A stretch of DNA of 64,000 nt from the NCBI GenBank assembly GCA_050951805.1, contig JBMNJT010000008.1:448001-512000 (forward strand), given 5' to 3'. This DNA is from Bacillota bacterium. GTDB taxonomy: Bacteria; Bacillota; DTU025. The notes below the pieces were generated by a model, which worked only from the letters and a program-made list of their open reading frames with translations, did no database searches and was not told the origin of the DNA. Positions 1 through 64,000 of the stretch are shown here, in pieces. The translations under genes were made by a program, and so were the position numbers. Each line of letters starts with the position of its first letter. Position 1 is the first letter of the stretch.

Positions 1-48
1 GGCCATGCCTGTGTTATACTCGGTCTTGCGAATCTGGGATACATGTTT

Positions 49-200
49 GAAGTAGAAGCCATCCGCTTCTCACCGATCGGCGTTGCTCAACGCTTCAGCC
101 AGGTCGGTTCACTTGACTATATGCGGACCGGCAAATTTGCCGAGCGCCGTATGCTCTGTCATTGTGGGCGGGTGGATCACCCGCTTGTTCTTTATTTTGG
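49..200 (+). ncRNA. L20 leader (infC-rpmI-rplT autoregulatory RNA)
   Basis: AAGTAGAAGCCATCCGCTTCTCACC 5' motif and GCGGGTGGATCACCCGC hairpin plus T-rich tract directly upstream of infC, typical of the Firmicutes L20 leader. Confidence 0.8.
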
Positions 201-240
201 GGGCATTCAAACACTGAAATTTTTATGGGGGTGACAAACT

Positions 241-762
241 ATCAGTAGGGAGCTTTTCGTCAACGAGGCGATCAGGGCCAGGGAAGTCCGCGTCGTGGAT
301 GAAAACGGTGAACAACTGGGCATAATGCCTGTCAGGGAAGCGATCAAACTTGCCGCGGATAGGGACCTGGACCTCGTGGAGGTTGCACCTACAGCACGAC
401 CGCCCGTCTGCCGGATCATGGATTATGGCAGATACAAGTATGAACAGAGCAAACGCGAGCGGGAGGCAAGGAAGAAGCAGCATGTTGTCGACATAAAGGA
501 AGTCCGGATGACTCCGAAGATCGAAGAGCACGACTTCAGTGTCAAGACTAAGAGTGCGGAACGGTTCCTTCGTGACGGCGACAAGGTTAAGGTTACTATA
601 CGGTTCAGAGGACGAGAAATTGTCCATAGCGACCTCGCCAGGCAGCTTTTGATGGAGATGGCGGAGAGCCTTTCAAGTGTAGGTTCTGTAGAGCGCTTGC
701 CAAAGGTTGAAGGCAGAAACATGGTTATGATTCTTTCCCCTAAGCAAGAGCAAGAGGGGTAG
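241..762 (+). CDS. infC: Translation initiation factor IF-3 (non-canonical ATC start)
   Basis: VNEAIRAREVR...PPVCRIMDYG...KVKVTIRFRGRE; frame is open upstream of ATG 295 to ATC at 241, preceded by SD GGGGGTGA. Confidence 0.95.
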   Translation: MSRELFVNEAIRAREVRVVDENGEQLGIMPVREAIKLAADRDLDLVEVAPTARPPVCRIMDYGRYKYEQSKREREARKKQHVVDIKEVRMTPKIEEHDFSVKTKSAERFLRDGDKVKVTIRFRGREIVHSDLARQLLMEMAESLSSVGSVERLPKVEGRNMVMILSPKQEQEG

Positions 763-804
763 GTCTGTTTTTTTGCGTGGATTCAGTTGAGGAGGGCAAT
801 GGTT

Positions 805-1002
805 ATGCCTAAGATGAAAACTAACAGAGCATCGGCGAAGAGATATTATGTGACCGGATCCGGTAAGATCATGCGGAACAAGGCCGGGCGTAGGCACAAG
901 CTTGCTGCCAAAACCCCCAAGAGGAAGCGAAATATGCGGAAGGACGTTGTTCTTTCGAAACCGGATCAGAAGGTCGCGCGCGAACTGATCCCGTATAAGT
1001 AG
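805..1002 (+). CDS. rpmI: 50S ribosomal protein L35
   Basis: MPKMKTNRASAKR motif, position between infC and rplT. Confidence 0.95.
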   Translation: MPKMKTNRASAKRYYVTGSGKIMRNKAGRRHKLAAKTPKRKRNMRKDVVLSKPDQKVARELIPYK

Positions 1003-1051
1003 CTTTTCTGATAGGTTGTTTTGCATGATGGCCATAGGGGGTTGATTTACG

Positions 1052-1414
1052 ATGGCGAGGGTAAAGCGTGGCACGAACGCGCGGCGCAGGCACAACAAAA
1101 CTTTGAAACTCGCAAAGGGTTACACTGGAGTTAACAGCGTTTCATATAAACGGGCTAACCAGGCAGTAATGCATGCCATGGACTATTCATATGCCCACAG
1201 GCGCACGCGTAAGCGCGATTTCAGGCAGCTTTGGATTGCGCGGATCAATGCTGCGGCCCGCATGAATGGCATGTCATATAGCCGGTTCATTTCTGGACTG
1301 AAAAAGGCTGGAGTTGACATTAATCGCAAGATGTTGGCGGACCTGGCCGTTAATGATGGCGCTGCTTTTGAACAGCTCGTGGCTGTGGCTAGGGAACAGG
1401 AAGCCGCAAACTAG
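1052..1414 (+). CDS. rplT: 50S ribosomal protein L20
   Basis: MARVKRG...[16 protein letters not shown]...[10 protein letters not shown]. Confidence 0.97.
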
Positions 1415-1422
1415 TGTGAGCG

Positions 1423-2409
1423 GTGAGTAGATTGGACGTAATCAGGAGCCAAAAGAACCCCGCTGTCCGCATGTACAAACAATGCGTGACTCGGGGTTTA
1501 TCGCATCTTGTCCCACTTGAGGGTGTAAGGCTGGTGGAGGATGCGCTGGCGGCCAAAGTGCCGCTAGACACAGTCTACATAGCCGAAGATGTCGATATGG
1601 GCAATGAATCGACCAGTGGTCGAATACTGTCGGGCGCTCGCCGAAATGGTGCACGAATTGTCATTGTATCCACGTCAGTTGCGGAAAGTATGGCCGATAC
1701 GCGCACGCCTCAGGGGGTGTTCGCGCTGGCGAAGTGGTCGCCGGCCTCGGGATGTGAATTGCTCGCCAGCGCTGGTGGAAATGGAATGCCGTCTTTCGGG
1801 GTCTATTTGGATGGAGTCTCGGATCCGGGGAATGTGGGAACCATCATACGCACTGCGGCAGCCCTAGGAGCGCTGGGAGTGGTTGCCGGTCCACGATGTG
1901 CAGGCTTTACCAACCCGAAGGTCATAAGGGCTTCCATGGGTTCTATCTTTCGCATGCCGGTCGCGGAGGTCAAAGATGTTGATGGCTTCTTTGGCCGCGC
2001 TGCGGAGCTTGGGTACGACATCATCGTGTCCGACTCGGAGGTCGGGGGGGCGGTCGATAATCTTGTCTGGCCTGGTTGCGCAAGGCCTCAGGAGAGGTCG
2101 CAGCAAGTCGCCAAACCGCAGATAGTCGGGGATTCGCAAGACACCGTTTGCCTGACAGATCGGGGGGCCGACGGTGCAAACGTTGCCTTTCTGGTGGTAG
2201 GTTCTGAGGCCTTCGGAGTGAGCGATGCTGTGAGGAAACATGCCACTGCACGGGTGAAAATCGAGATGGCAAGGGACGTGGAGTCTCTGAACGTAGCTGC
2301 GGCCGCAGCTATTCTCATTTATGCATTGAGGCAAAAGGTTGTTGCCTGGGAAGATGCACGTGGTGTGCGCGTCAATGACTGTGGTCTAGGGGATCAGGAG
2401 AAGGTTTAA
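1423..2409 (+). CDS. TrmH/SpoU family RNA 2'-O-methyltransferase
   Basis: EGVRLVEDAL, DPGNVGTIIRTA, GSEAFGVS and ESLNVAAA SPOUT motifs. Confidence 0.9.
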   Translation: MSRLDVIRSQKNPAVRMYKQCVTRGLSHLVPLEGVRLVEDALAAKVPLDTVYIAEDVDMGNESTSGRILSGARRNGARIVIVSTSVAESMADTRTPQGVFALAKWSPASGCELLASAGGNGMPSFGVYLDGVSDPGNVGTIIRTAAALGALGVVAGPRCAGFTNPKVIRASMGSIFRMPVAEVKDVDGFFGRAAELGYDIIVSDSEVGGAVDNLVWPGCARPQERSQQVAKPQIVGDSQDTVCLTDRGADGANVAFLVVGSEAFGVSDAVRKHATARVKIEMARDVESLNVAAAAAILIYALRQKVVAWEDARGVRVNDCGLGDQEKV

Positions 2410-2428
2410 AAGTAGCGTGTCCAGGTTG

Positions 2429-2457
2429 TTGACTTATGGGGACGCATGTGGTATTCT
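2429..2457 (+). promoter_or_regulatory. sigmaA-type promoter of tRNA cluster
   Basis: TTGACT-17 bp-TATTCT with extended -10 TG, ~25 nt before the first tRNA. Confidence 0.75.
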
Positions 2458-2481
2458 AAGCTTCGCACGGCACGATTGCTT

Positions 2482-2557
2482 GCCGACGTAGCTCAATTGG
2501 CAGAGCAGCTGATTTGTAATCAGCAGGTTGCGGGTTCGAGTCCCATCGTCGGCTCCA
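2482..2557 (+). tRNA. tRNA-Thr(TGT)
   Basis: Cloverleaf, anticodon arm GCTGA-TTTGTAA-TCAGC, encoded CCA. Confidence 0.97.
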
Positions 2558-2574
2558 AGTTTTGCAGTGTTTTT

Positions 2575-2660
2575 GGAGAGGTGGCCGAGTGGTTAAAGGC
2601 GGCAGACTGTAAATCTGCTCCCGGACGGGTTCGGAGGTTCGAATCCTCCCCTCTCCACCA
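2575..2660 (+). tRNA. tRNA-Tyr(GTA)
   Basis: Cloverleaf with long variable arm, GCAGA-CTGTAAA-TCTGC, CCA. Confidence 0.97.
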
Positions 2661-2673
2661 CTTTATCCTAGAT

Positions 2674-2749
<76 letters not shown>

Positions 2750-2770
2750 GAATCAGGTTATAAGGTTTGT

Positions 2771-2847
<77 letters not shown>

Positions 2848-2877
2848 AATTTGCCGTGACACGGCTAATAAGCTTGT

Positions 2878-2954
<77 letters not shown>

Positions 2955-2982
2955 AATTTCGAGCGGCCCATGTTGGGCCAGT

Positions 2983-3059
2983 GCCCGCGTAGCTCAGTCG
3001 GTAGCAGCGCATGCATGGTAAGCATGAGGTCATCGGTTCGATTCCGATCGCGGGCTCCA
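2983..3059 (+). tRNA. tRNA-Thr(GGT)
   Basis: Acceptor GCCCGCG/CGCGGGC, CATGC-ATGGTAA-GCATG anticodon arm, extra C in D arm. Confidence 0.92.
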
Positions 3060-3067
3060 CTTTATCA

Positions 3068-3098
3068 GACCGCACCACCAATGGTGCGGTCATTTTTT
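3068..3098 (+). terminator. Intrinsic terminator of tRNA cluster
   Basis: GACCGCACCA-CCAA-TGGTGCGGTC followed by ATTTTTT. Confidence 0.9.
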
Positions 3099-3129
3099 GT
3101 GTTTGCCAGGCGTGTTTTGCGAGCCGATG

Positions 3130-3765
3130 GTGTCATCCAACGAGCGGGAAGACAACCCCAAGGCAAGGGCGTCGCCGAAAGCGGCGGGGTCTGAAGGAAG
3201 CTTTAAGGGGGAACACGGAACGTAGCGAAAGCGAACTGAAGTTGGCCTGTCAGGTGGGTAACCTTGCGAAGTATGGGAAAGCCCGAAAGCTGGATAACCT
3301 GGGAGCCTTGAACGGACGGTTGAGGCAGACAAACTCAACCGGGGAAGCTCTGCATCATCCAGAGAGCTGGCAGGCCTAAAGAAGCGGAGACGCAAGGATG
3401 GAAGTAGGGCGGTAGATGAGTCTGTAGGATTCAGCCTGCGACAAGCTGGCAAAAGGCTGGAGGATAAGGCTGAGGGGACAGCGATCCGGAGCTGCTGGGT
3501 CCTGTGCCCGCTCAAAGCCGGGCGGGGTAGATTGCCTTCAAGCTAAAAACGCCTTGCGGGACTGTGGATATAATCAGCGATGCAAGAAAGGAACAAAGGA
3601 ATCGTGGGGATGAAGGAGCTCACCAACTACGTGGTCGGTGCATTGCATCTTTTCACTTTTCAATGGAACGAAGTGACTAAGGCTTGTTAGAAACCGTGTA
3701 TGAGACCTGCAGGCGTGGTTCTTTGAGAGGGATGACGCTAGGCGGATTGCCTGGCACCATGATAC
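3130..3765 (+). mobile_element. Degenerate ORF-less group II intron-like element
   Basis: 5' GTGTC..CAACGAG and GGCGTCGCCGAAAGCGGCGGGGTCTGAAGGAAGC domain I-like motif; decayed domain V-like AACCGTGTATGAGACCTGCAGGCGTGGTTCTTTGAGAGGG at ~3692-3731; no RT ORF; boundaries approximate. Confidence 0.55.
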
Positions 3766-3975
3766 TTCAGCGTGAATGATCTGCCCCGTTCATGTCGATG
3801 CAGGTGCACTGGCTGCACATTAGTCACCCTAGCCTGCGATGAAATGCATAGGCGTTGCCTGCTGTCAGCATGACCGGGTGGTTGGCGCTTGCAGCTTACT
3901 CTCAGTGTGGGCTGCAATGTCCGCATTCATCTTGCGCACGGCAGACTATCGACGCTAGGCGGTGTTTCGGGTGGA

Positions 3976-4004
3976 TTGACAGTGCTGGTGGGGTATGATA
4001 ACTT
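3976..4004 (+). promoter_or_regulatory. Probable sigmaA-type promoter for rpmG-secE-nusG
   Basis: TTGACA-17 bp-TAACTT with extended -10 TG. Confidence 0.55.
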
Positions 4005-4106
4005 TTAGGGGTGATTATGGGCGCTCCTGACGGGGGGCGTCATAGGTGTCTGCTCGAGCCTTCGGGCGACAGCTGATGCAACTGAGTAATGGGGAGGTCT
4101 AACGAG

Positions 4107-4256
4107 ATGCGGGAGGGAATCACCCTTCAGTGTAGTGAATGCAAGAACCGCAACTACCAGACCGCCAAGAACAAGCGGAATGACCCTGATAGGATCGAGC
4201 TGAAGAAGTACTGCAAGTTCTGTAGGGCGCACACTTTACACAAGGAAACACGCTAG
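4107..4256 (+). CDS. rpmG: 50S ribosomal protein L33 (zinc-ribbon type)
   Basis: Translated by hand (below the ORF-track cutoff): [17 protein letters not shown]...[18 protein letters not shown]; SD GGAGGT. Confidence 0.96.
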
Positions 4257-4297
4257 GGTATAATCTAGCCGTGTTTCACAGGGGAGGGATCTATTTC

Positions 4298-4537
4298 ATG
4301 GCTCAAGAGGCCAAGCCGACTCTCTCCACGCGCATGAAAGGATTCTTCGGCAAGATTGGGAAGTTCTTTCGGGAGGTTCGTGCTGAATTCAAGCGAGTTC
4401 AGTGGCCTAGCCGAAAGGAAACGTGGTCTTTGACTTTGGCCGTGATCGTGTATGTGCTCATTGTAACTGTGTTTCTGGGCCTAGTCGACCTGGGACTATC
4501 CTTCCTGGTTGAACAGATTGTTAAGGCAGCTGCATGA
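4298..4537 (+). CDS. secE: Preprotein translocase subunit SecE
   Basis: FFREVRAEFKRVQWPS plus single TM segment. Confidence 0.95.
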   Translation: MAQEAKPTLSTRMKGFFGKIGKFFREVRAEFKRVQWPSRKETWSLTLAVIVYVLIVTVFLGLVDLGLSFLVEQIVKAAA

Positions 4538-5088
4538 GCAAAATGGGTACTGACAAGATCGAGAACGGCAGAGGCTGGTACGTGGTGCATACGTACTCAG
4601 GCTATGAAAACAAAGTGAAGACCAATCTGGAACGGCGCGTGCAGACCATGGAGAAAGAGGACAAGATCTTCCGGGTGCTCGTCCCCACCGAAGAAGTAAC
4701 TGAGTTCAAGGATGGGCGTAAAAAGGTTGTCCAGCGAAAGAGATTTCCCGGTTATGTCCTGGTCGAGATGGTGATGAGTGACGATTCTTGGTATGTCGTC
4801 AGAAACACGCCCGGAGTCACGGGTTTTGTGGGCTCCGGCAACAAGCCGATTCCACTTACCGAAGAGGAAATGCATGCGATCCTCCGTCAGATGGGGGTGG
4901 AGGAGCCCAAGGTCACGGTGACCTTCGAGATTGGCGAGACCGTCAGGGTGATCTCTGGTCCTTTTGAGAACCTCGACGGAATTGTCCAGGAGGTCAGCCC
5001 CGAAAGGGGCAGATTGCGCGTACAGGTATCTATGTTCGAACGCGAAATCCCGGTGGAACTAGATTTTACTGATGTCGAGAAATACTAG
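4534..5088 (+). CDS. nusG: Transcription termination/antitermination factor NusG
   Basis: WYVVHTYSGYENKV, FPGYVLV, VRNTPGVTGF, KOW motif. Confidence 0.97.
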   Translation: MSKMGTDKIENGRGWYVVHTYSGYENKVKTNLERRVQTMEKEDKIFRVLVPTEEVTEFKDGRKKVVQRKRFPGYVLVEMVMSDDSWYVVRNTPGVTGFVGSGNKPIPLTEEEMHAILRQMGVEEPKVTVTFEIGETVRVISGPFENLDGIVQEVSPERGRLRVQVSMFEREIPVELDFTDVEKY

Positions 5089-5115
5089 CACTCGCCGGGG
5101 AGGAGGTGTCAGCCA

Positions 5116-5544
5116 ATGGCGAAAAAAGTCACGGCAGTAGTCAAGCTGCAGTTGAATGCGGGAAAAGCTAGCCCCGCACCGCCTGTCGGTCCTGTGCTGG
5201 CGCCGACCGGAATCAACATTGTTGAGTTTTGCAAGAACTTCAACGCCAAGACTGCAGATCAGGTAGGTACGATAATACCAGTAGAGGTCACAGTGTACGA
5301 CGACAGGTCATACACCTACATCCTCAAGACGCCTCCGGTGTCTTTCTTGATCAAGAAGGCGCTTGGGATTGAGAAAGGTTCGGGCGAACCCGACACTCGA
5401 AAGGTCGGCAAGCTGACCCTGGATCAGGTTAGGCAGATTGCAGAAGTAAAGATGCCTGACCTCAATGCAAATGATATCGAAGCTGCCATGGAACTAGTGA
5501 AGGGCAGCGCCAGAAGTATGGGCGTGGAGGTTGCAGAGGCCTAG
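5116..5544 (+). CDS. rplK: 50S ribosomal protein L11
   Basis: [23 protein letters not shown]. Confidence 0.97.
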
Positions 5545-5595
5545 GCCTTACAACCTATCCGCAACAGCCTGCGCTTGAATGTTGCGGGCTACAAT

Positions 5596-5625
5596 CGTGG
5601 GAGGACATGTTCCGCTGGCACCACG
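5596..5625 (+). promoter_or_regulatory. L1-binding mRNA element before rplA
   Basis: CGTGGGAGG...TTCCGC..CACCACG hairpin resembling the Bacillus rplK-rplA intergenic L1 site. Confidence 0.6.
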
Positions 5626-5640
5626 TGGGAGGTAAAACCT

Positions 5641-6351
5641 ATGCCAAAGAGAGGCAAGAAGTATCAGGATTCCGTTAAAGTCATCGATAGGATGACTCTG
5701 TATGGACCGGCCGAAGGCGTGAAACTCGTTCGCGAGGCGGCCAAGGCCAATTTCGATGAGACTATCGAAGCCCACATCAGATTGGGTGTGGATCCCCGTC
5801 GTTCGGATCAGCAAGTTCGTGGGGCGGTCGTGCTTCCGTACGGAACTGGCAAGACCAAGACTGTGCTGGTTTTCGCAATGGGCGAAAAGGCGCGCGAGGC
5901 AGAAGAGGCTGGCGCCGATTATGTTGGCGGGGAAGATCTGGCTCAGAAAATACAGGGTGGATGGCTCGATTTCGATGCTGCCGTAGCTACTCCAGACATG
6001 ATGAGTGTCGTGGGAAGGCTAGGTAAGATCCTTGGCCCAAGGGGCTTGATGCCGAACCCGAAAACAGGAACGGTCACGTTCGAAGTGGCCAAGGCGATCA
6101 ACGAGATCAAAGCGGGTAAGGTTGAATACAGGGTCGACAAGAGTGGCATTATCCACGTTGTCATCGGCAAGGCCTCATTTGAAGAGGGGATGCTGATCGC
6201 GAACCTCAGGGTGTTGTCGGACGCCATAGTGAAAGCTCGTCCGGCAGCCGCCAAGGGGACCTACATCAAAAGCGTCGCGCTGGCGCCGACGATGGGTCCG
6301 TCGGTTCGTCTCAATCCCCAGCTGTTTGCGCAGATGGTGGCCGAAAAGTAG
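5641..6351 (+). CDS. rplA: 50S ribosomal protein L1
   Basis: [23 protein letters not shown]. Confidence 0.97.
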
Positions 6352-6380
6352 AGTTGTCTGCTTTGACAATAGAGAGATGT

Positions 6381-6552
6381 GCCTGGCCCAAGACAGCAGG
6401 CGTCGCGTAGTGTGGCAACGCTGCACGAAACGCGGCCTAAGTGACGAAATGTCAGCCCGCCGAGGCTGGAGGGAAGCTTGGCTTCCGAACGCAAATATAT
6501 GTCTGTGATTTGCGGGACCTCCGGCCATACCTGAGCCGAGGTCCCTTTCTAT
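6381..6552 (+). ncRNA. L10 leader
   Basis: CCAAGACAGCAGG...CCCGCCGAGG core and 3' attenuator-like hairpin GGGACCTCCGGC/GCCGAGGTCCC-TTTCT upstream of rplJ. Confidence 0.8.
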
Positions 6553-6597
6553 TGCCGGTACTAAGCGAATCGTACGCGTGCGAACGGAGGTGTGAAA

Positions 6598-7149
6598 GTG
6601 CCTACACCGAAAAAGATCCAGACTGTTGAAGAAATCCAATCAAAACTGAACGAAGCGAGCTGCGTTGTGCTGACTGACTTCCGTGGTCTCAATGTGGCGC
6701 AGGCGACTGCGCTCAGACGAAGGCTTACGGAGGCAGGCGTGGAGTACAAGGTCTACAAGAATACGCTCATCAAGATTGCAGCGGATAACGTTGGCATCGA
6801 AGGGCTAGATTCATATCTTCAGGGCCCGACTGCGCTTGCCTTTTCCACTGAGGATCCGATCGCTCCGGCCAAGATCCTTGCCGATTTTGCCCGTGAGACG
6901 AAGATCCTCAAGGTCAAGGCGGGTGTTTTGGACGGACAGATCATTGACAAGGATCGGGTCGCGGAGCTTGCAGCCTTGCCTCCCAAGGAAGTCATCCTTG
7001 GCAAGGTGGTCGGGGCAATGCAGGGACCGATTTTTGGCCTGGTCAATGTGCTTGCTGGTCCCACGCGCAAACTAGTATGGGCGTTGGATGCCATAAGGCA
7101 ACAAAAGGAAGAAGCCGGCGGAGATCCTCAGACCGTTCAGGCTCAATAA
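6598..7149 (+). CDS. rplJ: 50S ribosomal protein L10
   Basis: DFRGLNV, YKVYKNTL, LAALPPKE; GTG start after GGAGGTG. Confidence 0.96.
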   Translation: MPTPKKIQTVEEIQSKLNEASCVVLTDFRGLNVAQATALRRRLTEAGVEYKVYKNTLIKIAADNVGIEGLDSYLQGPTALAFSTEDPIAPAKILADFARETKILKVKAGVLDGQIIDKDRVAELAALPPKEVILGKVVGAMQGPIFGLVNVLAGPTRKLVWALDAIRQQKEEAGGDPQTVQAQ

Positions 7150-7167
7150 GAGGGAGGAAAATGTGCT

Positions 7168-7548
7168 ATGACTAAGGAAGAAATCCTTTCAGCTATTAAA
7201 AACATGACAGTTCTCGAGCTGTCCGAATTGGTCAAGGACCTCGAGGAAGAGTTTGGTGTAAGCGCAGCAATGCCGGTGGCCGCTATGGCGTCGGCAGGAG
7301 CGGCAGGCGCCGCTGCTGCTCCGGAAGAGGAAGAGAAGACAGACTTCGATGTAATTCTGGTTTCTCCGGGAGAGCAGAAGATTCCTGTGCTCAAGGTAGT
7401 CAGGGAGATCACTGGGCTCGGCCTTAAAGAGGCCAAGGAGCTCGTTGACAATGCGCCTAAGCCCATCAAAGAAGGCGTAAAGAAGGAAGAAGCGGAAGAG
7501 ATCAAAGCCAAGATTGCCGATGTCGGAGGTCAGGTCGAGATCAAGTAG
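7168..7548 (+). CDS. rplL: 50S ribosomal protein L7/L12
   Basis: [28 protein letters not shown]. Confidence 0.97.
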
Positions 7549-7944
7549 TCTGCTGAGCCTTGAAGTCACTGAAAAAGTCGAATCTATGCCGGGGGAAGGC
7601 AATGCGGACATCGCACACGCCGACTCCCGGCGATTCTATCTGTGCCAGTTTCAGGCTGTGGATATTGAGCAGGCTCGTGTTTCGCCAAAGCTTCCTCCCA
7701 ACCGGTCCTAGCGCAGCCTTGCGTGTCTCTTTTCCCCGCAATAATCACTAATTCCCTTCTCAGGTTCGCATCGGGTATCCTCGGAGAGTTGTAAGAGAAA
7801 CTCAACTTCACAGTAAACATATTATGCTCTCTGGAGCAATGACGTTATGCCAAAAGCTACAGGCGGGAAGAAAGGGAGTGCGTTGTATTCCAAATGTGGG
7901 TTTTGTGATCCAAGAATGGCTGTAAGGGCTCTAGCTGGCATGAT

Positions 7945-7973
7945 TTGACGCGATTCGGGCTATATGTTAACAT
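7945..7973 (+). promoter_or_regulatory. sigmaA-type promoter of rpoB copy 1
   Basis: TTGACG-17 bp-TAACAT with extended -10 TG; homologous to the copy 2 promoter. Confidence 0.7.
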
Positions 7974-7989
7974 AAAGGATGATGCCGAA

Positions 7990-8190
7990 GGACGGGCAGA
8001 TCGAGTGCGCTGTGATTTGCGGGCACCCAGCCCTTGCGGAGCCGAGCTTTGGCTTCGCGCAAGTGTCCAGTGAATAGGTTATGAGAGGGCGGCAAAACGC
8101 TGATGTTTTGCACGTGAGATCTGCCAGTCTCAGTGCGGCTCTGGCTTATGGGCGTTTGGTCCATGTCATGATGGTCTGCACTGTTTCTTG
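7990..8190 (+). promoter_or_regulatory. Structured 5' leader of rpoB copy 1
   Basis: Alignable to the copy 2 leader; stem AGTGCGG/CTGCACT versus AGCGCGG/CCGCGCT. Confidence 0.5.
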
Positions 8191-8216
8191 TATCTGAAAA
8201 GCCGTTAGAAAGTAGG

Positions 8217-11200
8217 GTGGGGTCTATTGAGATTGCGACTAAGCAGATGAAACGCGAGAGAATCCTGTTTTCCAAGGTCCCCAGTGTCCTCGATCTCCCC
8301 AACCTCATCGAGGTCCAGCACAAATCATATCAATGGTTTCTCGGAGAGGGCCTGCGCGAAGTGTTCCGAGATATCTCGCCAGTCCAGGATTTTACCGGCA
8401 ACCTTGTCCTCGAGTTTACCGGATACGCCTTAGGCGATCCGAAATATACGGTGGAGGAATGCAAAAGACGGGACGTTACTTATTCTGCTCCACTCAATGC
8501 AAAGGTCAGGTTGATCAGTAAGGCAACTGGAGAGGTCAAAGAACAGGAGGTTTTCATGGGAGACTTTCCGCTCATGACCGAGGCTGGCACATTTGTTATC
8601 AACGGGGCGGAACGCGTAGTCGTCAGCCAGCTGGTGAGATCCCCAGGCGCCTATTTTGACATTGACAGGGATTCATCCGGAAGGGAGATCTACACGGCAT
8701 CCATAAGGCCTAACCGAGGCGCTTGGCTTGAGTTTGAGACGGATGCCTCGAATATGGTCTGGGTGCGCGTTGACCGGACGAGAAAGCTTCCTGCCACGGT
8801 CATGTTGAGGGCGATGGGGCTTAGCTCAGATGAGGAGATCATCGAGGTTTTCGGAGACAACGAGTACATCCGCAATACGTTGGAACGGGACAACACGAGT
8901 AACGAGGAAGAGGCCCTGATAGAGATCTACAAACGCCTTAGGCCAGGCGAGCCGCCTTCTATTGATAGTGCGAGGTCTTTGTTTGAGTTTCTTTTCTTCG
9001 ATCCCAGGAGATATGACTTGGCGAAGGTGGGCCGCTACAAACTCAACAAGAAGCTGGAACTTGCCGACAGGCTGATCGGTCAAAGGCTGGCCGAGCCCAT
9101 ACATTATCCGGTTACAAATGGCACAGATCCGGCAAGGGCCGTAGTGGATTCGGAGACGGGAGAGATCACCTGGCTTGATGACGCGGGCGAGGAGGTAGAT
9201 CTAGGGACCAAGCTGGCGTTGGAAGCAGGAAAGAAGGTTACTGCCAGACGAGCCGAACTCGTTCGGGAGCTGGAACAGCAAGGACATATAGGAGAAGCGA
9301 TTCTTGTTGCTCCGGATGACGCGCCGCAAGATTCTATAAAGGTTATCGGCAATCGATATCCCCCTGCCAACCTTGTTGTAATTACGCCCGCGGACGTTGT
9401 GGCTACTGTGAATTATCTCGTCAATCTTCCATATGGCATTGGCACGATTGATGATATCGACCACCTTGGTAATCGAAGGCTCAAGACCGTTGGCGAACTG
9501 CTGCAGAATCAGTTCAGGATTGGATTATCCCGCATGGAACGGGTGATACGCGAGCGCATGACTATTCAGGATGTTGAAGCTGTGACGCCTAAGGGCTTGA
9601 TGAATGTCAGGCCAGTGGTGGCCGCGGTAAGGGAGTTCTTTGGATCGAGCCAGCTGTCGCAATTCATGGACCAGACAAATCCGCTGGCCGAACTGACTCA
9701 TAAGCGCCGATTGTCAGCGCTTGGCCCCGGGGGGCTGTCGTGGAGGAGAGCCGGGTTCGAAGTGCGCGACATCCATCATTCTCATTATGGCAGGATATGT
9801 CCGATCGAGACGCCTGAAGGGCCTAACATCGGGTTGATAGGGTCTTTGTGTACGTATGCCCGTGTCAATGAATACGGTTTCATTGAGACGCCCTATAGGC
9901 GGGTTGAGGACGGAAAGGTGACGGAGGAGATCAGATATCTCACTGCCGATATGGAAGACAGATACGTCATCGCTCAGGCAAATGAGCCCATGAATGAGGA
10001 TGGTTCTTTTGCTAGTCAGCGAGTAGCATGTCGCTTGAAGGATGAGATCGTAATAGTCCCGGTCGATCAGGTAGATTACATGGATGTCTCGCCCAAACAG
10101 TTGGTTTCAATTGGTACTGCCCTTATCCCGTTCTTGGGGAATGATGATGCTGGTCGGGCTCTGATGGGCTCGAACATGCAGAGACAGGCGGTTCCGCTTT
10201 TGAGTCCGGAAGCCCCGCTGGTGGGAACAGGCATGGAATACAAATCGGCTCTCGATTCTGGGGCGGTGATCGTGGCCAAGCATGGCGGATTCGTTAGAAG
10301 TGCGTGTGCTGATCGAATCGTGGTTGAGCGGGATGATGGCAGATTGGATACATACAATGTGACCAAATTTGCCAGATCAAACCAGGGTACATGCATTAAC
10401 CAGAAACCTTTGGTCAGAGTTGGTCATAGAGTCGAGCCAGGCGACGTGATTGCCGATGGACCATCCACTGATATGGGCGAGATGGCGCTGGGACGAAACA
10501 TTTTAGTCGCGTTCATGCCGTGGGAGGGCTACAATTATGAGGACGCCATCCTCATATCTGAGCAACTCGTGATCGACGATGTCTTTACATCCATACACAT
10601 CGAGGAGTACGAATGTGATGCTCGAGATACTAAGCTTGGACCTGAGGAGATAACGAGGGATATCCCGAATATCGGCGAGGACGCCCTGAAGGACTTGGAT
10701 GAGGATGGTATAATCAGGATCGGCGCAGAGGTGCAGCCCGGCGACATCCTTGTAGGAAGGGTTACGCCGAAGGGCGAGACTGAGCTCACGCCTGAGGAGC
10801 GCTTGCTCCGGGCAATATTCGGCGAGAAGGCGCGTGAAGTGCGCGATACCTCGCTCAGGGTGCCCCACGGCGAGTCAGGGAAGGTAGTAGAGGTCCATGC
10901 GTTTTCCCGTGAGAACGGAGACGAGCTTGCTCCGGGTGTAGGTAAGCTTGTCAGAGTTTATGTGGCGCAGAAGCGGAAGATCTCCGAGGGCGATAAAATG
11001 GCGGGCCGCCACGGAAACAAGGGCGTGATTGCCAAGATATTGCCGGTCGAAGACATGCCGTTTTTGCCGGACGGGCGTCCGGTGGAGATAGTCCTCAATC
11101 CGTTGGGAGTGCCTTCGCGGATGAATATCGGTCAGGTGCTGGAGACTCACCTTGGCTGGGCCGCAGCCGCTCTCGGCGTTCACGTGGCAACGCCTGTGTT

Positions 11201-11678
11201 CGACGGTGCTGATGAGGACGACGTTTTTGGGTATCTGGAGAAAGCAGGTCTGCCCGCAAATGGCAAGACTATTCTGTATGACGGGAGAACCGGTGAACCA
11301 TTCGACCGAGAGGTGACTGTGGGCTACGCCTACTTGATGAAACTACTACACCTTGTCGACGACAAGATCCATGCGCGTTCCACAGGACCATACTCCCTAG
11401 TGACCCAGCAGCCACTGGGCGGCAAAGCTCAGTTCGGAGGGCAGAGATTCGGCGAGATGGAGGTTTGGGCATTGGAGGCCTATGGGGCCGCCCACACGCT
11501 TCAAGAGATGCTCACCGTAAAGTCAGACGATGTTTTGGGCAGAGTCAAAACATATGAGGCGATTGTAAAAGGGGACATGATTCCTGAACCTGGCGTTCCT
11601 GAGTCCTTCAAAGTGATGATCAGAGAGATGCAGGGCCTATGCCTTGATATACAGGTCTTGCCTGCGGACGAGGAATGA
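8217..11678 (+). CDS. rpoB: DNA-directed RNA polymerase beta subunit, divergent upstream paralog (start GTG 8217, ATT 8226 or ATG 8247)
   Basis: 1153-aa intact ORF with [37 protein letters not shown] and QRFGEME motifs. Confidence 0.95.
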
Positions 11679-11726
11679 GCAATTACGTGCATGTGGCGGG
11701 TTTTGGAATCTTTACATTCATGGGTC

Positions 11727-11747
11727 CGCCTTGGAGGTAGGCGTTTT
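11727..11747 (+). terminator. Possible intrinsic terminator after rpoB copy 1
   Basis: CGCCT-TGGAGGT-AGGCG-TTTT. Confidence 0.45.
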
Positions 11748-11808
11748 ACAGCAGAGGCGGTGTTATCAACAAGACCTGATCAGCGCTTAAAAAACAGATA
11801 AATTGGTC

Positions 11809-11837
11809 TTGACGGGGCGTCACTCTTGTGGTAGCAT
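11809..11837 (+). promoter_or_regulatory. sigmaA-type promoter of rpoB copy 2-rpoC
   Basis: TTGACG-17 bp-TAGCAT with extended -10 TG and A-rich upstream region. Confidence 0.75.
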
Positions 11838-11854
11838 AATAAAATGTCACAAGG

Positions 11855-12060
11855 GCATGAGCAGAGTTGATGCGCCGTGATCTGCTGGGGCATAACCCTT
11901 CATGAGATGGAGCGGCGCGGGCACGCCCTGAGTGACGGAGGACTGAGGTATAAGGGGACAAATGAACACACATGCTATTTGCAGGTATGATCTATTAGTC
12001 TCAGCGCGGCTTTGACTGGAGGATATGCGCCAAAGGTCATTAATGTCCGCGCTATTCGTT
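11855..12060 (+). promoter_or_regulatory. Structured 5' leader of rpoB copy 2
   Basis: AGCGCGGCTTTGAC...GTCATTAATGTCCGCGCT stem-loop; homologous to the copy 1 leader. Confidence 0.5.
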
Positions 12061-12103
12061 ATGCCCGGAAATCTACAATCTACAAGGAAGTAGGGTGGGT
12101 TGT

Positions 12104-15778
<3,675 letters not shown>

Positions 15779-15834
15779 GATGCGGGTGGCGGATAACGGG
15801 TCGGAGCCCCAGGGCGAAGGAGGGGGAGGGGCGG

Positions 15835-18800
15835 ATGCTGGACGTCAATGATTTTGATCGAATTAGAATAGGAATGGCATCGCCAGAGCAAATCCGGGCC
15901 TGGTCGAGTGGTGAGGTTAAGAAACCTGAGACGATTAACTATCGTACTCTGAAGCCTGAACGCGAGGGACTTTTCTGTGAGAAGATCTTTGGCCCGACGC
16001 GTGACTGGGAATGCCATTGCGGCAAATACAAGCGCATAAGATACAAAGGCGTCGTATGTGACAAGTGCGGCGTGGAGGTTACCCGGGCAAAGGTTCGTCG
16101 CGAGAGGCTGGGCCATATTGAATTGGCTGCCCCGGTCTCGCATATTTGGTATTTCAAAGGAATTCCGAGCCGAATGGGCCTCTTGCTGGATATGTCTCCT
16201 AGGTCATTGGAGAAAGTGCTTTACTTTGCATCCTACATCGTGACTGATCCGGGAGATACGCCGCTTTCGAAGAAACAGCTATTAACTGAAAGCGAATACC
16301 GTGAATACAGAGAGAAATACGGACAGCTCTTCAAGGCGGGAATGGGAGCCGAGGCGATACAGGAGCTTCTCCGCGACATCGATTTGGATGAGCTTGTCCA
16401 AGAGCTTCGCGACGATATTGAAAACAGTTCTGGCCAGAAACGTGTGCGTGCCATACGCAGGTTGGAGGTTGCTGAGGCTTTTCGAAAATCCGGAAACCGG
16501 CCTGAATGGATGATACTCGATGTCATTCCTGTGATACCTCCGGATCTGCGCCCAATGGTGCAGTTGGACGGTGGCAGGTTCGCCACCAGTGACTTGAATG
16601 ATCTGTATCGTCGGGTCATAAACAGGAACAACAGGCTGAAGAAGCTTCTGGACTTGGAGGCGCCCGACATTATCGTTCGCAACGAAAAAAGGATGCTGCA
16701 AGAGGCGGTGGACGCTCTTATCGACAATGGTCGCAGGGGAAGGCCGGTTACAGGACCTGGCAACAGGCCCTTGAAGTCGATGTCAGACTTGCTCAAGGGC
16801 AAGCAGGGAAGGTTCAGGCAGAACCTCCTCGGAAAGCGTGTCGACTACTCGGGCAGATCCGTTATTGTCGTCGGACCGACTCTCAAGATGCATCAGTGCG
16901 GATTGCCCAAGGAGATGGCTCTTGAGTTGTTCAAGCCTTTTGTTATGAAGAGGCTTGTCGACAAGGGCTATGCTCATAACATAAAGAGTGCCAAGCGGAT
17001 GGTGGAGCGCGTAAGGCCCGAGGTGTGGGACATTCTCGAGGAGATCATTGCTGAGCATCCGGTGCTTCTAAACCGTGCTCCTACCCTTCATAGGCTCGGC
17101 ATTCAGGCGTTTGAGCCCGTCTTGGTGGAGGGCAGGGCCATACAGATTCATCCGCTTGTCTGCACCGCCTACAATGCAGACTTCGACGGTGACCAGATGG
17201 CGGTCCACGTGCCGTTGTCCGCTGAGGCGCAGGCCGAATCGAGGTTGCTCATGCTGTCGGTGAACAACATTCTTTCACCGGCTCACGGCGGCCCGCTGGC
17301 TACGCCCACGCAGGACATGGTTTTGGGCTGCTACTACCTGACATTCGAGCGGATAGGCGCCAAGGGCGAGGGGAAGCTGTTTGAGAATCCGGAAGCGGCT
17401 CGAGCGGCTTATGATGCTGGCGCAATCGCATTGCATTCCATGATTGTAGTGCGAATTCCAGAGTCCAAGCTTCTGTTGGGAGCGGAGGAGGCTGGCACTC
17501 GCAGGATAGTGACTACCGTTGGCAAGCTTATATTCAATGAGATATTCCCGGATGACTTCCCCTATATAAACTCCGCGGAGTCATCATTTGATTCAGCGCT
17601 CACTGAGGGCGACTTCTTGCCGAGGGGTGTCTCTTTTTGGGAGTACGAGGAGTCAGGCGGCAATCGCATGCGCAAACCGGCTACCAAGGGTTTCTTGAGC
17701 AAACTCGTGGGTGTGATCAGGAGAAAGTACGGGAACGCGAGGACCGCTGATGTATTGGATGCCCTGAAGAACCTCGGATTTCATTACGCCACTGTGTCAG
17801 GGACTACGGTAGGCATAGTCGACATTGCTGTGCCCGACAAGAAACAGGCCATCATAAAGGATGCCGACGCCAGGGTCGAGGAGATCGAGGGTCAGTACAG
17901 AAGAGGCTTGCTTCTGGAGGACGAAAAGTACAGCCTGATAATAGATGTTTGGACTGAGGCGCGCGAGAACGTTCAGGAAGCCATGATGCGGGAGATTCGG
18001 CCGGATATTCTGATGGCCCGCAAACTCGAGGAGGCCAAGCTGACTGGGGAGAGAGAGCGTGTGGAGTTCAAGATCGACGAGCTCAATCCCGTATACATGA
18101 TGGCCACATCGGGCGCTCGTGGTAATGTGCAGCAGCTCAACCAGCTTGCAGGGATGAGAGGCCTCGTCGCCGACCCGTCAGGACGGACTATCGACGTCCC
18201 CATCAAGGCCAACTTCAGGGAAGGCCTGAATGTGTTGGAGTACTTCATTTCCACCCACGGGACTCGTAAGGGGCTGGCCGACACTGCTCTTAGAACAGCT
18301 GACTCAGGCTACCTCACCAGGCGGCTTGTGGATGTGGCTCAGGACGTAATCGTCAGGGAGGATGATTGCGGCACTACCGAGGGAATCGATGTGTCCGCGA
18401 TTGTTGAAGGCGATACGGTGATCGAGAGCCTGTCGGAGAGGATCACTGGGCGCGTGAGCCTGCAGGAGCTGGTGAACGAAGAGACCGGCGAGGTGATCGT
18501 CGCCAAGAACCAGATGATCGATGAGGACCAGGCCAAGATGATCGAGGATTTGGGATACGAGTCTTGGGCTGTGCGGTCGGTTTTGAAATGTAGGACGCGC
18601 CATGGTGTGTGTGTCATGTGCTACGGGCGCAATCTTGCAACAGGCAACTTGGTTGAAGTAGGCGAAGCGGTCGGAACCATTGCTGCGCAATCCATTGGCG
18701 AGCCCGGCACGCAGCTGACTATGAGGACATTCCACACGGGCGGCGTTGCAGGGGACGACATCACCCGCGGCCTGCCCAGGGTTGAGGAACTGTTCGAGGC

Positions 18801-19659
18801 GAGAAAGCCCAAGGGCCTTGCCATCATTACTGAGTATGCTGGCGAAGTAAGCATGGTTGAGGCCAAGGGGTCTCGCAAGATAGTCATAACTCAACCTTCA
18901 GGCGAATCCCATGAGTACTCCGTGCCATATGGTGCACGGCTGGAGGTTAAGGAAGGCCAGAAGGTCGAGCCGGGCCAGAAGCTTACTGAAGGGTCGCTCA
19001 ATCCCCACGATATATTGCGAATTCGCGGGTCAGTAGCTGTGCAGCAGTATATAGTCAGAGAAGTGCAGGACGTCTACCGTTCCCAGGGTGTCGAGATCAA
19101 TGACAAGCATATCGAGGTAGTAGTCAGACAGATGATGCGCAAGGTGAAAGTAGAGAATCCGGGAGACACGGATCTGCTCCCCGGCGAGCTGGTAGACATC
19201 TTCAGGTTTGAGGACACTAATGCTGAAGCCAAGGCGAATGGGCTCAGGCCAGCTACGTGCAAGCCGGCGCTTCTCGGGATCACCAAGGCGTCACTGCAGA
19301 CAGACAGCTTCCTGTCGGCGGCTTCGTTCCAGGAGACTACCAGAGTCCTTACGGAAGCTGCTATGAAGGGCAAGAGTGATGAGCTCATTGGTCTGAAGGA
19401 GAATGTCATCATAGGCAAGCTTGTTCCGGCAGGCACCGGGATGCCGAGATACCGCAATGTGAGGGTCCTTGCGTCTCCGGAAGCCAGTAGGGAAATCGAA
19501 CGCGATATTGAGAAGGCCGAAAGAGGTCGACGAGATGTAAGAGAAGCTGCATCTCCTGGGGCCGCGAGGGCAGATTCTCTTGGAGCGCCCTTGGCGGAGC
19601 ATCTGGGGAAGGAAATAACAGAGGCCCTGAGCGAGGGGGCGTCGCAGGCCCAGTCCTAG
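15835..19659 (+). CDS. rpoC: DNA-directed RNA polymerase beta' subunit
   Basis: NADFDGD catalytic motif, zinc ribbon, [11 protein letters not shown] trigger loop. Confidence 0.98.
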
Positions 19660-19808
19660 ACAGCCCGGCTATCTTACGCTCTCGGCTAGGCTAGGTTGTG
19701 TGGCCGCATGTTCGCGTGAGTTTTGCGTGGGCGTGCGGTCGCTTCTTGGAACCGGCGGTTCTGTTGGAGTAAATCTCGCAGAATTGGGGAATAGCTCGTT
19801 GTGCCCCC

Positions 19809-19837
19809 TTGACAGGCTCGGGGGCTGATGGTAAAAT
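19809..19837 (+). promoter_or_regulatory. sigmaA-type promoter of str operon
   Basis: TTGACA-17 bp-TAAAAT with extended -10 TG. Confidence 0.8.
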
Positions 19838-19902
19838 GTAAAACTGTCTGAGCCTCTGAAGCTAGGGCTTGAAACGATATGCCGAAAGGAGCGATAACAC
19901 CC

Positions 19903-20151
19903 ATGAACCAGGGTCTTGCCGACGCAGATAGTCGAGTGATCGGCACAAAGCAGACGGTAAGAGCTTTGGAGCGAGGGTGCGTGAGTGCGGTATATATCGC
20001 AAGCGATGCTGAGGAGCACGTTATCCGTGATGTGAAGGCGTTATGTGTGAGAAACGGCGTACCTATTATAATGGTCGATTCCATGGAAGAGCTGGGTAAG
20101 GCATGTGGGATCGATGTGGGCGCCGCTTCCGCTGCTATACTCCATGAGTAG
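19903..20151 (+). CDS. L7Ae/YbxF family K-turn RNA-binding protein
   Basis: IGTKQTVRAL, VYIASDA, ELGKACGIDVGA; conserved position before rpsL. Confidence 0.9.
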   Translation: MNQGLADADSRVIGTKQTVRALERGCVSAVYIASDAEEHVIRDVKALCVRNGVPIIMVDSMEELGKACGIDVGAASAAILHE

Positions 20152-20235
20152 AGAGTGTCCCTTGCACCTGGACTCAGGTGGAAGGGGCATATTCTGTCCG
20201 CAGCGTCTGACTCTATGGGAAGGAGGTGGGTCATT

Positions 20236-20649
20236 GTGCCGACCATTAACCAGCTGGTAAGAAAAGGCCGTAAGCAGTCAAAGGCTAAGTCTGCATCGCC
20301 TGCACTCAGGTACCAGTACAACTCTTTGAACCGCAGGTCAACCTATGGGAAGGGCGCTCCGCAGCGCAGGGGCGTGTGTACCGTTGTGAGGACGACTACC
20401 CCGAAGAAGCCGAATTCGGCCCTTAGGAAGATCGCCAGGGTCAGGCTGACAAACGGACTTGAGGTTACAGCGTACATTCCAGGTGAAGGGCATAACCTCC
20501 AGGAGCACTCAGTCGTGCTGATCAGGGGTGGCCGTATCAAGGATGTGCCTGGTGTCAGGTATCACATCGTGCGCGGTACTCTTGATGCTGCTGGAGTTGC
20601 AGATAGACGTCAGGGCCGTTCGAAGTATGGCGCGAAGCGCCCGAAGTAA
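20236..20649 (+). CDS. rpsL: 30S ribosomal protein S12
   Basis: [22 protein letters not shown]; GTG start after AGGAGG. Confidence 0.97.
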
Positions 20650-20678
20650 TGCTGTTGAGCGCGAGGGGAGGGTGAGTG

Positions 20679-21149
20679 ATGCCAAGGCGAGGTACAATAG
20701 TCAAGCATGAAACGGTTCCAGATCCGGTTTATAACAGCGAGCTGATGGCTGAGTTCATAAGCAAGTTGATGCTGGATGGAAAGAAGAGCGTAGCTGAATC
20801 AATACTGTACGAGGCCGCAGATATTGTCCAGGCTAAGACCGGCAAGGAGCCTTTGGATACGTTTGAGCGGGCTGTAAAGAATGTCATGCCTGTGCTCGAA
20901 GTGCGGGCGCGAAGGGTTGGCGGTGCGACTTACCAGGTGCCAACGGAAGTCAGACCGGAGAGGCGGAAGGCTCTCGCGTTCCGATGGATCGTTGGGAATG
21001 CCAGGAAACGACCGGAGAGGACTATGGCCGAAAGGCTTGCTGCGGAGATCCTTGACGCGTCAGAGAACACGGGGGCTTCAGTCAAGAGAAAAGAGGAAAT
21101 GCACAGAATGGCCGAAGCCAACAAGGCCTTTGCGCATTATAGATGGTAG
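20679..21149 (+). CDS. rpsG: 30S ribosomal protein S7
   Basis: [24 protein letters not shown]. Confidence 0.97.
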
Positions 21150-21183
21150 TCAAGGCATCCAGCGCGTGTAAGGGGGGAGAGGT

Positions 21184-23271
21184 ATGCTTGGGGTGACGCC
21201 ACCTGAGAGAATTAGAAATATAGGCATTATGGCGCACATCGACGCTGGCAAAACAACTACGACCGAGCGTATTCTCTTCTATACCGGTCGGGTTCACCGG
21301 CTCGGTGAAGTTGATTCCGGCACGGCCACGATGGACTGGATGGTGCAGGAGCAGGAGCGGGGCATTACTATTACGTCTGCTGCGACGACGTGCGATTGGC
21401 GAGATTATCAAATAAACATTATCGACACGCCCGGGCACGTGGACTTTACTGTGGAGGTCGAACGATCTCTCAGAGTGCTCGATGGGGCGGTGGCTCTCTT
21501 CGACGCGGCCGAAGGAGTTCAACCCCAGTCGGAGACGGTTTGGCGACAGGCTGACCGATATCGGGTTCCACGGATAGCTTTTGTGAACAAAATGGACCGA
21601 GTAGGCGCCGATTTTGACATGGCTGTTCGTGCGATTCGTGAGAGACTCGGGGCCACGCCAGCGCCAGTGCAGATCCCAATAGGGGCTGAGGACCGGTTTG
21701 CCGGTATGATCGATTTGATATCGCAAAAAGCCATCGTCTATATGGATGATCTCGGCTTGAATCGGCAGGTTGTCGAGATCCCTGAAGAGCTTCGCCAGCC
21801 TGCAGCTGAGGCTAGGGAGCGCTTGGTGGAGCTGGTGGCGGAGAACGATGATCATGTCATGATGCTCTATGTTGATGGGGAAGAGATAACTTCACAAGAC
21901 ATCATTGACGGGTTGCGTAGGGCGACGTTATCGGCTAAACTGACTCCGGTTCTATGTGGGTCTGCATATAGGAACAAGGGCGTGCAATCGCTTCTCGATG
22001 CGATTGTCGACTATCTTCCGTCGCCGATGGACGTACCGCCCATAGTCGGAGTAGATCCGACCAACGATGAAGAACAGATTGAGCGAAAGCCGTCTGATGA
22101 CGAGCCCTTCTGTGGGCTCGCGTTTAAGATCGCGACCGACCCATACGTGGGCAAGCTTGCCTACTTTCGGGTCTATTCAGGGGTTGCGAAGGTTGGAGAT
22201 GCGATCTACAATGCCTCGAAGGGAAAACGCGAGAGATTCGGTCGCATACTAAGAATGCATGCCAATCACAGGGAGGAACTTGATCTCGTATCCACAGGTG
22301 ACATCGTTGCGGCGGTGGGATTGAGAAACACAACCACCGGAGATACCCTCTGTGACGAGCGTGCACCGGTTGTGTTGGAGCGCATGGAGTTCCCTGAGCC
22401 CGTGATAGCGGTTGCGGTCGAACCAAAGAGCAAGAATGATGAGGATCGTTTGACAGTTTCCCTAGCGAAACTTGCAGAGGAGGATCCCACATTCCGAGTT
22501 CGAACCGATCCGGAGACGGGTCAGACGCTCATCTCGGGAATGGGCGAGCTCCATCTCGAGGTCATAGTCGATAGGCTTCTCCGTGAGTTTAACGTGCAGG
22601 CGAATGTTGGGAAACCTCAGGTTGCATACAGGGAAACAATAACGTGTCCGGTGAGACACGAAGGAAGATTTGTAAGGCAAACGGGTGGACGCGGACAGTA
22701 CGGCCACGTCGTTTTGGAACTGGAACCGGGCGCCCAAGGATCAGGCATTGTCTTTGAAAACAAGGTTGTAGGCGGAGCGATTCCTAAGGACTTCATACCC
22801 GCAGTCGAAGCCGGTATCATGGAGGCAGCAGGCAATGGAGTCTTGGCAGGATACCCAGTCGTTGACGTGGCGGTAGCGCTTGTGGATGGCTCTTACCACG
22901 AGGTCGATTCGTCTGAGCTTTCGTTCAAGATTGCAGGGTCTTTGGCTTTCAAAGAAGCCATGGAACGTGCCAAACCAGTGCTTCTGGAACCGATTATGAA
23001 AGTAGAGGTAGAAACGCCCGAGCTTTACGTCGGTGACATCATGGCGGATCTCGGCGCGCGAAGGGGCAAGGTCACTGCCCTGGAGAACGTCGGCCAGAAC
23101 CAAGTCATAAGGGCGCAGGTTCCGCTCGCGGAAATGTTTGGTTATGCCACAACCATGAGGTCACTTTCCCAGGGAAGGGCTAACCATACAATGCATTTTC
23201 TCAGGTATGAGCAGGTCCCCGACAACTTGGCTGCGGAGATCATGCGACGATACCGAGGAGTTTTGTCCTGA
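21184..23271 (+). CDS. fusA: Elongation factor G
   Basis: [26 protein letters not shown]; str operon position. Confidence 0.96.
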
Positions 23272-23295
23272 GAATGCAAGGGAGGATTGAAAGAA

Positions 23296-24498
23296 ATGGC
23301 CAAACAGAAGTTTGAAAGGACCAAGCCCCACCTTAACATCGGGACAATAGGGCACGTCGACCACGGCAAAACGACGCTGACGTCGGCGCTCACGAATGTC
23401 CTGGCGAAGAATGGGCTTGCCCAGTTCATGGACTTTGACAAGATCGACAAGGCGCCCGAGGAGAAGGCTCGTGGAATCACTATCAGCACGTCCCACGTGG
23501 AGTATGAGACGCCAAACCGTCACTATGCCCACGTTGACTGCCCCGGACACGCGGACTACATCAAGAACATGATTACCGGTGCAGCTCAGATGGACGGGGC
23601 CATTCTCGTGGTGTCGGCCGCAGACGGCCCGATGCCCCAGACCCGTGAGCACATCCTGCTTGCGCGACAGGTCGGCGTTCCCTCAATTGTGGTTGCGCTG
23701 AACAAGGTGGACATGGTCGATGACCCGGAACTCCTTGAGCTGGTTGAACTAGAGGTAAGGGATTTGCTCAGCGAGTATGAGTTCCCAGGAGACGAGATTC
23801 CTGTAATTCCCCTGTCGGCGTACAAGGCCGGCGAGTGCGGGTGCGGACAAAAGGATTGCCAGTGGTGCGGTCCGATTTGGAAGCTCGTTGAAGCTATCGA
23901 TGCCTATTTCCCAGAGCCGCAGCGTGAAATCGATAAGCCGTTCCTCATGCCGATCGAGGATGTTTTCACGATTACTGGGCGCGGCACCGTTGTTACGGGC
24001 CGAGTCGAGCGTGGAGTTGTCAAGGTCGGAGACGAGGTGCAGATCGTCGGTTTGATGCCTCAGCCGAGGAAGACAGTGGTCACAGGCGTAGAGATGTTCC
24101 GCAAGCTTCTTGACCAGGGTGTTGCAGGCGACAACGTTGGATGTCTCCTTCGAGGTATTGACAGAGATGAGGTAGAGCGCGGCCAGGTGCTGGCGAAGCC
24201 AGGGTCCATCACTCCTCATACAAAGTTCACTGCTCAGGTTTACGTTCTGACTAAGGAGGAGGGCGGTAGGCATACTCCGTTCTTCAACGGCTATCGTCCG
24301 CAGTTTTACTTCAGAACAACGGATGTTACCGGAACCGTACAGCTGCCTGAGGGCACGGAGATGGTGATGCCTGGCGACAACACGGTGATGACAATCAGTC
24401 TCATTACTCCAATCGCCATGGAGCCTGGGCTCCGTTTTGCTATCCGCGAGGGCGGCCGCACTGTTGGCGCGGGAGCAGTGGCTTCCATTATCGAGTAA
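23296..24498 (+). CDS. tuf: Elongation factor Tu
   Basis: [25 protein letters not shown]. Confidence 0.98.
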
Positions 24499-24534
24499 GC
24501 CGACCGCAGTTCGGACAGTGAATAATGCGGCAAC

Positions 24535-24655
24535 GTGGGGGCGGGAAGTCCCGCCCCCACCAATCTGCGATGAAGCGGGAGATTGTCTGTGCGGGAAGCT
24601 GCCGGAGTAACTTCCGTGGAGTATGTCCGTCAAAGGAATCGGGCGAATAGGAGGG
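24535..24655 (+). promoter_or_regulatory. Structured rpsJ (S10 operon) leader
   Basis: Strong GTGGGGGCGGGA/TCCCGCCCCCAC hairpin followed by GCGATGAAGCGGGAGATTG, resembling Firmicutes rpsJ leaders. Confidence 0.5.
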
Positions 24656-24662
24656 AGCCAAT

Positions 24663-24971
24663 TTGGCAACTCAGAAAATCCGGATCAAGCTGAAAGCTTT
24701 TGATCACAAGATATTGGATCAGTCCGCCGAGAGAATTGTGGAGACTGCTAAGAGAATGGGGTCAGAGGTCTCAGGGCCTATCCCGCTCCCGACGGAGAGA
24801 AACGTATACACAGTGCTTCGTTCTGTTCACGTGAACAAGGATTCTCGCGAACAGTTCGAGATGAGGACTCACAAGAGGTTGATTGATATCCTAGATCCTA
24901 CTCCCAAGACGATCGACGCTCTGATGCGTCTCGACCTTCCGGCGGGAGTGGACATAGAGATCAAGTTGTAG
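24663..24971 (+). CDS. rpsJ: 30S ribosomal protein S10
   Basis: [29 protein letters not shown]. Confidence 0.97.
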
Positions 24972-24991
24972 GCCACGAGGGGGTGTGACGC

Positions 24992-25627
24992 GTGGGCAGA
25001 GCTATAATCGGCAGAAAGATTGGGATGACCCAGATTTTCGAAGAAGACGGCAGGGTTCATCCGGTTACAGTTATAGAGGCAGGGCCATGTTGCGTTGTTC
25101 AAAAGAAGCACACCGCCACCGATGGCTACGAAGCGGTTCAGCTTGGCTTCGGCGAAATCGACAAGCGGCGTGTGAGCAAGCCTATGGCCGGCCATTATGC
25201 TAAGGCGAATGTGAAGCCTAGCAGACATCTGAAAGAGTTTCGCATAGAGTCAGCGGATGCCTATGAGCTTGGCCAGGAGATCAAGGTCGATCAGTGGTCA
25301 GTGGGCGACCTTGTAGACGTGACTGGCATCTCTCGGGGCAAGGGGTTTGCCGGACCGATGAAGAGGTGGAATTTCAGCCGCGGCCCGATGGCGCACGGTT
25401 CCCACTATCATCGGGGAGTTGGATCACTGGGTGCGACCGCTCCGGCTCGGGTTTTTAAAGGACGCAAGATGGCGGGCAGGCTCGGTGGCACGAAAGCTAC
25501 GAGCCTGGGGCTAGAAGTCGTAAAGGTCGACCCGGAGAGGAACCTGCTCATGGTGCGGGGTTCAATCCCCGGTGCCACTAATGGTCTTGTGACTATCCGG
25601 GACTCTGTAAAGGCGAAGGCAAAGTAA
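24992..25627 (+). CDS. rplC: 50S ribosomal protein L3
   Basis: GRKIGMTQIF, GKGFAG, VFKGRKMAG. Confidence 0.97.
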   Translation: MGRAIIGRKIGMTQIFEEDGRVHPVTVIEAGPCCVVQKKHTATDGYEAVQLGFGEIDKRRVSKPMAGHYAKANVKPSRHLKEFRIESADAYELGQEIKVDQWSVGDLVDVTGISRGKGFAGPMKRWNFSRGPMAHGSHYHRGVGSLGATAPARVFKGRKMAGRLGGTKATSLGLEVVKVDPERNLLMVRGSIPGATNGLVTIRDSVKAKAK

Positions 25628-25640
25628 GGAGGCGCAGGAG

Positions 25641-26261
25641 ATGCCCAAAGCACCATTGTTCGATGCAAGAGGCAATAGGCTCGGAGAGGTAGAGCTTCCT
25701 GAAGCCGTCTTCGGAATAGAGCCCAACGAGCACGCAGTGCATGAAGCGGTTACGCTGCAGCTTGCCAGCAGAAGGTCGGGCACGCATAGCACGAAGACCA
25801 TCTCCGAGGTCCGGGGCGGCGGTCGAAAGCCGTGGCGCCAGAAGGGGACCGGAAGGGCGAGACACGGATCGCGCAGGTCGCCCATATGGGTTGGGGGCGG
25901 AGTAGTGTTCGGCCCTAAGCCTAGAAAGTATGGTTACACGATTCCGAAGAAGGTTCGCAGGTTGGCGCTGTTGTCGGCGCTGTCATCGATGGCGCAGGAG
26001 AACGCGGTATACGTTGTTGACGCCATTGATCTATCCGAACCAAGCACGAAGAGCATGGCAGCGCTTTTTGAGAAAATAGGCGCTGAAAAGCCCCTTGTTG
26101 TTACTGACGAGCGGAGCGAGGTTGTGGAGAAGTCCACTCGGAATATTCCGGGGGCAATGGTTCTCCATGTTGAAGGCCTAAATGTCTACGATATTGTGAA
26201 CCACACAGCGCTGGTACTTACGCGCGATGCGGTTTCAAGGGCGGAGGAGGCGTTTGCGTGA
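25641..26261 (+). CDS. rplD: 50S ribosomal protein L4
   Basis: [12 protein letters not shown]. Confidence 0.97.
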
Positions 26262-26548
26262 TGGCACACCCGCGGGACATTATCATAGGGCCGATCATCA
26301 CTGAGAAGAGCAACGCTCTGTCGGCAGAGGGAAAATACGTTTTCAAGGTTAAGCGTGACGCTAACAAGATAGAGATCGCCAGGGCTGTCGAAAAGATATT
26401 CGACGTTCGGGTAGTTGCAGTAAACACCATAAATGTTCCCGGAAAGCTGAAGAGACAGGGACGTTCGGAGGGAATGACCCCAGCCTGGAAAAAGGCCATC
26501 GTTACCTTGCAGGACGGGGAGACCATCCCGCTCTTCGAAGGGGTCTAA
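26261..26548 (+). CDS. rplW: 50S ribosomal protein L23
   Basis: [21 protein letters not shown]. Confidence 0.96.
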
Positions 26549-26572
26549 GTTCACGTAAAGGAGGTATGCGGG

Positions 26573-27403
26573 ATGGGAGTCAAAAGTTTTAAGCCTACTA
26601 CGCCGGCACGGCGGCAGATGACGGTTGCCACGTTTGAGGAGATCACGTCCTCGAAGCCTGAAAAGTCGCTGGTGGTTCCGCTCAAGAAGAGCGGAGGACG
26701 GAATGCCCAAGGCAGGACCACCGTTCGGTTCAGGGGCGGCGGACACAAGAGGGCATACAGAGTCGTGGATTTCAAGCGTGACAAGGACGGGGTTCCTGGC
26801 AGAATCGCGTCCATAGAGTATGACCCGAACCGATCTGCGCGAATTGCACTAGTCAACTACGCAGATGGCGAAAAACGGTACATCTTGGCCCCTCTTGGGC
26901 TCAAGGTTGGCGACGTTATAGAGTCGGGCCCTGATGCCGACATCAAGCCCGGCAACGCATTGCCGCTTTCCAACATCCCTGTGGGCACAGTAGTCCATGC
27001 AGTCGAGCTTACGGCCGGAAGAGGCGCGCAGCTCGCCAGATCTGCAGGGGCCAGCGCTCAGATAATGGCGAGAGAAGGCGAGTATGTCACTCTTCGCTTG
27101 CCTTCGACGGAGATGAGGATGGTTCGCCAGGAGTGCCGAGCTACCGTGGGCCAGGTTGGAAACGTGGAGCATGAGAACATCTCTATGGGAAAGGCCGGAC
27201 GCAGCCGATGGATGGGGAGAAGGCCGAGTGTTCGTGGAGTCGCGATGAACCCGGTGGATCACCCGCACGGTGGCGGCGAGGGTAGGTCGCCTATTGGGTT
27301 GAAGAGCCCGGTCACACCTTGGGGAGTTCCGACACTGGGATACAGGACGCGCAAGGCCAAGGCTTCTGACAGGTTGATAGTCCGTCGCCGGGGCAAGAAG
27401 TAA
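26573..27403 (+). CDS. rplB: 50S ribosomal protein L2
   Basis: [25 protein letters not shown]. Confidence 0.98.
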
Positions 27404-27435
27404 GAAGTGGGTTCTGAAAGGAGGCGCGCCAATAT

Positions 27436-27720
27436 ATGGGCAGGTCGTTGAAGAAGGGACCGTATGTCCACGAGGCCTTAGCTGAGAAGGTCGAAAGGCT
27501 AAATTCAGCGGGAAAAAAAGAGATTATAAAGACGTGGTCCAGAGCGTCAATGATTACCCCAGACATGCTTGGCCATACCATAGCTGTGCATGATGGACGT
27601 AGGCATGTTCCGATATACATCGTTGAGGACATGGTAGGGCATAGGCTCGGAGAGTTTGCGCCAACGAGGACGTTTAGGGGCCATAGGCAATCGGATAAGA
27701 CTACACAGATCAAGAGGTAG
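27436..27720 (+). CDS. rpsS: 30S ribosomal protein S19
   Basis: [20 protein letters not shown]. Confidence 0.97.
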
Positions 27721-27734
27721 GAGGTCGGGCGCAG

Positions 27735-28073
27735 GTGGAAGCGAAAGCGGTAGCGCGTTATGTGCGCATGTCGCCACAGAAGGTTCGCAGGGTTGTGGAT
27801 CTTGTGCGCGGCAAAAGTGTTGATGAAGCCCTGACCATTCTTAAATATACTCCGCACATTGCGGCGGAGCCGGTCAGCAAGGTTGTTGCTTCTGCAGCGG
27901 CAAATGCCGAAAACAACCTCGACCTTAGCAGGGATGACCTCTATATCGCTGAGGCTTATGTTGACGAAGGCCCTACGCTCAAGCGGATACGGCCGCGCGC
28001 AAGGGGCATGGCAAACAGGATCCTCAAGCGCACGAGCCACATAACGGTAGTGGTCAGAGAAAGGGAGGGTTAG
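27735..28073 (+). CDS. rplV: 50S ribosomal protein L22
   Basis: [22 protein letters not shown]. Confidence 0.97.
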
Positions 28074-28076
28074 AGT

Positions 28077-28742
28077 GTGGGGCAGAAAGTCAATCCTATA
28101 GGTCTGCGGCTTGGCATCAACCGGACCTGGGAGTCTACGTGGTATTCAGATAAGAACTATGCCGAGCTTCTCCATGAAGATTTGAAGCTCAGGAAGTATA
28201 TTAAGAACCGACTTTATGCCGCCAGCGTTTCGCGGATACAGATCGAGCGTGCGGCGAACAGGATTAGAGTCACCATCCACACTGCCCGTCCTGGTATGGT
28301 TATTGGGCGCGGCGGTTCGGAAGCAGATGCGCTTCGCAGGGACCTGGAGGCCATGACGGGCAAGCAGGTTTCGGTGAACATTATGGAGATCAAGCATCCT
28401 GAACTCGATGCTCAGTTGGTGGCAGAGAACATCGCAGCTCAGCTGGAGAGGAGAATCTCCTTCAGACGTGCGATGAAGCAGGCCATGGGCAGAGCCGAGC
28501 GGCTTGGGGTTCAGGGAATGCGGGTGAAATCCAGCGGTCGCCTTGGCGGCGCAGAGATAGCCAGGACGGAAGGTTACAGTTATGGCAAGCTTCCCCTTCA
28601 CACGTTGAGAGCCGACATTGATTATGGGTTCACTGAGGCAAATACGACGTACGGCAAAATCGGAGTGAAGGTATGGATCTATAAAGGTGATGTTCTCCCA
28701 GATAAGTCGGGGAAAGCTCGGCAGGGGGGAGGGGCTCGATAA
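28077..28742 (+). CDS. rpsC: 30S ribosomal protein S3
   Basis: [33 protein letters not shown]. Confidence 0.97.
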
Positions 28743-29177
28743 ATGCTGATGCCCAAGAAGGTCAAGTACCGAAAGCAGCAGAGGGGACGCATGAAGGGCG
28801 TTGCTGAAAAGGGAACCACCGTCACCTACGGCGAGTATGGCCTTCAGGCGCTTGAGCCTGGATGGATAACGTCGCGACAAATAGAGGCGGCCCGTATTGC
28901 GATGACCAGATACATCAGGCGTGGCGGCAAGGTGTGGATAAAGATATTTCCAGACAAGCCTGTGAGCAAGAAGCCGGCCGAAACACGTATGGGGAGCGGC
29001 AAGGGTGCGCCGGAGTACTGGGTGGCAGTGGTGAAGCCCGGAAGAGTAATGTTTGAAATGGGCGGAGTATCCGAAGAGATTGCGCGTGAAGCAATGAGAT
29101 TGGCAGGGCATAAGCTGCCGATCAAGACGCAGTTCGTAAAGAGAGAAGAAGCGGGTGGTGAAGCCGATGAAGGCTAG
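28743..29177 (+). CDS. rplP: 50S ribosomal protein L16
   Basis: [16 protein letters not shown]. Confidence 0.97.
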
Positions 29178-29370
29178 AGAGCTGAGAGAGATGACCCCCG
29201 AACAACTCGATACTAGGCTGGAAGGCCTCAAGGAGGAACTCTTCAACCTCAGGTTTCAGCTCGCCACAAACCAGCTGGACAACGCGCATCGGATAAAGGA
29301 TGTTAGGCGTGATATCGCCAGGGTGAAGACGGAAATGCGGGAACGCGAGCTCAAGATTGCACGAGGGTAG
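29167..29370 (+). CDS. rpmC: 50S ribosomal protein L29
   Basis: [17 protein letters not shown]. Confidence 0.96.
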
Positions 29371-29385
29371 AGAGGAGGCCAGGTC

Positions 29386-29646
29386 ATGGAGACTGCTAGA
29401 AATGAGCGCAAGGAGAGAGTCGGGTTTGTAGTCAGTGATGCAATGGACAAGACCCGAGTGGTGGAACTCCAGCGCACCTACAGAGATCCGATGTATGGCA
29501 AAGTGGTGCGTCGGTCCAGCAAGGTTAAGGTGCACGATGAGGGCAATGAGAGCAGAGTAGGTGACAAGGTTCTCATCATGGAGACCCGGCCGATCTCACG
29601 CGATAAGCGTTGGAGGCTTGTAAAGATAGTAGAGAAGGCTAAGTAA
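29386..29646 (+). CDS. rpsQ: 30S ribosomal protein S17
   Basis: [22 protein letters not shown]. Confidence 0.96.
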
Positions 29647-29676
29647 CAAGGGCCCTATTGAAGGGAGGAACACTCT

Positions 29677-30045
29677 GTGATTCAGGCCCAGACCGTACTG
29701 AATATAGCGGACAATACAGGCGCCAAGAAAGTGATGTGCTTTCGCGTCTTGGGCGGCGGGGACCGCCGGTATGCCGGTATTGGCGACATCATTATTGGCA
29801 CTGTCAAAGAGGCCACGCCCGGGGGCGTTGTCAAGAAGGGCGATATCGTCAAGGCCGTTGTCGTTCGCACCAAGAAGGAGCTCAGGCGGGCCGACGGCAC
29901 ATATATCAGATTCGATGAAAACGCGGCGGTCGTTATCGACGCCAATAATAACCCACGGGGCACGCGAATCTTCGGGCCTGTGGCGCGAGAGCTTCGTGAT
30001 CGGAATTTCATGAAGATCATATCGCTTGCTCCGGAGGTCCTCTAG
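29677..30045 (+). CDS. rplN: 50S ribosomal protein L14
   Basis: [19 protein letters not shown]. Confidence 0.97.
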
Positions 30046-30085
30046 GCTACGGGGCGGTCCCCAGGAGCGAGGAGGTGTGGATAAA

Positions 30086-30418
30086 ATGACGATATCCGTG
30101 AAGAAGGTCAAGAAGGGCGACACCGTTATGGTGCTCCAAGGCAAAGATGCAGGCAGGAGAGGCAAGGTCCTCAGGGTGCTGCCTCGTGAACAGAAGGTTA
30201 TCGTTGAGAACTTGAACATTGTAAAGCGGCATACTCGTCCGAGCACCGCGAATCCGCAGGGAGGCATCATCGACAAACCCGCGCCCATGGCGCTAGGCAG
30301 AGTCATGGTGGTCTGCGGCAAGTGCAACAAGCCGACGCGGGTTGGCATGGAACTTGGGGAGTCTGGCAAGCCCATGAGAGTATGCAAGAAGTGCGGAGCC
30401 AAGCTGGATAAAAAGTAG
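30086..30418 (+). CDS. rplX: 50S ribosomal protein L24
   Basis: KKGDTV..GKDAG KOW motif, two CxxC pairs. Confidence 0.96.
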   Translation: MTISVKKVKKGDTVMVLQGKDAGRRGKVLRVLPREQKVIVENLNIVKRHTRPSTANPQGGIIDKPAPMALGRVMVVCGKCNKPTRVGMELGESGKPMRVCKKCGAKLDKK

Positions 30419-30451
30419 GATAGTCGATAGGCCTGAGAGGGGGTCAATTAT

Positions 30452-31006
30452 ATGGAGGCGCCGACTCCACGGCTGAAGGAGAAATACCAGAACGAGGTTG
30501 TCCCTGCGCTTATGCAGAAGTTCGAATACAGGAACGTCATGGAGGTTCCAAAGGTCGAAAAGGTCATCGTCAACAGGGGCGTATCAGACGCCATTGTGGA
30601 CCCCAAGGCGCTTGACGCCGCCGCCGACGAACTAGCCAATATTACCGGACAGCGTCCGATAATCACCCGGGCGAAGAAGTCGATCGCAGCGTTCAAACTG
30701 CGGGCCGGAGTTCCCATTGGGTGCAAGGTAACCCTCCGCGGCGCAAGGATGTATTATTTTCTGGATAAGCTGTTCAATATCGCTCTTCCGAGGATTAGGG
30801 ACTTCAGAGGGGTTTCTCCGGACGCTTTTGACGGGCGGGGAAACTATACCTTGGGTCTTAGGGAGCAGTTGGTTTTCCCGGAGATCCGGTATGACGATGT
30901 TGACAAGATCCGTGGCATGGACATAACCATCGTGACTACTGCAAAAACGGATGAAGAAGCTTTCGAGCTGTTGAAGCTTATGGGCCTGCCAGTCAGGCTG
31001 CAGTAA
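30452..31006 (+). CDS. rplE: 50S ribosomal protein L5
   Basis: [22 protein letters not shown]. Confidence 0.97.
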
Positions 31007-31018
31007 GGAGGGGAAGAT

Positions 31019-31204
31019 ATGGCGCGAAAGGCGCTTGTAGAGAAGTGGCAGAAAGAGCCGAAATACAAGGTGAGGCAGTATAACCGGTGCTCGATTTGCG
31101 GGCGACCGAGAGGATATATGCGCAAGTTCAAAATGTGCAGGATCTGCTTCCGAACTCTCGCCTCGAAGGGAGAAATCCCGGGCGTGACCAAGGCGAGTTG
31201 GTGA
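31019..31204 (+). CDS. rpsN: 30S ribosomal protein S14 (zinc type)
   Basis: RCSICGRPR...CRICFR. Confidence 0.96.
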
Positions 31205-31239
31205 CAGCAGGGGCACGCCACGAGAGGAGGTAGAGGACG

Positions 31240-31638
31240 ATGGTGTTGACAGACCCGATCGCGGATATGCTTACTAGAATACGCAACGCGAATACAGTGA
31301 ACCACGAGGTCGTTGAGATACCAGCATCTCGGATGAAGGCAGAGCTTGCTCAGATAATGAAAGATGAGGGCTACATCCGCGGCTTTGAGGTCACTCGGGG
31401 AGACAAGTACGATGTTATTAAGGTCCACATGAAGTATGGGCCTAACAAGCAGAAGGTAATACACGGCCTCAAGCGGATAAGCAAGCCCGGCCTCAGGGTG
31501 TACGTTAAGAAGGATGAGGTTCCGAAGGTCCTGAACGGCCTGGGAACGGCCGTAATCTCCACATCTCGTGGGCTGATGACAGACCGTCAGGCGAGGGAAG
31601 CCGGGCTTGGCGGAGAGGTCATCTGCTACATGTGGTAG
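31240..31638 (+). CDS. rpsH: 30S ribosomal protein S8
   Basis: [21 protein letters not shown]. Confidence 0.97.
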
Positions 31639-31649
31639 GTGGTGTAGAC

Positions 31650-32192
31650 ATGTCTAGAATAGGCAAGAAACCAGTGCCGGTTCCCAAGGGTGTAGAGGTT
31701 GAACTGGATGGCAGCATAATCACTGTAAAGGGCCCCAAGGGCGCTCTGTCTCAGGAGATCCCTGCGAGGATTAGCGTTGAGGTGGCTGACGGCGAGATCA
31801 GGGTTACGCGTCCATCCGATAATCGACTTGACAGATCTATGCACGGCCTGACCCGGGCGCTCATCGCCAACATGGTGCATGGGGTTACAGAGGGGTTTGA
31901 AAAATCCCTCGAGATCATAGGGACGGGATACAGGGCATCCAAGCAAGGCGAAACGTTGGTGCTGCAAGTCGGCTACTCGCATCCTGTGGAGATAGTCCCG
32001 GAAAACGGTATTCAGATAGACGTTCCGTCTCCGACGAAGATAACAGTCAGGGGCACAGATAAGCAGCTGGTCGGGCAGACTGCTGCGAACATAAGGGCTG
32101 TCAGAGAGCCCGAAGTATACCATGGCAAGGGCATAAGATACGCGGGCGAGCGCGTTGCGCTGAAGGCTGGCAAGGCCGGCAAGATCGGCTGA
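31650..32192 (+). CDS. rplF: 50S ribosomal protein L6
   Basis: [19 protein letters not shown]. Confidence 0.97.
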
Positions 32193-32230
32193 TGCTGCAG
32201 CTTGCGGCAGAATGAAAGGAGCGACGTGCA

Positions 32231-32599
32231 ATGTACAATAGGGTTGACAGGAAAGAGGCCCTGGCCCGCCGTCATCAGCGCGTTCGGAAGGATGTTAGTG
32301 GAACCCCCGAACGCCCTAGGCTGTCTGTGTTTCGGAGCCATGCCCACATATATGTTCAGATAATAGACGATACGACAGGCCACACCCTGGTGGCGGCGTC
32401 TTCTGTGGAGCCGGACATCAGGGCAAAGGTAGGGTATGGTGGAAACATTGCCGCGGCGGAGGAAGTGGGCAGAGTAGCGGCGGAGCGAGCCATAGAGAAG
32501 GGAATCCGTAAGGTCGTATTCGACCGTGGCGGCAATCGTTACCATGGCAGGGTAGCTGCATTGGCTGAGGCCGCGCGCAAGGGCGGCTTAGAGTTTTGA
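32231..32599 (+). CDS. rplR: 50S ribosomal protein L18
   Basis: [20 protein letters not shown]. Confidence 0.97.
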
Positions 32600-32617
32600 G
32601 GCGGGGGAGGGCAGTAA

Positions 32618-33118
32618 ATGGCTAAGATCAATCCTGATAGTCTGGATCTTAAGGAAAGAGTGGTTAGCATCAACCCCGTGGCCAAGACGACTAAAGGCGG
32701 CCGAACGCGGAGCTTTCGGGCGCTGGTAGTTGTGGGTGACGAAAACGGGCATGTTGGGGCTGGGCTTGGGAAGGCCTACGAAGTTTCGGAGGCCATAAAA
32801 AAAGGAGTCGACGATGCCAAGAAGAACTTGGTGTCCGTCCCTATGGTGGGAACTACTGTTCCGCATGAAGTGACCGCGAAATCCGGCGCCGGATGTGTTA
32901 TGCTTAAACCCGCTGGCCCTGGAACGGGAGTCATAGCTGGAGGCGCTGTTAGGGCGGTTCTCGAACTTGCGGGTTATCGCGACATACTCACGAAATCTCT
33001 TGGGTCGAATAACCCAATGAGCATGGTCAATGCTACCTTGGTTGGCTTGCAGTCCATGCGCACCGCGGAGCAGGTGGCTCGGACACGCGGCAAGTCTGTC
33101 GAGGAACTTGCTAGGTAG
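32618..33118 (+). CDS. rpsE: 30S ribosomal protein S5
   Basis: [21 protein letters not shown]. Confidence 0.97.
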
Positions 33119-33131
33119 GAGGGGTCGAAAG

Positions 33132-33317
33132 ATGGCAAAGAAGCTGGTTGTCACGTTGAAGAGAAGCACCATCAGCAGACCCAAAGACCAGCGGGCGACT
33201 GTGCGCTCTCTGGGCCTCCGCAAGATTGGCCAGACGGTTGAACACGACGACAACCCTGTTATCAGGGGCATGATCAACAAAGTAAGTCATCTGGTCGAAG
33301 TTACTGAGATCGACTGA
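33132..33317 (+). CDS. rpmD: 50S ribosomal protein L30
   Basis: [21 protein letters not shown]. Confidence 0.96.
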
Positions 33318-33330
33318 GAGGGGTACAGCA

Positions 33331-33774
33331 ATGAAACTGCATGAACTACAGCCCGCGGCCGGCGCGAAGCGCGCCCCAAAGAGAGTAGGCCGGGGCACGG
33401 GTTCCGGGCACGGCAAGACTGCCGGCCGGGGTAGCAAGGGCCAGCTGTCTCGCTCAGGCGGAGGCAAGGGCCCTGGGTTTGAAGGTGGGCAGACACCGCT
33501 TTACAGGCAGCTGCCGAAGCGGGGCTTCACCAACAAGTATAAGGTTGAATACGCAGTCGTTAACGTTTCCGACCTCGAGCGGGTTTTTGAGGCTGGTGAT
33601 GAGGTTGACAGGGATGCGCTCCGCGAAAAGGGCCTTGTGAAAGGTCATGACGCGCTTGTTAAGGTTCTTGGAGACGGAGAGCTTACGAAGTCCCTCACCG
33701 TTCGCGCTGACAAGTTCAGTGAGAGCGCAATGTCGAAGATCAAGGCGGCGGGAGGGTCCGCGGAGGTGGTATAG
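33331..33774 (+). CDS. rplO: 50S ribosomal protein L15
   Basis: [19 protein letters not shown]. Confidence 0.97.
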
Positions 33775-35037
33775 GTGCTGGCAGCGCTCGTAAATGCTTG
33801 GAGGGTCCCGGATCTTCGCAAGAAGATCCTCTACAGCGCATTCCTGTTGTTCGTGTACAGACTTGGTGCATTCATACCGGCGCCAGGTGTCGATATGGCC
33901 AAGGTCGCAGAGGTGTTTCAGGCGGTAATGGGCGAGACAGGCGGCGGCCTTCTGGGCCTTGTCGACATGTTTTCAGGAGGCAGTATACAGAGGCTGTCAG
34001 TGTTTGCGGTCAACGTGGGATCCTATATTACCGCGTCGATCGTGATAGAACTTCTGACAGTTGTCATTCCGTCGCTTGAGGAATTGTCCAAGGAGGGTCC
34101 GGAGGGACGGAGAAAAATTTCGCAGTATACAAGGTACCTCGCGGTTGCCCTGGCGGTTTTGCAGTCATACGGATATTCGGCAATGTTCAGGGAGGCGATC
34201 CGCCCCGGGGCAGTCTGGACCTTGCTCGTGATTGTCAGTATGACTGCCGGTGCCTCGTTCGTCATCTGGCTGGGCGAAAAGATATCCGAGAAAGGAATAG
34301 GGAATGGGATTTCTCTGATCATTTTTGCCGGCATTGTCACGCAGCTGCCAGGCAATGTTAAAAACGTCATTAGCCTGGTGAAGTCGGGCGGGACAGGTTG
34401 GGTGTTTGCGATTGTATACGTGCTGATGAGCCTGGCGCTTGTAATTGGCGTAGTGGCAATTAGCGAAGGGCAGCGCAGGGTGCCTGTGCAGTATCCCAAG
34501 AGGGTTGTAGGCCGGCGGGTTTACGGCGGGCAGAGCACTCATATACCGATCAAAGTGAACCAGGCGGGTGTTATACCCGTGATCTTCGCGTCATCGGTGT
34601 TAGCGTTTCCCGGCACGTTGGCTCAATTCATACCTGGGATGGCACCTGGTGTCAGGGCGTTCATGAACAACGTATGGGCTTACAACATCGTATACGTTGC
34701 TTTGATAATTCTCTTTAGCTATTTCTATACGGGCATCACATTTAACCCGGTGGAAGTGGCAGATAACATGAGAAAATACGGGGGATTTATCCCCGGGTTC
34801 AGGCCGGGACGGCCGACGGCGGAGTATCTCGACCGCGTGTTGACGAGGCTCACCTTCGTGGGCGCAATATTCCTGGCTATCATAGCGCTTTTGCCTAACA
34901 TAACCGGACGGCTTACATCTAACACTGTGACGTTTGGCGGTACTGGGCTTCTGATTGTTGTAGGCGTTGCGCTTGACACGATGAAACAGATCGAGGCTCA
35001 GCTGATAATGAGGCAGTACGAGGGCTTCTTGAAGTAA
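33775..35037 (+). CDS. secY: Preprotein translocase subunit SecY
   Basis: ~10 TM segments, GIGNGISLII, GGFIPGFRPG. Confidence 0.97.
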   Translation: MLAALVNAWRVPDLRKKILYSAFLLFVYRLGAFIPAPGVDMAKVAEVFQAVMGETGGGLLGLVDMFSGGSIQRLSVFAVNVGSYITASIVIELLTVVIPSLEELSKEGPEGRRKISQYTRYLAVALAVLQSYGYSAMFREAIRPGAVWTLLVIVSMTAGASFVIWLGEKISEKGIGNGISLIIFAGIVTQLPGNVKNVISLVKSGGTGWVFAIVYVLMSLALVIGVVAISEGQRRVPVQYPKRVVGRRVYGGQSTHIPIKVNQAGVIPVIFASSVLAFPGTLAQFIPGMAPGVRAFMNNVWAYNIVYVALIILFSYFYTGITFNPVEVADNMRKYGGFIPGFRPGRPTAEYLDRVLTRLTFVGAIFLAIIALLPNITGRLTSNTVTFGGTGLLIVVGVALDTMKQIEAQLIMRQYEGFLK

Positions 35038-35082
35038 GGCTTTGGAATGCCCAAGAAAATGAGGATGGGAGTGCGTCGCGAG

Positions 35083-35730
35083 ATGCGTGCAGTGCTGATG
35101 GGACCTCCCAGCGCGGGGAAGGGCACTCAAGCTGTCAGGCTGGCAGCAGAGTTCGGCGTCCCGCATATATCCACAGGGGACATGTTCAGGGCCGCGATAG
35201 CGGCAGGCGCCGAGCTTGGTCGGCGGGCACAGGGATTCATAGAAGCCGGCAAGCTGGTTCCTGACGACGTGACTCTTGGCATCGTTTGCGAGAGGTTGGC
35301 CGAAGCGGATGCAATGTCGGGATTTATTCTTGACGGATTTCCTCGGACTGTGCCGCAAGCAGAGGGACTTGAAGACATACTTCGAGCCCAGGGCGTGAGG
35401 CTTGATGCAGTGGTGCTCATAGAGGTTCCCGAGGACGTCTTGGTGCGAAGGGTAACCGGACGGAGAGTATGCGAGAAGTGTGGTCGTGTGTACCACATGG
35501 AATGGAATCCGCCTCCAGGATCCGCGTGCGAGTGTGGTGGTCTGGTCACTCAACGGAAGGATGACTTTCCGGAGACAGTGAAGAAGCGGCTTGCAACGTA
35601 TCGAACGCAGACAGAACCGCTGAGGGATTATTATGCCTCCGAGGGAAGCCTCGTCGTGGTAGATGGAACGGGAGATCCTGATGAGGTTTTCAGGCGCATA
35701 ACACGTGCCCTTGGAAGGTGTGGGTCATGA
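35083..35730 (+). CDS. adk: Adenylate kinase
   Basis: P-loop GPPSAGKGT, HISTGDMFR, LDGFPRT, Cys-containing lid. Confidence 0.96.
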   Translation: MRAVLMGPPSAGKGTQAVRLAAEFGVPHISTGDMFRAAIAAGAELGRRAQGFIEAGKLVPDDVTLGIVCERLAEADAMSGFILDGFPRTVPQAEGLEDILRAQGVRLDAVVLIEVPEDVLVRRVTGRRVCEKCGRVYHMEWNPPPGSACECGGLVTQRKDDFPETVKKRLATYRTQTEPLRDYYASEGSLVVVDGTGDPDEVFRRITRALGRCGS

Positions 35731-36473
35731 TCATTCTGAAAACCGCGGCTGAAATCGAGCAGATGCGGAAAGCGGGCGCCCTGGTCGGACAGGTGCTGGA
35801 GAGACTGGGCAGATACGTGGCCCCAGGTGTCCGAACGGCGGAGCTCGATGCCATTGCCGAAGAAATGATACTGGCCGCAGGCGGGATGCCGTCGTTCAAG
35901 GGTTACTGTGGATACCCGGCATCGATCTGTGTGTCTGTGAACGACGAGATCATCCACGGAATACCTGGCAAACGGGTGCTGGTTGAGGGCGATATAGTAT
36001 CTATCGATTGCGGTGCAATCCTCGACGGGTATCAGGGGGATGCAGCCATGACCTTTCCAGTGGGAGATGTCTCAGTTGAAGCGGAGAAGCTCATGCGAGT
36101 GACGCGGGAGGCGCTTGAGGCTGGAATAGAGATGGCAAGGCCGACGATGCGTCTTGGGGATATTGGCAATGCCATCCAGGTACATGCCGAGAGTAATGGG
36201 TTTTCAGTGGTCAGGGATTTTGTTGGCCACGGCATCGGACGGCGCATGCATGAGGACCCTCAAATCCCAAACTTTGGGTCGCCGGGCACGGGACTACGGC
36301 TCAGGCCTGGAATGGTCCTTGCCATTGAGCCCATGGTGAATGCGGGCGGCCACGAAGTAATGATCATGGACGATGGCTGGACTACGTGCACGCGTGATGG
36401 ATCGCTGTCGGCCCACTTTGAGCACACGGTAGCCATAACTGATGCTGGCCCCGAGGTTTTGACTCTTCCGTAG
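35727..36473 (+). CDS. map: Methionine aminopeptidase type I
   Basis: HGIP, GHGIG..MHEDP, IEPMVN, SAHFEHT. Confidence 0.97.
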   Translation: MIILKTAAEIEQMRKAGALVGQVLERLGRYVAPGVRTAELDAIAEEMILAAGGMPSFKGYCGYPASICVSVNDEIIHGIPGKRVLVEGDIVSIDCGAILDGYQGDAAMTFPVGDVSVEAEKLMRVTREALEAGIEMARPTMRLGDIGNAIQVHAESNGFSVVRDFVGHGIGRRMHEDPQIPNFGSPGTGLRLRPGMVLAIEPMVNAGGHEVMIMDDGWTTCTRDGSLSAHFEHTVAITDAGPEVLTLP

Positions 36474-36496
36474 CATGCAAGGCAGGTGTAAGGCAG

Positions 36497-36793
36497 TTGT
36501 CTTCCGGGGGTCCATTGCTTGGACAGTTCGTAGTATCTAAGATGGGCAGGGACAGGGGCAGGCTCTTTGTCGTAGTCGGCCGTGAAGGTGACGGTTACGT
36601 TTACATTGCTGACGGCGCAACTCACAAGTTGGGCAAGGCGAAGCGGAAAAACGTTAAGCACCTGATAGTGACGGAGCAGGTGGATGAAGATATAAGGGCC
36701 GCGCTCGAGGCCGGAAACTCGGTCACCGATGAACAACTTGTTACGGCTTTGAGAGTGTACAGACCTCAAGAGAGGAAGGAGGGGGATGCTTAG
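36497..36793 (+). CDS. KOW-domain RNA-binding protein (L14e-like)
   Basis: [22 protein letters not shown]; usual Firmicutes map-infA position. Confidence 0.85.
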
Positions 36794-36795
36794 TT

Positions 36796-37014
36796 ATGGC
36801 AAAAGAGGATGCCATAGAAGTTGAGGGCACAGTCGTTGAACCATTGCCAAACGCCATGTTCAAGGTGGAACTGGAAAATGGCCATACGGTATTGGCGCAC
36901 GTGTCCGGCAAGATGCGCATGAAGTTCATCAGGATTCTGCCAGGTGACAGAGTCACGATTCAGCTATCACCTTACGATCTGACTCGCGGCAGGATCGTGT
37001 GGAGATACAAGTAG
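36796..37014 (+). CDS. infA: Translation initiation factor IF-1
   Basis: [27 protein letters not shown]. Confidence 0.98.
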
Positions 37015-37025
37015 GAGGGTTAGAC

Positions 37026-37139
37026 ATGAAGGTACGGCCGTCCGTTAAGAAAATGTGTGAAAAATGCAAGATAGTGAAGAGAAAAGGCCGCGTTAGAGTT
37101 ATTTGCGAGAACCCCACGCATAAACAGCGACAGGGCTAG
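37026..37139 (+). CDS. rpmJ: 50S ribosomal protein L36
   Basis: Translated by hand: [37 protein letters not shown]. Confidence 0.97.
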
Positions 37140-37154
37140 GAGGTGCAGCGTAGC

Positions 37155-37526
37155 ATGGCGCGAATCGCAGGTGTAGACCTTCCAAGAGACAAGCGGATAG
37201 AGGTAGCCCTGACTTATATATACGGCATCGGCCTCACCTCATCCCAGAAGATCCTGGCGGAGACGGGCGTTAACCCTGATACGCGGGTGAGAGATCTTAC
37301 TGAGACCGAGATCACGCAATTGCGAGAGGCTATTGACCGAGGCTATAAGGTAGAGGGAGACCTGCGCCGTGAAGAAGCCCAGAATGTTAAGAGGCTTGTC
37401 GATATAGGCTCTTACAGAGGGCTGAGGCATCGTCGCGGACTTCCCGTAAGGGGCCAGAGGACGAAGACGAATGCTCGAACGGCCAAGGGCCCGAAGAAGG
37501 CCATTGGCGGGCGCAAAAAAAGGTGA
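37155..37526 (+). CDS. rpsM: 30S ribosomal protein S13
   Basis: [24 protein letters not shown]. Confidence 0.97.
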
Positions 37527-37560
37527 TTAGCATGGCGCGTTGCGGAAAGGAGGAACACTG

Positions 37561-37950
37561 ATGGCAAAGAGGCAGGCAAGGCCTAGAAGGCGCGAACGGA
37601 AGAATATCGAAACAGGAACAGCCCATATCAAGTCGAGCTTCAACAATACGATTGTTACCATTACCGATCCGGCAGGAGCTGTTGTGTCGTGGTCATCCGC
37701 TGGCGCCATGGGCTTCAAGGGCTCACGTAAGGGTACGCCGTTTGCAGCGCAACAGGCTGCGGACGCCGCGGCGCGTGGTGCCATTGATCAGGGAATGCGT
37801 TCAGTTGAAGTGTTGGTAAAAGGCCCCGGAGGAGGACGAGAGGCTGCGGTAAGGTCGCTCCAGGCTGCCGGGCTTGAAGTTAGCATGATAAAGGATGTTA
37901 CGCCGATTCCGCATAACGGATGCAGGCCACCAAAGAGACGGCGCGTGTAG
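37561..37950 (+). CDS. rpsK: 30S ribosomal protein S11
   Basis: [25 protein letters not shown]. Confidence 0.97.
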
Positions 37951-37973
37951 CCGAGCGAACAGGAGGTGCGATA

Positions 37974-38597
37974 ATGGCGAGATATACCGGATCAGTGTGC
38001 CGGCTATGCCGACGTGAGGGAGCTAAGCTCTTCCTCAAGGGAGATAGATGCTATACTGAGAAGTGTGCTGTTGCCCGGAGGGCTTACCCGCCGGGAGAGC
38101 ATGGTCAGGGAAGAAAGAGGACCAGCGAGTATGGTTTGCAGCTTCGCGAGAAGCAAAAGCTTCGAAGGATATACGGAGTGCAGGAAGCGCAGTTTGCAAG
38201 GTATTTTGATATGGCCGAGCGCAGACGGGGCATTACAGGCGAGAACCTCCTCGCTATCCTTGAGACCCGGCTCGACAATGTCGTCTATAGACTGGGACTG
38301 GGTGCCTCTAGGGCAGAGGCCAGGCAATTGGTGAGGCACGGGCATATTTACGTGAATGGCAAGAGGGTGTCCATACCATCGTATGAGCTTCGTGCGGGCG
38401 ATGAGATATCTGTGAGACCGGGAAGCAAGAACCTTGTCCACTTCAAGAATCTTGCCGAAGCAGGCGCTGTGACTGTGCCCGCATGGCTTTTAGTAAACGA
38501 GGACCGTTTGGGAGGCAGAGTTCTGTCAGTGCCGACAAGGGATCAGATAGACCTGGATATCCAGGAACACTTAATCGTCGAGTTGTACTCGAAGTAA
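37974..38597 (+). CDS. rpsD: 30S ribosomal protein S4
   Basis: [24 protein letters not shown]. Confidence 0.97.
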
Positions 38598-38634
38598 TGC
38601 TGCCCCAAATGAGAAGGAGGGTGCTGAGCGCGCT

Positions 38635-39618
38635 ATGATTGAATCTCCAAAGCCTAGAATCGATTGCCAAGAGGATGGCGACCGATACGGTAGGTTTGTC
38701 GTGGAGCCTCTTGAAAGGGGATACGGCATAACCCTGGGCAACTCATTGCGCAGGATCCTTCTGTCGTCATTGCCCGGGGCCGCAGTCACCTCGGTCAAGA
38801 TCGACGGGGTGTTGCACGAGTTCTCGACTATTCCCGGGGTTTATGAGGATGTGACAGATATCATCCTGAACCTCAAGAGTCTTCTCGTGAGGCTGCATAC
38901 AGATGTGCCCAAGGTCATTCGGCTCATGGCCGAAGGTCCCGGTGATGTCGTGGCCGCTGATTTCGAGGCCGATGCAGAAATAGACATACTCAATCCCGAG
39001 CTGCACATTGCCACATTGGGCACAGTTGAGGCGGTGAATCAGGATACCGGAAAGACGGAAGAGCGAGGTGCAGTTCTGTCGCTTGAAGCCGTCGTGGAAC
39101 CCGGCCGGGGTTATGTGTCTTCCGAGAAGAACAAGAGGCCTGAGCAACCCATAGGCGTGATACCAATGGACTCTATCTTCACTCCAGTGGAAAAGGTGAA
39201 CTACACCGTGGAAAATGCTCGAGTCGGTGGAGTTACCGACTACGATAGGCTGGTTCTGGAGGTCTGGACTCACGGGACCATCACTCCGAAAGAGGCTGTC
39301 AGCATGGCGGCTTCGATGATGAATGAACACATGAAGCTGTTCATAAGCCTTTCTGAGCCTGAGGAAGAGGTTGAGCCGGAGGCTGAACCCGAAGAGGATT
39401 GCCGAGATCGGGCCCTTGAAATGGTAATCGAAGACTTGGACTTGTCGGTGCGGTCGTACAATTGCCTGAAGAGAGCGGGCATAAACACTGTCGACGAGTT
39501 AACCCACAAGACTGAAGAGGAAATGCTCAAAGTGAGAAATCTGGGACGCAAATCGCTTGAAGAGGTCAAGCAGAAGCTTGAATCATTGGGACTGTCGCTC
39601 CGACAGCCTGATGAGTAG
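38635..39618 (+). CDS. rpoA: DNA-directed RNA polymerase alpha subunit
   Basis: [32 protein letters not shown]. Confidence 0.98.
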
Positions 39619-39638
39619 TGTAAGGGAGGAGAGCGCAG

Positions 39639-40025
39639 ATGAGCCGCAGAAAGCTCAGCCGTACAGCGGAGGAGCGGCGTGCTCTTTTCCGGGGCTCGGT
39701 GACGTCGCTGTTTTTACACGACAAGATAATCACCACGGAAGCGAAGGCAAAAGAGATACGCCCAGTTGCTGAAAGACTCATAACATGGGCAAAGGTTGGC
39801 GACCTTCATCACAGGCGTCTTGCAGCCAAGTATGTACTCGATCCTGTAGCGCTGCAAAGATTGTTTGATGAGATCGGGCCTGCGAACATTGATAGACCGG
39901 GCGGGTATACTCGCATTATAAAGCTTGGCCAAAGGCGTGGGGATGGAGCGCCGCTAGCCATTATTGAGCTGGTAGATATGCCGGGCAGCAGCGTAAGCGC
40001 GAAGCCGGCGAAAGCCAAGAAGTGA
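39639..40025 (+). CDS. rplQ: 50S ribosomal protein L17
   Basis: TTEAKAKE, RPGGYTRI, RRGDGA. Confidence 0.96.
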   Translation: MSRRKLSRTAEERRALFRGSVTSLFLHDKIITTEAKAKEIRPVAERLITWAKVGDLHHRRLAAKYVLDPVALQRLFDEIGPANIDRPGGYTRIIKLGQRRGDGAPLAIIELVDMPGSSVSAKPAKAKK

Positions 40026-40031
40026 TGTGTT

Positions 40032-40907
40032 ATGAAACCCGTAGTGCGCGTCGAGAATGTGAGCTATGCCTATGATGGCGGAAGCCAAGGACAGGTAGAG
40101 GCGCTTCTCGACGTTAGCCTGGAGATTTGGCCTGGCGAGTTTGTGGCCATAATCGGACACAACGGATCAGGCAAGTCGACACTGGCTAAGCATATGAACG
40201 CCTTGCTCCTTCCAACACGTGGCGACGTCTACGTGCTCGGGATGAACACTCGCGACGAATCGTTGTTGTGGGATATACGTCAGACTGTTGGTATGGTGTT
40301 TCAGAACCCTGACAACCAGATAGTGGCGACCATCGTCGAAGAGGACGTGGCGTTTGGACCCGAGAACCTTGGAGTTCCGCCTGATGAAATGCGCCGGCGT
40401 GTAGATGAAGCGCTGGCGCTTGTGGACATGACTGGGTATGAGAAATCCGCCCCCCATATGCTTTCCGGAGGTCAGAAGCAGCGGGTGGCTATAGCAGGCG
40501 TGATTGCGATGAGACCCAGGTGCATTGTCCTTGACGAGCCCACTGCGATGCTGGATCCGGTGGGCCGAAGTGAAGTACTGCGTACAGTGCGCCATCTCGC
40601 TTCCAATGAGGGAATTGCGATTGTGCATATAACACACTTCATGAGCGAAGCTGTCTATGCAGATCGTGTTATCGTAATGGAAGAGGGGCGGGTTGCTCTC
40701 TCCGGGACGCCACGAGAGGTCTTCTCGCAGCCGGCCACATTGCGCAAGCTGGACTTGGATGTCCCACAAGTTACTGAACTCGCTGCCCAGCTGCGAGCGG
40801 CAGGTGTGGCGCTTCCAAGGTATCCGCTGACGGTTGAGGAAATGGCGGACGACATTGGAACTCTTTTGGGCAGGGGGCCGTGCAGCAGTGAGCTCCAAAA
40901 TCATTGA
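40032..40907 (+). CDS. ecfA1: ECF transporter ATPase 1
   Basis: GHNGSGKST, FQNPDNQ, LSGGQKQR. Confidence 0.93.
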   Translation: MKPVVRVENVSYAYDGGSQGQVEALLDVSLEIWPGEFVAIIGHNGSGKSTLAKHMNALLLPTRGDVYVLGMNTRDESLLWDIRQTVGMVFQNPDNQIVATIVEEDVAFGPENLGVPPDEMRRRVDEALALVDMTGYEKSAPHMLSGGQKQRVAIAGVIAMRPRCIVLDEPTAMLDPVGRSEVLRTVRHLASNEGIAIVHITHFMSEAVYADRVIVMEEGRVALSGTPREVFSQPATLRKLDLDVPQVTELAAQLRAAGVALPRYPLTVEEMADDIGTLLGRGPCSSELQNH

Positions 40908-41817
40908 AGTTCAGAACCTATGCTATACGTATATGCGAGGCACGCCATTGGCGCGTCAGGCCCTTACAGACGTCAATCTGTCGATCGACGAAGGAGATCT
41001 TGTGGCGATCATAGGCAAGACCGGCTCTGGCAAATCTACCCTGGTGCAGCATTTTAACGGCCTCCTTAAGCCTGATTCAGGGCGCGTGCTCGTGGATGGC
41101 CAGGATATCTGGGGCAAAGGTGTTGCGCTGCGGGATATTAGAAGAAAAGTAGGCTTGGTTTTTCAGTATCCCGAGCACCAGCTCTTCGAGGAGACCGTTG
41201 CTTTAGATATCGCGTTTGCCCCGAAAAACCTAGGATTGTCCGATGCTCAGGTCGATGATGCCGTTCGGGAGGCCATGCGCATTGTCGACCTTGACTATGA
41301 AGAGTTCGCTGACAGATCTCCTTTTGAGCTATCCGGCGGGCAGAAGAGGCGTGTGGCCATAGCCGGCGTGATCGCGATGTGTCCGAAGGTGTTAATCCTC
41401 GACGAGCCCACCGCCGGCATGGATCCGCGTGGCAGGGAGGATGTTCTCGGAGAGATCCAGGCGCTTCACGAAAAGCATGGATACACCATAGTCCTCGTCT
41501 CCCATAGCATGGAGGATGTTGCAAGATTCGCAAAGAGGCTCGTGGTCATGGAAGCCGGCAAGGTAGTCATGGACGGTGATCCCCGCGAGGTATTCAGGCA
41601 CCGTCAGGAGCTGATCGACATAGGCTTGGGGGTTCCTCAGATCACTGACCTCATGGCCGAGCTAGCCAGGCGGGGATATGGATTCTCGACTGGTGCAATC
41701 ACGGTTGAGGAAGCGCGTGAGATTCTGTTGCCGCCGCTTCTTGCGGCGTCTATCGAGTCGACTGGATCTGCAGGCCCGGACCCATCTGAAGGAAGGTGTG
41801 GGCATGGACTTCGCTAA
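40888..41817 (+). CDS. ecfA2: ECF transporter ATPase 2
   Basis: GKTGSGKST, FQYPEHQLF, SPFELSGGQ. Confidence 0.93.
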   Translation: MSSKIIEVQNLCYTYMRGTPLARQALTDVNLSIDEGDLVAIIGKTGSGKSTLVQHFNGLLKPDSGRVLVDGQDIWGKGVALRDIRRKVGLVFQYPEHQLFEETVALDIAFAPKNLGLSDAQVDDAVREAMRIVDLDYEEFADRSPFELSGGQKRRVAIAGVIAMCPKVLILDEPTAGMDPRGREDVLGEIQALHEKHGYTIVLVSHSMEDVARFAKRLVVMEAGKVVMDGDPREVFRHRQELIDIGLGVPQITDLMAELARRGYGFSTGAITVEEAREILLPPLLAASIESTGSAGPDPSEGRCGHGLR

Positions 41818-42598
41818 TGCGGCAGTTGGACAGTATATGCCAGGGGATTCCTTCATGCACAGGCTGGATCCGCGGACAAAGATGTTGACTTCGCTCGGTG
41901 TTGTGATTGGTCTGTTCGTTGTGAGCGAGCCGTGGGCCTACGCGTTGCTCGCACTTCCTATAATGCTGGGAATCATGGTTTCGCAGGTCCCTCTTAAGCT
42001 GATAACCCGCAGCTTGCGACCGCTTACGTTTATCATGGTGCTTACTTTTGCCTTGCACCTGTTCATGGATCCAGGCGAGGCGATCTTTAGCATCGGGAGG
42101 ATTACAGCAACATATGAAGGGCTTCGGCTGGGGTTGATCACGGTTGTAAGGCTGGCGTTATTGATCATGGCAACTTCGATTGTGACGCTGACCACATCGC
42201 CGATTGCCTTGACAGATGGGCTGGAGCGTCTTCTGAAGCCTTTTGCGCGTCTCGGATTGCCCGCGCACGAGCTGGCAATGATGATGACTATCGCATTGCG
42301 CTTCATACCAACATTGCTGGAAGAGACCGACAAGATAATGAAGGCGCAGATGGCGAGGGGGGCCGACTTCGAATCGGGCAACATTGCGAAGAGGGCGAGG
42401 GCGATGGTGCCCATACTTGTGCCACTCTTCGTGAGCGCTTTTCGCAGAGCTGACGAGTTGGCGGTGGCTATGGAAGCCAGGTGCTATAGGGGCGGCGAAG
42501 GGCGGACCCGCTTGCGCGAATTGGCTTTCAGTGGAGCTGACGTGGCCGTGCTGGTAGTTGTCGGCGCGTACACGGTGGCTGTGGCGGTGGCATTGTGA
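41804..42598 (+). CDS. ecfT: ECF transporter transmembrane component
   Basis: LDPRTK, ALRFIP, ARG and MEARCY motifs. Confidence 0.93.
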   Translation: MDFANAAVGQYMPGDSFMHRLDPRTKMLTSLGVVIGLFVVSEPWAYALLALPIMLGIMVSQVPLKLITRSLRPLTFIMVLTFALHLFMDPGEAIFSIGRITATYEGLRLGLITVVRLALLIMATSIVTLTTSPIALTDGLERLLKPFARLGLPAHELAMMMTIALRFIPTLLEETDKIMKAQMARGADFESGNIAKRARAMVPILVPLFVSAFRRADELAVAMEARCYRGGEGRTRLRELAFSGADVAVLVVVGAYTVAVAVAL

Positions 42599-42599
42599 G

Positions 42600-43466
42600 A
42601 TGCGCAATATCGGTCTTGTAATGGAGTATGTGGGCACTGGGTATCAGGGATTTCAAGTTCAACCTGCATTTGGGCGAGGGGGCGAAAGCCGGAAAGGACT
42701 CGAAGGACGTGGAGGGCGGCTGATTCGCACCGTGCAGGGCGAAGTGGAGCGGGCAATACATCGGCTCACAGGCGAGAGTGTGCGGATAGTTGGGGCGGGC
42801 CGAACAGACGCAGGAGTCCATGCCCTAGGGCAGGTAGCAAACTTCAAAACCGAATCAAGAATCCCTGCTGATAGGTTTGGCGCAGCGCTCAACAGTGTGT
42901 TGCCTGAGGATATTCGGATCATAAGATCCTTCGAGGCTCCAGAAGATTTCAACGCGCGTTATGATGCGGAATGGAAGATTTACAGGTACTTGATTGTGCC
43001 GGAAGCGGCGAGGGTTCCGGCAGCGCGCAGCGGTGGCGCCTTGCTCTCGAAAAGGGCATTGCTTACGAGGAATCCGCTGACTGATGAGGCGGTGCAGGCG
43101 ATGGCAGAGGCCGGTGTGGCGCTCGTGGGGCGTCACGATTTCTCGGCTTATGCTGCATCCGGGTCCTCAGCAAGGACTTCTGTGCGCACTATTCATCGAC
43201 TTGAGGTTAATACCGACAGATGGGAATCTCTCGGGTTGAATCTTGTGGTTGTGGAGATCGAGGCGGATGGGTTCTTATACAAGATGGCGCGTACTATAGT
43301 AGGAGCGCTTTTGGAGGTTGGGATGGGCAGAATGGATTCGGAGGGTCCGGGAAGATTGCTTGAATTGCGAGATCGAAAACTCGGGCCTGCGACCGCTCCG
43401 GCGGACGGACTCTACTTGATGAAAGTAGCCTACCCAGAACCCATAGGTGGTCTCGCCTCGCCTTGA
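42600..43466 (+). CDS. truA: tRNA pseudouridine(38-40) synthase
   Basis: GRTDAGVHA, HDFSAY, GFLYKM.R, APADGLYL. Confidence 0.95.
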   Translation: MRNIGLVMEYVGTGYQGFQVQPAFGRGGESRKGLEGRGGRLIRTVQGEVERAIHRLTGESVRIVGAGRTDAGVHALGQVANFKTESRIPADRFGAALNSVLPEDIRIIRSFEAPEDFNARYDAEWKIYRYLIVPEAARVPAARSGGALLSKRALLTRNPLTDEAVQAMAEAGVALVGRHDFSAYAASGSSARTSVRTIHRLEVNTDRWESLGLNLVVVEIEADGFLYKMARTIVGALLEVGMGRMDSEGPGRLLELRDRKLGPATAPADGLYLMKVAYPEPIGGLASP

Positions 43467-43577
43467 CAGTCTATTTTGGCTATATTAAAATTGCTTGGTG
43501 AGTTTTGTACCAGTGGCGCCAAACCCCGGAACCACTGATTGCACTCAGACGAGCAGTTGAAGCTGGGAGGGAACCTG
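43463..43577 (+). promoter_or_regulatory. rplM promoter and L13 leader
   Basis: TTGACA-17 bp-TAAAAT (43463-43491) followed by CAGTGG..AAACCCCGGAA..CCACTG leader-type hairpin. Confidence 0.65.
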
Positions 43578-44015
43578 ATGTCACGCACATACACGCCTAA
43601 GGCGGAGGAGATATCGCGCAAGTGGTATGTTGTGGATGCCGAGGGAAAGCCCTTGGGCAGGCTTGCAAGCGAAGTGGCCCAGATACTCAAGGGCAAGCAT
43701 AAGCCGGTCTACTCTCCTCATATGGACATGGGCGATCATGTGATAGTCATCAACGCTGATAAGGTAGTCCTGACGGGGAACAAGCGTCAGACCAAGATTC
43801 ACTATTGGCATACGGGATATCCTGGTGGGATTCGCCAGATGAACTATGAAGAGTTTCTTTCGACTAAGCCTGAGAAAGCGGTGGAGAAAGCGATCGTTGG
43901 GATGCTTCCAAAGAACAGGCTTGGACGGCAGATGGCTAAGAAACTCAAAGTCTATGCGGGACCGGAACACCCGCATGCGGCGCAGATGCCTGAGCCGCTC
44001 GAAATAACGGTATAA
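43578..44015 (+). CDS. rplM: 50S ribosomal protein L13
   Basis: WYVVDA, LGRLAS, GKHKP, HTGYPGG. Confidence 0.97.
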
Positions 44016-44040
44016 CCGGGCGAGGAAGGGGGATTACTCT

Positions 44041-44433
44041 GTGGCGCAATTGCAGTATGCCGCGACGGGAAGGCGCAAGTGCTCAGTTGCCCGTGTGCGG
44101 CTGACGCCGGGAACCGGGAAGATCACGGTCAACGGCAAACCAAGTGAGGAGTATTTTGGACGCCAGACCCTGGAGTTGCTTGCACGCGAGCCGTTTGAGG
44201 TCGCGAATAGGATGGACAGATATGATGCCATTGCCGACGTGTCAGGTGGCGGGCTAAGCGGGCAGGCTGGGGCGATACGTCATGGAATAGCCAGGGCGCT
44301 TTGTGAGGGCGAGCCTGAACTGAGGCCCGTTCTTAAGAAAGCAGGGCTTCTCACGCGTGATTCGCGCATGAAAGAACGCCATAAGTACGGCCTGAAGAAG
44401 GCCCGAAAGGCGCCTCAGTTTTCCAAGAGGTAA
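44041..44433 (+). CDS. rpsI: 30S ribosomal protein S9
   Basis: [23 protein letters not shown]. Confidence 0.97.
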
Positions 44434-44502
44434 AAGGCGTCGGTTCGATATTGTACTCTATTTGGTCATGCCCGCGGGCCGTCTTGGCCCGTGGCTGACC
44501 AT

Positions 44503-44545
44503 AAAAAGCCAGAGGAACGAGTCGTTGTGGCTGGTTCCTCTTTTG
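44503..44545. terminator. Probable (bidirectional) intrinsic terminator after rpsI
   Basis: AAAAAGCC-AGAGGAAC...GTTCCTCT-TTT hairpin between convergent genes. Confidence 0.6.
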
Positions 44546-44704
44546 CATTACTGCATAATCCCATATTTGCGGGGGTATTTAGCGTATTAGTTACGTCCGA
44601 TACAATGCTGCAAAAAGGCCTTCGCCTTGTTGTAGTGGAGATGATAGCGACGGCGATACGTTCCATTTTTTCAGGCTATCTCATCCGGTATTAGATTCGT
44701 TTTC

Positions 44705-47572
44705 TCATTGGGGTGACGACTTTCGCCAGATGACCTTCACCCCGTCGATCATGGCTTCCATGTCACTGGTGAGTTTCCTATCGGTAGGAGCATCCTGAAC
44801 AAGCACCACCGAGGTCGTGCCATCAGCTAAGCCCTTCAACATTTCCAGCAGGAGTTTTGCCTCGAGGGGGTCTGTGAGTGCCGCACCGACGCCGAGAGTA
44901 TCTATGTCGACGGCATTTGTCCCTCTCAAAACTACCACTAGTTCCAGGTCATTACCTAACCGGAATTGTTCAAATTCGGCCAGAAGATCGGGCCATGGCA
45001 GCGGCAATCGCACCCCGTCAATTCTCACGATCTGTCGACCAGGGGCCGAACAGAGAAGTGTGTCAACAGCCTGACCGGCCGGTTGAGGGACGGTTGGGGC
45101 CAAGACGGCAGCTATGTTGTCAATGGCTATTCTTCCTGCTGCCTGAAGCTCGGGCTTGAACTCGACAACGTACACTTGGGAAAGGCAGAGTGGCGGAACT
45201 AGCGTTTGAGGAATGGGCGCTTCTACGACCCTCCATCCTATCCAGCTAATCCGCGGAAAATCGATGGGGGTTTCCTGTCCCAGTAAATCTTGGACTGTGG
45301 CGCGAAGCCAGTGGCCTGCACCATCCCCATATACCCACACCCGTATGGCTGATGTTTCCGAAGGCAGTGCTACGGGACTAGAAGGCCTGATGTACGCTGC
45401 GCGGGTCTGTTCCGGGCTCCTCAGATCATACTCAAGGACGATTACAGCGCCCGAGGGAGTTGCAAGATTGTCAACTTGGTCCACGGTTGGGGCGGGAAAG
45501 TCGGGTGTAGGTCCTTCCACGTTTGCAGTAGTCACGACTGACCTAACCGCTGTGGAAGATGCTGCGCCAGTCCATGAGGTGCGGCCCTCGAAATCGTCAA
45601 CTAGCGCAAGGCGGTTCATTGCCTCTTTGGTCGGCGTAGAGCCACTTGCCGCGCCCATGGGCCAGGGGTCGACGGCGCGGGCAGCCAGACGTATTTGGGC
45701 AAAGGGTAAACATCCGTCGCCGATTTCTGGAAGCTGATCCTCTTCGGGAGCTGGCGATCGTTCAGCCCTGACTGTGATCTCGAATCGGCCTGGCGCGCTG
45801 CCGAATAGGACAGCGGAGAGCCGATCCTCCGACACGGACCACAGCTCCTCTGGGAGTGGCATGCCGCGTAGATTCTTTGGGGGAATTGCCTCCCAGATGA
45901 TCTCGACGTCATCTGGGATATCGGCAGAATCCATGCGTCGTCCTAACGCGTCATACATGGTTACTGTGAAAATCGCTTTGGAATGTGTATCAAAAGAGAC
46001 TTCAGGCCCTGCGAGAAATGAGGGCGTCCCTGCAATCGCCGCTTCAATAGAGGGAAACGACCCGAGGCGTGTGCGGACAGGTTTATCAATGGCTTCAGGT
46101 GCTCCGGAGTCTCCTATGCCATTGCCTGTGCGTTCGGCTTCCACCGAAACTGAGATGAAGGCAGGGATCGGTTGTTCGAGTTTCCCCAGATCGATCTTGT
46201 CTGTATCGTCATTTGCGGGTCGTGGTGTTGTGTCCCACACACCAACCGCATATGGTACGCGCCGTTGGACGCCTCCTGAGGGGCGGTTGGCCAGAATTAC
46301 GCAGTCGGTGACCGGGTCTAGGATAGCTGCGGTGGAAGAACCGCCGCCATCGAGGTTCAGGGCCTCATGGGCGCCGAGCGAGATCATTATCTTTGCCAAT
46401 TCGTCAAGTGTGACACCCCTCGCGCCGGGCAGGCGGCCGTCGACTACTGCCATTATGAGGGTAGTGCCGTCCTCTGAGAGGCCAACGGCGGTGCGCGGGG
46501 CTGCAAGTAAAGACTGAATCCCTGTGTATTGCCACAGACCGCGAACAATGGCGCCGTCCTGGACGAGCACCGGTTTGCCAGAAAAGGCAGTCCATAAGCC
46601 GGGTGTTGCAGGCGTAAGCGACCCTTCAATGGAAACGCGGTCTCCGGGCGAAAGCGCCTGGGCAATCTGCGCTGAATATCCCCTCAAAACGACATAGAGG
46701 ACGCCATCGTACGATGGCGTCGAAGGACAAGCGTCTCCGTCGATGGTCAATCCAGCTTCGCCCGGAGTGCGGAGCCAGCCTCGGGGAGCATCGCTAGCTC
46801 CATTGCCGTCCCCTAGCGAGGAAAGCCGAGGTGTCGGCCACCCGCTCGCGCACGATTCGACGATCCCGTCGCGGATCATCAGATGCCAGACATCGGCGTT
46901 GCCTGGGTGTCTCGCCCACGACCAGTGTTGATCGTAAATTACAGCCAGGTCGGCCGGGACCGATATCTCATTCAGGCCGGCGAGGGTGATCTCGAGCCCG
47001 TTCGGACCTCTTAGGACACCTTCCCATCTCCATTGCCCGAGAAGCCCTGTGCCGTCGTCGCGGATCACAAGTGAGGCGAAGTCAGGATCTTTCCGCGGAG
47101 AGCGTATCATCTTTCCCCCCTGAGCCAGGAAGGAAAGCGGAGCGGAAGTGGCGCCGATGTCGAAAAAGTCACCATTTATCGCAGCAATCAATCCAGCCGC
47201 ATCGGCTATGGATGTCACAGCCTTCGGCGAGGTGAGTGAGCCATCTGCCAAGACGGGCCCCACAGCGATACCGGGTGAGGACAGGTTGACGCGTATTACT
47301 GACATCTGAATCCATCCGGACGAGGTCAATGACGTCCTTCGTTCGAAGGTCACGCCGTTGCCAATGGGCACTACGACAGAATCGGAGAACAGGACATCGA
47401 ATGTGCCTGTCGCGCTCTCTCCGAAAACTGACGACGAGAAAACAACGAGGCTGAGCAGCACGAGTGCAAGAACCGCAACTCGAGCCCTGGCCCGAAAGAA
47501 AATCACAGTTGGCGTTGGAATCCTTGCATGTTTTGTGGATCGAAAACATCTACAGTTTTTCTTATTTCCCAT
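44705..47572 (-). CDS. Secreted phosphodiester glycosidase (NAGPA) family protein
   Basis: Hydrophobic N-terminal segment; AAINGDFF, APRTAVG, VVDGR and ALNLDGGGS motifs; C-terminal WVYGDG.GHWLR carbohydrate-binding-like domain; start uncertain. Confidence 0.85.
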   Translation of the reverse strand: MGNKKNCRCFRSTKHARIPTPTVIFFRARARVAVLALVLLSLVVFSSSVFGESATGTFDVLFSDSVVVPIGNGVTFERRTSLTSSGWIQMSVIRVNLSSPGIAVGPVLADGSLTSPKAVTSIADAAGLIAAINGDFFDIGATSAPLSFLAQGGKMIRSPRKDPDFASLVIRDDGTGLLGQWRWEGVLRGPNGLEITLAGLNEISVPADLAVIYDQHWSWARHPGNADVWHLMIRDGIVESCASGWPTPRLSSLGDGNGASDAPRGWLRTPGEAGLTIDGDACPSTPSYDGVLYVVLRGYSAQIAQALSPGDRVSIEGSLTPATPGLWTAFSGKPVLVQDGAIVRGLWQYTGIQSLLAAPRTAVGLSEDGTTLIMAVVDGRLPGARGVTLDELAKIMISLGAHEALNLDGGGSSTAAILDPVTDCVILANRPSGGVQRRVPYAVGVWDTTPRPANDDTDKIDLGKLEQPIPAFISVSVEAERTGNGIGDSGAPEAIDKPVRTRLGSFPSIEAAIAGTPSFLAGPEVSFDTHSKAIFTVTMYDALGRRMDSADIPDDVEIIWEAIPPKNLRGMPLPEELWSVSEDRLSAVLFGSAPGRFEITVRAERSPAPEEDQLPEIGDGCLPFAQIRLAARAVDPWPMGAASGSTPTKEAMNRLALVDDFEGRTSWTGAASSTAVRSVVTTANVEGPTPDFPAPTVDQVDNLATPSGAVIVLEYDLRSPEQTRAAYIRPSSPVALPSETSAIRVWVYGDGAGHWLRATVQDLLGQETPIDFPRISWIGWRVVEAPIPQTLVPPLCLSQVYVVEFKPELQAAGRIAIDNIAAVLAPTVPQPAGQAVDTLLCSAPGRQIVRIDGVRLPLPWPDLLAEFEQFRLGNDLELVVVLRGTNAVDIDTLGVGAALTDPLEAKLLLEMLKGLADGTTSVVLVQDAPTDRKLTSDMEAMIDGVKVIWRKSSPQ

Positions 47573-47726
47573 AAAGTTGTCCATTCCCTTGCCCGGCAGT
47601 TGCACCGGCAGCTGAGCAACTCAAGAACAGTGTTTCAACGCTGCAGAGCTGAGTCATGGACCTCAGACAACGCAGAGATCGAGCGAGAGTTGCGAGATAA
47701 GCCAACCGCGCTGGACGGGCTGTATT

Positions 47727-48491
47727 TCAGTCAGAGAACTTCGCGGGTCTGCGTTCTAGGAATGCAGACATTCCCTCCTTCGGATGGTCAGTTGCGAAAC
47801 ATTGTCCGAACCGCTGGGCTTCCCGGGCGAGTGCCTCATCATCAGGGAACAACAGGCGTTTCGCATATCCTATGGCCACATGGCTTTTGGTGGCCATTTC
47901 CCGGGCTAACTCTTCCGCCCTTGGAAGAAGGGATTCCAGAGTCATCACTTCAGACACGAGGCCCATTTCGTACGCCTCCCGGGCGGAAACGTGTCTACCT
48001 GTGAGTATCATGTAGGCGGCGCGGGAACGTCCGATGGCCAGGGGAAGGCGTACAGTGCCGCCAAATCCAGGTATGATCCCGAGGCCCACCTCGGGCTGGC
48101 CGAAGCGGGCATTTTCCGAGGCCAACCGGATATCACACGCGAGCGCGAGCTCGCAGCCTCCTCCGAGGGCATACCCGTTCACTGCGGCTATGGTTGGAAT
48201 CGGCAACCGTTCGATAGCGCTGAATACCCTCTGGCCATGCCGGGAGAAGGCGACGGCCTCGTCAGGAGTAAGGCTTGCCATCTCTTGGATATCTGCACCA
48301 GCTACAAACGCTTTGCTGCCTTCTCCGGTGACGATCAGGGCACGGCACGCACGATTCTCTCCAACCTCTTCGATTGCCGAAGCAAGTTCAGCCAGAACTG
48401 TATTGTTTAGGGCGTTGAGCGCCGTTGGGCGGGATATGGTGATCGTTGCCACACAATCGTCGAACTGAAGTTTGACACAGTCTTTGCTCAA
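47727..48491 (-). CDS. crt: Enoyl-CoA hydratase / crotonase
   Basis: AFVAGADI, ALGGGCELA, FGQPEV.LG.IPG.GG. Confidence 0.9.
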   Translation of the reverse strand: MSKDCVKLQFDDCVATITISRPTALNALNNTVLAELASAIEEVGENRACRALIVTGEGSKAFVAGADIQEMASLTPDEAVAFSRHGQRVFSAIERLPIPTIAAVNGYALGGGCELALACDIRLASENARFGQPEVGLGIIPGFGGTVRLPLAIGRSRAAYMILTGRHVSAREAYEMGLVSEVMTLESLLPRAEELAREMATKSHVAIGYAKRLLFPDDEALAREAQRFGQCFATDHPKEGMSAFLERRPAKFSD

Positions 48492-48520
48492 GGTTTGCCA
48501 CCTCCTAGCGAAGATTTGAA

Positions 48521-49372
48521 TCAGGAGTATTCATAGAATCCTCGGCCTGATTTGCGTCCAAGTCTGCCAGCGGCCACCATCCTCCGCAGGAGCGGGCAGG
48601 GCCTGTACTTGGGATCCCCGGTCTCTTGGAACATGACTTCGAGTATGGACAGAACCGTATCGAGACCGATCAGATCCCCGAGGGCCAGCGGGCCCATGGG
48701 ATGATTGAGCCCCAGCTTTGCGCAGGCGTCTATGCCCTCGGCATCTGATATGCCCTCCGAAAGTGCGAATATGGCTTCATTTATCATCGGAATGGCCATC
48801 CTGTTGACTATGAAGGCAGGCGAATCCGCGACAACAACAGGTTCTTTGCCCATTCTCCTGGCGAGGTCGACGATGATTTCACATGTTTCATCTGAGGTCG
48901 CGAGGCCGCGTACAACCTCCACGAGCTGCATCACAGGGACGGGATTCATGAAGTGCATTCCGATGAAACGATCGGGGCGCCCCGAATCACGGGCCAGGGA
49001 CGTTATGGATACTGAGGACGTGTTGGAGGCGAATATTGCTTCTGGAGGGCATATCGACGCCAGTTCCGCGAAGAGCTTGGATTTGACCTTTGGATCTTCA
49101 ACGATTGCTTCGATCACCAGGTCTACATCGCCGCCTGCTGAGTAGTCCGGTACGCAATTGATCCTCGATACTGTGTCCTCTTTGTCTTCCTCAGTCAGGC
49201 GTCCTTTTTCGACCTGTCGGTTGAGGCTTTTGAGTATGCGGTCTACGCCTTTGCGAGCATAGTCTACTGATAGATCGGCTAGGGACACCTCGAGGCCGGC
49301 CTCGGCTGCGACCTGCGCGATCCCGGAGCCCATTTGACCTGCGCCCACCACGAGAATTCTGTCGATGGACAA
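48521..49372 (-). CDS. hbd: 3-hydroxybutyryl-CoA dehydrogenase
   Basis: GAGQMGSGIA, SNTSS, GMHFMNP, HPMGPL.L.D.IGLD. Confidence 0.93.
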   Translation of the reverse strand: MSIDRILVVGAGQMGSGIAQVAAEAGLEVSLADLSVDYARKGVDRILKSLNRQVEKGRLTEEDKEDTVSRINCVPDYSAGGDVDLVIEAIVEDPKVKSKLFAELASICPPEAIFASNTSSVSITSLARDSGRPDRFIGMHFMNPVPVMQLVEVVRGLATSDETCEIIVDLARRMGKEPVVVADSPAFIVNRMAIPMINEAIFALSEGISDAEGIDACAKLGLNHPMGPLALGDLIGLDTVLSILEVMFQETGDPKYRPCPLLRRMVAAGRLGRKSGRGFYEYS

Positions 49373-49560
49373 GAAACAATCACCCTTTCATCCGCGACAC
49401 TCTGTTGCAAGCCAATTGCAGAGGTCGGAGATAGTTGATCCACACTAACGATTATTACTTCTATAGCCCCTCTTTTGACTCCTTCTCTGCTCCTCTGGCA
49501 GGAGAAGAGGAAAGGTTGATGAAATAGTCAATCACCCGAGGAATGCTGGGAGGGAGCTTC

Positions 49561-51153
49561 TTGAAGAGGTACTTGTTCACGGGAGGCAAAGTATACACTG
49601 CATCTGCACGTCAACCATTTTGTCCGGCTCTGGCTTGTGTAGGAAAGCGGATAATCGCTGTTGGTTCTGAATCGAATGTGCTGTCGATGACAGATGACAC
49701 TTTCGAGAGGATTGACCTTCGAGGCAAGGTCCTGATTCCTGCTTTCATTGATTCTCATATACATTTCAAGTTCTACTCGATGTGCCAGACCTCAGCAAAT
49801 CTTGAGGGGGCACGCGATCCCCATGATGCCGCTCTTCGCATCAGCAAGGCCATGGAAGGCATTAGGCCCGGTGCGTGGGTGCTAGGATGGGGATGGAACA
49901 AGAATGAGTGGACGCAAGGGAGACTGCCGGACCGCTCATATCTCGACTCCATTTGCCCTAGAAACCCAGTGGCCCTTTTCAGTAAGGATCTACATGCTCT
50001 CTGGGTGAATACCATGGCATTGCGTCTTGCAGGCATAGGTCTTGACACTCCTAATCCTGAGGGCGGCGAGATAGTCAGGGATGAAGATTCGAGGCAAGCT
50101 ACGGGGGTTCTCAAGGAATCAGCTGTGGAGCTCGTGACTAGAGTAATTCCAGAGCCAACATTCGATGCAGTTGTCTTGGCTATGCAAAAAGGACAGTCGG
50201 AACTTCATAAGCTGGGAATTGCAGGGATCTGCAACATGGAGGATGCTCTGGCATTCGAGGCTTTGCAGGCGATGAGGAGTTCGGGGCGATTGAAGCTCCG
50301 CGTTACGCAGGCTATCCCCAAGCAAAACTTGGACGATGCGATCGACTTGGGGCTTGGAACTGGTTTTGGGGATGAGTGGCTGAGGGTGGGGCCGGTGAAA
50401 CTCTTTGCTGACGGAGCATTGGGTTCTCAAACTGCACACCTCCTCAGGCCTTACGAAGGCAACAGGGAGAATGTAGGCATTGCTGTGACTCCAAAGGAAG
50501 AACTGGCTGAGCTGGTCGGTCGTGCTGTTCTTGCAGGCTTGTCCTGTGCAGTCCATGCCATCGGCGACCGCGCTAACAGGGATGTGCTCGATATTTTCGA
50601 GAGCGTGAAAGAGGAGAGCGCTGCGCGCCATCTGCACCATAGAATAGAGCATGCACAGCTTCTGCATCCCGAAGACGTTCGCAGGTTTGCCAATCTCGGG
50701 GTAGCAGCCTCGATGCAGCCGGTTCATATACTCACTGACATTCCCGTAGCCGAGAAGTATTGGGGCAGGAGGAGTAGGTGGGCTTATGCCTTCCGCAGCC
50801 TGACAAAGGCCGGAACGCCACTTGCCTTCGGCTCCGACGCGCCGGTTGAGACTCCTGACCCCATCCGCGGCATATACGCCGCCGTCGCCAGAAGAGGGCT
50901 GGACGGGACGCCAGATTCAGGATGGTATCCTGAGGAGAGGCTAACAGTGGAAGAAGCCATTAGGGCCTACTCTGTTGGCTCGGCGATGGCTTCGGGCGAG
51001 CGAATGGGAGCTGGGGTTCTGGTTCCGGGATCATATGCCGACATTGCTATATTGTCAAAAGACATATTCTCAATTCCTTCGTCCGATATCCTCGATGTGC
51101 GCGTGGTCGGCACCATGGTGGGAGGGGAATTTGTTTACAGAGACTCCATCTAG
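49561..51153 (+). CDS. Metal-dependent amidohydrolase (amidohydrolase_3 / YtcJ-like)
   Basis: PAFIDSHIH, KLFADG.LG, HAIGD, RIEHAQ, GSDAPV. Confidence 0.9.
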   Translation: MKRYLFTGGKVYTASARQPFCPALACVGKRIIAVGSESNVLSMTDDTFERIDLRGKVLIPAFIDSHIHFKFYSMCQTSANLEGARDPHDAALRISKAMEGIRPGAWVLGWGWNKNEWTQGRLPDRSYLDSICPRNPVALFSKDLHALWVNTMALRLAGIGLDTPNPEGGEIVRDEDSRQATGVLKESAVELVTRVIPEPTFDAVVLAMQKGQSELHKLGIAGICNMEDALAFEALQAMRSSGRLKLRVTQAIPKQNLDDAIDLGLGTGFGDEWLRVGPVKLFADGALGSQTAHLLRPYEGNRENVGIAVTPKEELAELVGRAVLAGLSCAVHAIGDRANRDVLDIFESVKEESAARHLHHRIEHAQLLHPEDVRRFANLGVAASMQPVHILTDIPVAEKYWGRRSRWAYAFRSLTKAGTPLAFGSDAPVETPDPIRGIYAAVARRGLDGTPDSGWYPEERLTVEEAIRAYSVGSAMASGERMGAGVLVPGSYADIAILSKDIFSIPSSDILDVRVVGTMVGGEFVYRDSI

Positions 51154-51318
51154 GCAAGCATCTGGGCGCTGCCATACGAGGCATTGGCGTGGCTGAGCGG
51201 ATAGCGAGGAATGGGCATGGCCCGGAGGCGAAATGGAGAGTGTGTCAACATTGGGACCGGTCTGGATGTACGTTGTTTGGGCCAGGCCGCAACTATGACC
51301 GTTCAAGGGGAGATTGGT

Positions 51319-52029
51319 TTGAAGAAAAGGGTTTTGCTGGCTTTGATATGCTTGACTTCAGTGTGCGTGCTATGCGTTGGGCCATCGGAAGCTCAAACAG
51401 TACGGCCGATGGAACCAATTCCAGTCAGTTTGGCTCCTGGAGAATATGAAGTAGTCAAGACAGAATACAGGATCCACGCGGGTATGTACGTGTCGTTCCG
51501 ACGGGTGATCGGAAAGGCTGTTACTGATTCGAAGTGGCAGGTGACTGTCCAATCGTCCGAATACCCCAAGTGGGTGGAGATAGGATGGGTATGGCCTAGA
51601 TCGGACGGCACCGCGCCTACCCCAACTGTGAGGAAGTTGACAGGGCTTGAACGTGGCCGCACATTCGGACCATTGTACGGAGGCAATGATCCCGAGGAAA
51701 CGGATTGGACTGCGCCGTGGCTATCACGGGAAGTCTTGCGTGAACTTCGCACGGGAAGAGTTGCCTACAACTTCAAAATGGGGACTTTTAGCCTGACCGG
51801 AGTTTTGGCGGATGATCTCCGTGTTGAGGAAGAGGTGTTGTATCCCATCGATCTCAACGGCAGACGGGTCTATCTTCCGGCGTATAAATGCGCCAAGGGG
51901 CAGATCGTGGTCTGGAATAACATCGAGAATCCCCTGGTATTGGAGTACAAGCCCTTCGGGATTCCTCTGATAACCGGAGTGTTTGGCTGGAAGGCAGAGG
52001 CCATCTCTGTCCGGGGTGGGCAGCTGTAG
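51319..52029 (+). CDS. Hypothetical secreted protein
   Basis: TTG start after GGGGAG; KKR plus hydrophobic signal peptide ending SEA; no recognised domain. Confidence 0.7.
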   Translation: MKKRVLLALICLTSVCVLCVGPSEAQTVRPMEPIPVSLAPGEYEVVKTEYRIHAGMYVSFRRVIGKAVTDSKWQVTVQSSEYPKWVEIGWVWPRSDGTAPTPTVRKLTGLERGRTFGPLYGGNDPEETDWTAPWLSREVLRELRTGRVAYNFKMGTFSLTGVLADDLRVEEEVLYPIDLNGRRVYLPAYKCAKGQIVVWNNIENPLVLEYKPFGIPLITGVFGWKAEAISVRGGQL

Positions 52030-52185
52030 CAAGTAGCCAATTCGGGAGCACATGGATTTGGCCAACTGCTAATCAATTGCTAGACAGACGTGTTCTGGGC
52101 GAGAGCTTTTCCGGCCCCTGTTGGTGTCAGGTTGCCTCTGCATACAGCATCTGGGCTTTTCAAGGAACGTTTGAAGGCGCGAGGT

Positions 52186-53440
52186 ATGTGGAGATAATCG
52201 CAGATTCACGGATTAGGTAAGACATTTGCTGCGAAGCAGAAAGAGCCGGGAATTGCGGGAAGTGTGAAGGCCGTTTTATCCCCGCGTTTCAAGGACGTTG
52301 AAGCGGTTAGGAACGTGTCGTTCTCAATCGATGAGGGAGAGGCAATTGCATTTATAGGGGCCAATGGCGCAGGAAAGTCAACAAAGGTGTTGCTTCATCC
52401 CACAACTGGAGAGGCGGTCGTTCTGGGGATAGTCCCGTGGCGCGATAGGCAACAGATTTAAAGAAGGATCGGCACAGTCTTTAGACAGAGGTATCAGCTT
52501 TAGTATCATCTCCTGCCCCGCGATAGCTTTGATCTTCTGCTGGTATCCACGATATGTCGCAAGGCGTTTTTCGTGCGCGTATGGGGATGCTTGCGGACAT
52601 ATTCGAGCTGGGCGAAGTGATGTCGACTCCGCTTCTTTCTGGATGAACTCACCATAGGCTTGGATGTGGTGGCCGAAAGTGATCCGCGTTATGAACCGCG
52701 AGGAAGGCGTGACTGTATTCCTCACTTCCCACGATGTCGGCGACATGGAGAGACTGTGTTGCTCGGGGTACACGGTTGTGACCGAAGAGATCATGCTGGC
52801 AAGATCCAGGATGGTGAAGGCCCGTTCCATTGCGTACTTGACAGGCAGGCCTTGCCACTACGTCTTGCTCAAGCTCTCACCCTTTGCCTACGTGCGCGCC
52901 AGTGCGGCTTTTCTAAGAGGTACGACGCCTTATTACTCCTACGAGTTGGTGGAGCCCAGGTCGGGTGGGTCGGCGTTATGGCTGTGCTCACTTTCATCCT
53001 TTACGGCTTGGGGGTGAAGCGGAACAATGTCAATAGAGGCTAGGACTGCTCCGCGAAAGGCGAGGGGGAGTGGTTGGGACGGCTAGTCTCATGAGGCGGC
53101 AAGTCTTGCAGCGGCGGCTGTTTACGCCAGCTTTGCAACTTTCGCTGGCAGCCTCGCTTTTTTTTATATGAAATGCCCAGACTGTCAGCGTCCAGATGCC
53201 CCAGGCAATGATCACCTTCTCCGGATACCCTGGGTCACTGTTTGAAGTCGCTGTCCGGACATTGTGATAACCAGTAGGCTTTTTGCATACGTCCCCGTTG
53301 AGCTTCTCGGCAATTTGAGTTGGCCGCTTCTTGCGGGACTGATTGCCTTTGCAGCGGGCAGCGCTGTAGCAGCAAAGGTATTGTTTCAAACAGGACTGCG
53401 CCGCTACGAGTCAGGCAATCTGATGTCGATTAGGTCATGA
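52186..53440 (+). pseudogene. Collapsed ABC-2 type exporter operon (ATPase plus two permease remnants)
   Basis: Fragments in shifting frames: IGANGAGKST, LDELTIGLD, TSHDVGDME, permease tails ...GVKRNNVNRG* and ...GLRRYESGN; stops, frameshifts and large deletions. Confidence 0.85.
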
Positions 53441-53573
53441 CTTCCGTTGGGGGTACTGTTGCCTCGTTCGCCTGTGCGCAAGTCGGCCGCGCCTTTTGAA
53501 TGGACGTCATGACCTGCCAGTATCATTTTGCTCGGGCTATGGCTACCTACCGACTTGGTTGAATCACAGGGCC

Positions 53574-54800
53574 TTATCCCAAGGCGTCTTTCGCCAGGCC
53601 TGCAACCAAGGCGAGGGCTTCGGGAATTCCGTCAGGGTTTTTCCCGCCGCCCTGAGCATAAGCAGGTGAGCCGCCACCTTTGCCATCTATGGCAGGGAGT
53701 GCTTGTTGGAGAAGCTCCGACATGTCGAGGGGGATGTCGTTTGACCTGGCGAAGACCAAATTGGCTGACTCCCCATTGACACAGCCCAAGAAGGCGGCGA
53801 CTTTCGGCTTGCAGGAGATCTTCTGCGCTACCGCCCGGACGGATTCAATGTCCTGTCTCTGGCTCATGAGCGCGATCACTCTCACGCCAGATGGGTTCAG
53901 AGGCACGGCGGCGGAGTATATCTCTTCCGCTTCATAGTCGCGGAGCCTATCTAGGGCCTCTTCTAGACCTCGTCGCCCTTGGCGGATCTGGTTTTGGAGG
54001 CGGAGCATCGCCTCTGGCAGTTCTTTTCCGTGAATTGAAAGCTGAGATGCGGCGAGGTGCACCACATCATTTTTCCAACGGTAGTCGGCCAGGGCTCTCC
54101 GGCCGCAGACGAACTCGACACGGGTAACGCTTCGAATGCGTTCGATGCCGATTATCTTTATCAGACCGACCTCGCCGGTGGCCCGGACGTGCGTGCCGCA
54201 ACACGCATTGATATCAAAACCGTCGATCTCGACGAGTCGAATGTTCTCGGCGTTATTGGGAAGTTTGCGGAGGTATGATTCATCTACATCGCAGGGCTTT
54301 CGGAACGTGGTCGTGACTGGCCTGTTTTGGAACACCACCTCGCATGCGAGCATTTCAGCTGCAGCCGCCTGATCATTGCTGATTTCGCATATGGGAAGGT
54401 CTATAGTTGCGGTCTCGTCGCCGAGGTGAAATCCGACGGTATCGAGGCCAAACAGGTTGGCGAATGCTGCCGAGAGAATGTGCTGGCCTGTATGTTGCTG
54501 CATGTGATCGAACCTGCGCTCGATGTCCACTCGCCCGTCTGCGAGGCCGAGTGGTACTGATCCAACTGTGAGGTGAATTATCTCTCCGTCCCGCTCTACT
54601 ACATCGACTACGTCGGCGCCGGCCAGGATCCCGCGGTCTGAAGGTTGTCCGCCGGAGTTGGGGTAGAATGCGGTGACGTCGGTGACTGCCTCATACAGAG
54701 GGGTGGGGGAGGAATTGCGAGTTGAGGGCTCGCAGCGGAGGATATTGCATTGGAAATCGCTAAGATAAGGATCATCATAGTATAACCTTGTTGTAGGCAC
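53574..54800 (-). CDS. AlaX-type alanyl-tRNA editing protein with DHHA1 domain
   Basis: GGQPSD, HMQQHTGQH, CCGTHV, GKGGG..AQGG; GTG start after GAGGAGG. Confidence 0.9.
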   Translation of the reverse strand: MPTTRLYYDDPYLSDFQCNILRCEPSTRNSSPTPLYEAVTDVTAFYPNSGGQPSDRGILAGADVVDVVERDGEIIHLTVGSVPLGLADGRVDIERRFDHMQQHTGQHILSAAFANLFGLDTVGFHLGDETATIDLPICEISNDQAAAAEMLACEVVFQNRPVTTTFRKPCDVDESYLRKLPNNAENIRLVEIDGFDINACCGTHVRATGEVGLIKIIGIERIRSVTRVEFVCGRRALADYRWKNDVVHLAASQLSIHGKELPEAMLRLQNQIRQGRRGLEEALDRLRDYEAEEIYSAAVPLNPSGVRVIALMSQRQDIESVRAVAQKISCKPKVAAFLGCVNGESANLVFARSNDIPLDMSELLQQALPAIDGKGGGSPAYAQGGGKNPDGIPEALALVAGLAKDALG

Positions 54801-54899
54801 CTGAAGAATTCGCCTCCTCAAGCTCTGATGAGCTCCGGTTGCAGATGATTACTTCTACTGCCGAGCTCGATTCCCTTTTATCTGGTCGAAGGAGTGGTG

Positions 54900-55580
54900 A
54901 TGATGGCACGTGAGTATCTTGCCCTTCGGGATGAGGGCCGAGCGGAGCTAATCGTAAAAAAAAGCAGGTTCATCGCTACGGCACGTCCTGTGGACAGCGA
55001 GGACGCGGCCCGAGACTTTATAGATTCGATCCGTAAGGAGTTTTGGGATGCTACTCACAATGTATACGCCTTTACTGTCGGAGAGAACGACGAGGTGGTT
55101 CGGTCGAGCGATGATGGCGAGCCTGCCGGAACGGCCGGGAGGCCCGTGTTGGAGGTCATCCGGCGAGAGAAGATAAAGTACTGCGCAGTCGTTGTAACCC
55201 GCTATTTCGGCGGCACGCTTCTCGGGGCGGGCGGGCTTGTGAGGGCTTATTCGTCCGCCGCTAGGGATGGGTTGCATGCAGCCGGCATCGTAAGGGTCAG
55301 GCTTTTACAGAAGGTTCGGTTCGTCATAGACTACGTGGCTTTGGGCAGAGTCCAGAATTACTTGGCGGAAGCCGGGTATGAGATGGATGATGTGGAATAT
55401 GCGGATCGGGTTGCGATGACGGTTATGGTTCCGTCGTCGGAACTGGATCTGTTTGAAGCTAGGATGATGGACTTGCTTGCGGGCGACTTCAACCCTGAGG
55501 TGGGGGAGGAGGTCGTAGGGTTTGCTGATGTGAAGGAGGGAGAGGGTTTGGGCGGGGAGGACGGGACGGGAGAAGAGTAG
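54900..55580 (+). CDS. YigZ/IMPACT family protein
   Basis: KKSRFIA, ATHN.YAF, DDGEP.GTAG, VTRYFGG.LLG.GGL. Confidence 0.92.
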   Translation: MMAREYLALRDEGRAELIVKKSRFIATARPVDSEDAARDFIDSIRKEFWDATHNVYAFTVGENDEVVRSSDDGEPAGTAGRPVLEVIRREKIKYCAVVVTRYFGGTLLGAGGLVRAYSSAARDGLHAAGIVRVRLLQKVRFVIDYVALGRVQNYLAEAGYEMDDVEYADRVAMTVMVPSSELDLFEARMMDLLAGDFNPEVGEEVVGFADVKEGEGLGGEDGTGEE

Positions 55581-55974
55581 TGGAGTAATGTGGATCGGGA
55601 TGAGGGTGAGGATGGGGACGGAAGCGCCGTTTTGGCCACGCCGCAGGCCTACCGGGAAAAGCTGCAAGACATGTGGCTGAGCAGCTGTGCATGGGGTTGG
55701 ACGCAGCTGCATGCTCGTTTCTCTTCACGTTCTTAGTGCGGAATGCCCAATATGGGTTATTCGATCATCCTCAAATCCTCGCCCTTAGCATTGGGCTGTG
55801 GCCTCAGGCGGCGGAAGTAGCTCAGGGCTTTCCATTACGCTGCTTCGTTTTCATGCAGCATGCGTCGAATGTCGTGATAAGCTCTTGCGCGATCCTCGAG
55901 TCCGTATTACCTGCAGTTCAGACTTTGGCCGCCTAATCTATAAGACGCTTCTCGCAAGTTACTCAGCTTGCCTA

Positions 55975-58900
55975 CTAGCGGTTGCATTTCTCCCCGAGAC
56001 TTTCTATGGACTTAGCTATGACTGAAACCCCATTGCCCCGGCGCGAGATCGTTCCCGTGACGATTAGTGCAGGGCTTTTGAATATTGCGGCGCCTTGCCT
56101 CTGGTATACATCATCAAAGACTGTGACATCTGTGAGCCCGTATTCATCTTCGAGCGAGAGGAAGACAACGGTTTTGCCGCTTTTCGTAGGTGGCCTGTGC
56201 GGGCGGACTACAAGCCCTGCCACGCGCACGATTTGCCCTTGATCTGCTGATGAGATCTTGCGCGAATCCCAAACCCCTTCGCGCATGAGCGCAGGGCGGA
56301 AGAACTCCATGGCATGGCGGGATGCGCAAAAGCCGAGTACCGATGTTTCATGCTTGAACTTCTCCCAATCGGAGAAATCAGGGAGATTGACAACTGAATA
56401 GCCTGAGTAGGCCTGAGGGGCGGCAGGTAGCCGGAAGGCGTCAGAGACGTCGGAAGAATGGTATGGGCTGGGGATCGCCTTGCGCACTTCGGCGCTGGTT
56501 TGTTTGATGTCCAGCAGACTTGCTTGCCCGGAAGTCTTCTTGGCATCTATGGCTGTGCGATGGGAGGCAGCGACTTCCGCAAGGCGACCGAGGTTCCAAA
56601 AGAGGGCTTTGCGATTCGGGTCAGTCGAATCGAAGGCTCCGGCAAGAACCAGATTTTCGACGACGGTCTTGTTTGCCTTGATTCGGCATAGGAAATCCAG
56701 GGCTGACATGAATGGCCCGTCATCCTGACGAGCATGTAGGATCTCATGGATCAGGTCGGAGGAGATGCCGGATACCTGCATGAACCCTACCCGCAAAGCT
56801 GTGCCTTCCACAGAATACTTCTCCTTACTGTGGTTTATATCAAGGGGAAGCGCTTCTACCCCGCGTCGCTTTGCTTCTACCAACAGGGTTCGGGCAGGAT
56901 AGAAGCCCATTGGCTGTGCGCTGAGAAGTGCAGCGTAAAATTCGGATGGGTAGTGGCGCGCAAGGTATGCGGTTTTGTAAGCAGTGTCGGCGAAGGCTGC
57001 GGCGTGCGCCTCGCAGAAACCATAGCCTGCGTAACCTACTATGTAAGAGAATATCGTCTCAGCTACATCAGGTGAGACTCCATTTGCAACGGCTTTCGCC
57101 ACAAAGTTGCGGCCTATATCCTCCATTTCCCTCATGGAACGGAAATGCGTCATTGCTTTCCGGAGCCTGTCGGCTTCGCCGGGGGTGAAACCGGCTATCG
57201 TTGTGGCGATCTCGATCACCTGCTCCTGATAGAGGACTACCCCGTAAGTCTTCTTCAGAATTGGTTCAAGTTTGGGGTGGATGTAGGCGATTTCCTCGGC
57301 GCCGCTGCGCCGCGCGATGAATGGTTCTACCATGTTGCCTTGGATAGGGCCTGGGCGGATAAGGGCGACGCTGGCTACTATGTCTTCTATGTTGTCGGCT
57401 CCAAGTCGTGTCTGGAGCGCGCGCTGAGCGGGGCTTTCCAGTTGGAATAGGCCGATGGTTTCACCGCTGTTCAGCATCTTGTAAGTGTCATCGTCATCCA
57501 ATGGGATGCCGTTGTAGTCGAAGTCGTCATGCCCCTTACCAGAAGCTCTCACCATGTCGACAGTGTGCTCTACAGCGGAGAGGGTGCGCAGGGAGAGAAT
57601 GTCTAGCTTGATAAGGCCGAGATCTTCTATGGCGTTCTTATCGAACTGCGTTATAGCTACGCCTTTGGCTGACATCTGAAGCGGCGTGACGCACGTGAGC
57701 GGTTGGTCGGAAATCACAAGGCCGCCCAGGTGGGTGCCGATGTGCCGCGGGAAGCCTGCAACTGATTCGCATAGTTCAAACAGGAGCTCGTACTGCCACT
57801 TTGGTATCTCTTCACTGCGTGCCTCAGGATAGCGCTGGAGGGCACTGCGCACGGCATCGGCAGGTACATGGGGGAGGACATTGGCGATCCTATCGATGTC
57901 GTTTGGGGGAAATCCTAGGGCTTTGCCGAAGTCGCGTACGGCCGATCGGGCCTGGAATGTGTTGAACGTGCAGACCGATGCAACATGGCTGTCGCCGTAT
58001 TTACGGTATATGTAATCAGCCACGTCATCACGTCTTTCGGACTCGAAATCGATGTCGATGTCGGGCTTTTGGGCGCGCTCCAGGCTCATGAATCTTTCAA
58101 AGAGGAGGCCTCGGGCTATGGAGTCGACGTTCGTCAGCTTCAGGCAGTATGCGACGGCTGAGTCAGCCGCAGATCCGCGCCCTGCATAACGGATTCCTTG
58201 CGATTGGGCCCACTGCGCGATATCCCACACCACGAGGAAGTAGTCTTCGAACCCGAGGGCGGTGATTATGCTAAGCTCATGACTTAGGCGGTTTTCAATC
58301 ACAGGAGTGATCTTTCCATACTGGGCTATTGCGCCTTCCCGTGTGAGGCGCACGAGGTATTCGGCTGATGAGAGGCCTTTCGGCGTCTGATACTTCGGGA
58401 AAAGGCGCAGCGATAAATCGAGCCCGGGTGAGCATTTGTCAGCGATCTCATTGGTGTTTGCCAGTGCTTCGGGATATTTAGCGAAAAGCTCGGACATTTC
58501 ATCAGCTGATTTCAGATAGTTCTCCGCGTTTATCCGGCGCTCTGGATGTATGTCATCTAGGGTGGTGAGCGTCCGTACGCATGTAAGGGCGTCATGCACT
58601 TCAAAACGAGGTTTGTTGGCGTAATGGACATTGTTTGTGGCGACTGTTCCCACTCCGATCTCTTGCGCAAGCTCTGCCAAGGCGGCATTGAGGGATAATG
58701 CTCTAGGTGTCAGGGAATGTTCAAGTTCGATATAGAAGTTCTCCTTGCCGAATATGGAGGTTAGGTTTTCTGCTGTGTCTTTGGCGTCCTCAAACCTGCT
58801 GGATGTGACAAGGGATGGAATCTTGCCCCGGCGGTTGCATCCTGACAGAGCCATTACGCCTTCAGTATACTTTGTCAAGGTCTCCATGTTGGTTCTTGGC

Positions 58901-59211
58901 TCGCGGCGGGGGGAGGACATATGTGCCTCAGTGAGCATGCGACATATGTTGGCATAACCCTCGGGGTTTTGGGCCAGAAGAGTCAGATGCGAGCCATCTG
59001 ACATGGAAACCTCGACTCCATGTATAGGCTTTATCCCGTATTTTGCAGCGGCTTTCGATAACTCTACTGCTGCGCTTACATTGTTATGATCGGTTATGGC
59101 TATTGCAGACATACCGCACTCTGCGGCGCGAGCCACTAGTGTGCTGCAAGTATCGGCTCCGTCCAGAAAGGAGTATTGCGAGTGAACGTGTAGATGGACG
59201 AAGGGTTGCAC
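55975..59211 (-). CDS. dnaE2: Error-prone DNA polymerase III alpha subunit (DnaE2-type)
   Basis: PHP domain HLHVHS.YS.LDG, GRGSAA, PDIDIDF, FPRH.G.H.GG, YGFCEAHA, RPPTKSG OB fold; GTG start after GGAGG (ORF open to 59232). Confidence 0.9.
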   Translation of the reverse strand: MQPFVHLHVHSQYSFLDGADTCSTLVARAAECGMSAIAITDHNNVSAAVELSKAAAKYGIKPIHGVEVSMSDGSHLTLLAQNPEGYANICRMLTEAHMSSPRREPRTNMETLTKYTEGVMALSGCNRRGKIPSLVTSSRFEDAKDTAENLTSIFGKENFYIELEHSLTPRALSLNAALAELAQEIGVGTVATNNVHYANKPRFEVHDALTCVRTLTTLDDIHPERRINAENYLKSADEMSELFAKYPEALANTNEIADKCSPGLDLSLRLFPKYQTPKGLSSAEYLVRLTREGAIAQYGKITPVIENRLSHELSIITALGFEDYFLVVWDIAQWAQSQGIRYAGRGSAADSAVAYCLKLTNVDSIARGLLFERFMSLERAQKPDIDIDFESERRDDVADYIYRKYGDSHVASVCTFNTFQARSAVRDFGKALGFPPNDIDRIANVLPHVPADAVRSALQRYPEARSEEIPKWQYELLFELCESVAGFPRHIGTHLGGLVISDQPLTCVTPLQMSAKGVAITQFDKNAIEDLGLIKLDILSLRTLSAVEHTVDMVRASGKGHDDFDYNGIPLDDDDTYKMLNSGETIGLFQLESPAQRALQTRLGADNIEDIVASVALIRPGPIQGNMVEPFIARRSGAEEIAYIHPKLEPILKKTYGVVLYQEQVIEIATTIAGFTPGEADRLRKAMTHFRSMREMEDIGRNFVAKAVANGVSPDVAETIFSYIVGYAGYGFCEAHAAAFADTAYKTAYLARHYPSEFYAALLSAQPMGFYPARTLLVEAKRRGVEALPLDINHSKEKYSVEGTALRVGFMQVSGISSDLIHEILHARQDDGPFMSALDFLCRIKANKTVVENLVLAGAFDSTDPNRKALFWNLGRLAEVAASHRTAIDAKKTSGQASLLDIKQTSAEVRKAIPSPYHSSDVSDAFRLPAAPQAYSGYSVVNLPDFSDWEKFKHETSVLGFCASRHAMEFFRPALMREGVWDSRKISSADQGQIVRVAGLVVRPHRPPTKSGKTVVFLSLEDEYGLTDVTVFDDVYQRQGAAIFKSPALIVTGTISRRGNGVSVIAKSIESLGEKCNR

Positions 59212-59284
59212 GGGTATTGCCTCCATAGTCAAAGATGTGATGGATCTTCTCGGCGGTCTACTCCCGATCGCAACAGCGAGGAGG

Positions 59285-59530
59285 CTAATCTAGCACTCGT
59301 GAAAGCACCCACTGGCCGGGCGCTTCGCGGCATAGCTCGTAACATCCGCCTGATGCCAAAGAGACAAGATAGTAATTCTTTTCTTCCTCGCCGTCCCACC
59401 ATTCTCCCGATTCCCGCCAGGAGTCGACTATGCCGGTCACCCGGTTCCACCTGTTAGACCAGTAAAACTGGGCGGGCGCACCATTTTGAGCCTCAATCAC
59501 ACGAACTTGCGCCCATATGCGTTTACTCAT
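59285..59530 (-). CDS. Small stand-alone ImuB C-terminal-like (DUF6504-like) protein
   Basis: P..F.W..R...V..I.D.W.E.GEWW....K.YY pattern; located between imuB-like and dnaE2. Confidence 0.7.
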   Translation of the reverse strand: MSKRIWAQVRVIEAQNGAPAQFYWSNRWNRVTGIVDSWRESGEWWDGEEEKNYYLVSLASGGCYELCREAPGQWVLSRVLD

Positions 59531-59618
59531 AAAGCCCCATCACTCCCAGAATATTGCCGTAGACCACTACAGGCTGCCAGATGTGGACACCTATTAAGCG
59601 TACACGTGCATATGGGGT

Positions 59619-60809
59619 TTATAGGAACGATTCTGCAAGCATCCGATCGCGCCTTGATACTACGAGCATGTTTGCGGTGATTACGCTTTCTGCTCCGAAT
59701 CGTTCGCGCACATACTGGAGGGCCCGGTCCATTTGGGCCTTTTCGGGTTCAGTAGATGCCGAACTGAAGATGGAAAGCTGCACCTCTTCGGGAACGACAA
59801 GCCCGCCGACGCGCGCGTTAATGGCTGTGATAGGCATCGAAACCTGGTCTTCGATGATCCGCTCAAGCCCGTGGGCGATCTGGTATGCAGAATCGGTAGG
59901 AGAGCGGAAAGAGCGCCGTCTGTATTTGCCGCTGGTGTAGTCATTGCAATGGCTGCTTGCAAACTCCAGGGAGATCTTTGCCCATGATGCGTTTCTTCCG
60001 GAGTCACGCAGCTTGGAGGCGATCTTGGATGAGCAAACTGCGATGCACTGGACTATGTCGGCCCAGGTCTGCACGGGAGATTCGAACGACATGGAGCACT
60101 CTATGGATTCTTCGGGATATGCGGCCTGAACCCGTGAGTGATCTATCCCGCAGCTGAGCTGATAGGCTATGAGGCCTGCTTCGCCTAACTGCAACGTGAG
60201 TTCAGCCATAGGAACCTTTCGCAGTTGAGCAAGGGTTTTTATGCCGAGCTTTTCAAGGTGCGCCACAACCTGAGACGGGATAGGCCATACAGAGCTCACT
60301 GGGAGCTTATCAAGAAAGCGCTGCTGGGCTTCTGGCGGTATGCACCGGTATGTTCCCGCATTGTGGATCGTAGGCGTTGCAGCTTTTGCTACGAATTTGG
60401 AGCTTGCAAGGCCTATTGATACGATGATGCCTGCCTCATTTTCCGCTCTGTGCACGATGTCGTCGGCGATTGTTCGGGCTGCGCCGCACCCGGTGAAATC
60501 TGCGAAAGCGCCGTCAGGCGCTATGGGTTCAACCAGCGGGGTGTACTCGGCGCAGATGTCCCATATTCCGTTGGCAAGCTCGGAGCATGAATCCTGTTCA
60601 TAGCTTGCGAACACGATCTCGGGACATACCTGCCTTGCATGCCTTCGCGTAGTGCCGGGAGTTACTCCAGTCGCAAGCGCCTGGGGTGACACGCCTATAA
60701 CCGTGTTCTTTTTCGTGACAGCGATGGGCTTGCCGCCAAGAGAAGGTTCGAGCCTGGCATGTGCGGTTGCGTATAAAAAAGGGATATGTATGTAAGCGAT
60801 AGAGCGCAT
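59619..60809 (-). CDS. Catalytically inactive Y-family polymerase homologue (ImuB-like)
   Basis: Y-family fold motifs (P.L.GKPIAV, TPLVEP, SIGLA.SKFVAK, LGIKT) but catalytic acids altered (HIPFLY, APDGAF); QLSIF clamp motif. Confidence 0.82.
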   Translation of the reverse strand: MRSIAYIHIPFLYATAHARLEPSLGGKPIAVTKKNTVIGVSPQALATGVTPGTTRRHARQVCPEIVFASYEQDSCSELANGIWDICAEYTPLVEPIAPDGAFADFTGCGAARTIADDIVHRAENEAGIIVSIGLASSKFVAKAATPTIHNAGTYRCIPPEAQQRFLDKLPVSSVWPIPSQVVAHLEKLGIKTLAQLRKVPMAELTLQLGEAGLIAYQLSCGIDHSRVQAAYPEESIECSMSFESPVQTWADIVQCIAVCSSKIASKLRDSGRNASWAKISLEFASSHCNDYTSGKYRRRSFRSPTDSAYQIAHGLERIIEDQVSMPITAINARVGGLVVPEEVQLSIFSSASTEPEKAQMDRALQYVRERFGAESVITANMLVVSRRDRMLAESFL

Positions 60810-60842
60810 TTACGATACGCCTCCGGGTTTATGATCGGCGAT

Positions 60843-60856
60843 AGAACATATGTTCG
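60843..60856. promoter_or_regulatory. LexA (Firmicutes SOS) box
   Basis: AGAAC-ATAT-GTTCG matches GAAC-N4-GTTC, 34 bp upstream of the imuB-like start. Confidence 0.88.
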
Positions 60857-60864
60857 GTAGACTC

Positions 60865-60894
60865 ATTATATCCCGGGGACGATTGGAAAGTCAA
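60865..60894 (-). promoter_or_regulatory. sigmaA-type promoter of the mutagenesis cassette
   Basis: TTGACT-18 bp-TATAAT on the minus strand, immediately upstream of the LexA box. Confidence 0.78.
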
Positions 60895-61298
60895 GGAGAC
60901 GGATGGCATAACGCAATTCCGGGAAAATATTGGGCAGCACCGTCGATCAGTCCTGATCGAGTGGGTTGATGATGATATAGGTAGGCCTGCCGAGGGCTCC
61001 TATGAGCACGTGATAACACATGTAGAGCAGTGTTCAAGGCTACGTAAGACGGTACAGCCCATAACTGACTAACAGTTCCACGCGTTCCGAAACCGATTGA
61101 AGACGTTTAAAGAGTGTGCGGACTTTGAAGAATAGAGCCCACCGAAGTATGGCTTGTTGTGCAATCTTGCATTTCGTACACAGGAGTAATCGCGGGAGTG
61201 GAGAATACAGACCTAGATAATAACTGATATGGCGCGGCTCGGGGCTTGCCGCCTTAGCCAAGCTGTGTCAAGATTCTATGGAGGGTGAATTGGAAGCA

Positions 61299-62318
61299 AT
61301 GAAAAACCGTGTTGTCGCTTTCGCGCTTGCCATCATCGCCATTCTCTCGCTCACATTAGGTTCGTCTTTGGCCGCTCCGCCCAAGCACAAAGTTGCCTAC
61401 ATCATAAATGGTGCACTGGGTGACCTTTCGTTCTATGATTCCGGCCAGGAAGGTATCGATAGGATCCGAAAGGAGCTCAATGCTGAAACAAGGACCATCG
61501 AATGCAACTTTGATCCTGTTGCATATCCTCAGGCGCTCCAGTCGGCAGTCGCTTGGGGGGCGGATGTGATCTTCGTCGTTTCCTATGGATTTGAGGACCT
61601 TCTCATGCAGTACGCCGACACATACCCCGATAAGAAGTGGATCAACCTCGACACTGTGGTTGAAAACAAGAAGAAGACCATTACCAGCGTTGATTTTATC
61701 GAGGAAGAAGGCGCCTTCATGGCCGGCGTCGTTGCTGGACTCGTAACGACTGACACATCCATCCCGGGCGTAAACCGCGACAAAGTCGTCGGTGCCGTCT
61801 GCGGCGATGATGATCCGGTCATACGAGGTTTTTTGTACGGTTACGAGCAAGGCGCAAAGCATATCGACAAGGATATTGAAGTGAAGGCGATCTTCACTGG
61901 CACCTGGGATGACCCTGTCAGGGGCAAGCAAGCTGCCAAGCAACTCTATTCGCAGAAGGTTGACATCATATTCCAGATCGCCGCGCTCACGGGATCCGGA
62001 GTGCTTGAGGCCGCAAAAGAAGAAGGCAAATACGCCATAGGCGTCGATTCCAACCAGAACGGAATCCAGCCCGGGCACGTGGTAACTTCCATGCTAAAAC
62101 ACATGGGCCAGTCAATTTATCGTGTTTACGGCACGATTTTGGATGGCAAATACAAGCCAGGTATGGTTCTGGAATACGGGCTGCGGGAAGGCGGAGTCGG
62201 TCTTGCCATCGATGAGCATACCAGGAGAATACTCCCTGCAAAGAGCCTTCAGAGGGTCATAGATATTGAGAACAAGGTGAAGAGCGGCGCGATCAAGGTC
62301 GAAAGATATCGCGGATGA
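61299..62318 (+). CDS. BMP family ABC transporter substrate-binding protein (nucleoside-type)
   Basis: LGDLSF.D, F.EEEGAF.AG, G.WDDP..GK, AIGVDSNQ; signal peptide lacks a lipobox Cys. Confidence 0.9.
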   Translation: MKNRVVAFALAIIAILSLTLGSSLAAPPKHKVAYIINGALGDLSFYDSGQEGIDRIRKELNAETRTIECNFDPVAYPQALQSAVAWGADVIFVVSYGFEDLLMQYADTYPDKKWINLDTVVENKKKTITSVDFIEEEGAFMAGVVAGLVTTDTSIPGVNRDKVVGAVCGDDDPVIRGFLYGYEQGAKHIDKDIEVKAIFTGTWDDPVRGKQAAKQLYSQKVDIIFQIAALTGSGVLEAAKEEGKYAIGVDSNQNGIQPGHVVTSMLKHMGQSIYRVYGTILDGKYKPGMVLEYGLREGGVGLAIDEHTRRILPAKSLQRVIDIENKVKSGAIKVERYRG

Positions 62319-62497
62319 TTGCGTGGCACATTGAAGCTGCAAATGCGGGCGCCGGCTTCGTCTAGCCGGGTCGTGCTGTCAGCGGTTGCGTTCAACACAG
62401 TGTATGGCAGGAAGGGAAGGCTGATTGCCGACTCTTCCTGTCCCTTGTTATTTCAGATGCAGTGTTCCACAGACTTTTCTTGGAGGTGCATCGCTTC

Positions 62498-64000
62498 TTG
62501 CAGGACCAATTCATAAAGATGGACTCCATAACGAAGATCTATCCCCCCGATACCATTGCCTTAGATGACGTGGATTTGGTTGTCGAAGAAGGAGAAATCC
62601 ATTCCATAATCGGGGAGAATGGGGCCGGCAAATCCACGCTCATGAAGGTGCTCTATGGCATGACCCCGCCAAGCGGCGGTGAAATCAGTTTTCGGGGCCG
62701 GCGCACAAGGTTCTCTACGCCTAGGGAAGCCGTGGCCGCAGGCATAGGCATGGTTCATCAGGAGTTCATGCTCATCCCTTCCTACACGGTGTATGAAAAC
62801 GTGATCTTGGGCGCAGAATCCGTAGGGAGGTTCGGCACACTCCGCCATGATGATGCAAAACCTAAAGTGCAGGAGCTTGTTGACACGTATGGCCTGAACA
62901 TAGACATCGACAGCCGAATCAGCGATCTTTCAGTCGGCGCCCAACAGAAGGTGGAGATACTGAAGCTCCTCTATAGGGATGTTGATGTTCTCATCATGGA
63001 CGAGCCAACTGCGGCGCTCACTCCGCAGGAAGCGGGGGAGCTTTTCACAAGATTGAAGAGCCTCAACGAGGCAGGCAAGACCATCATTTTCATCAGCCAC
63101 AAACTCGACGAAGTGCTTGAATTATCTGACAGGATCACCGTAATGCGCAAAGGTAGACGGGTGACGACCGTGGACAACCGTGGGCTGGACAAGGCGGAGC
63201 TTGCGCGCGCCATGGTCGGAAGGGATGTCGTGTTCTCCATTAAGAAGACGCCTGCCTCCCCGGAAGAAGTAGTCTTTGAAGCGCGGAGCCTAGGATACAT
63301 CGACGCGAACGGAGCAACCAGGCTTAAGGACGTCTCTTTCGATGTCAGGCGCGGCGAGATAGTCGGGATTGCAGGGGTCGAGGGGAATGGTCAGTACGAG
63401 TTGGTCCAACTCGTTACGGGCCTCCTGCCGGCCCAGTCGGGAAGAGTCTTCATAGGAGGTCACGACGTGACAGATGAAGATGTTATGCAGAGGCGCAAGC
63501 TCATGTGCTATGTGCCTCAAGATAGAAAAGTCTCGGGAAGTGCCCAGAGCATGAGCCTTGTGGATAATGCCATCATGACCCACCACCGCCTCAACCCAGA
63601 GATTGAGGATCGCTGGAAAGCCCTGCTCAGTTCGGGGCGATGCCGTGCCTTTGCTTCTCGCTTGGTGGAGGACTTCGGGGTTCTCGCGCCCCAACTTGAT
63701 GCGCCCATTTCATCACTTTCAGGCGGAAATCAGCAGAAAGTGGTGGTCGGCAGGGAGTTCATGCTCGACACGGATTTCATCCTCCTCGACCAGCCTACGC
63801 GTGGGCTTGATGTTGGCTCCATAGAATACGTGCAGCAGGAAGTAGTGCGCAGGCGCGATGCGGGAGCGGGATGTCTGTTGATTTCTGCTGATCTCGACGA
63901 GCTTTTCAGCCTGTCCGACAGGATACTGGTGATGGCGAGAGGCAGGATCGTTGCCGAGCTTCGCCCGGAGGCGACCACCCGCGAGGAGATAGGCGAGTAC
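62498..64000 (+). CDS. Sugar/nucleoside ABC transporter ATP-binding protein (tandem NBD), truncated at window end
   Basis: Translated by hand from TTG after GGAGGTG: GENGAGKSTLM, GMVHQEF, DEPTAAL, GIAGVEGNGQ, LSGGNQQK, DQPTRGLD. Confidence 0.92.
   Translation, partial: MQDQFIKMDSITKIYPPDTIALDDVDLVVEEGEIHSIIGENGAGKSTLMKVLYGMTPPSGGEISFRGRRTRFSTPREAVAAGIGMVHQEFMLIPSYTVYENVILGAESVGRFGTLRHDDAKPKVQELVDTYGLNIDIDSRISDLSVGAQQKVEILKLLYRDVDVLIMDEPTAALTPQEAGELFTRLKSLNEAGKTIIFISHKLDEVLELSDRITVMRKGRRVTTVDNRGLDKAELARAMVGRDVVFSIKKTPASPEEVVFEARSLGYIDANGATRLKDVSFDVRRGEIVGIAGVEGNGQYELVQLVTGLLPAQSGRVFIGGHDVTDEDVMQRRKLMCYVPQDRKVSGSAQSMSLVDNAIMTHHRLNPEIEDRWKALLSSGRCRAFASRLVEDFGVLAPQLDAPISSLSGGNQQKVVVGREFMLDTDFILLDQPTRGLDVGSIEYVQQEVVRRRDAGAGCLLISADLDELFSLSDRILVMARGRIVAELRPEATTREEIGEY

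Follow-up and report, generated by a model that had tools for sequence, protein, structure and literature searches.

The stretch of DNA analysed here (the window; 64,000 nucleotides of a Bacillota genome) carries two tandem rpoB genes on the forward strand, lying within the rplJL–rpoBC cluster and upstream of rpoC. Copy 1 (8217–11678, +) encodes a β-subunit paralog of 1153 amino acids (aa) that is devoid of an acidic tail, copy 2 (12095–15778, +) encodes a canonical β subunit of 1227 aa, and rpoC (15835–19659, +) is the sole copy in the genome, which holds no third rpoB. The true start of copy 1 is possibly the ATG at 8247. The two proteins share 85% identity and align over 1148 residues with 0 gaps. 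Six Pfam families are on record for copy 1 (PF04563, PF04561, PF04565, PF10385, PF00562 and PF04560), its residues 12 to 1152 align to solved RpoB chains, and its domain set is colinear with that of canonical RpoB. The host is an uncultured anaerobe with a 2.75-Mb genome (97% complete), in which both copies sit on one long contig with no identical tract between them. In 14 DNA runs, a fraction of 0.99 of the words sampled from the copy 1 sequence was present, and the stretch was found, whole or in part, in 20 runs from 12 studies.

In a phylogenetic tree, copy 1 falls inside the RpoB clade of its own genus with 100/100 support, so that it is a local duplication and not of common descent with the rpoB paralogs of actinomycetes. 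Orthologues of copy 1 are found in two sister species. In one related genome (G001), the second rpoB copy does not lie on a single contig, and the two copies match at 100% identity over about 130 codons; another (G009) has a possible second rpoB, both pieces of which are canonical, in a bin with about 5% contamination. In a paper on Darwinibacteriales (PMC12663870), the strings rpoB, RNA polymerase, duplicat- and paralog do not appear.

Each copy is preceded by its own promoter-like site, at homologous positions. That of copy 1 (7945–7973, +), recognized by consensus match only, comprises TTGACG, a 17-nt spacer and TAACAT, with a TG before the second hexamer; that of copy 2 (11809–11837, +) comprises TTGACG, 17 nt and TAGCAT, also with a TG. 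The motif occurs upstream of 5/5 aligned copies from the genus. The leader of copy 1 (7974–8216, +) is homologous to that of copy 2 and contains a conserved hairpin, in which positions around 8132–8138 pair with 8176–8182; the 7-bp stem is retained in 11/11 leaders, with a C–G to U–A double change in copy 1 of the window. Among the leaders, that of copy 1 in this species has diverged furthest, and an Rfam search over 6000–12400 at E values up to 0.1 returned no family for either leader. RNA contigs end near 7991–8005 and 11899, which is no proof that transcripts start there. A duplicated primary sigma factor was considered as a partner of copy 1 and rejected: one region-1.2 sigma was found in 15/15 genomes, and its finger is identical in the 4 compared.

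An earlier note on this DNA had described a set of radical substitutions in copy 1. Its codon assignments were correct throughout when copy 1 was compared with copy 2, as was its E. coli numbering (I177R, Q490K, R540W, E541R and E672G) on alignment to MG1655 RpoB, which also revealed I493M, K503R and V550I. Rif cluster I (507–533) is, as the note had said, the same in both copies, including Q513, D516, H526 and S531. At I177R (8706–8708, +), which adjoins segment 168–176 of the core recognition element (CRE) pocket and W183, copy 1 has AGG (R) and copy 2 ATA (I); the residue is R in 3/3 copy-1 orthologues and I in 27/28 other sequences. The changes in the fork-domain helix (9591–9632, +) are Q490K (9591–9593; AAG (K) versus CAA (Q)), I493M (9600–9602) and K503R (9630–9632), and K490, M493 and R503 are present in 3/3 copy-1 orthologues; copy 1 of both sisters lacks A491G and I495V, which occur in this species only. 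Fork loop 2 (9741–9746, +) changes from GGLSRERAG in copy 2 to GGLSWRRAG in copy 1, through R540W (9741–9743; TGG (W) versus AGG (R)), seen in this species only, and E541R (9744–9746; AGG (R) versus GAA (E)). A locus recovered from metagenomes (L165) likewise reads WRR at this loop. V550I (9771–9773, +) has V in 31/31 other sequences. E672G (10137–10139, +; GGG (G) versus GAG (E), PFLENDD to PFLGNDD) is again confined to this species and sits three positions ahead of D675 in the link region. Finally, a block in the C-terminal clamp (11616–11636, +; L1326M, K1328R, L1330M and S1332G) starts one residue past the equivalent of C. difficile V1143. E541R, V550I and this block are found in every copy-1 orthologue that covers those sites, and the block is kept in species 3 despite residues 850–1105 (256 residues) being identical between its two copies.

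A large difference in charge between the copies went unremarked in the earlier note. Copy 2 ends in an acidic tail (15539–15775, +) of 79 aa with a net charge of −28, and the tails of the 25 canonical copies compared all span 63–152 aa with net charges of −21 to −68; all three copy-1 orthologues end at the same position and have lost the tail. The charge shift that the note had inferred is local only, because the aligned core differs by only +2 net and the large difference is the lost tail; a global shift of the core was therefore rejected. The set that defines the paralog, common to copy-1 orthologues of three species, is I177R, Q490K, I493M, K503R, E541R, V550I, the C-terminal block and the loss of the tail.

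Among 25–31 canonical relatives, the canonical residues at the substituted sites are I in 27/28, Q in 29/29, K in 29/29, R in 31/31, and E in 30/31 and 31/31; the rarity of R177 and G672 was gauged among these relatives only, not bacteria-wide. At columns conserved to at least 95%, copy 1 of the window departs from the consensus at 17/574 and copy 2 at 2/577, and across orthologues the ranges are 15–17/574 and 1–2/577. By this measure copy 1 is the derived copy. Its apparent speed-up in this species may partly reflect gene conversion that shortened the branches of the sister orthologues. A scan of fork loop 2 in 185,579 species genomes (perhaps excluding that of the window) for residues other than E, D, G, A or V at 541 gave 94 stretches; among the 80 matches listed, 67 were RpoB, with R541 in 3 and W540 in none. 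Conservation among orthologues separates the substitutions that the earlier note had grouped together: I177R, Q490K (with I493M) and E541R are retained, whereas copy 1 of neither sister species has R540W or E672G. The note had also read multi-base codon changes as a sign of selection; they carry no such weight here, as the copies differ by about 1.5 synonymous substitutions per site.

The conserved substitutions cluster around elements that handle DNA. According to the available part of a study of E. coli RNA polymerase (PMC4499132), the CRE pocket comprises β residues 168–176, 443–451 and 533–546, W183 stacks on the +1 base, and deletion of 533–546 destabilizes the open complex. The proposed mapping to the downstream edge of the bubble agrees with this description, as I177R abuts segment 168–176 and residues 540 and 541 fall within 533–546. 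The contact of R540 with a rifamycin is likewise borne out, its side chain bonding rifamycin B in the available part of a second study, in which the acidic sigma finger lies opposite fork loop 2 (PMC13404664). In M. tuberculosis (Mtb), part of a further report places Q409R at a sigma-interaction surface (PMC8057087), and by numbering offset Q409 is the likely equivalent of E. coli Q490. The base-contacting CRE residues R151, I445, D446, R451, L538, V547 and W183 are unchanged in copy 1, so any effect would arise at the rim of the pocket. E. coli mutants in the same structural elements (D446A, W183A and the deletion of 533–546) alter open-complex half-life, elongation rate, pausing and termination (PMC4499132, available part), which is the kind of phenotype proposed here; they are, however, engineered losses of contact in a single-copy gene, whereas copy 1 is a natural second gene with its contacts kept and the rim changed.

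Copy 1 has the properties of a working gene. In the genome of the window its dN/dS is 0.043 against the G001 orthologue and 0.059 against copy 2, and the range between orthologues is 0.043–0.061; dS in these comparisons is saturated at 1.5–1.9. All of the 33 contact and catalytic positions checked are unchanged except 540 and 541, and copy 1 is identical to E. coli at K1065, K1073, H1237, R678, R1106, E813, D814 and N684, which we take to represent the active-centre and nucleic-acid contacts of the E. coli enzyme. The frame is open over 1153 aa, with neither disruption nor relaxed constraint; copy 1 is not decaying. Contigs from RNA libraries (4 runs, 3 studies), which may contain DNA and give no expression levels, lie on copy 1, mostly at identities of at least 99%. 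In run X15 contig depth is 5–17 in copy 1 bins and 26–75 in copy 2 bins, depths that cannot rank the genes.

A second Bacillota lineage, here called clade B (genomes G041–G045 and loci L143–L146), also carries short rpoB paralogs. In each of G041–G044, a short rpoB lies on one contig and a long one on another, and short and long genes group by lineage in the tree. Forcing the two short clades together costs 426 log-likelihood units (p-AU 6e-73, AU test), and rpoB was duplicated independently in this lineage. Both short clades have changed Q490 (to K/R), K503 (to R/N) and E541 (to R/Q), with sites 490 and 503 changed in 5/5 clade-B paralogs. These 3 shared sites compare with 0.29 expected among 651 conserved columns (hypergeometric P 0.002), a statistic that assumes equal mutability of sites and compares two clades named only once a first tree was known. 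The W183 loop is altered in both, by I177R in copy 1 and by an N to D change two residues on in clade B, and the acidic tail is shortened in both, to 5 aa in copy 1 and 36–40 aa in clade B. The two paralogs also differ. That of clade B is a dispersed, stand-alone gene, whereas copy 1 is in tandem; it has Q rather than R at 541, bears the additional changes E504Q and N568S, lacks the C-terminal M/R/M/G block and keeps its 36–40 tail residues. A literature search found no description of these paralogs. G046–G050, which carry other 541 variants, yielded no third duplication: 4/5 have a single rpoB, and the divergent short-contig locus of the fifth was judged likely contamination. The broader proposal of the earlier note, selection for an altered enzyme, is thus upheld by orthologue conservation, a dN/dS of 0.04 and recurrence at 490, 503 and 541, but not by its multi-base codons.

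The three recurrent sites are coupled more widely. Of 92 RpoB fragments in which residue 541 is not acidic, 23 retain K503 and 6 retain Q490, and R503 is found in 40/60 fragments that carry K/R541; 30 fragments have the triad H/R/K and 4 have H/Q/R. By these counts, residues 490 and 503 co-vary with 541. Some lineages, represented by fragments titled Omnitrophota, Planctomycetia, Latescibacterota and others, have a basic 541 in their only RpoB. They share the coupled 490/503/541 state with copy 1 but, unlike copy 1, apparently have the altered triad as their sole housekeeping state, with no canonical partner. The altered triad is therefore compatible with ordinary housekeeping, and because clade B has Q541, which is not basic, added positive charge is not what the two paralogs have in common.

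Bacteria are taught as having one RNA polymerase core, and the only documented β-subunit exceptions that we know of are actinomycete paralogs tied to rifamycin resistance. As far as the available parts of the reports go (PMC5431353 and PMC8655204), the actinomycete paralogs resemble copy 1 in being a second rpoB beside the housekeeping one, with substitutions concentrated in the fork domain, and theirs are expressed and give two polymerase forms; one proposed role is a global change in transcription by a ‘stringent-like’ enzyme (PMC5431353). They differ in carrying H526N and S531Y, with resistance to rifamycin or sorangicin, where copy 1 is wild type at 526 and 531; in a six-residue lobe deletion, where copy 1 has 0 gaps; and in their hosts, large producers of secondary metabolites rather than a 2.75-Mb anaerobe without NRPS or PKS. 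Copy 1, for its part, lies in tandem within the rplJL–rpoBC cluster, lacks the tail and bears its signature at 177, 490, 493, 503, 541, 550 and 1326–1332. In Francisella, too, a gene for a core RNA polymerase subunit has been duplicated, giving two alpha subunits but, in the available part of the report, both alphas are used in one enzyme (PMC3294249). This is unlike a pair of β subunits: a core enzyme has one β, so two β subunits imply two enzymes.

The reading that we favour, and hold to be somewhat probable, is that copy 1 is an alternative β subunit whose remodelled fork and CRE pocket change how the open complex and the bubble are handled. Copy 1 is a real and conserved gene under purifying selection, with intact catalytic sites, cover by RNA-library contigs and convergence with a second lineage. 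Its assembly into core enzyme, which purifying selection supports only indirectly, is our inference, and so are the nature and direction of any biochemical effect. Sites that handle DNA and are otherwise invariant carry conserved changes, and such changes arose again in a second lineage, pointing to an enzyme that is different by design. Separately promoted, copy 1 would join the cell’s single β′, alpha and primary sigma to give a second form of RNA polymerase. In this form the fork triad would be switched from Q490/K503/E541 to K/R/R, an arginine would be placed beside the W183 loop (I177R), the C-terminal clamp segment would be changed and the acidic tail would be gone. The combined differences would alter how promoters are opened, held and left, and possibly pausing, with catalysis unchanged.

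The main rival, which we consider rather unlikely, is that copy 1 is an inhibitor-insensitive spare β subunit that sustains transcription under a natural RNA polymerase inhibitor. Such an inhibitor could be a small molecule that binds fork loop 2, the clamp hinge or the edge of the rifamycin pocket; it could also be a protein from a phage or bacterium, or a mimic of nucleic acid, lodged in the main cleft. Repeated change at the same sites resembles target-site resistance, and both paralog lineages were sampled from sludge, digester or landfill, so a shared agent is conceivable. Against this, the resistance positions that were compared carry no substitution: copy 1 is wild type at V146, Q513, D516, H526, R529, S531, P564, I572, R687, D675, N684, Q1256, S1322 and V1325, judged by what we take to be the classical positions (Rif clusters N, I, II and III, fidaxomicin, myxopyronin and salinamide). 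Changes are found instead at neighbours of resistance sites, at 540, 672 and 1326. E672G is three residues from D675, one of the Sal-resistance sites (569, 675 and 677; PMC4029172), of which the E. coli comparison covered 675. The C-terminal block begins next to the residue that matches C. difficile V1143, which lies within 5 Å of fidaxomicin and is a site of resistance to it, and R540 is the residue that bonds rifamycin B (PMC13404664, available part). R540W and E672G, however, are found in one of three species, and a literature search returned no record of 490, 503 or 541 as resistance sites. Precedent favours a spare subunit, as the rpoB paralogs so far known in bacteria, Nonomuraea rpoB(R) and Nocardia farcinica rpoB2, are all of this kind in the available parts of their reports (PMC5431353 and PMC8655204), but the neighbours of the clade-B paralog are ordinary transport and housekeeping genes, and the loss of the acidic tail would be left unexplained. 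Self-protection of a producer is unlikely, because the 97% complete host genome contains no NRPS condensation domain and its only ketosynthase is FabF-sized.

Less probable still is that the copies are biochemically equivalent, with the duplicate kept for dosage or separate regulation, for example escape from autoregulation through the diverged leader, and the signature reflecting tolerated drift at coupled sites. A promoter-like site and leader for each copy, with the copy 1 leader of this species the most diverged, would fit this, as would the untouched catalytic core and the altered triad, which is the sole state in whole lineages and hence can serve housekeeping there. Drift does not, however, predict that two independent duplications change the same three invariant sites and lose the tail, nor the strongly asymmetric departure from conserved columns, nor the survival of the C-terminal block beside a 256-residue stretch identical between copies. 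We regard it as very improbable that copy 1 arose from misassembly or is a pseudogene in decay. The genomes are metagenome-assembled, the broken second copy of G001 with its identical codons could be a repeat collapse, and R540W and E672G affect very conserved residues; set against this are the single long contig that holds both copies with no identical tract, the same sequence in many independent runs and at L165, and an open frame with a dN/dS of 0.04 and a conserved stop position.

A wider and more tentative reading, which we regard as possible but doubtful, joins these observations. Non-actinomycete bacteria may have evolved, at least twice, a two-enzyme system in which a canonical β and a tail-less β with a switched triad share one β′ and one primary sigma. 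The 490/503/541 triad would then be a general, previously unrecognized covarying switch in RpoB that tunes the grip on the sigma finger and the downstream fork, and hence which promoters stay open, for example under the ionic conditions of a digester or in growth arrest. As rpoB is widely used as a single-copy marker, tandem or dispersed paralogs that are 85% identical will inflate estimates of diversity and contamination in these lineages. The paralogs also offer natural matched pairs of enzymes differing at few sites, with which the roles of fork loop 2, the fork helix and the β C-terminal tail in promoter opening, escape and pausing could be probed. As for the single-polymerase rule, a second β subunit here arose twice in uncultured Bacillota without the hallmarks of resistance, and the two converged: in each, three residues that are otherwise invariant changed and the acidic tail was lost.

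The window carries two tandem rpoB genes on the forward strand, copy 1 (8217–11678; 1,153 amino acids) and copy 2 (12095–15778; 1,227 amino acids), with rpoC (15835–19659, forward strand) downstream of both. Their proteins share 972 of 1,148 aligned residues (85%) without a gap. The window's genome (2.75 Mb, 8 contigs, 97% complete) contains one rpoC and no further rpoB beyond the tandem pair, and its nearest database proteins carry public names from Bacillota, class Limnochordia. Among the genomes compared, mostly metagenome bins, a sister species (G001) also has the tandem pair: its 1,149-residue open frame shares a contig with the beginning of a second copy downstream, the remainder of which lies on another contig. 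In a third, less complete genome (G002), the first half of copy 1 follows rplL. A search of 5.8 billion proteins found five more short copy-1-like proteins (P0005–P0009), all belonging to the two sister species, and the other nine scored genomes of the family each encode a canonical tailed RpoB. In one of these, G009 (contigs C254 and C255; loci L010 and L034), a short contig carries a full canonical rpoB and another contig carries the C-terminal part of a second, also canonical and joined to rpoC; either a further duplication or mixed strains in a bin contaminated to about 5% could account for this.

Copy 1 is alive on every test run. Between the window's genome and G001 its dN is 0.082 and its dS 1.89 (Nei–Gojobori ratio 0.043), and the ratio between copies 1 and 2 within the window's genome is 0.059. 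At 33 positions involved in catalysis, nucleotide binding, core recognition element (CRE) contact or drug resistance, copy 1 matches Escherichia coli except at 540 and 541. In the phylogeny, the copy-1 sequences of the three species group together (100/100) within the genus clade (100/100). Among columns conserved to at least 95% outside the genus, copy 1 deviates at 15–17 of 574 and copy 2 at 1–2 of 577; copy 1 is the derived copy. Twelve studies, which sampled landfills, sludge, digesters and bioreactors, together give 20 runs with all or part of its sequence, and 14 DNA runs contain it at 0.99 of the words sampled. RNA-library contigs from four runs in three studies, with identity of at least 99% in most cases, fall on pieces of both copies, with no differences at codons 540/541 among those listed; they are consistent with transcription of copy 1, but are no proof of it and give no levels. 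Copy 1 is very probably a functional alternative β-subunit under selection.

An earlier note, made from the sequence, had described radical substitutions in copy 1 at nucleic-acid-facing sites alongside a wild-type rifampicin cluster I. Reading both copies bore out all of its motifs, codons and coordinates, and alignment to E. coli K-12 RpoB upheld its numbering (I177R, Q490K, R540W, E541R and E672G) while adding I493M, K503R and V550I; residues 507–533, the rifampicin cluster, are the same in the two copies. Of the columns conserved to at least 90% across the remaining rows of a 35-row alignment, the window's copy 1 deviates at 22. Ten changes are common to every copy-1 orthologue covering the site (I177R, Q490K, I493M, K503R, E541R, V550I, L1326M, K1328R, L1330M and S1332G), and the stop position (...DEE) is the same in all three species. 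R540W and E672G, which the note had listed alongside I177R, Q490K and E541R, occur only in the window's species, as do A664G, K886R and several others; the sisters read GGLSRRRAG and PFLENDD. For R177 and G672, rarity was gauged among relatives only.

Several of these sites map to or beside elements that line the transcription bubble or face the sigma finger. Passages of PMC4499132 assign the CRE pocket for the +2 non-template base to β residues 168–176, 443–451 and 533–546, with W183 stacking on +1, and report that W183A and deletion of 533–546 both shorten open-complex life, the deletion also crippling elongation. The R540 side chain is among those bonding rifamycin B, on a face towards the acidic sigma finger (excerpts of PMC13404664). 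Mycobacterium tuberculosis Q409R, placed at a sigma-interaction surface in PMC8057087, corresponds to E. coli Q490 by an offset of 81. The C-terminal block of copy 1 starts one residue past the equivalent of Clostridioides difficile V1143, if chain 7L7B_C carries a 28-residue tag; V1143 is described in a preprint (10.1101/2022.01.17.476619) as a β clamp residue within 5 Å of fidaxomicin. D675, a link-region site of salinamide resistance (PMC4029172), lies three residues from E672. The genus has one primary sigma factor, judged by a match to region 1.2 in 15 of 15 genomes, with the same finger sequence in the window's genome and three relatives compared.

A second, independent duplication came to light in a scan of one genome per species across 185,579 species for ALGPGGL[S/T]-x-[not E/D/G/A/V]-RAG in fork loop 2, which gave 94 stretches. 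Among the 80 listed, 69 had the peptide motif, two of them chance matches in other frames, leaving 67 RpoB; residues 540/541 read RK in 35, RT in 11, RQ in 7, RS in 7, RR in 3, RN in 2, TQ in 1 and RF in 1. The seven RQ cases are all from Bacillota-titled genomes, and four of the five searched (G041–G044) carry two rpoB on different contigs: a canonical gene (frame of 1,254–1,294 residues, or 1,008 where the contig end cuts it) and a short gene (1,155–1,172 residues, with RQR) that stands alone amid transporter, dehydrogenase, RecR/DnaX and similar genes. In trees, lineage and not type determines how short and long copies group; constraining every short copy to a single clade, a group chosen for testing after the first tree was known, changed the log-likelihood by −426 units (p-AU 6e-73). 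Both clade A, the copy-1 orthologues of the three species, and clade B, the short paralogs of this second lineage, changed Q490 (to K or R), K503 (to R or N) and E541 (to R or Q), columns at which canonical rows keep Q in 25/25, K in 25/25 and E in 25/26. Clade A carries fixed changes at 11 of 651 conserved columns and clade B at 17; the clades have three such columns in common versus 0.29 expected (hypergeometric P 0.002), and two of 484 if the count is restricted to strictly invariant columns (P 0.011). The loop before W183 is also altered in both, through I177R in one clade and an N-to-D change two residues further on in the second. Canonical C-terminal tails, in the 25 copies with the tail printed, extend 63–152 residues past the last conserved helix with a net charge of −21 to −68 (15539–15775 in copy 2, forward strand), versus 5 residues in clade A and 36–40 residues with a net charge of −7 to −12 in clade B. 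To our knowledge, the acidic RpoB tail of this part of Bacillota has no assigned function.

The genome scan and a metagenome scan (29 stretches) together gave 92 RpoB fragments in which residue 541 is non-acidic, once 17 loci lacking a readable motif had been set aside; of the 92, 23 retain K503 and 6 retain Q490. Where 541 is K or R (n = 60), 503 is R in 40 and K in 5, and Q490 persists in 2; these counts include kin and are not independent. Kinship notwithstanding, at least seven distinct triad combinations recur, which argues, from sequence, that residues 490, 503 and 541 act together. The metagenome loci include three further groups with altered 490/503/541 triads: S/R/(R or Q) (L164, L172, L176, L178, L182 and L188), (T or S)/R/K (L174 and L181) and A/S/K with a basic, not acidic, C terminus (L166, L168, L171, L173, L177 and L183). 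A second rpoB fragment in a bin titled Lachnospiraceae (L155; G047, 4.7-kb contig C143), 58% identical, Bacteroidota-like and K490/K541, is probably bin contamination.

Extended −10 promoter-like sites matching the consensus lie about 270 nt 5′ of each gene on the forward strand (7945–7973 for copy 1; 11809–11837 for copy 2), and the two leaders are homologous. The same motif precedes all five aligned genus copies, and similar sites precede the relatives' single rpoB, so the duplication took promoter and leader along; the stretch from the stop of copy 1 to the promoter-like site of copy 2 showed nothing resembling a terminator. A hairpin, AGCGCGG...CCGCGCU, in the roughly 170 nt before rpoB is kept in 11 of 11 leaders of the family and order (window 8047–8216 and 11925–12094; L004, L005, L006, L008, L009, L011, L012 and L035), with a compensatory C–G to U–A change in the window's copy 1, and a GCCC box is predicted to pair with GGGUG at the rpoB start codon. 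The leader, which has no Rfam match, may be cis-regulatory, perhaps serving autoregulation of β. Third-position identity of the copies stays near 0.5 throughout the gene in the window's genome and therefore indicates no recent conversion there. In G001 (L004 and L033), where the second copy is divided between two contigs, about 130 codons (about 700–830) are 100% nucleotide-identical between copies, a sign of either gene conversion or assembly collapse. The third species shows no differences between copies at residues 850–1105 and nine at 1101–1150, the M/R/M/G block among them. If the identical tracts are real and not assembly collapse, the copy-1 signature outlasts homogenisation, as selection for difference predicts.

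That copy 1 is an artefact or pseudogene is extremely improbable, and retention of two equivalent copies for dosage or regulation is unlikely. An inhibitor-insensitive spare β is a possible though doubtful reading: it has an actinomycete precedent and several copy 1 changes are close to drug sites, but copy 1 is wild type at every classical resistance position checked, NRPS and PKS are absent, and tail loss is left unexplained. The actinomycete paralogs are defined by H526N/S531Y and a lobe deletion. Copy 1 has neither and arose inside its own genus, which sets it apart from that group, although like those paralogs it would act as a second β. Open-access full texts and bioRxiv yielded no rpoB paralogs or duplication outside actinomycetes, and rpoB goes unmentioned in a genomic study of a Limnochordia order that is frequent in digesters.

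We lean towards a second form of RNA polymerase as the best fit. Copy 1 would assemble with the β′, α and sigma subunits of the canonical form, and the resulting enzyme would differ where both edges of the transcription bubble are held and where the sigma finger is faced, and would lack the acidic tail. As the less certain part of this reading, the second form would be expected to alter open-complex stability, promoter escape and perhaps pausing.
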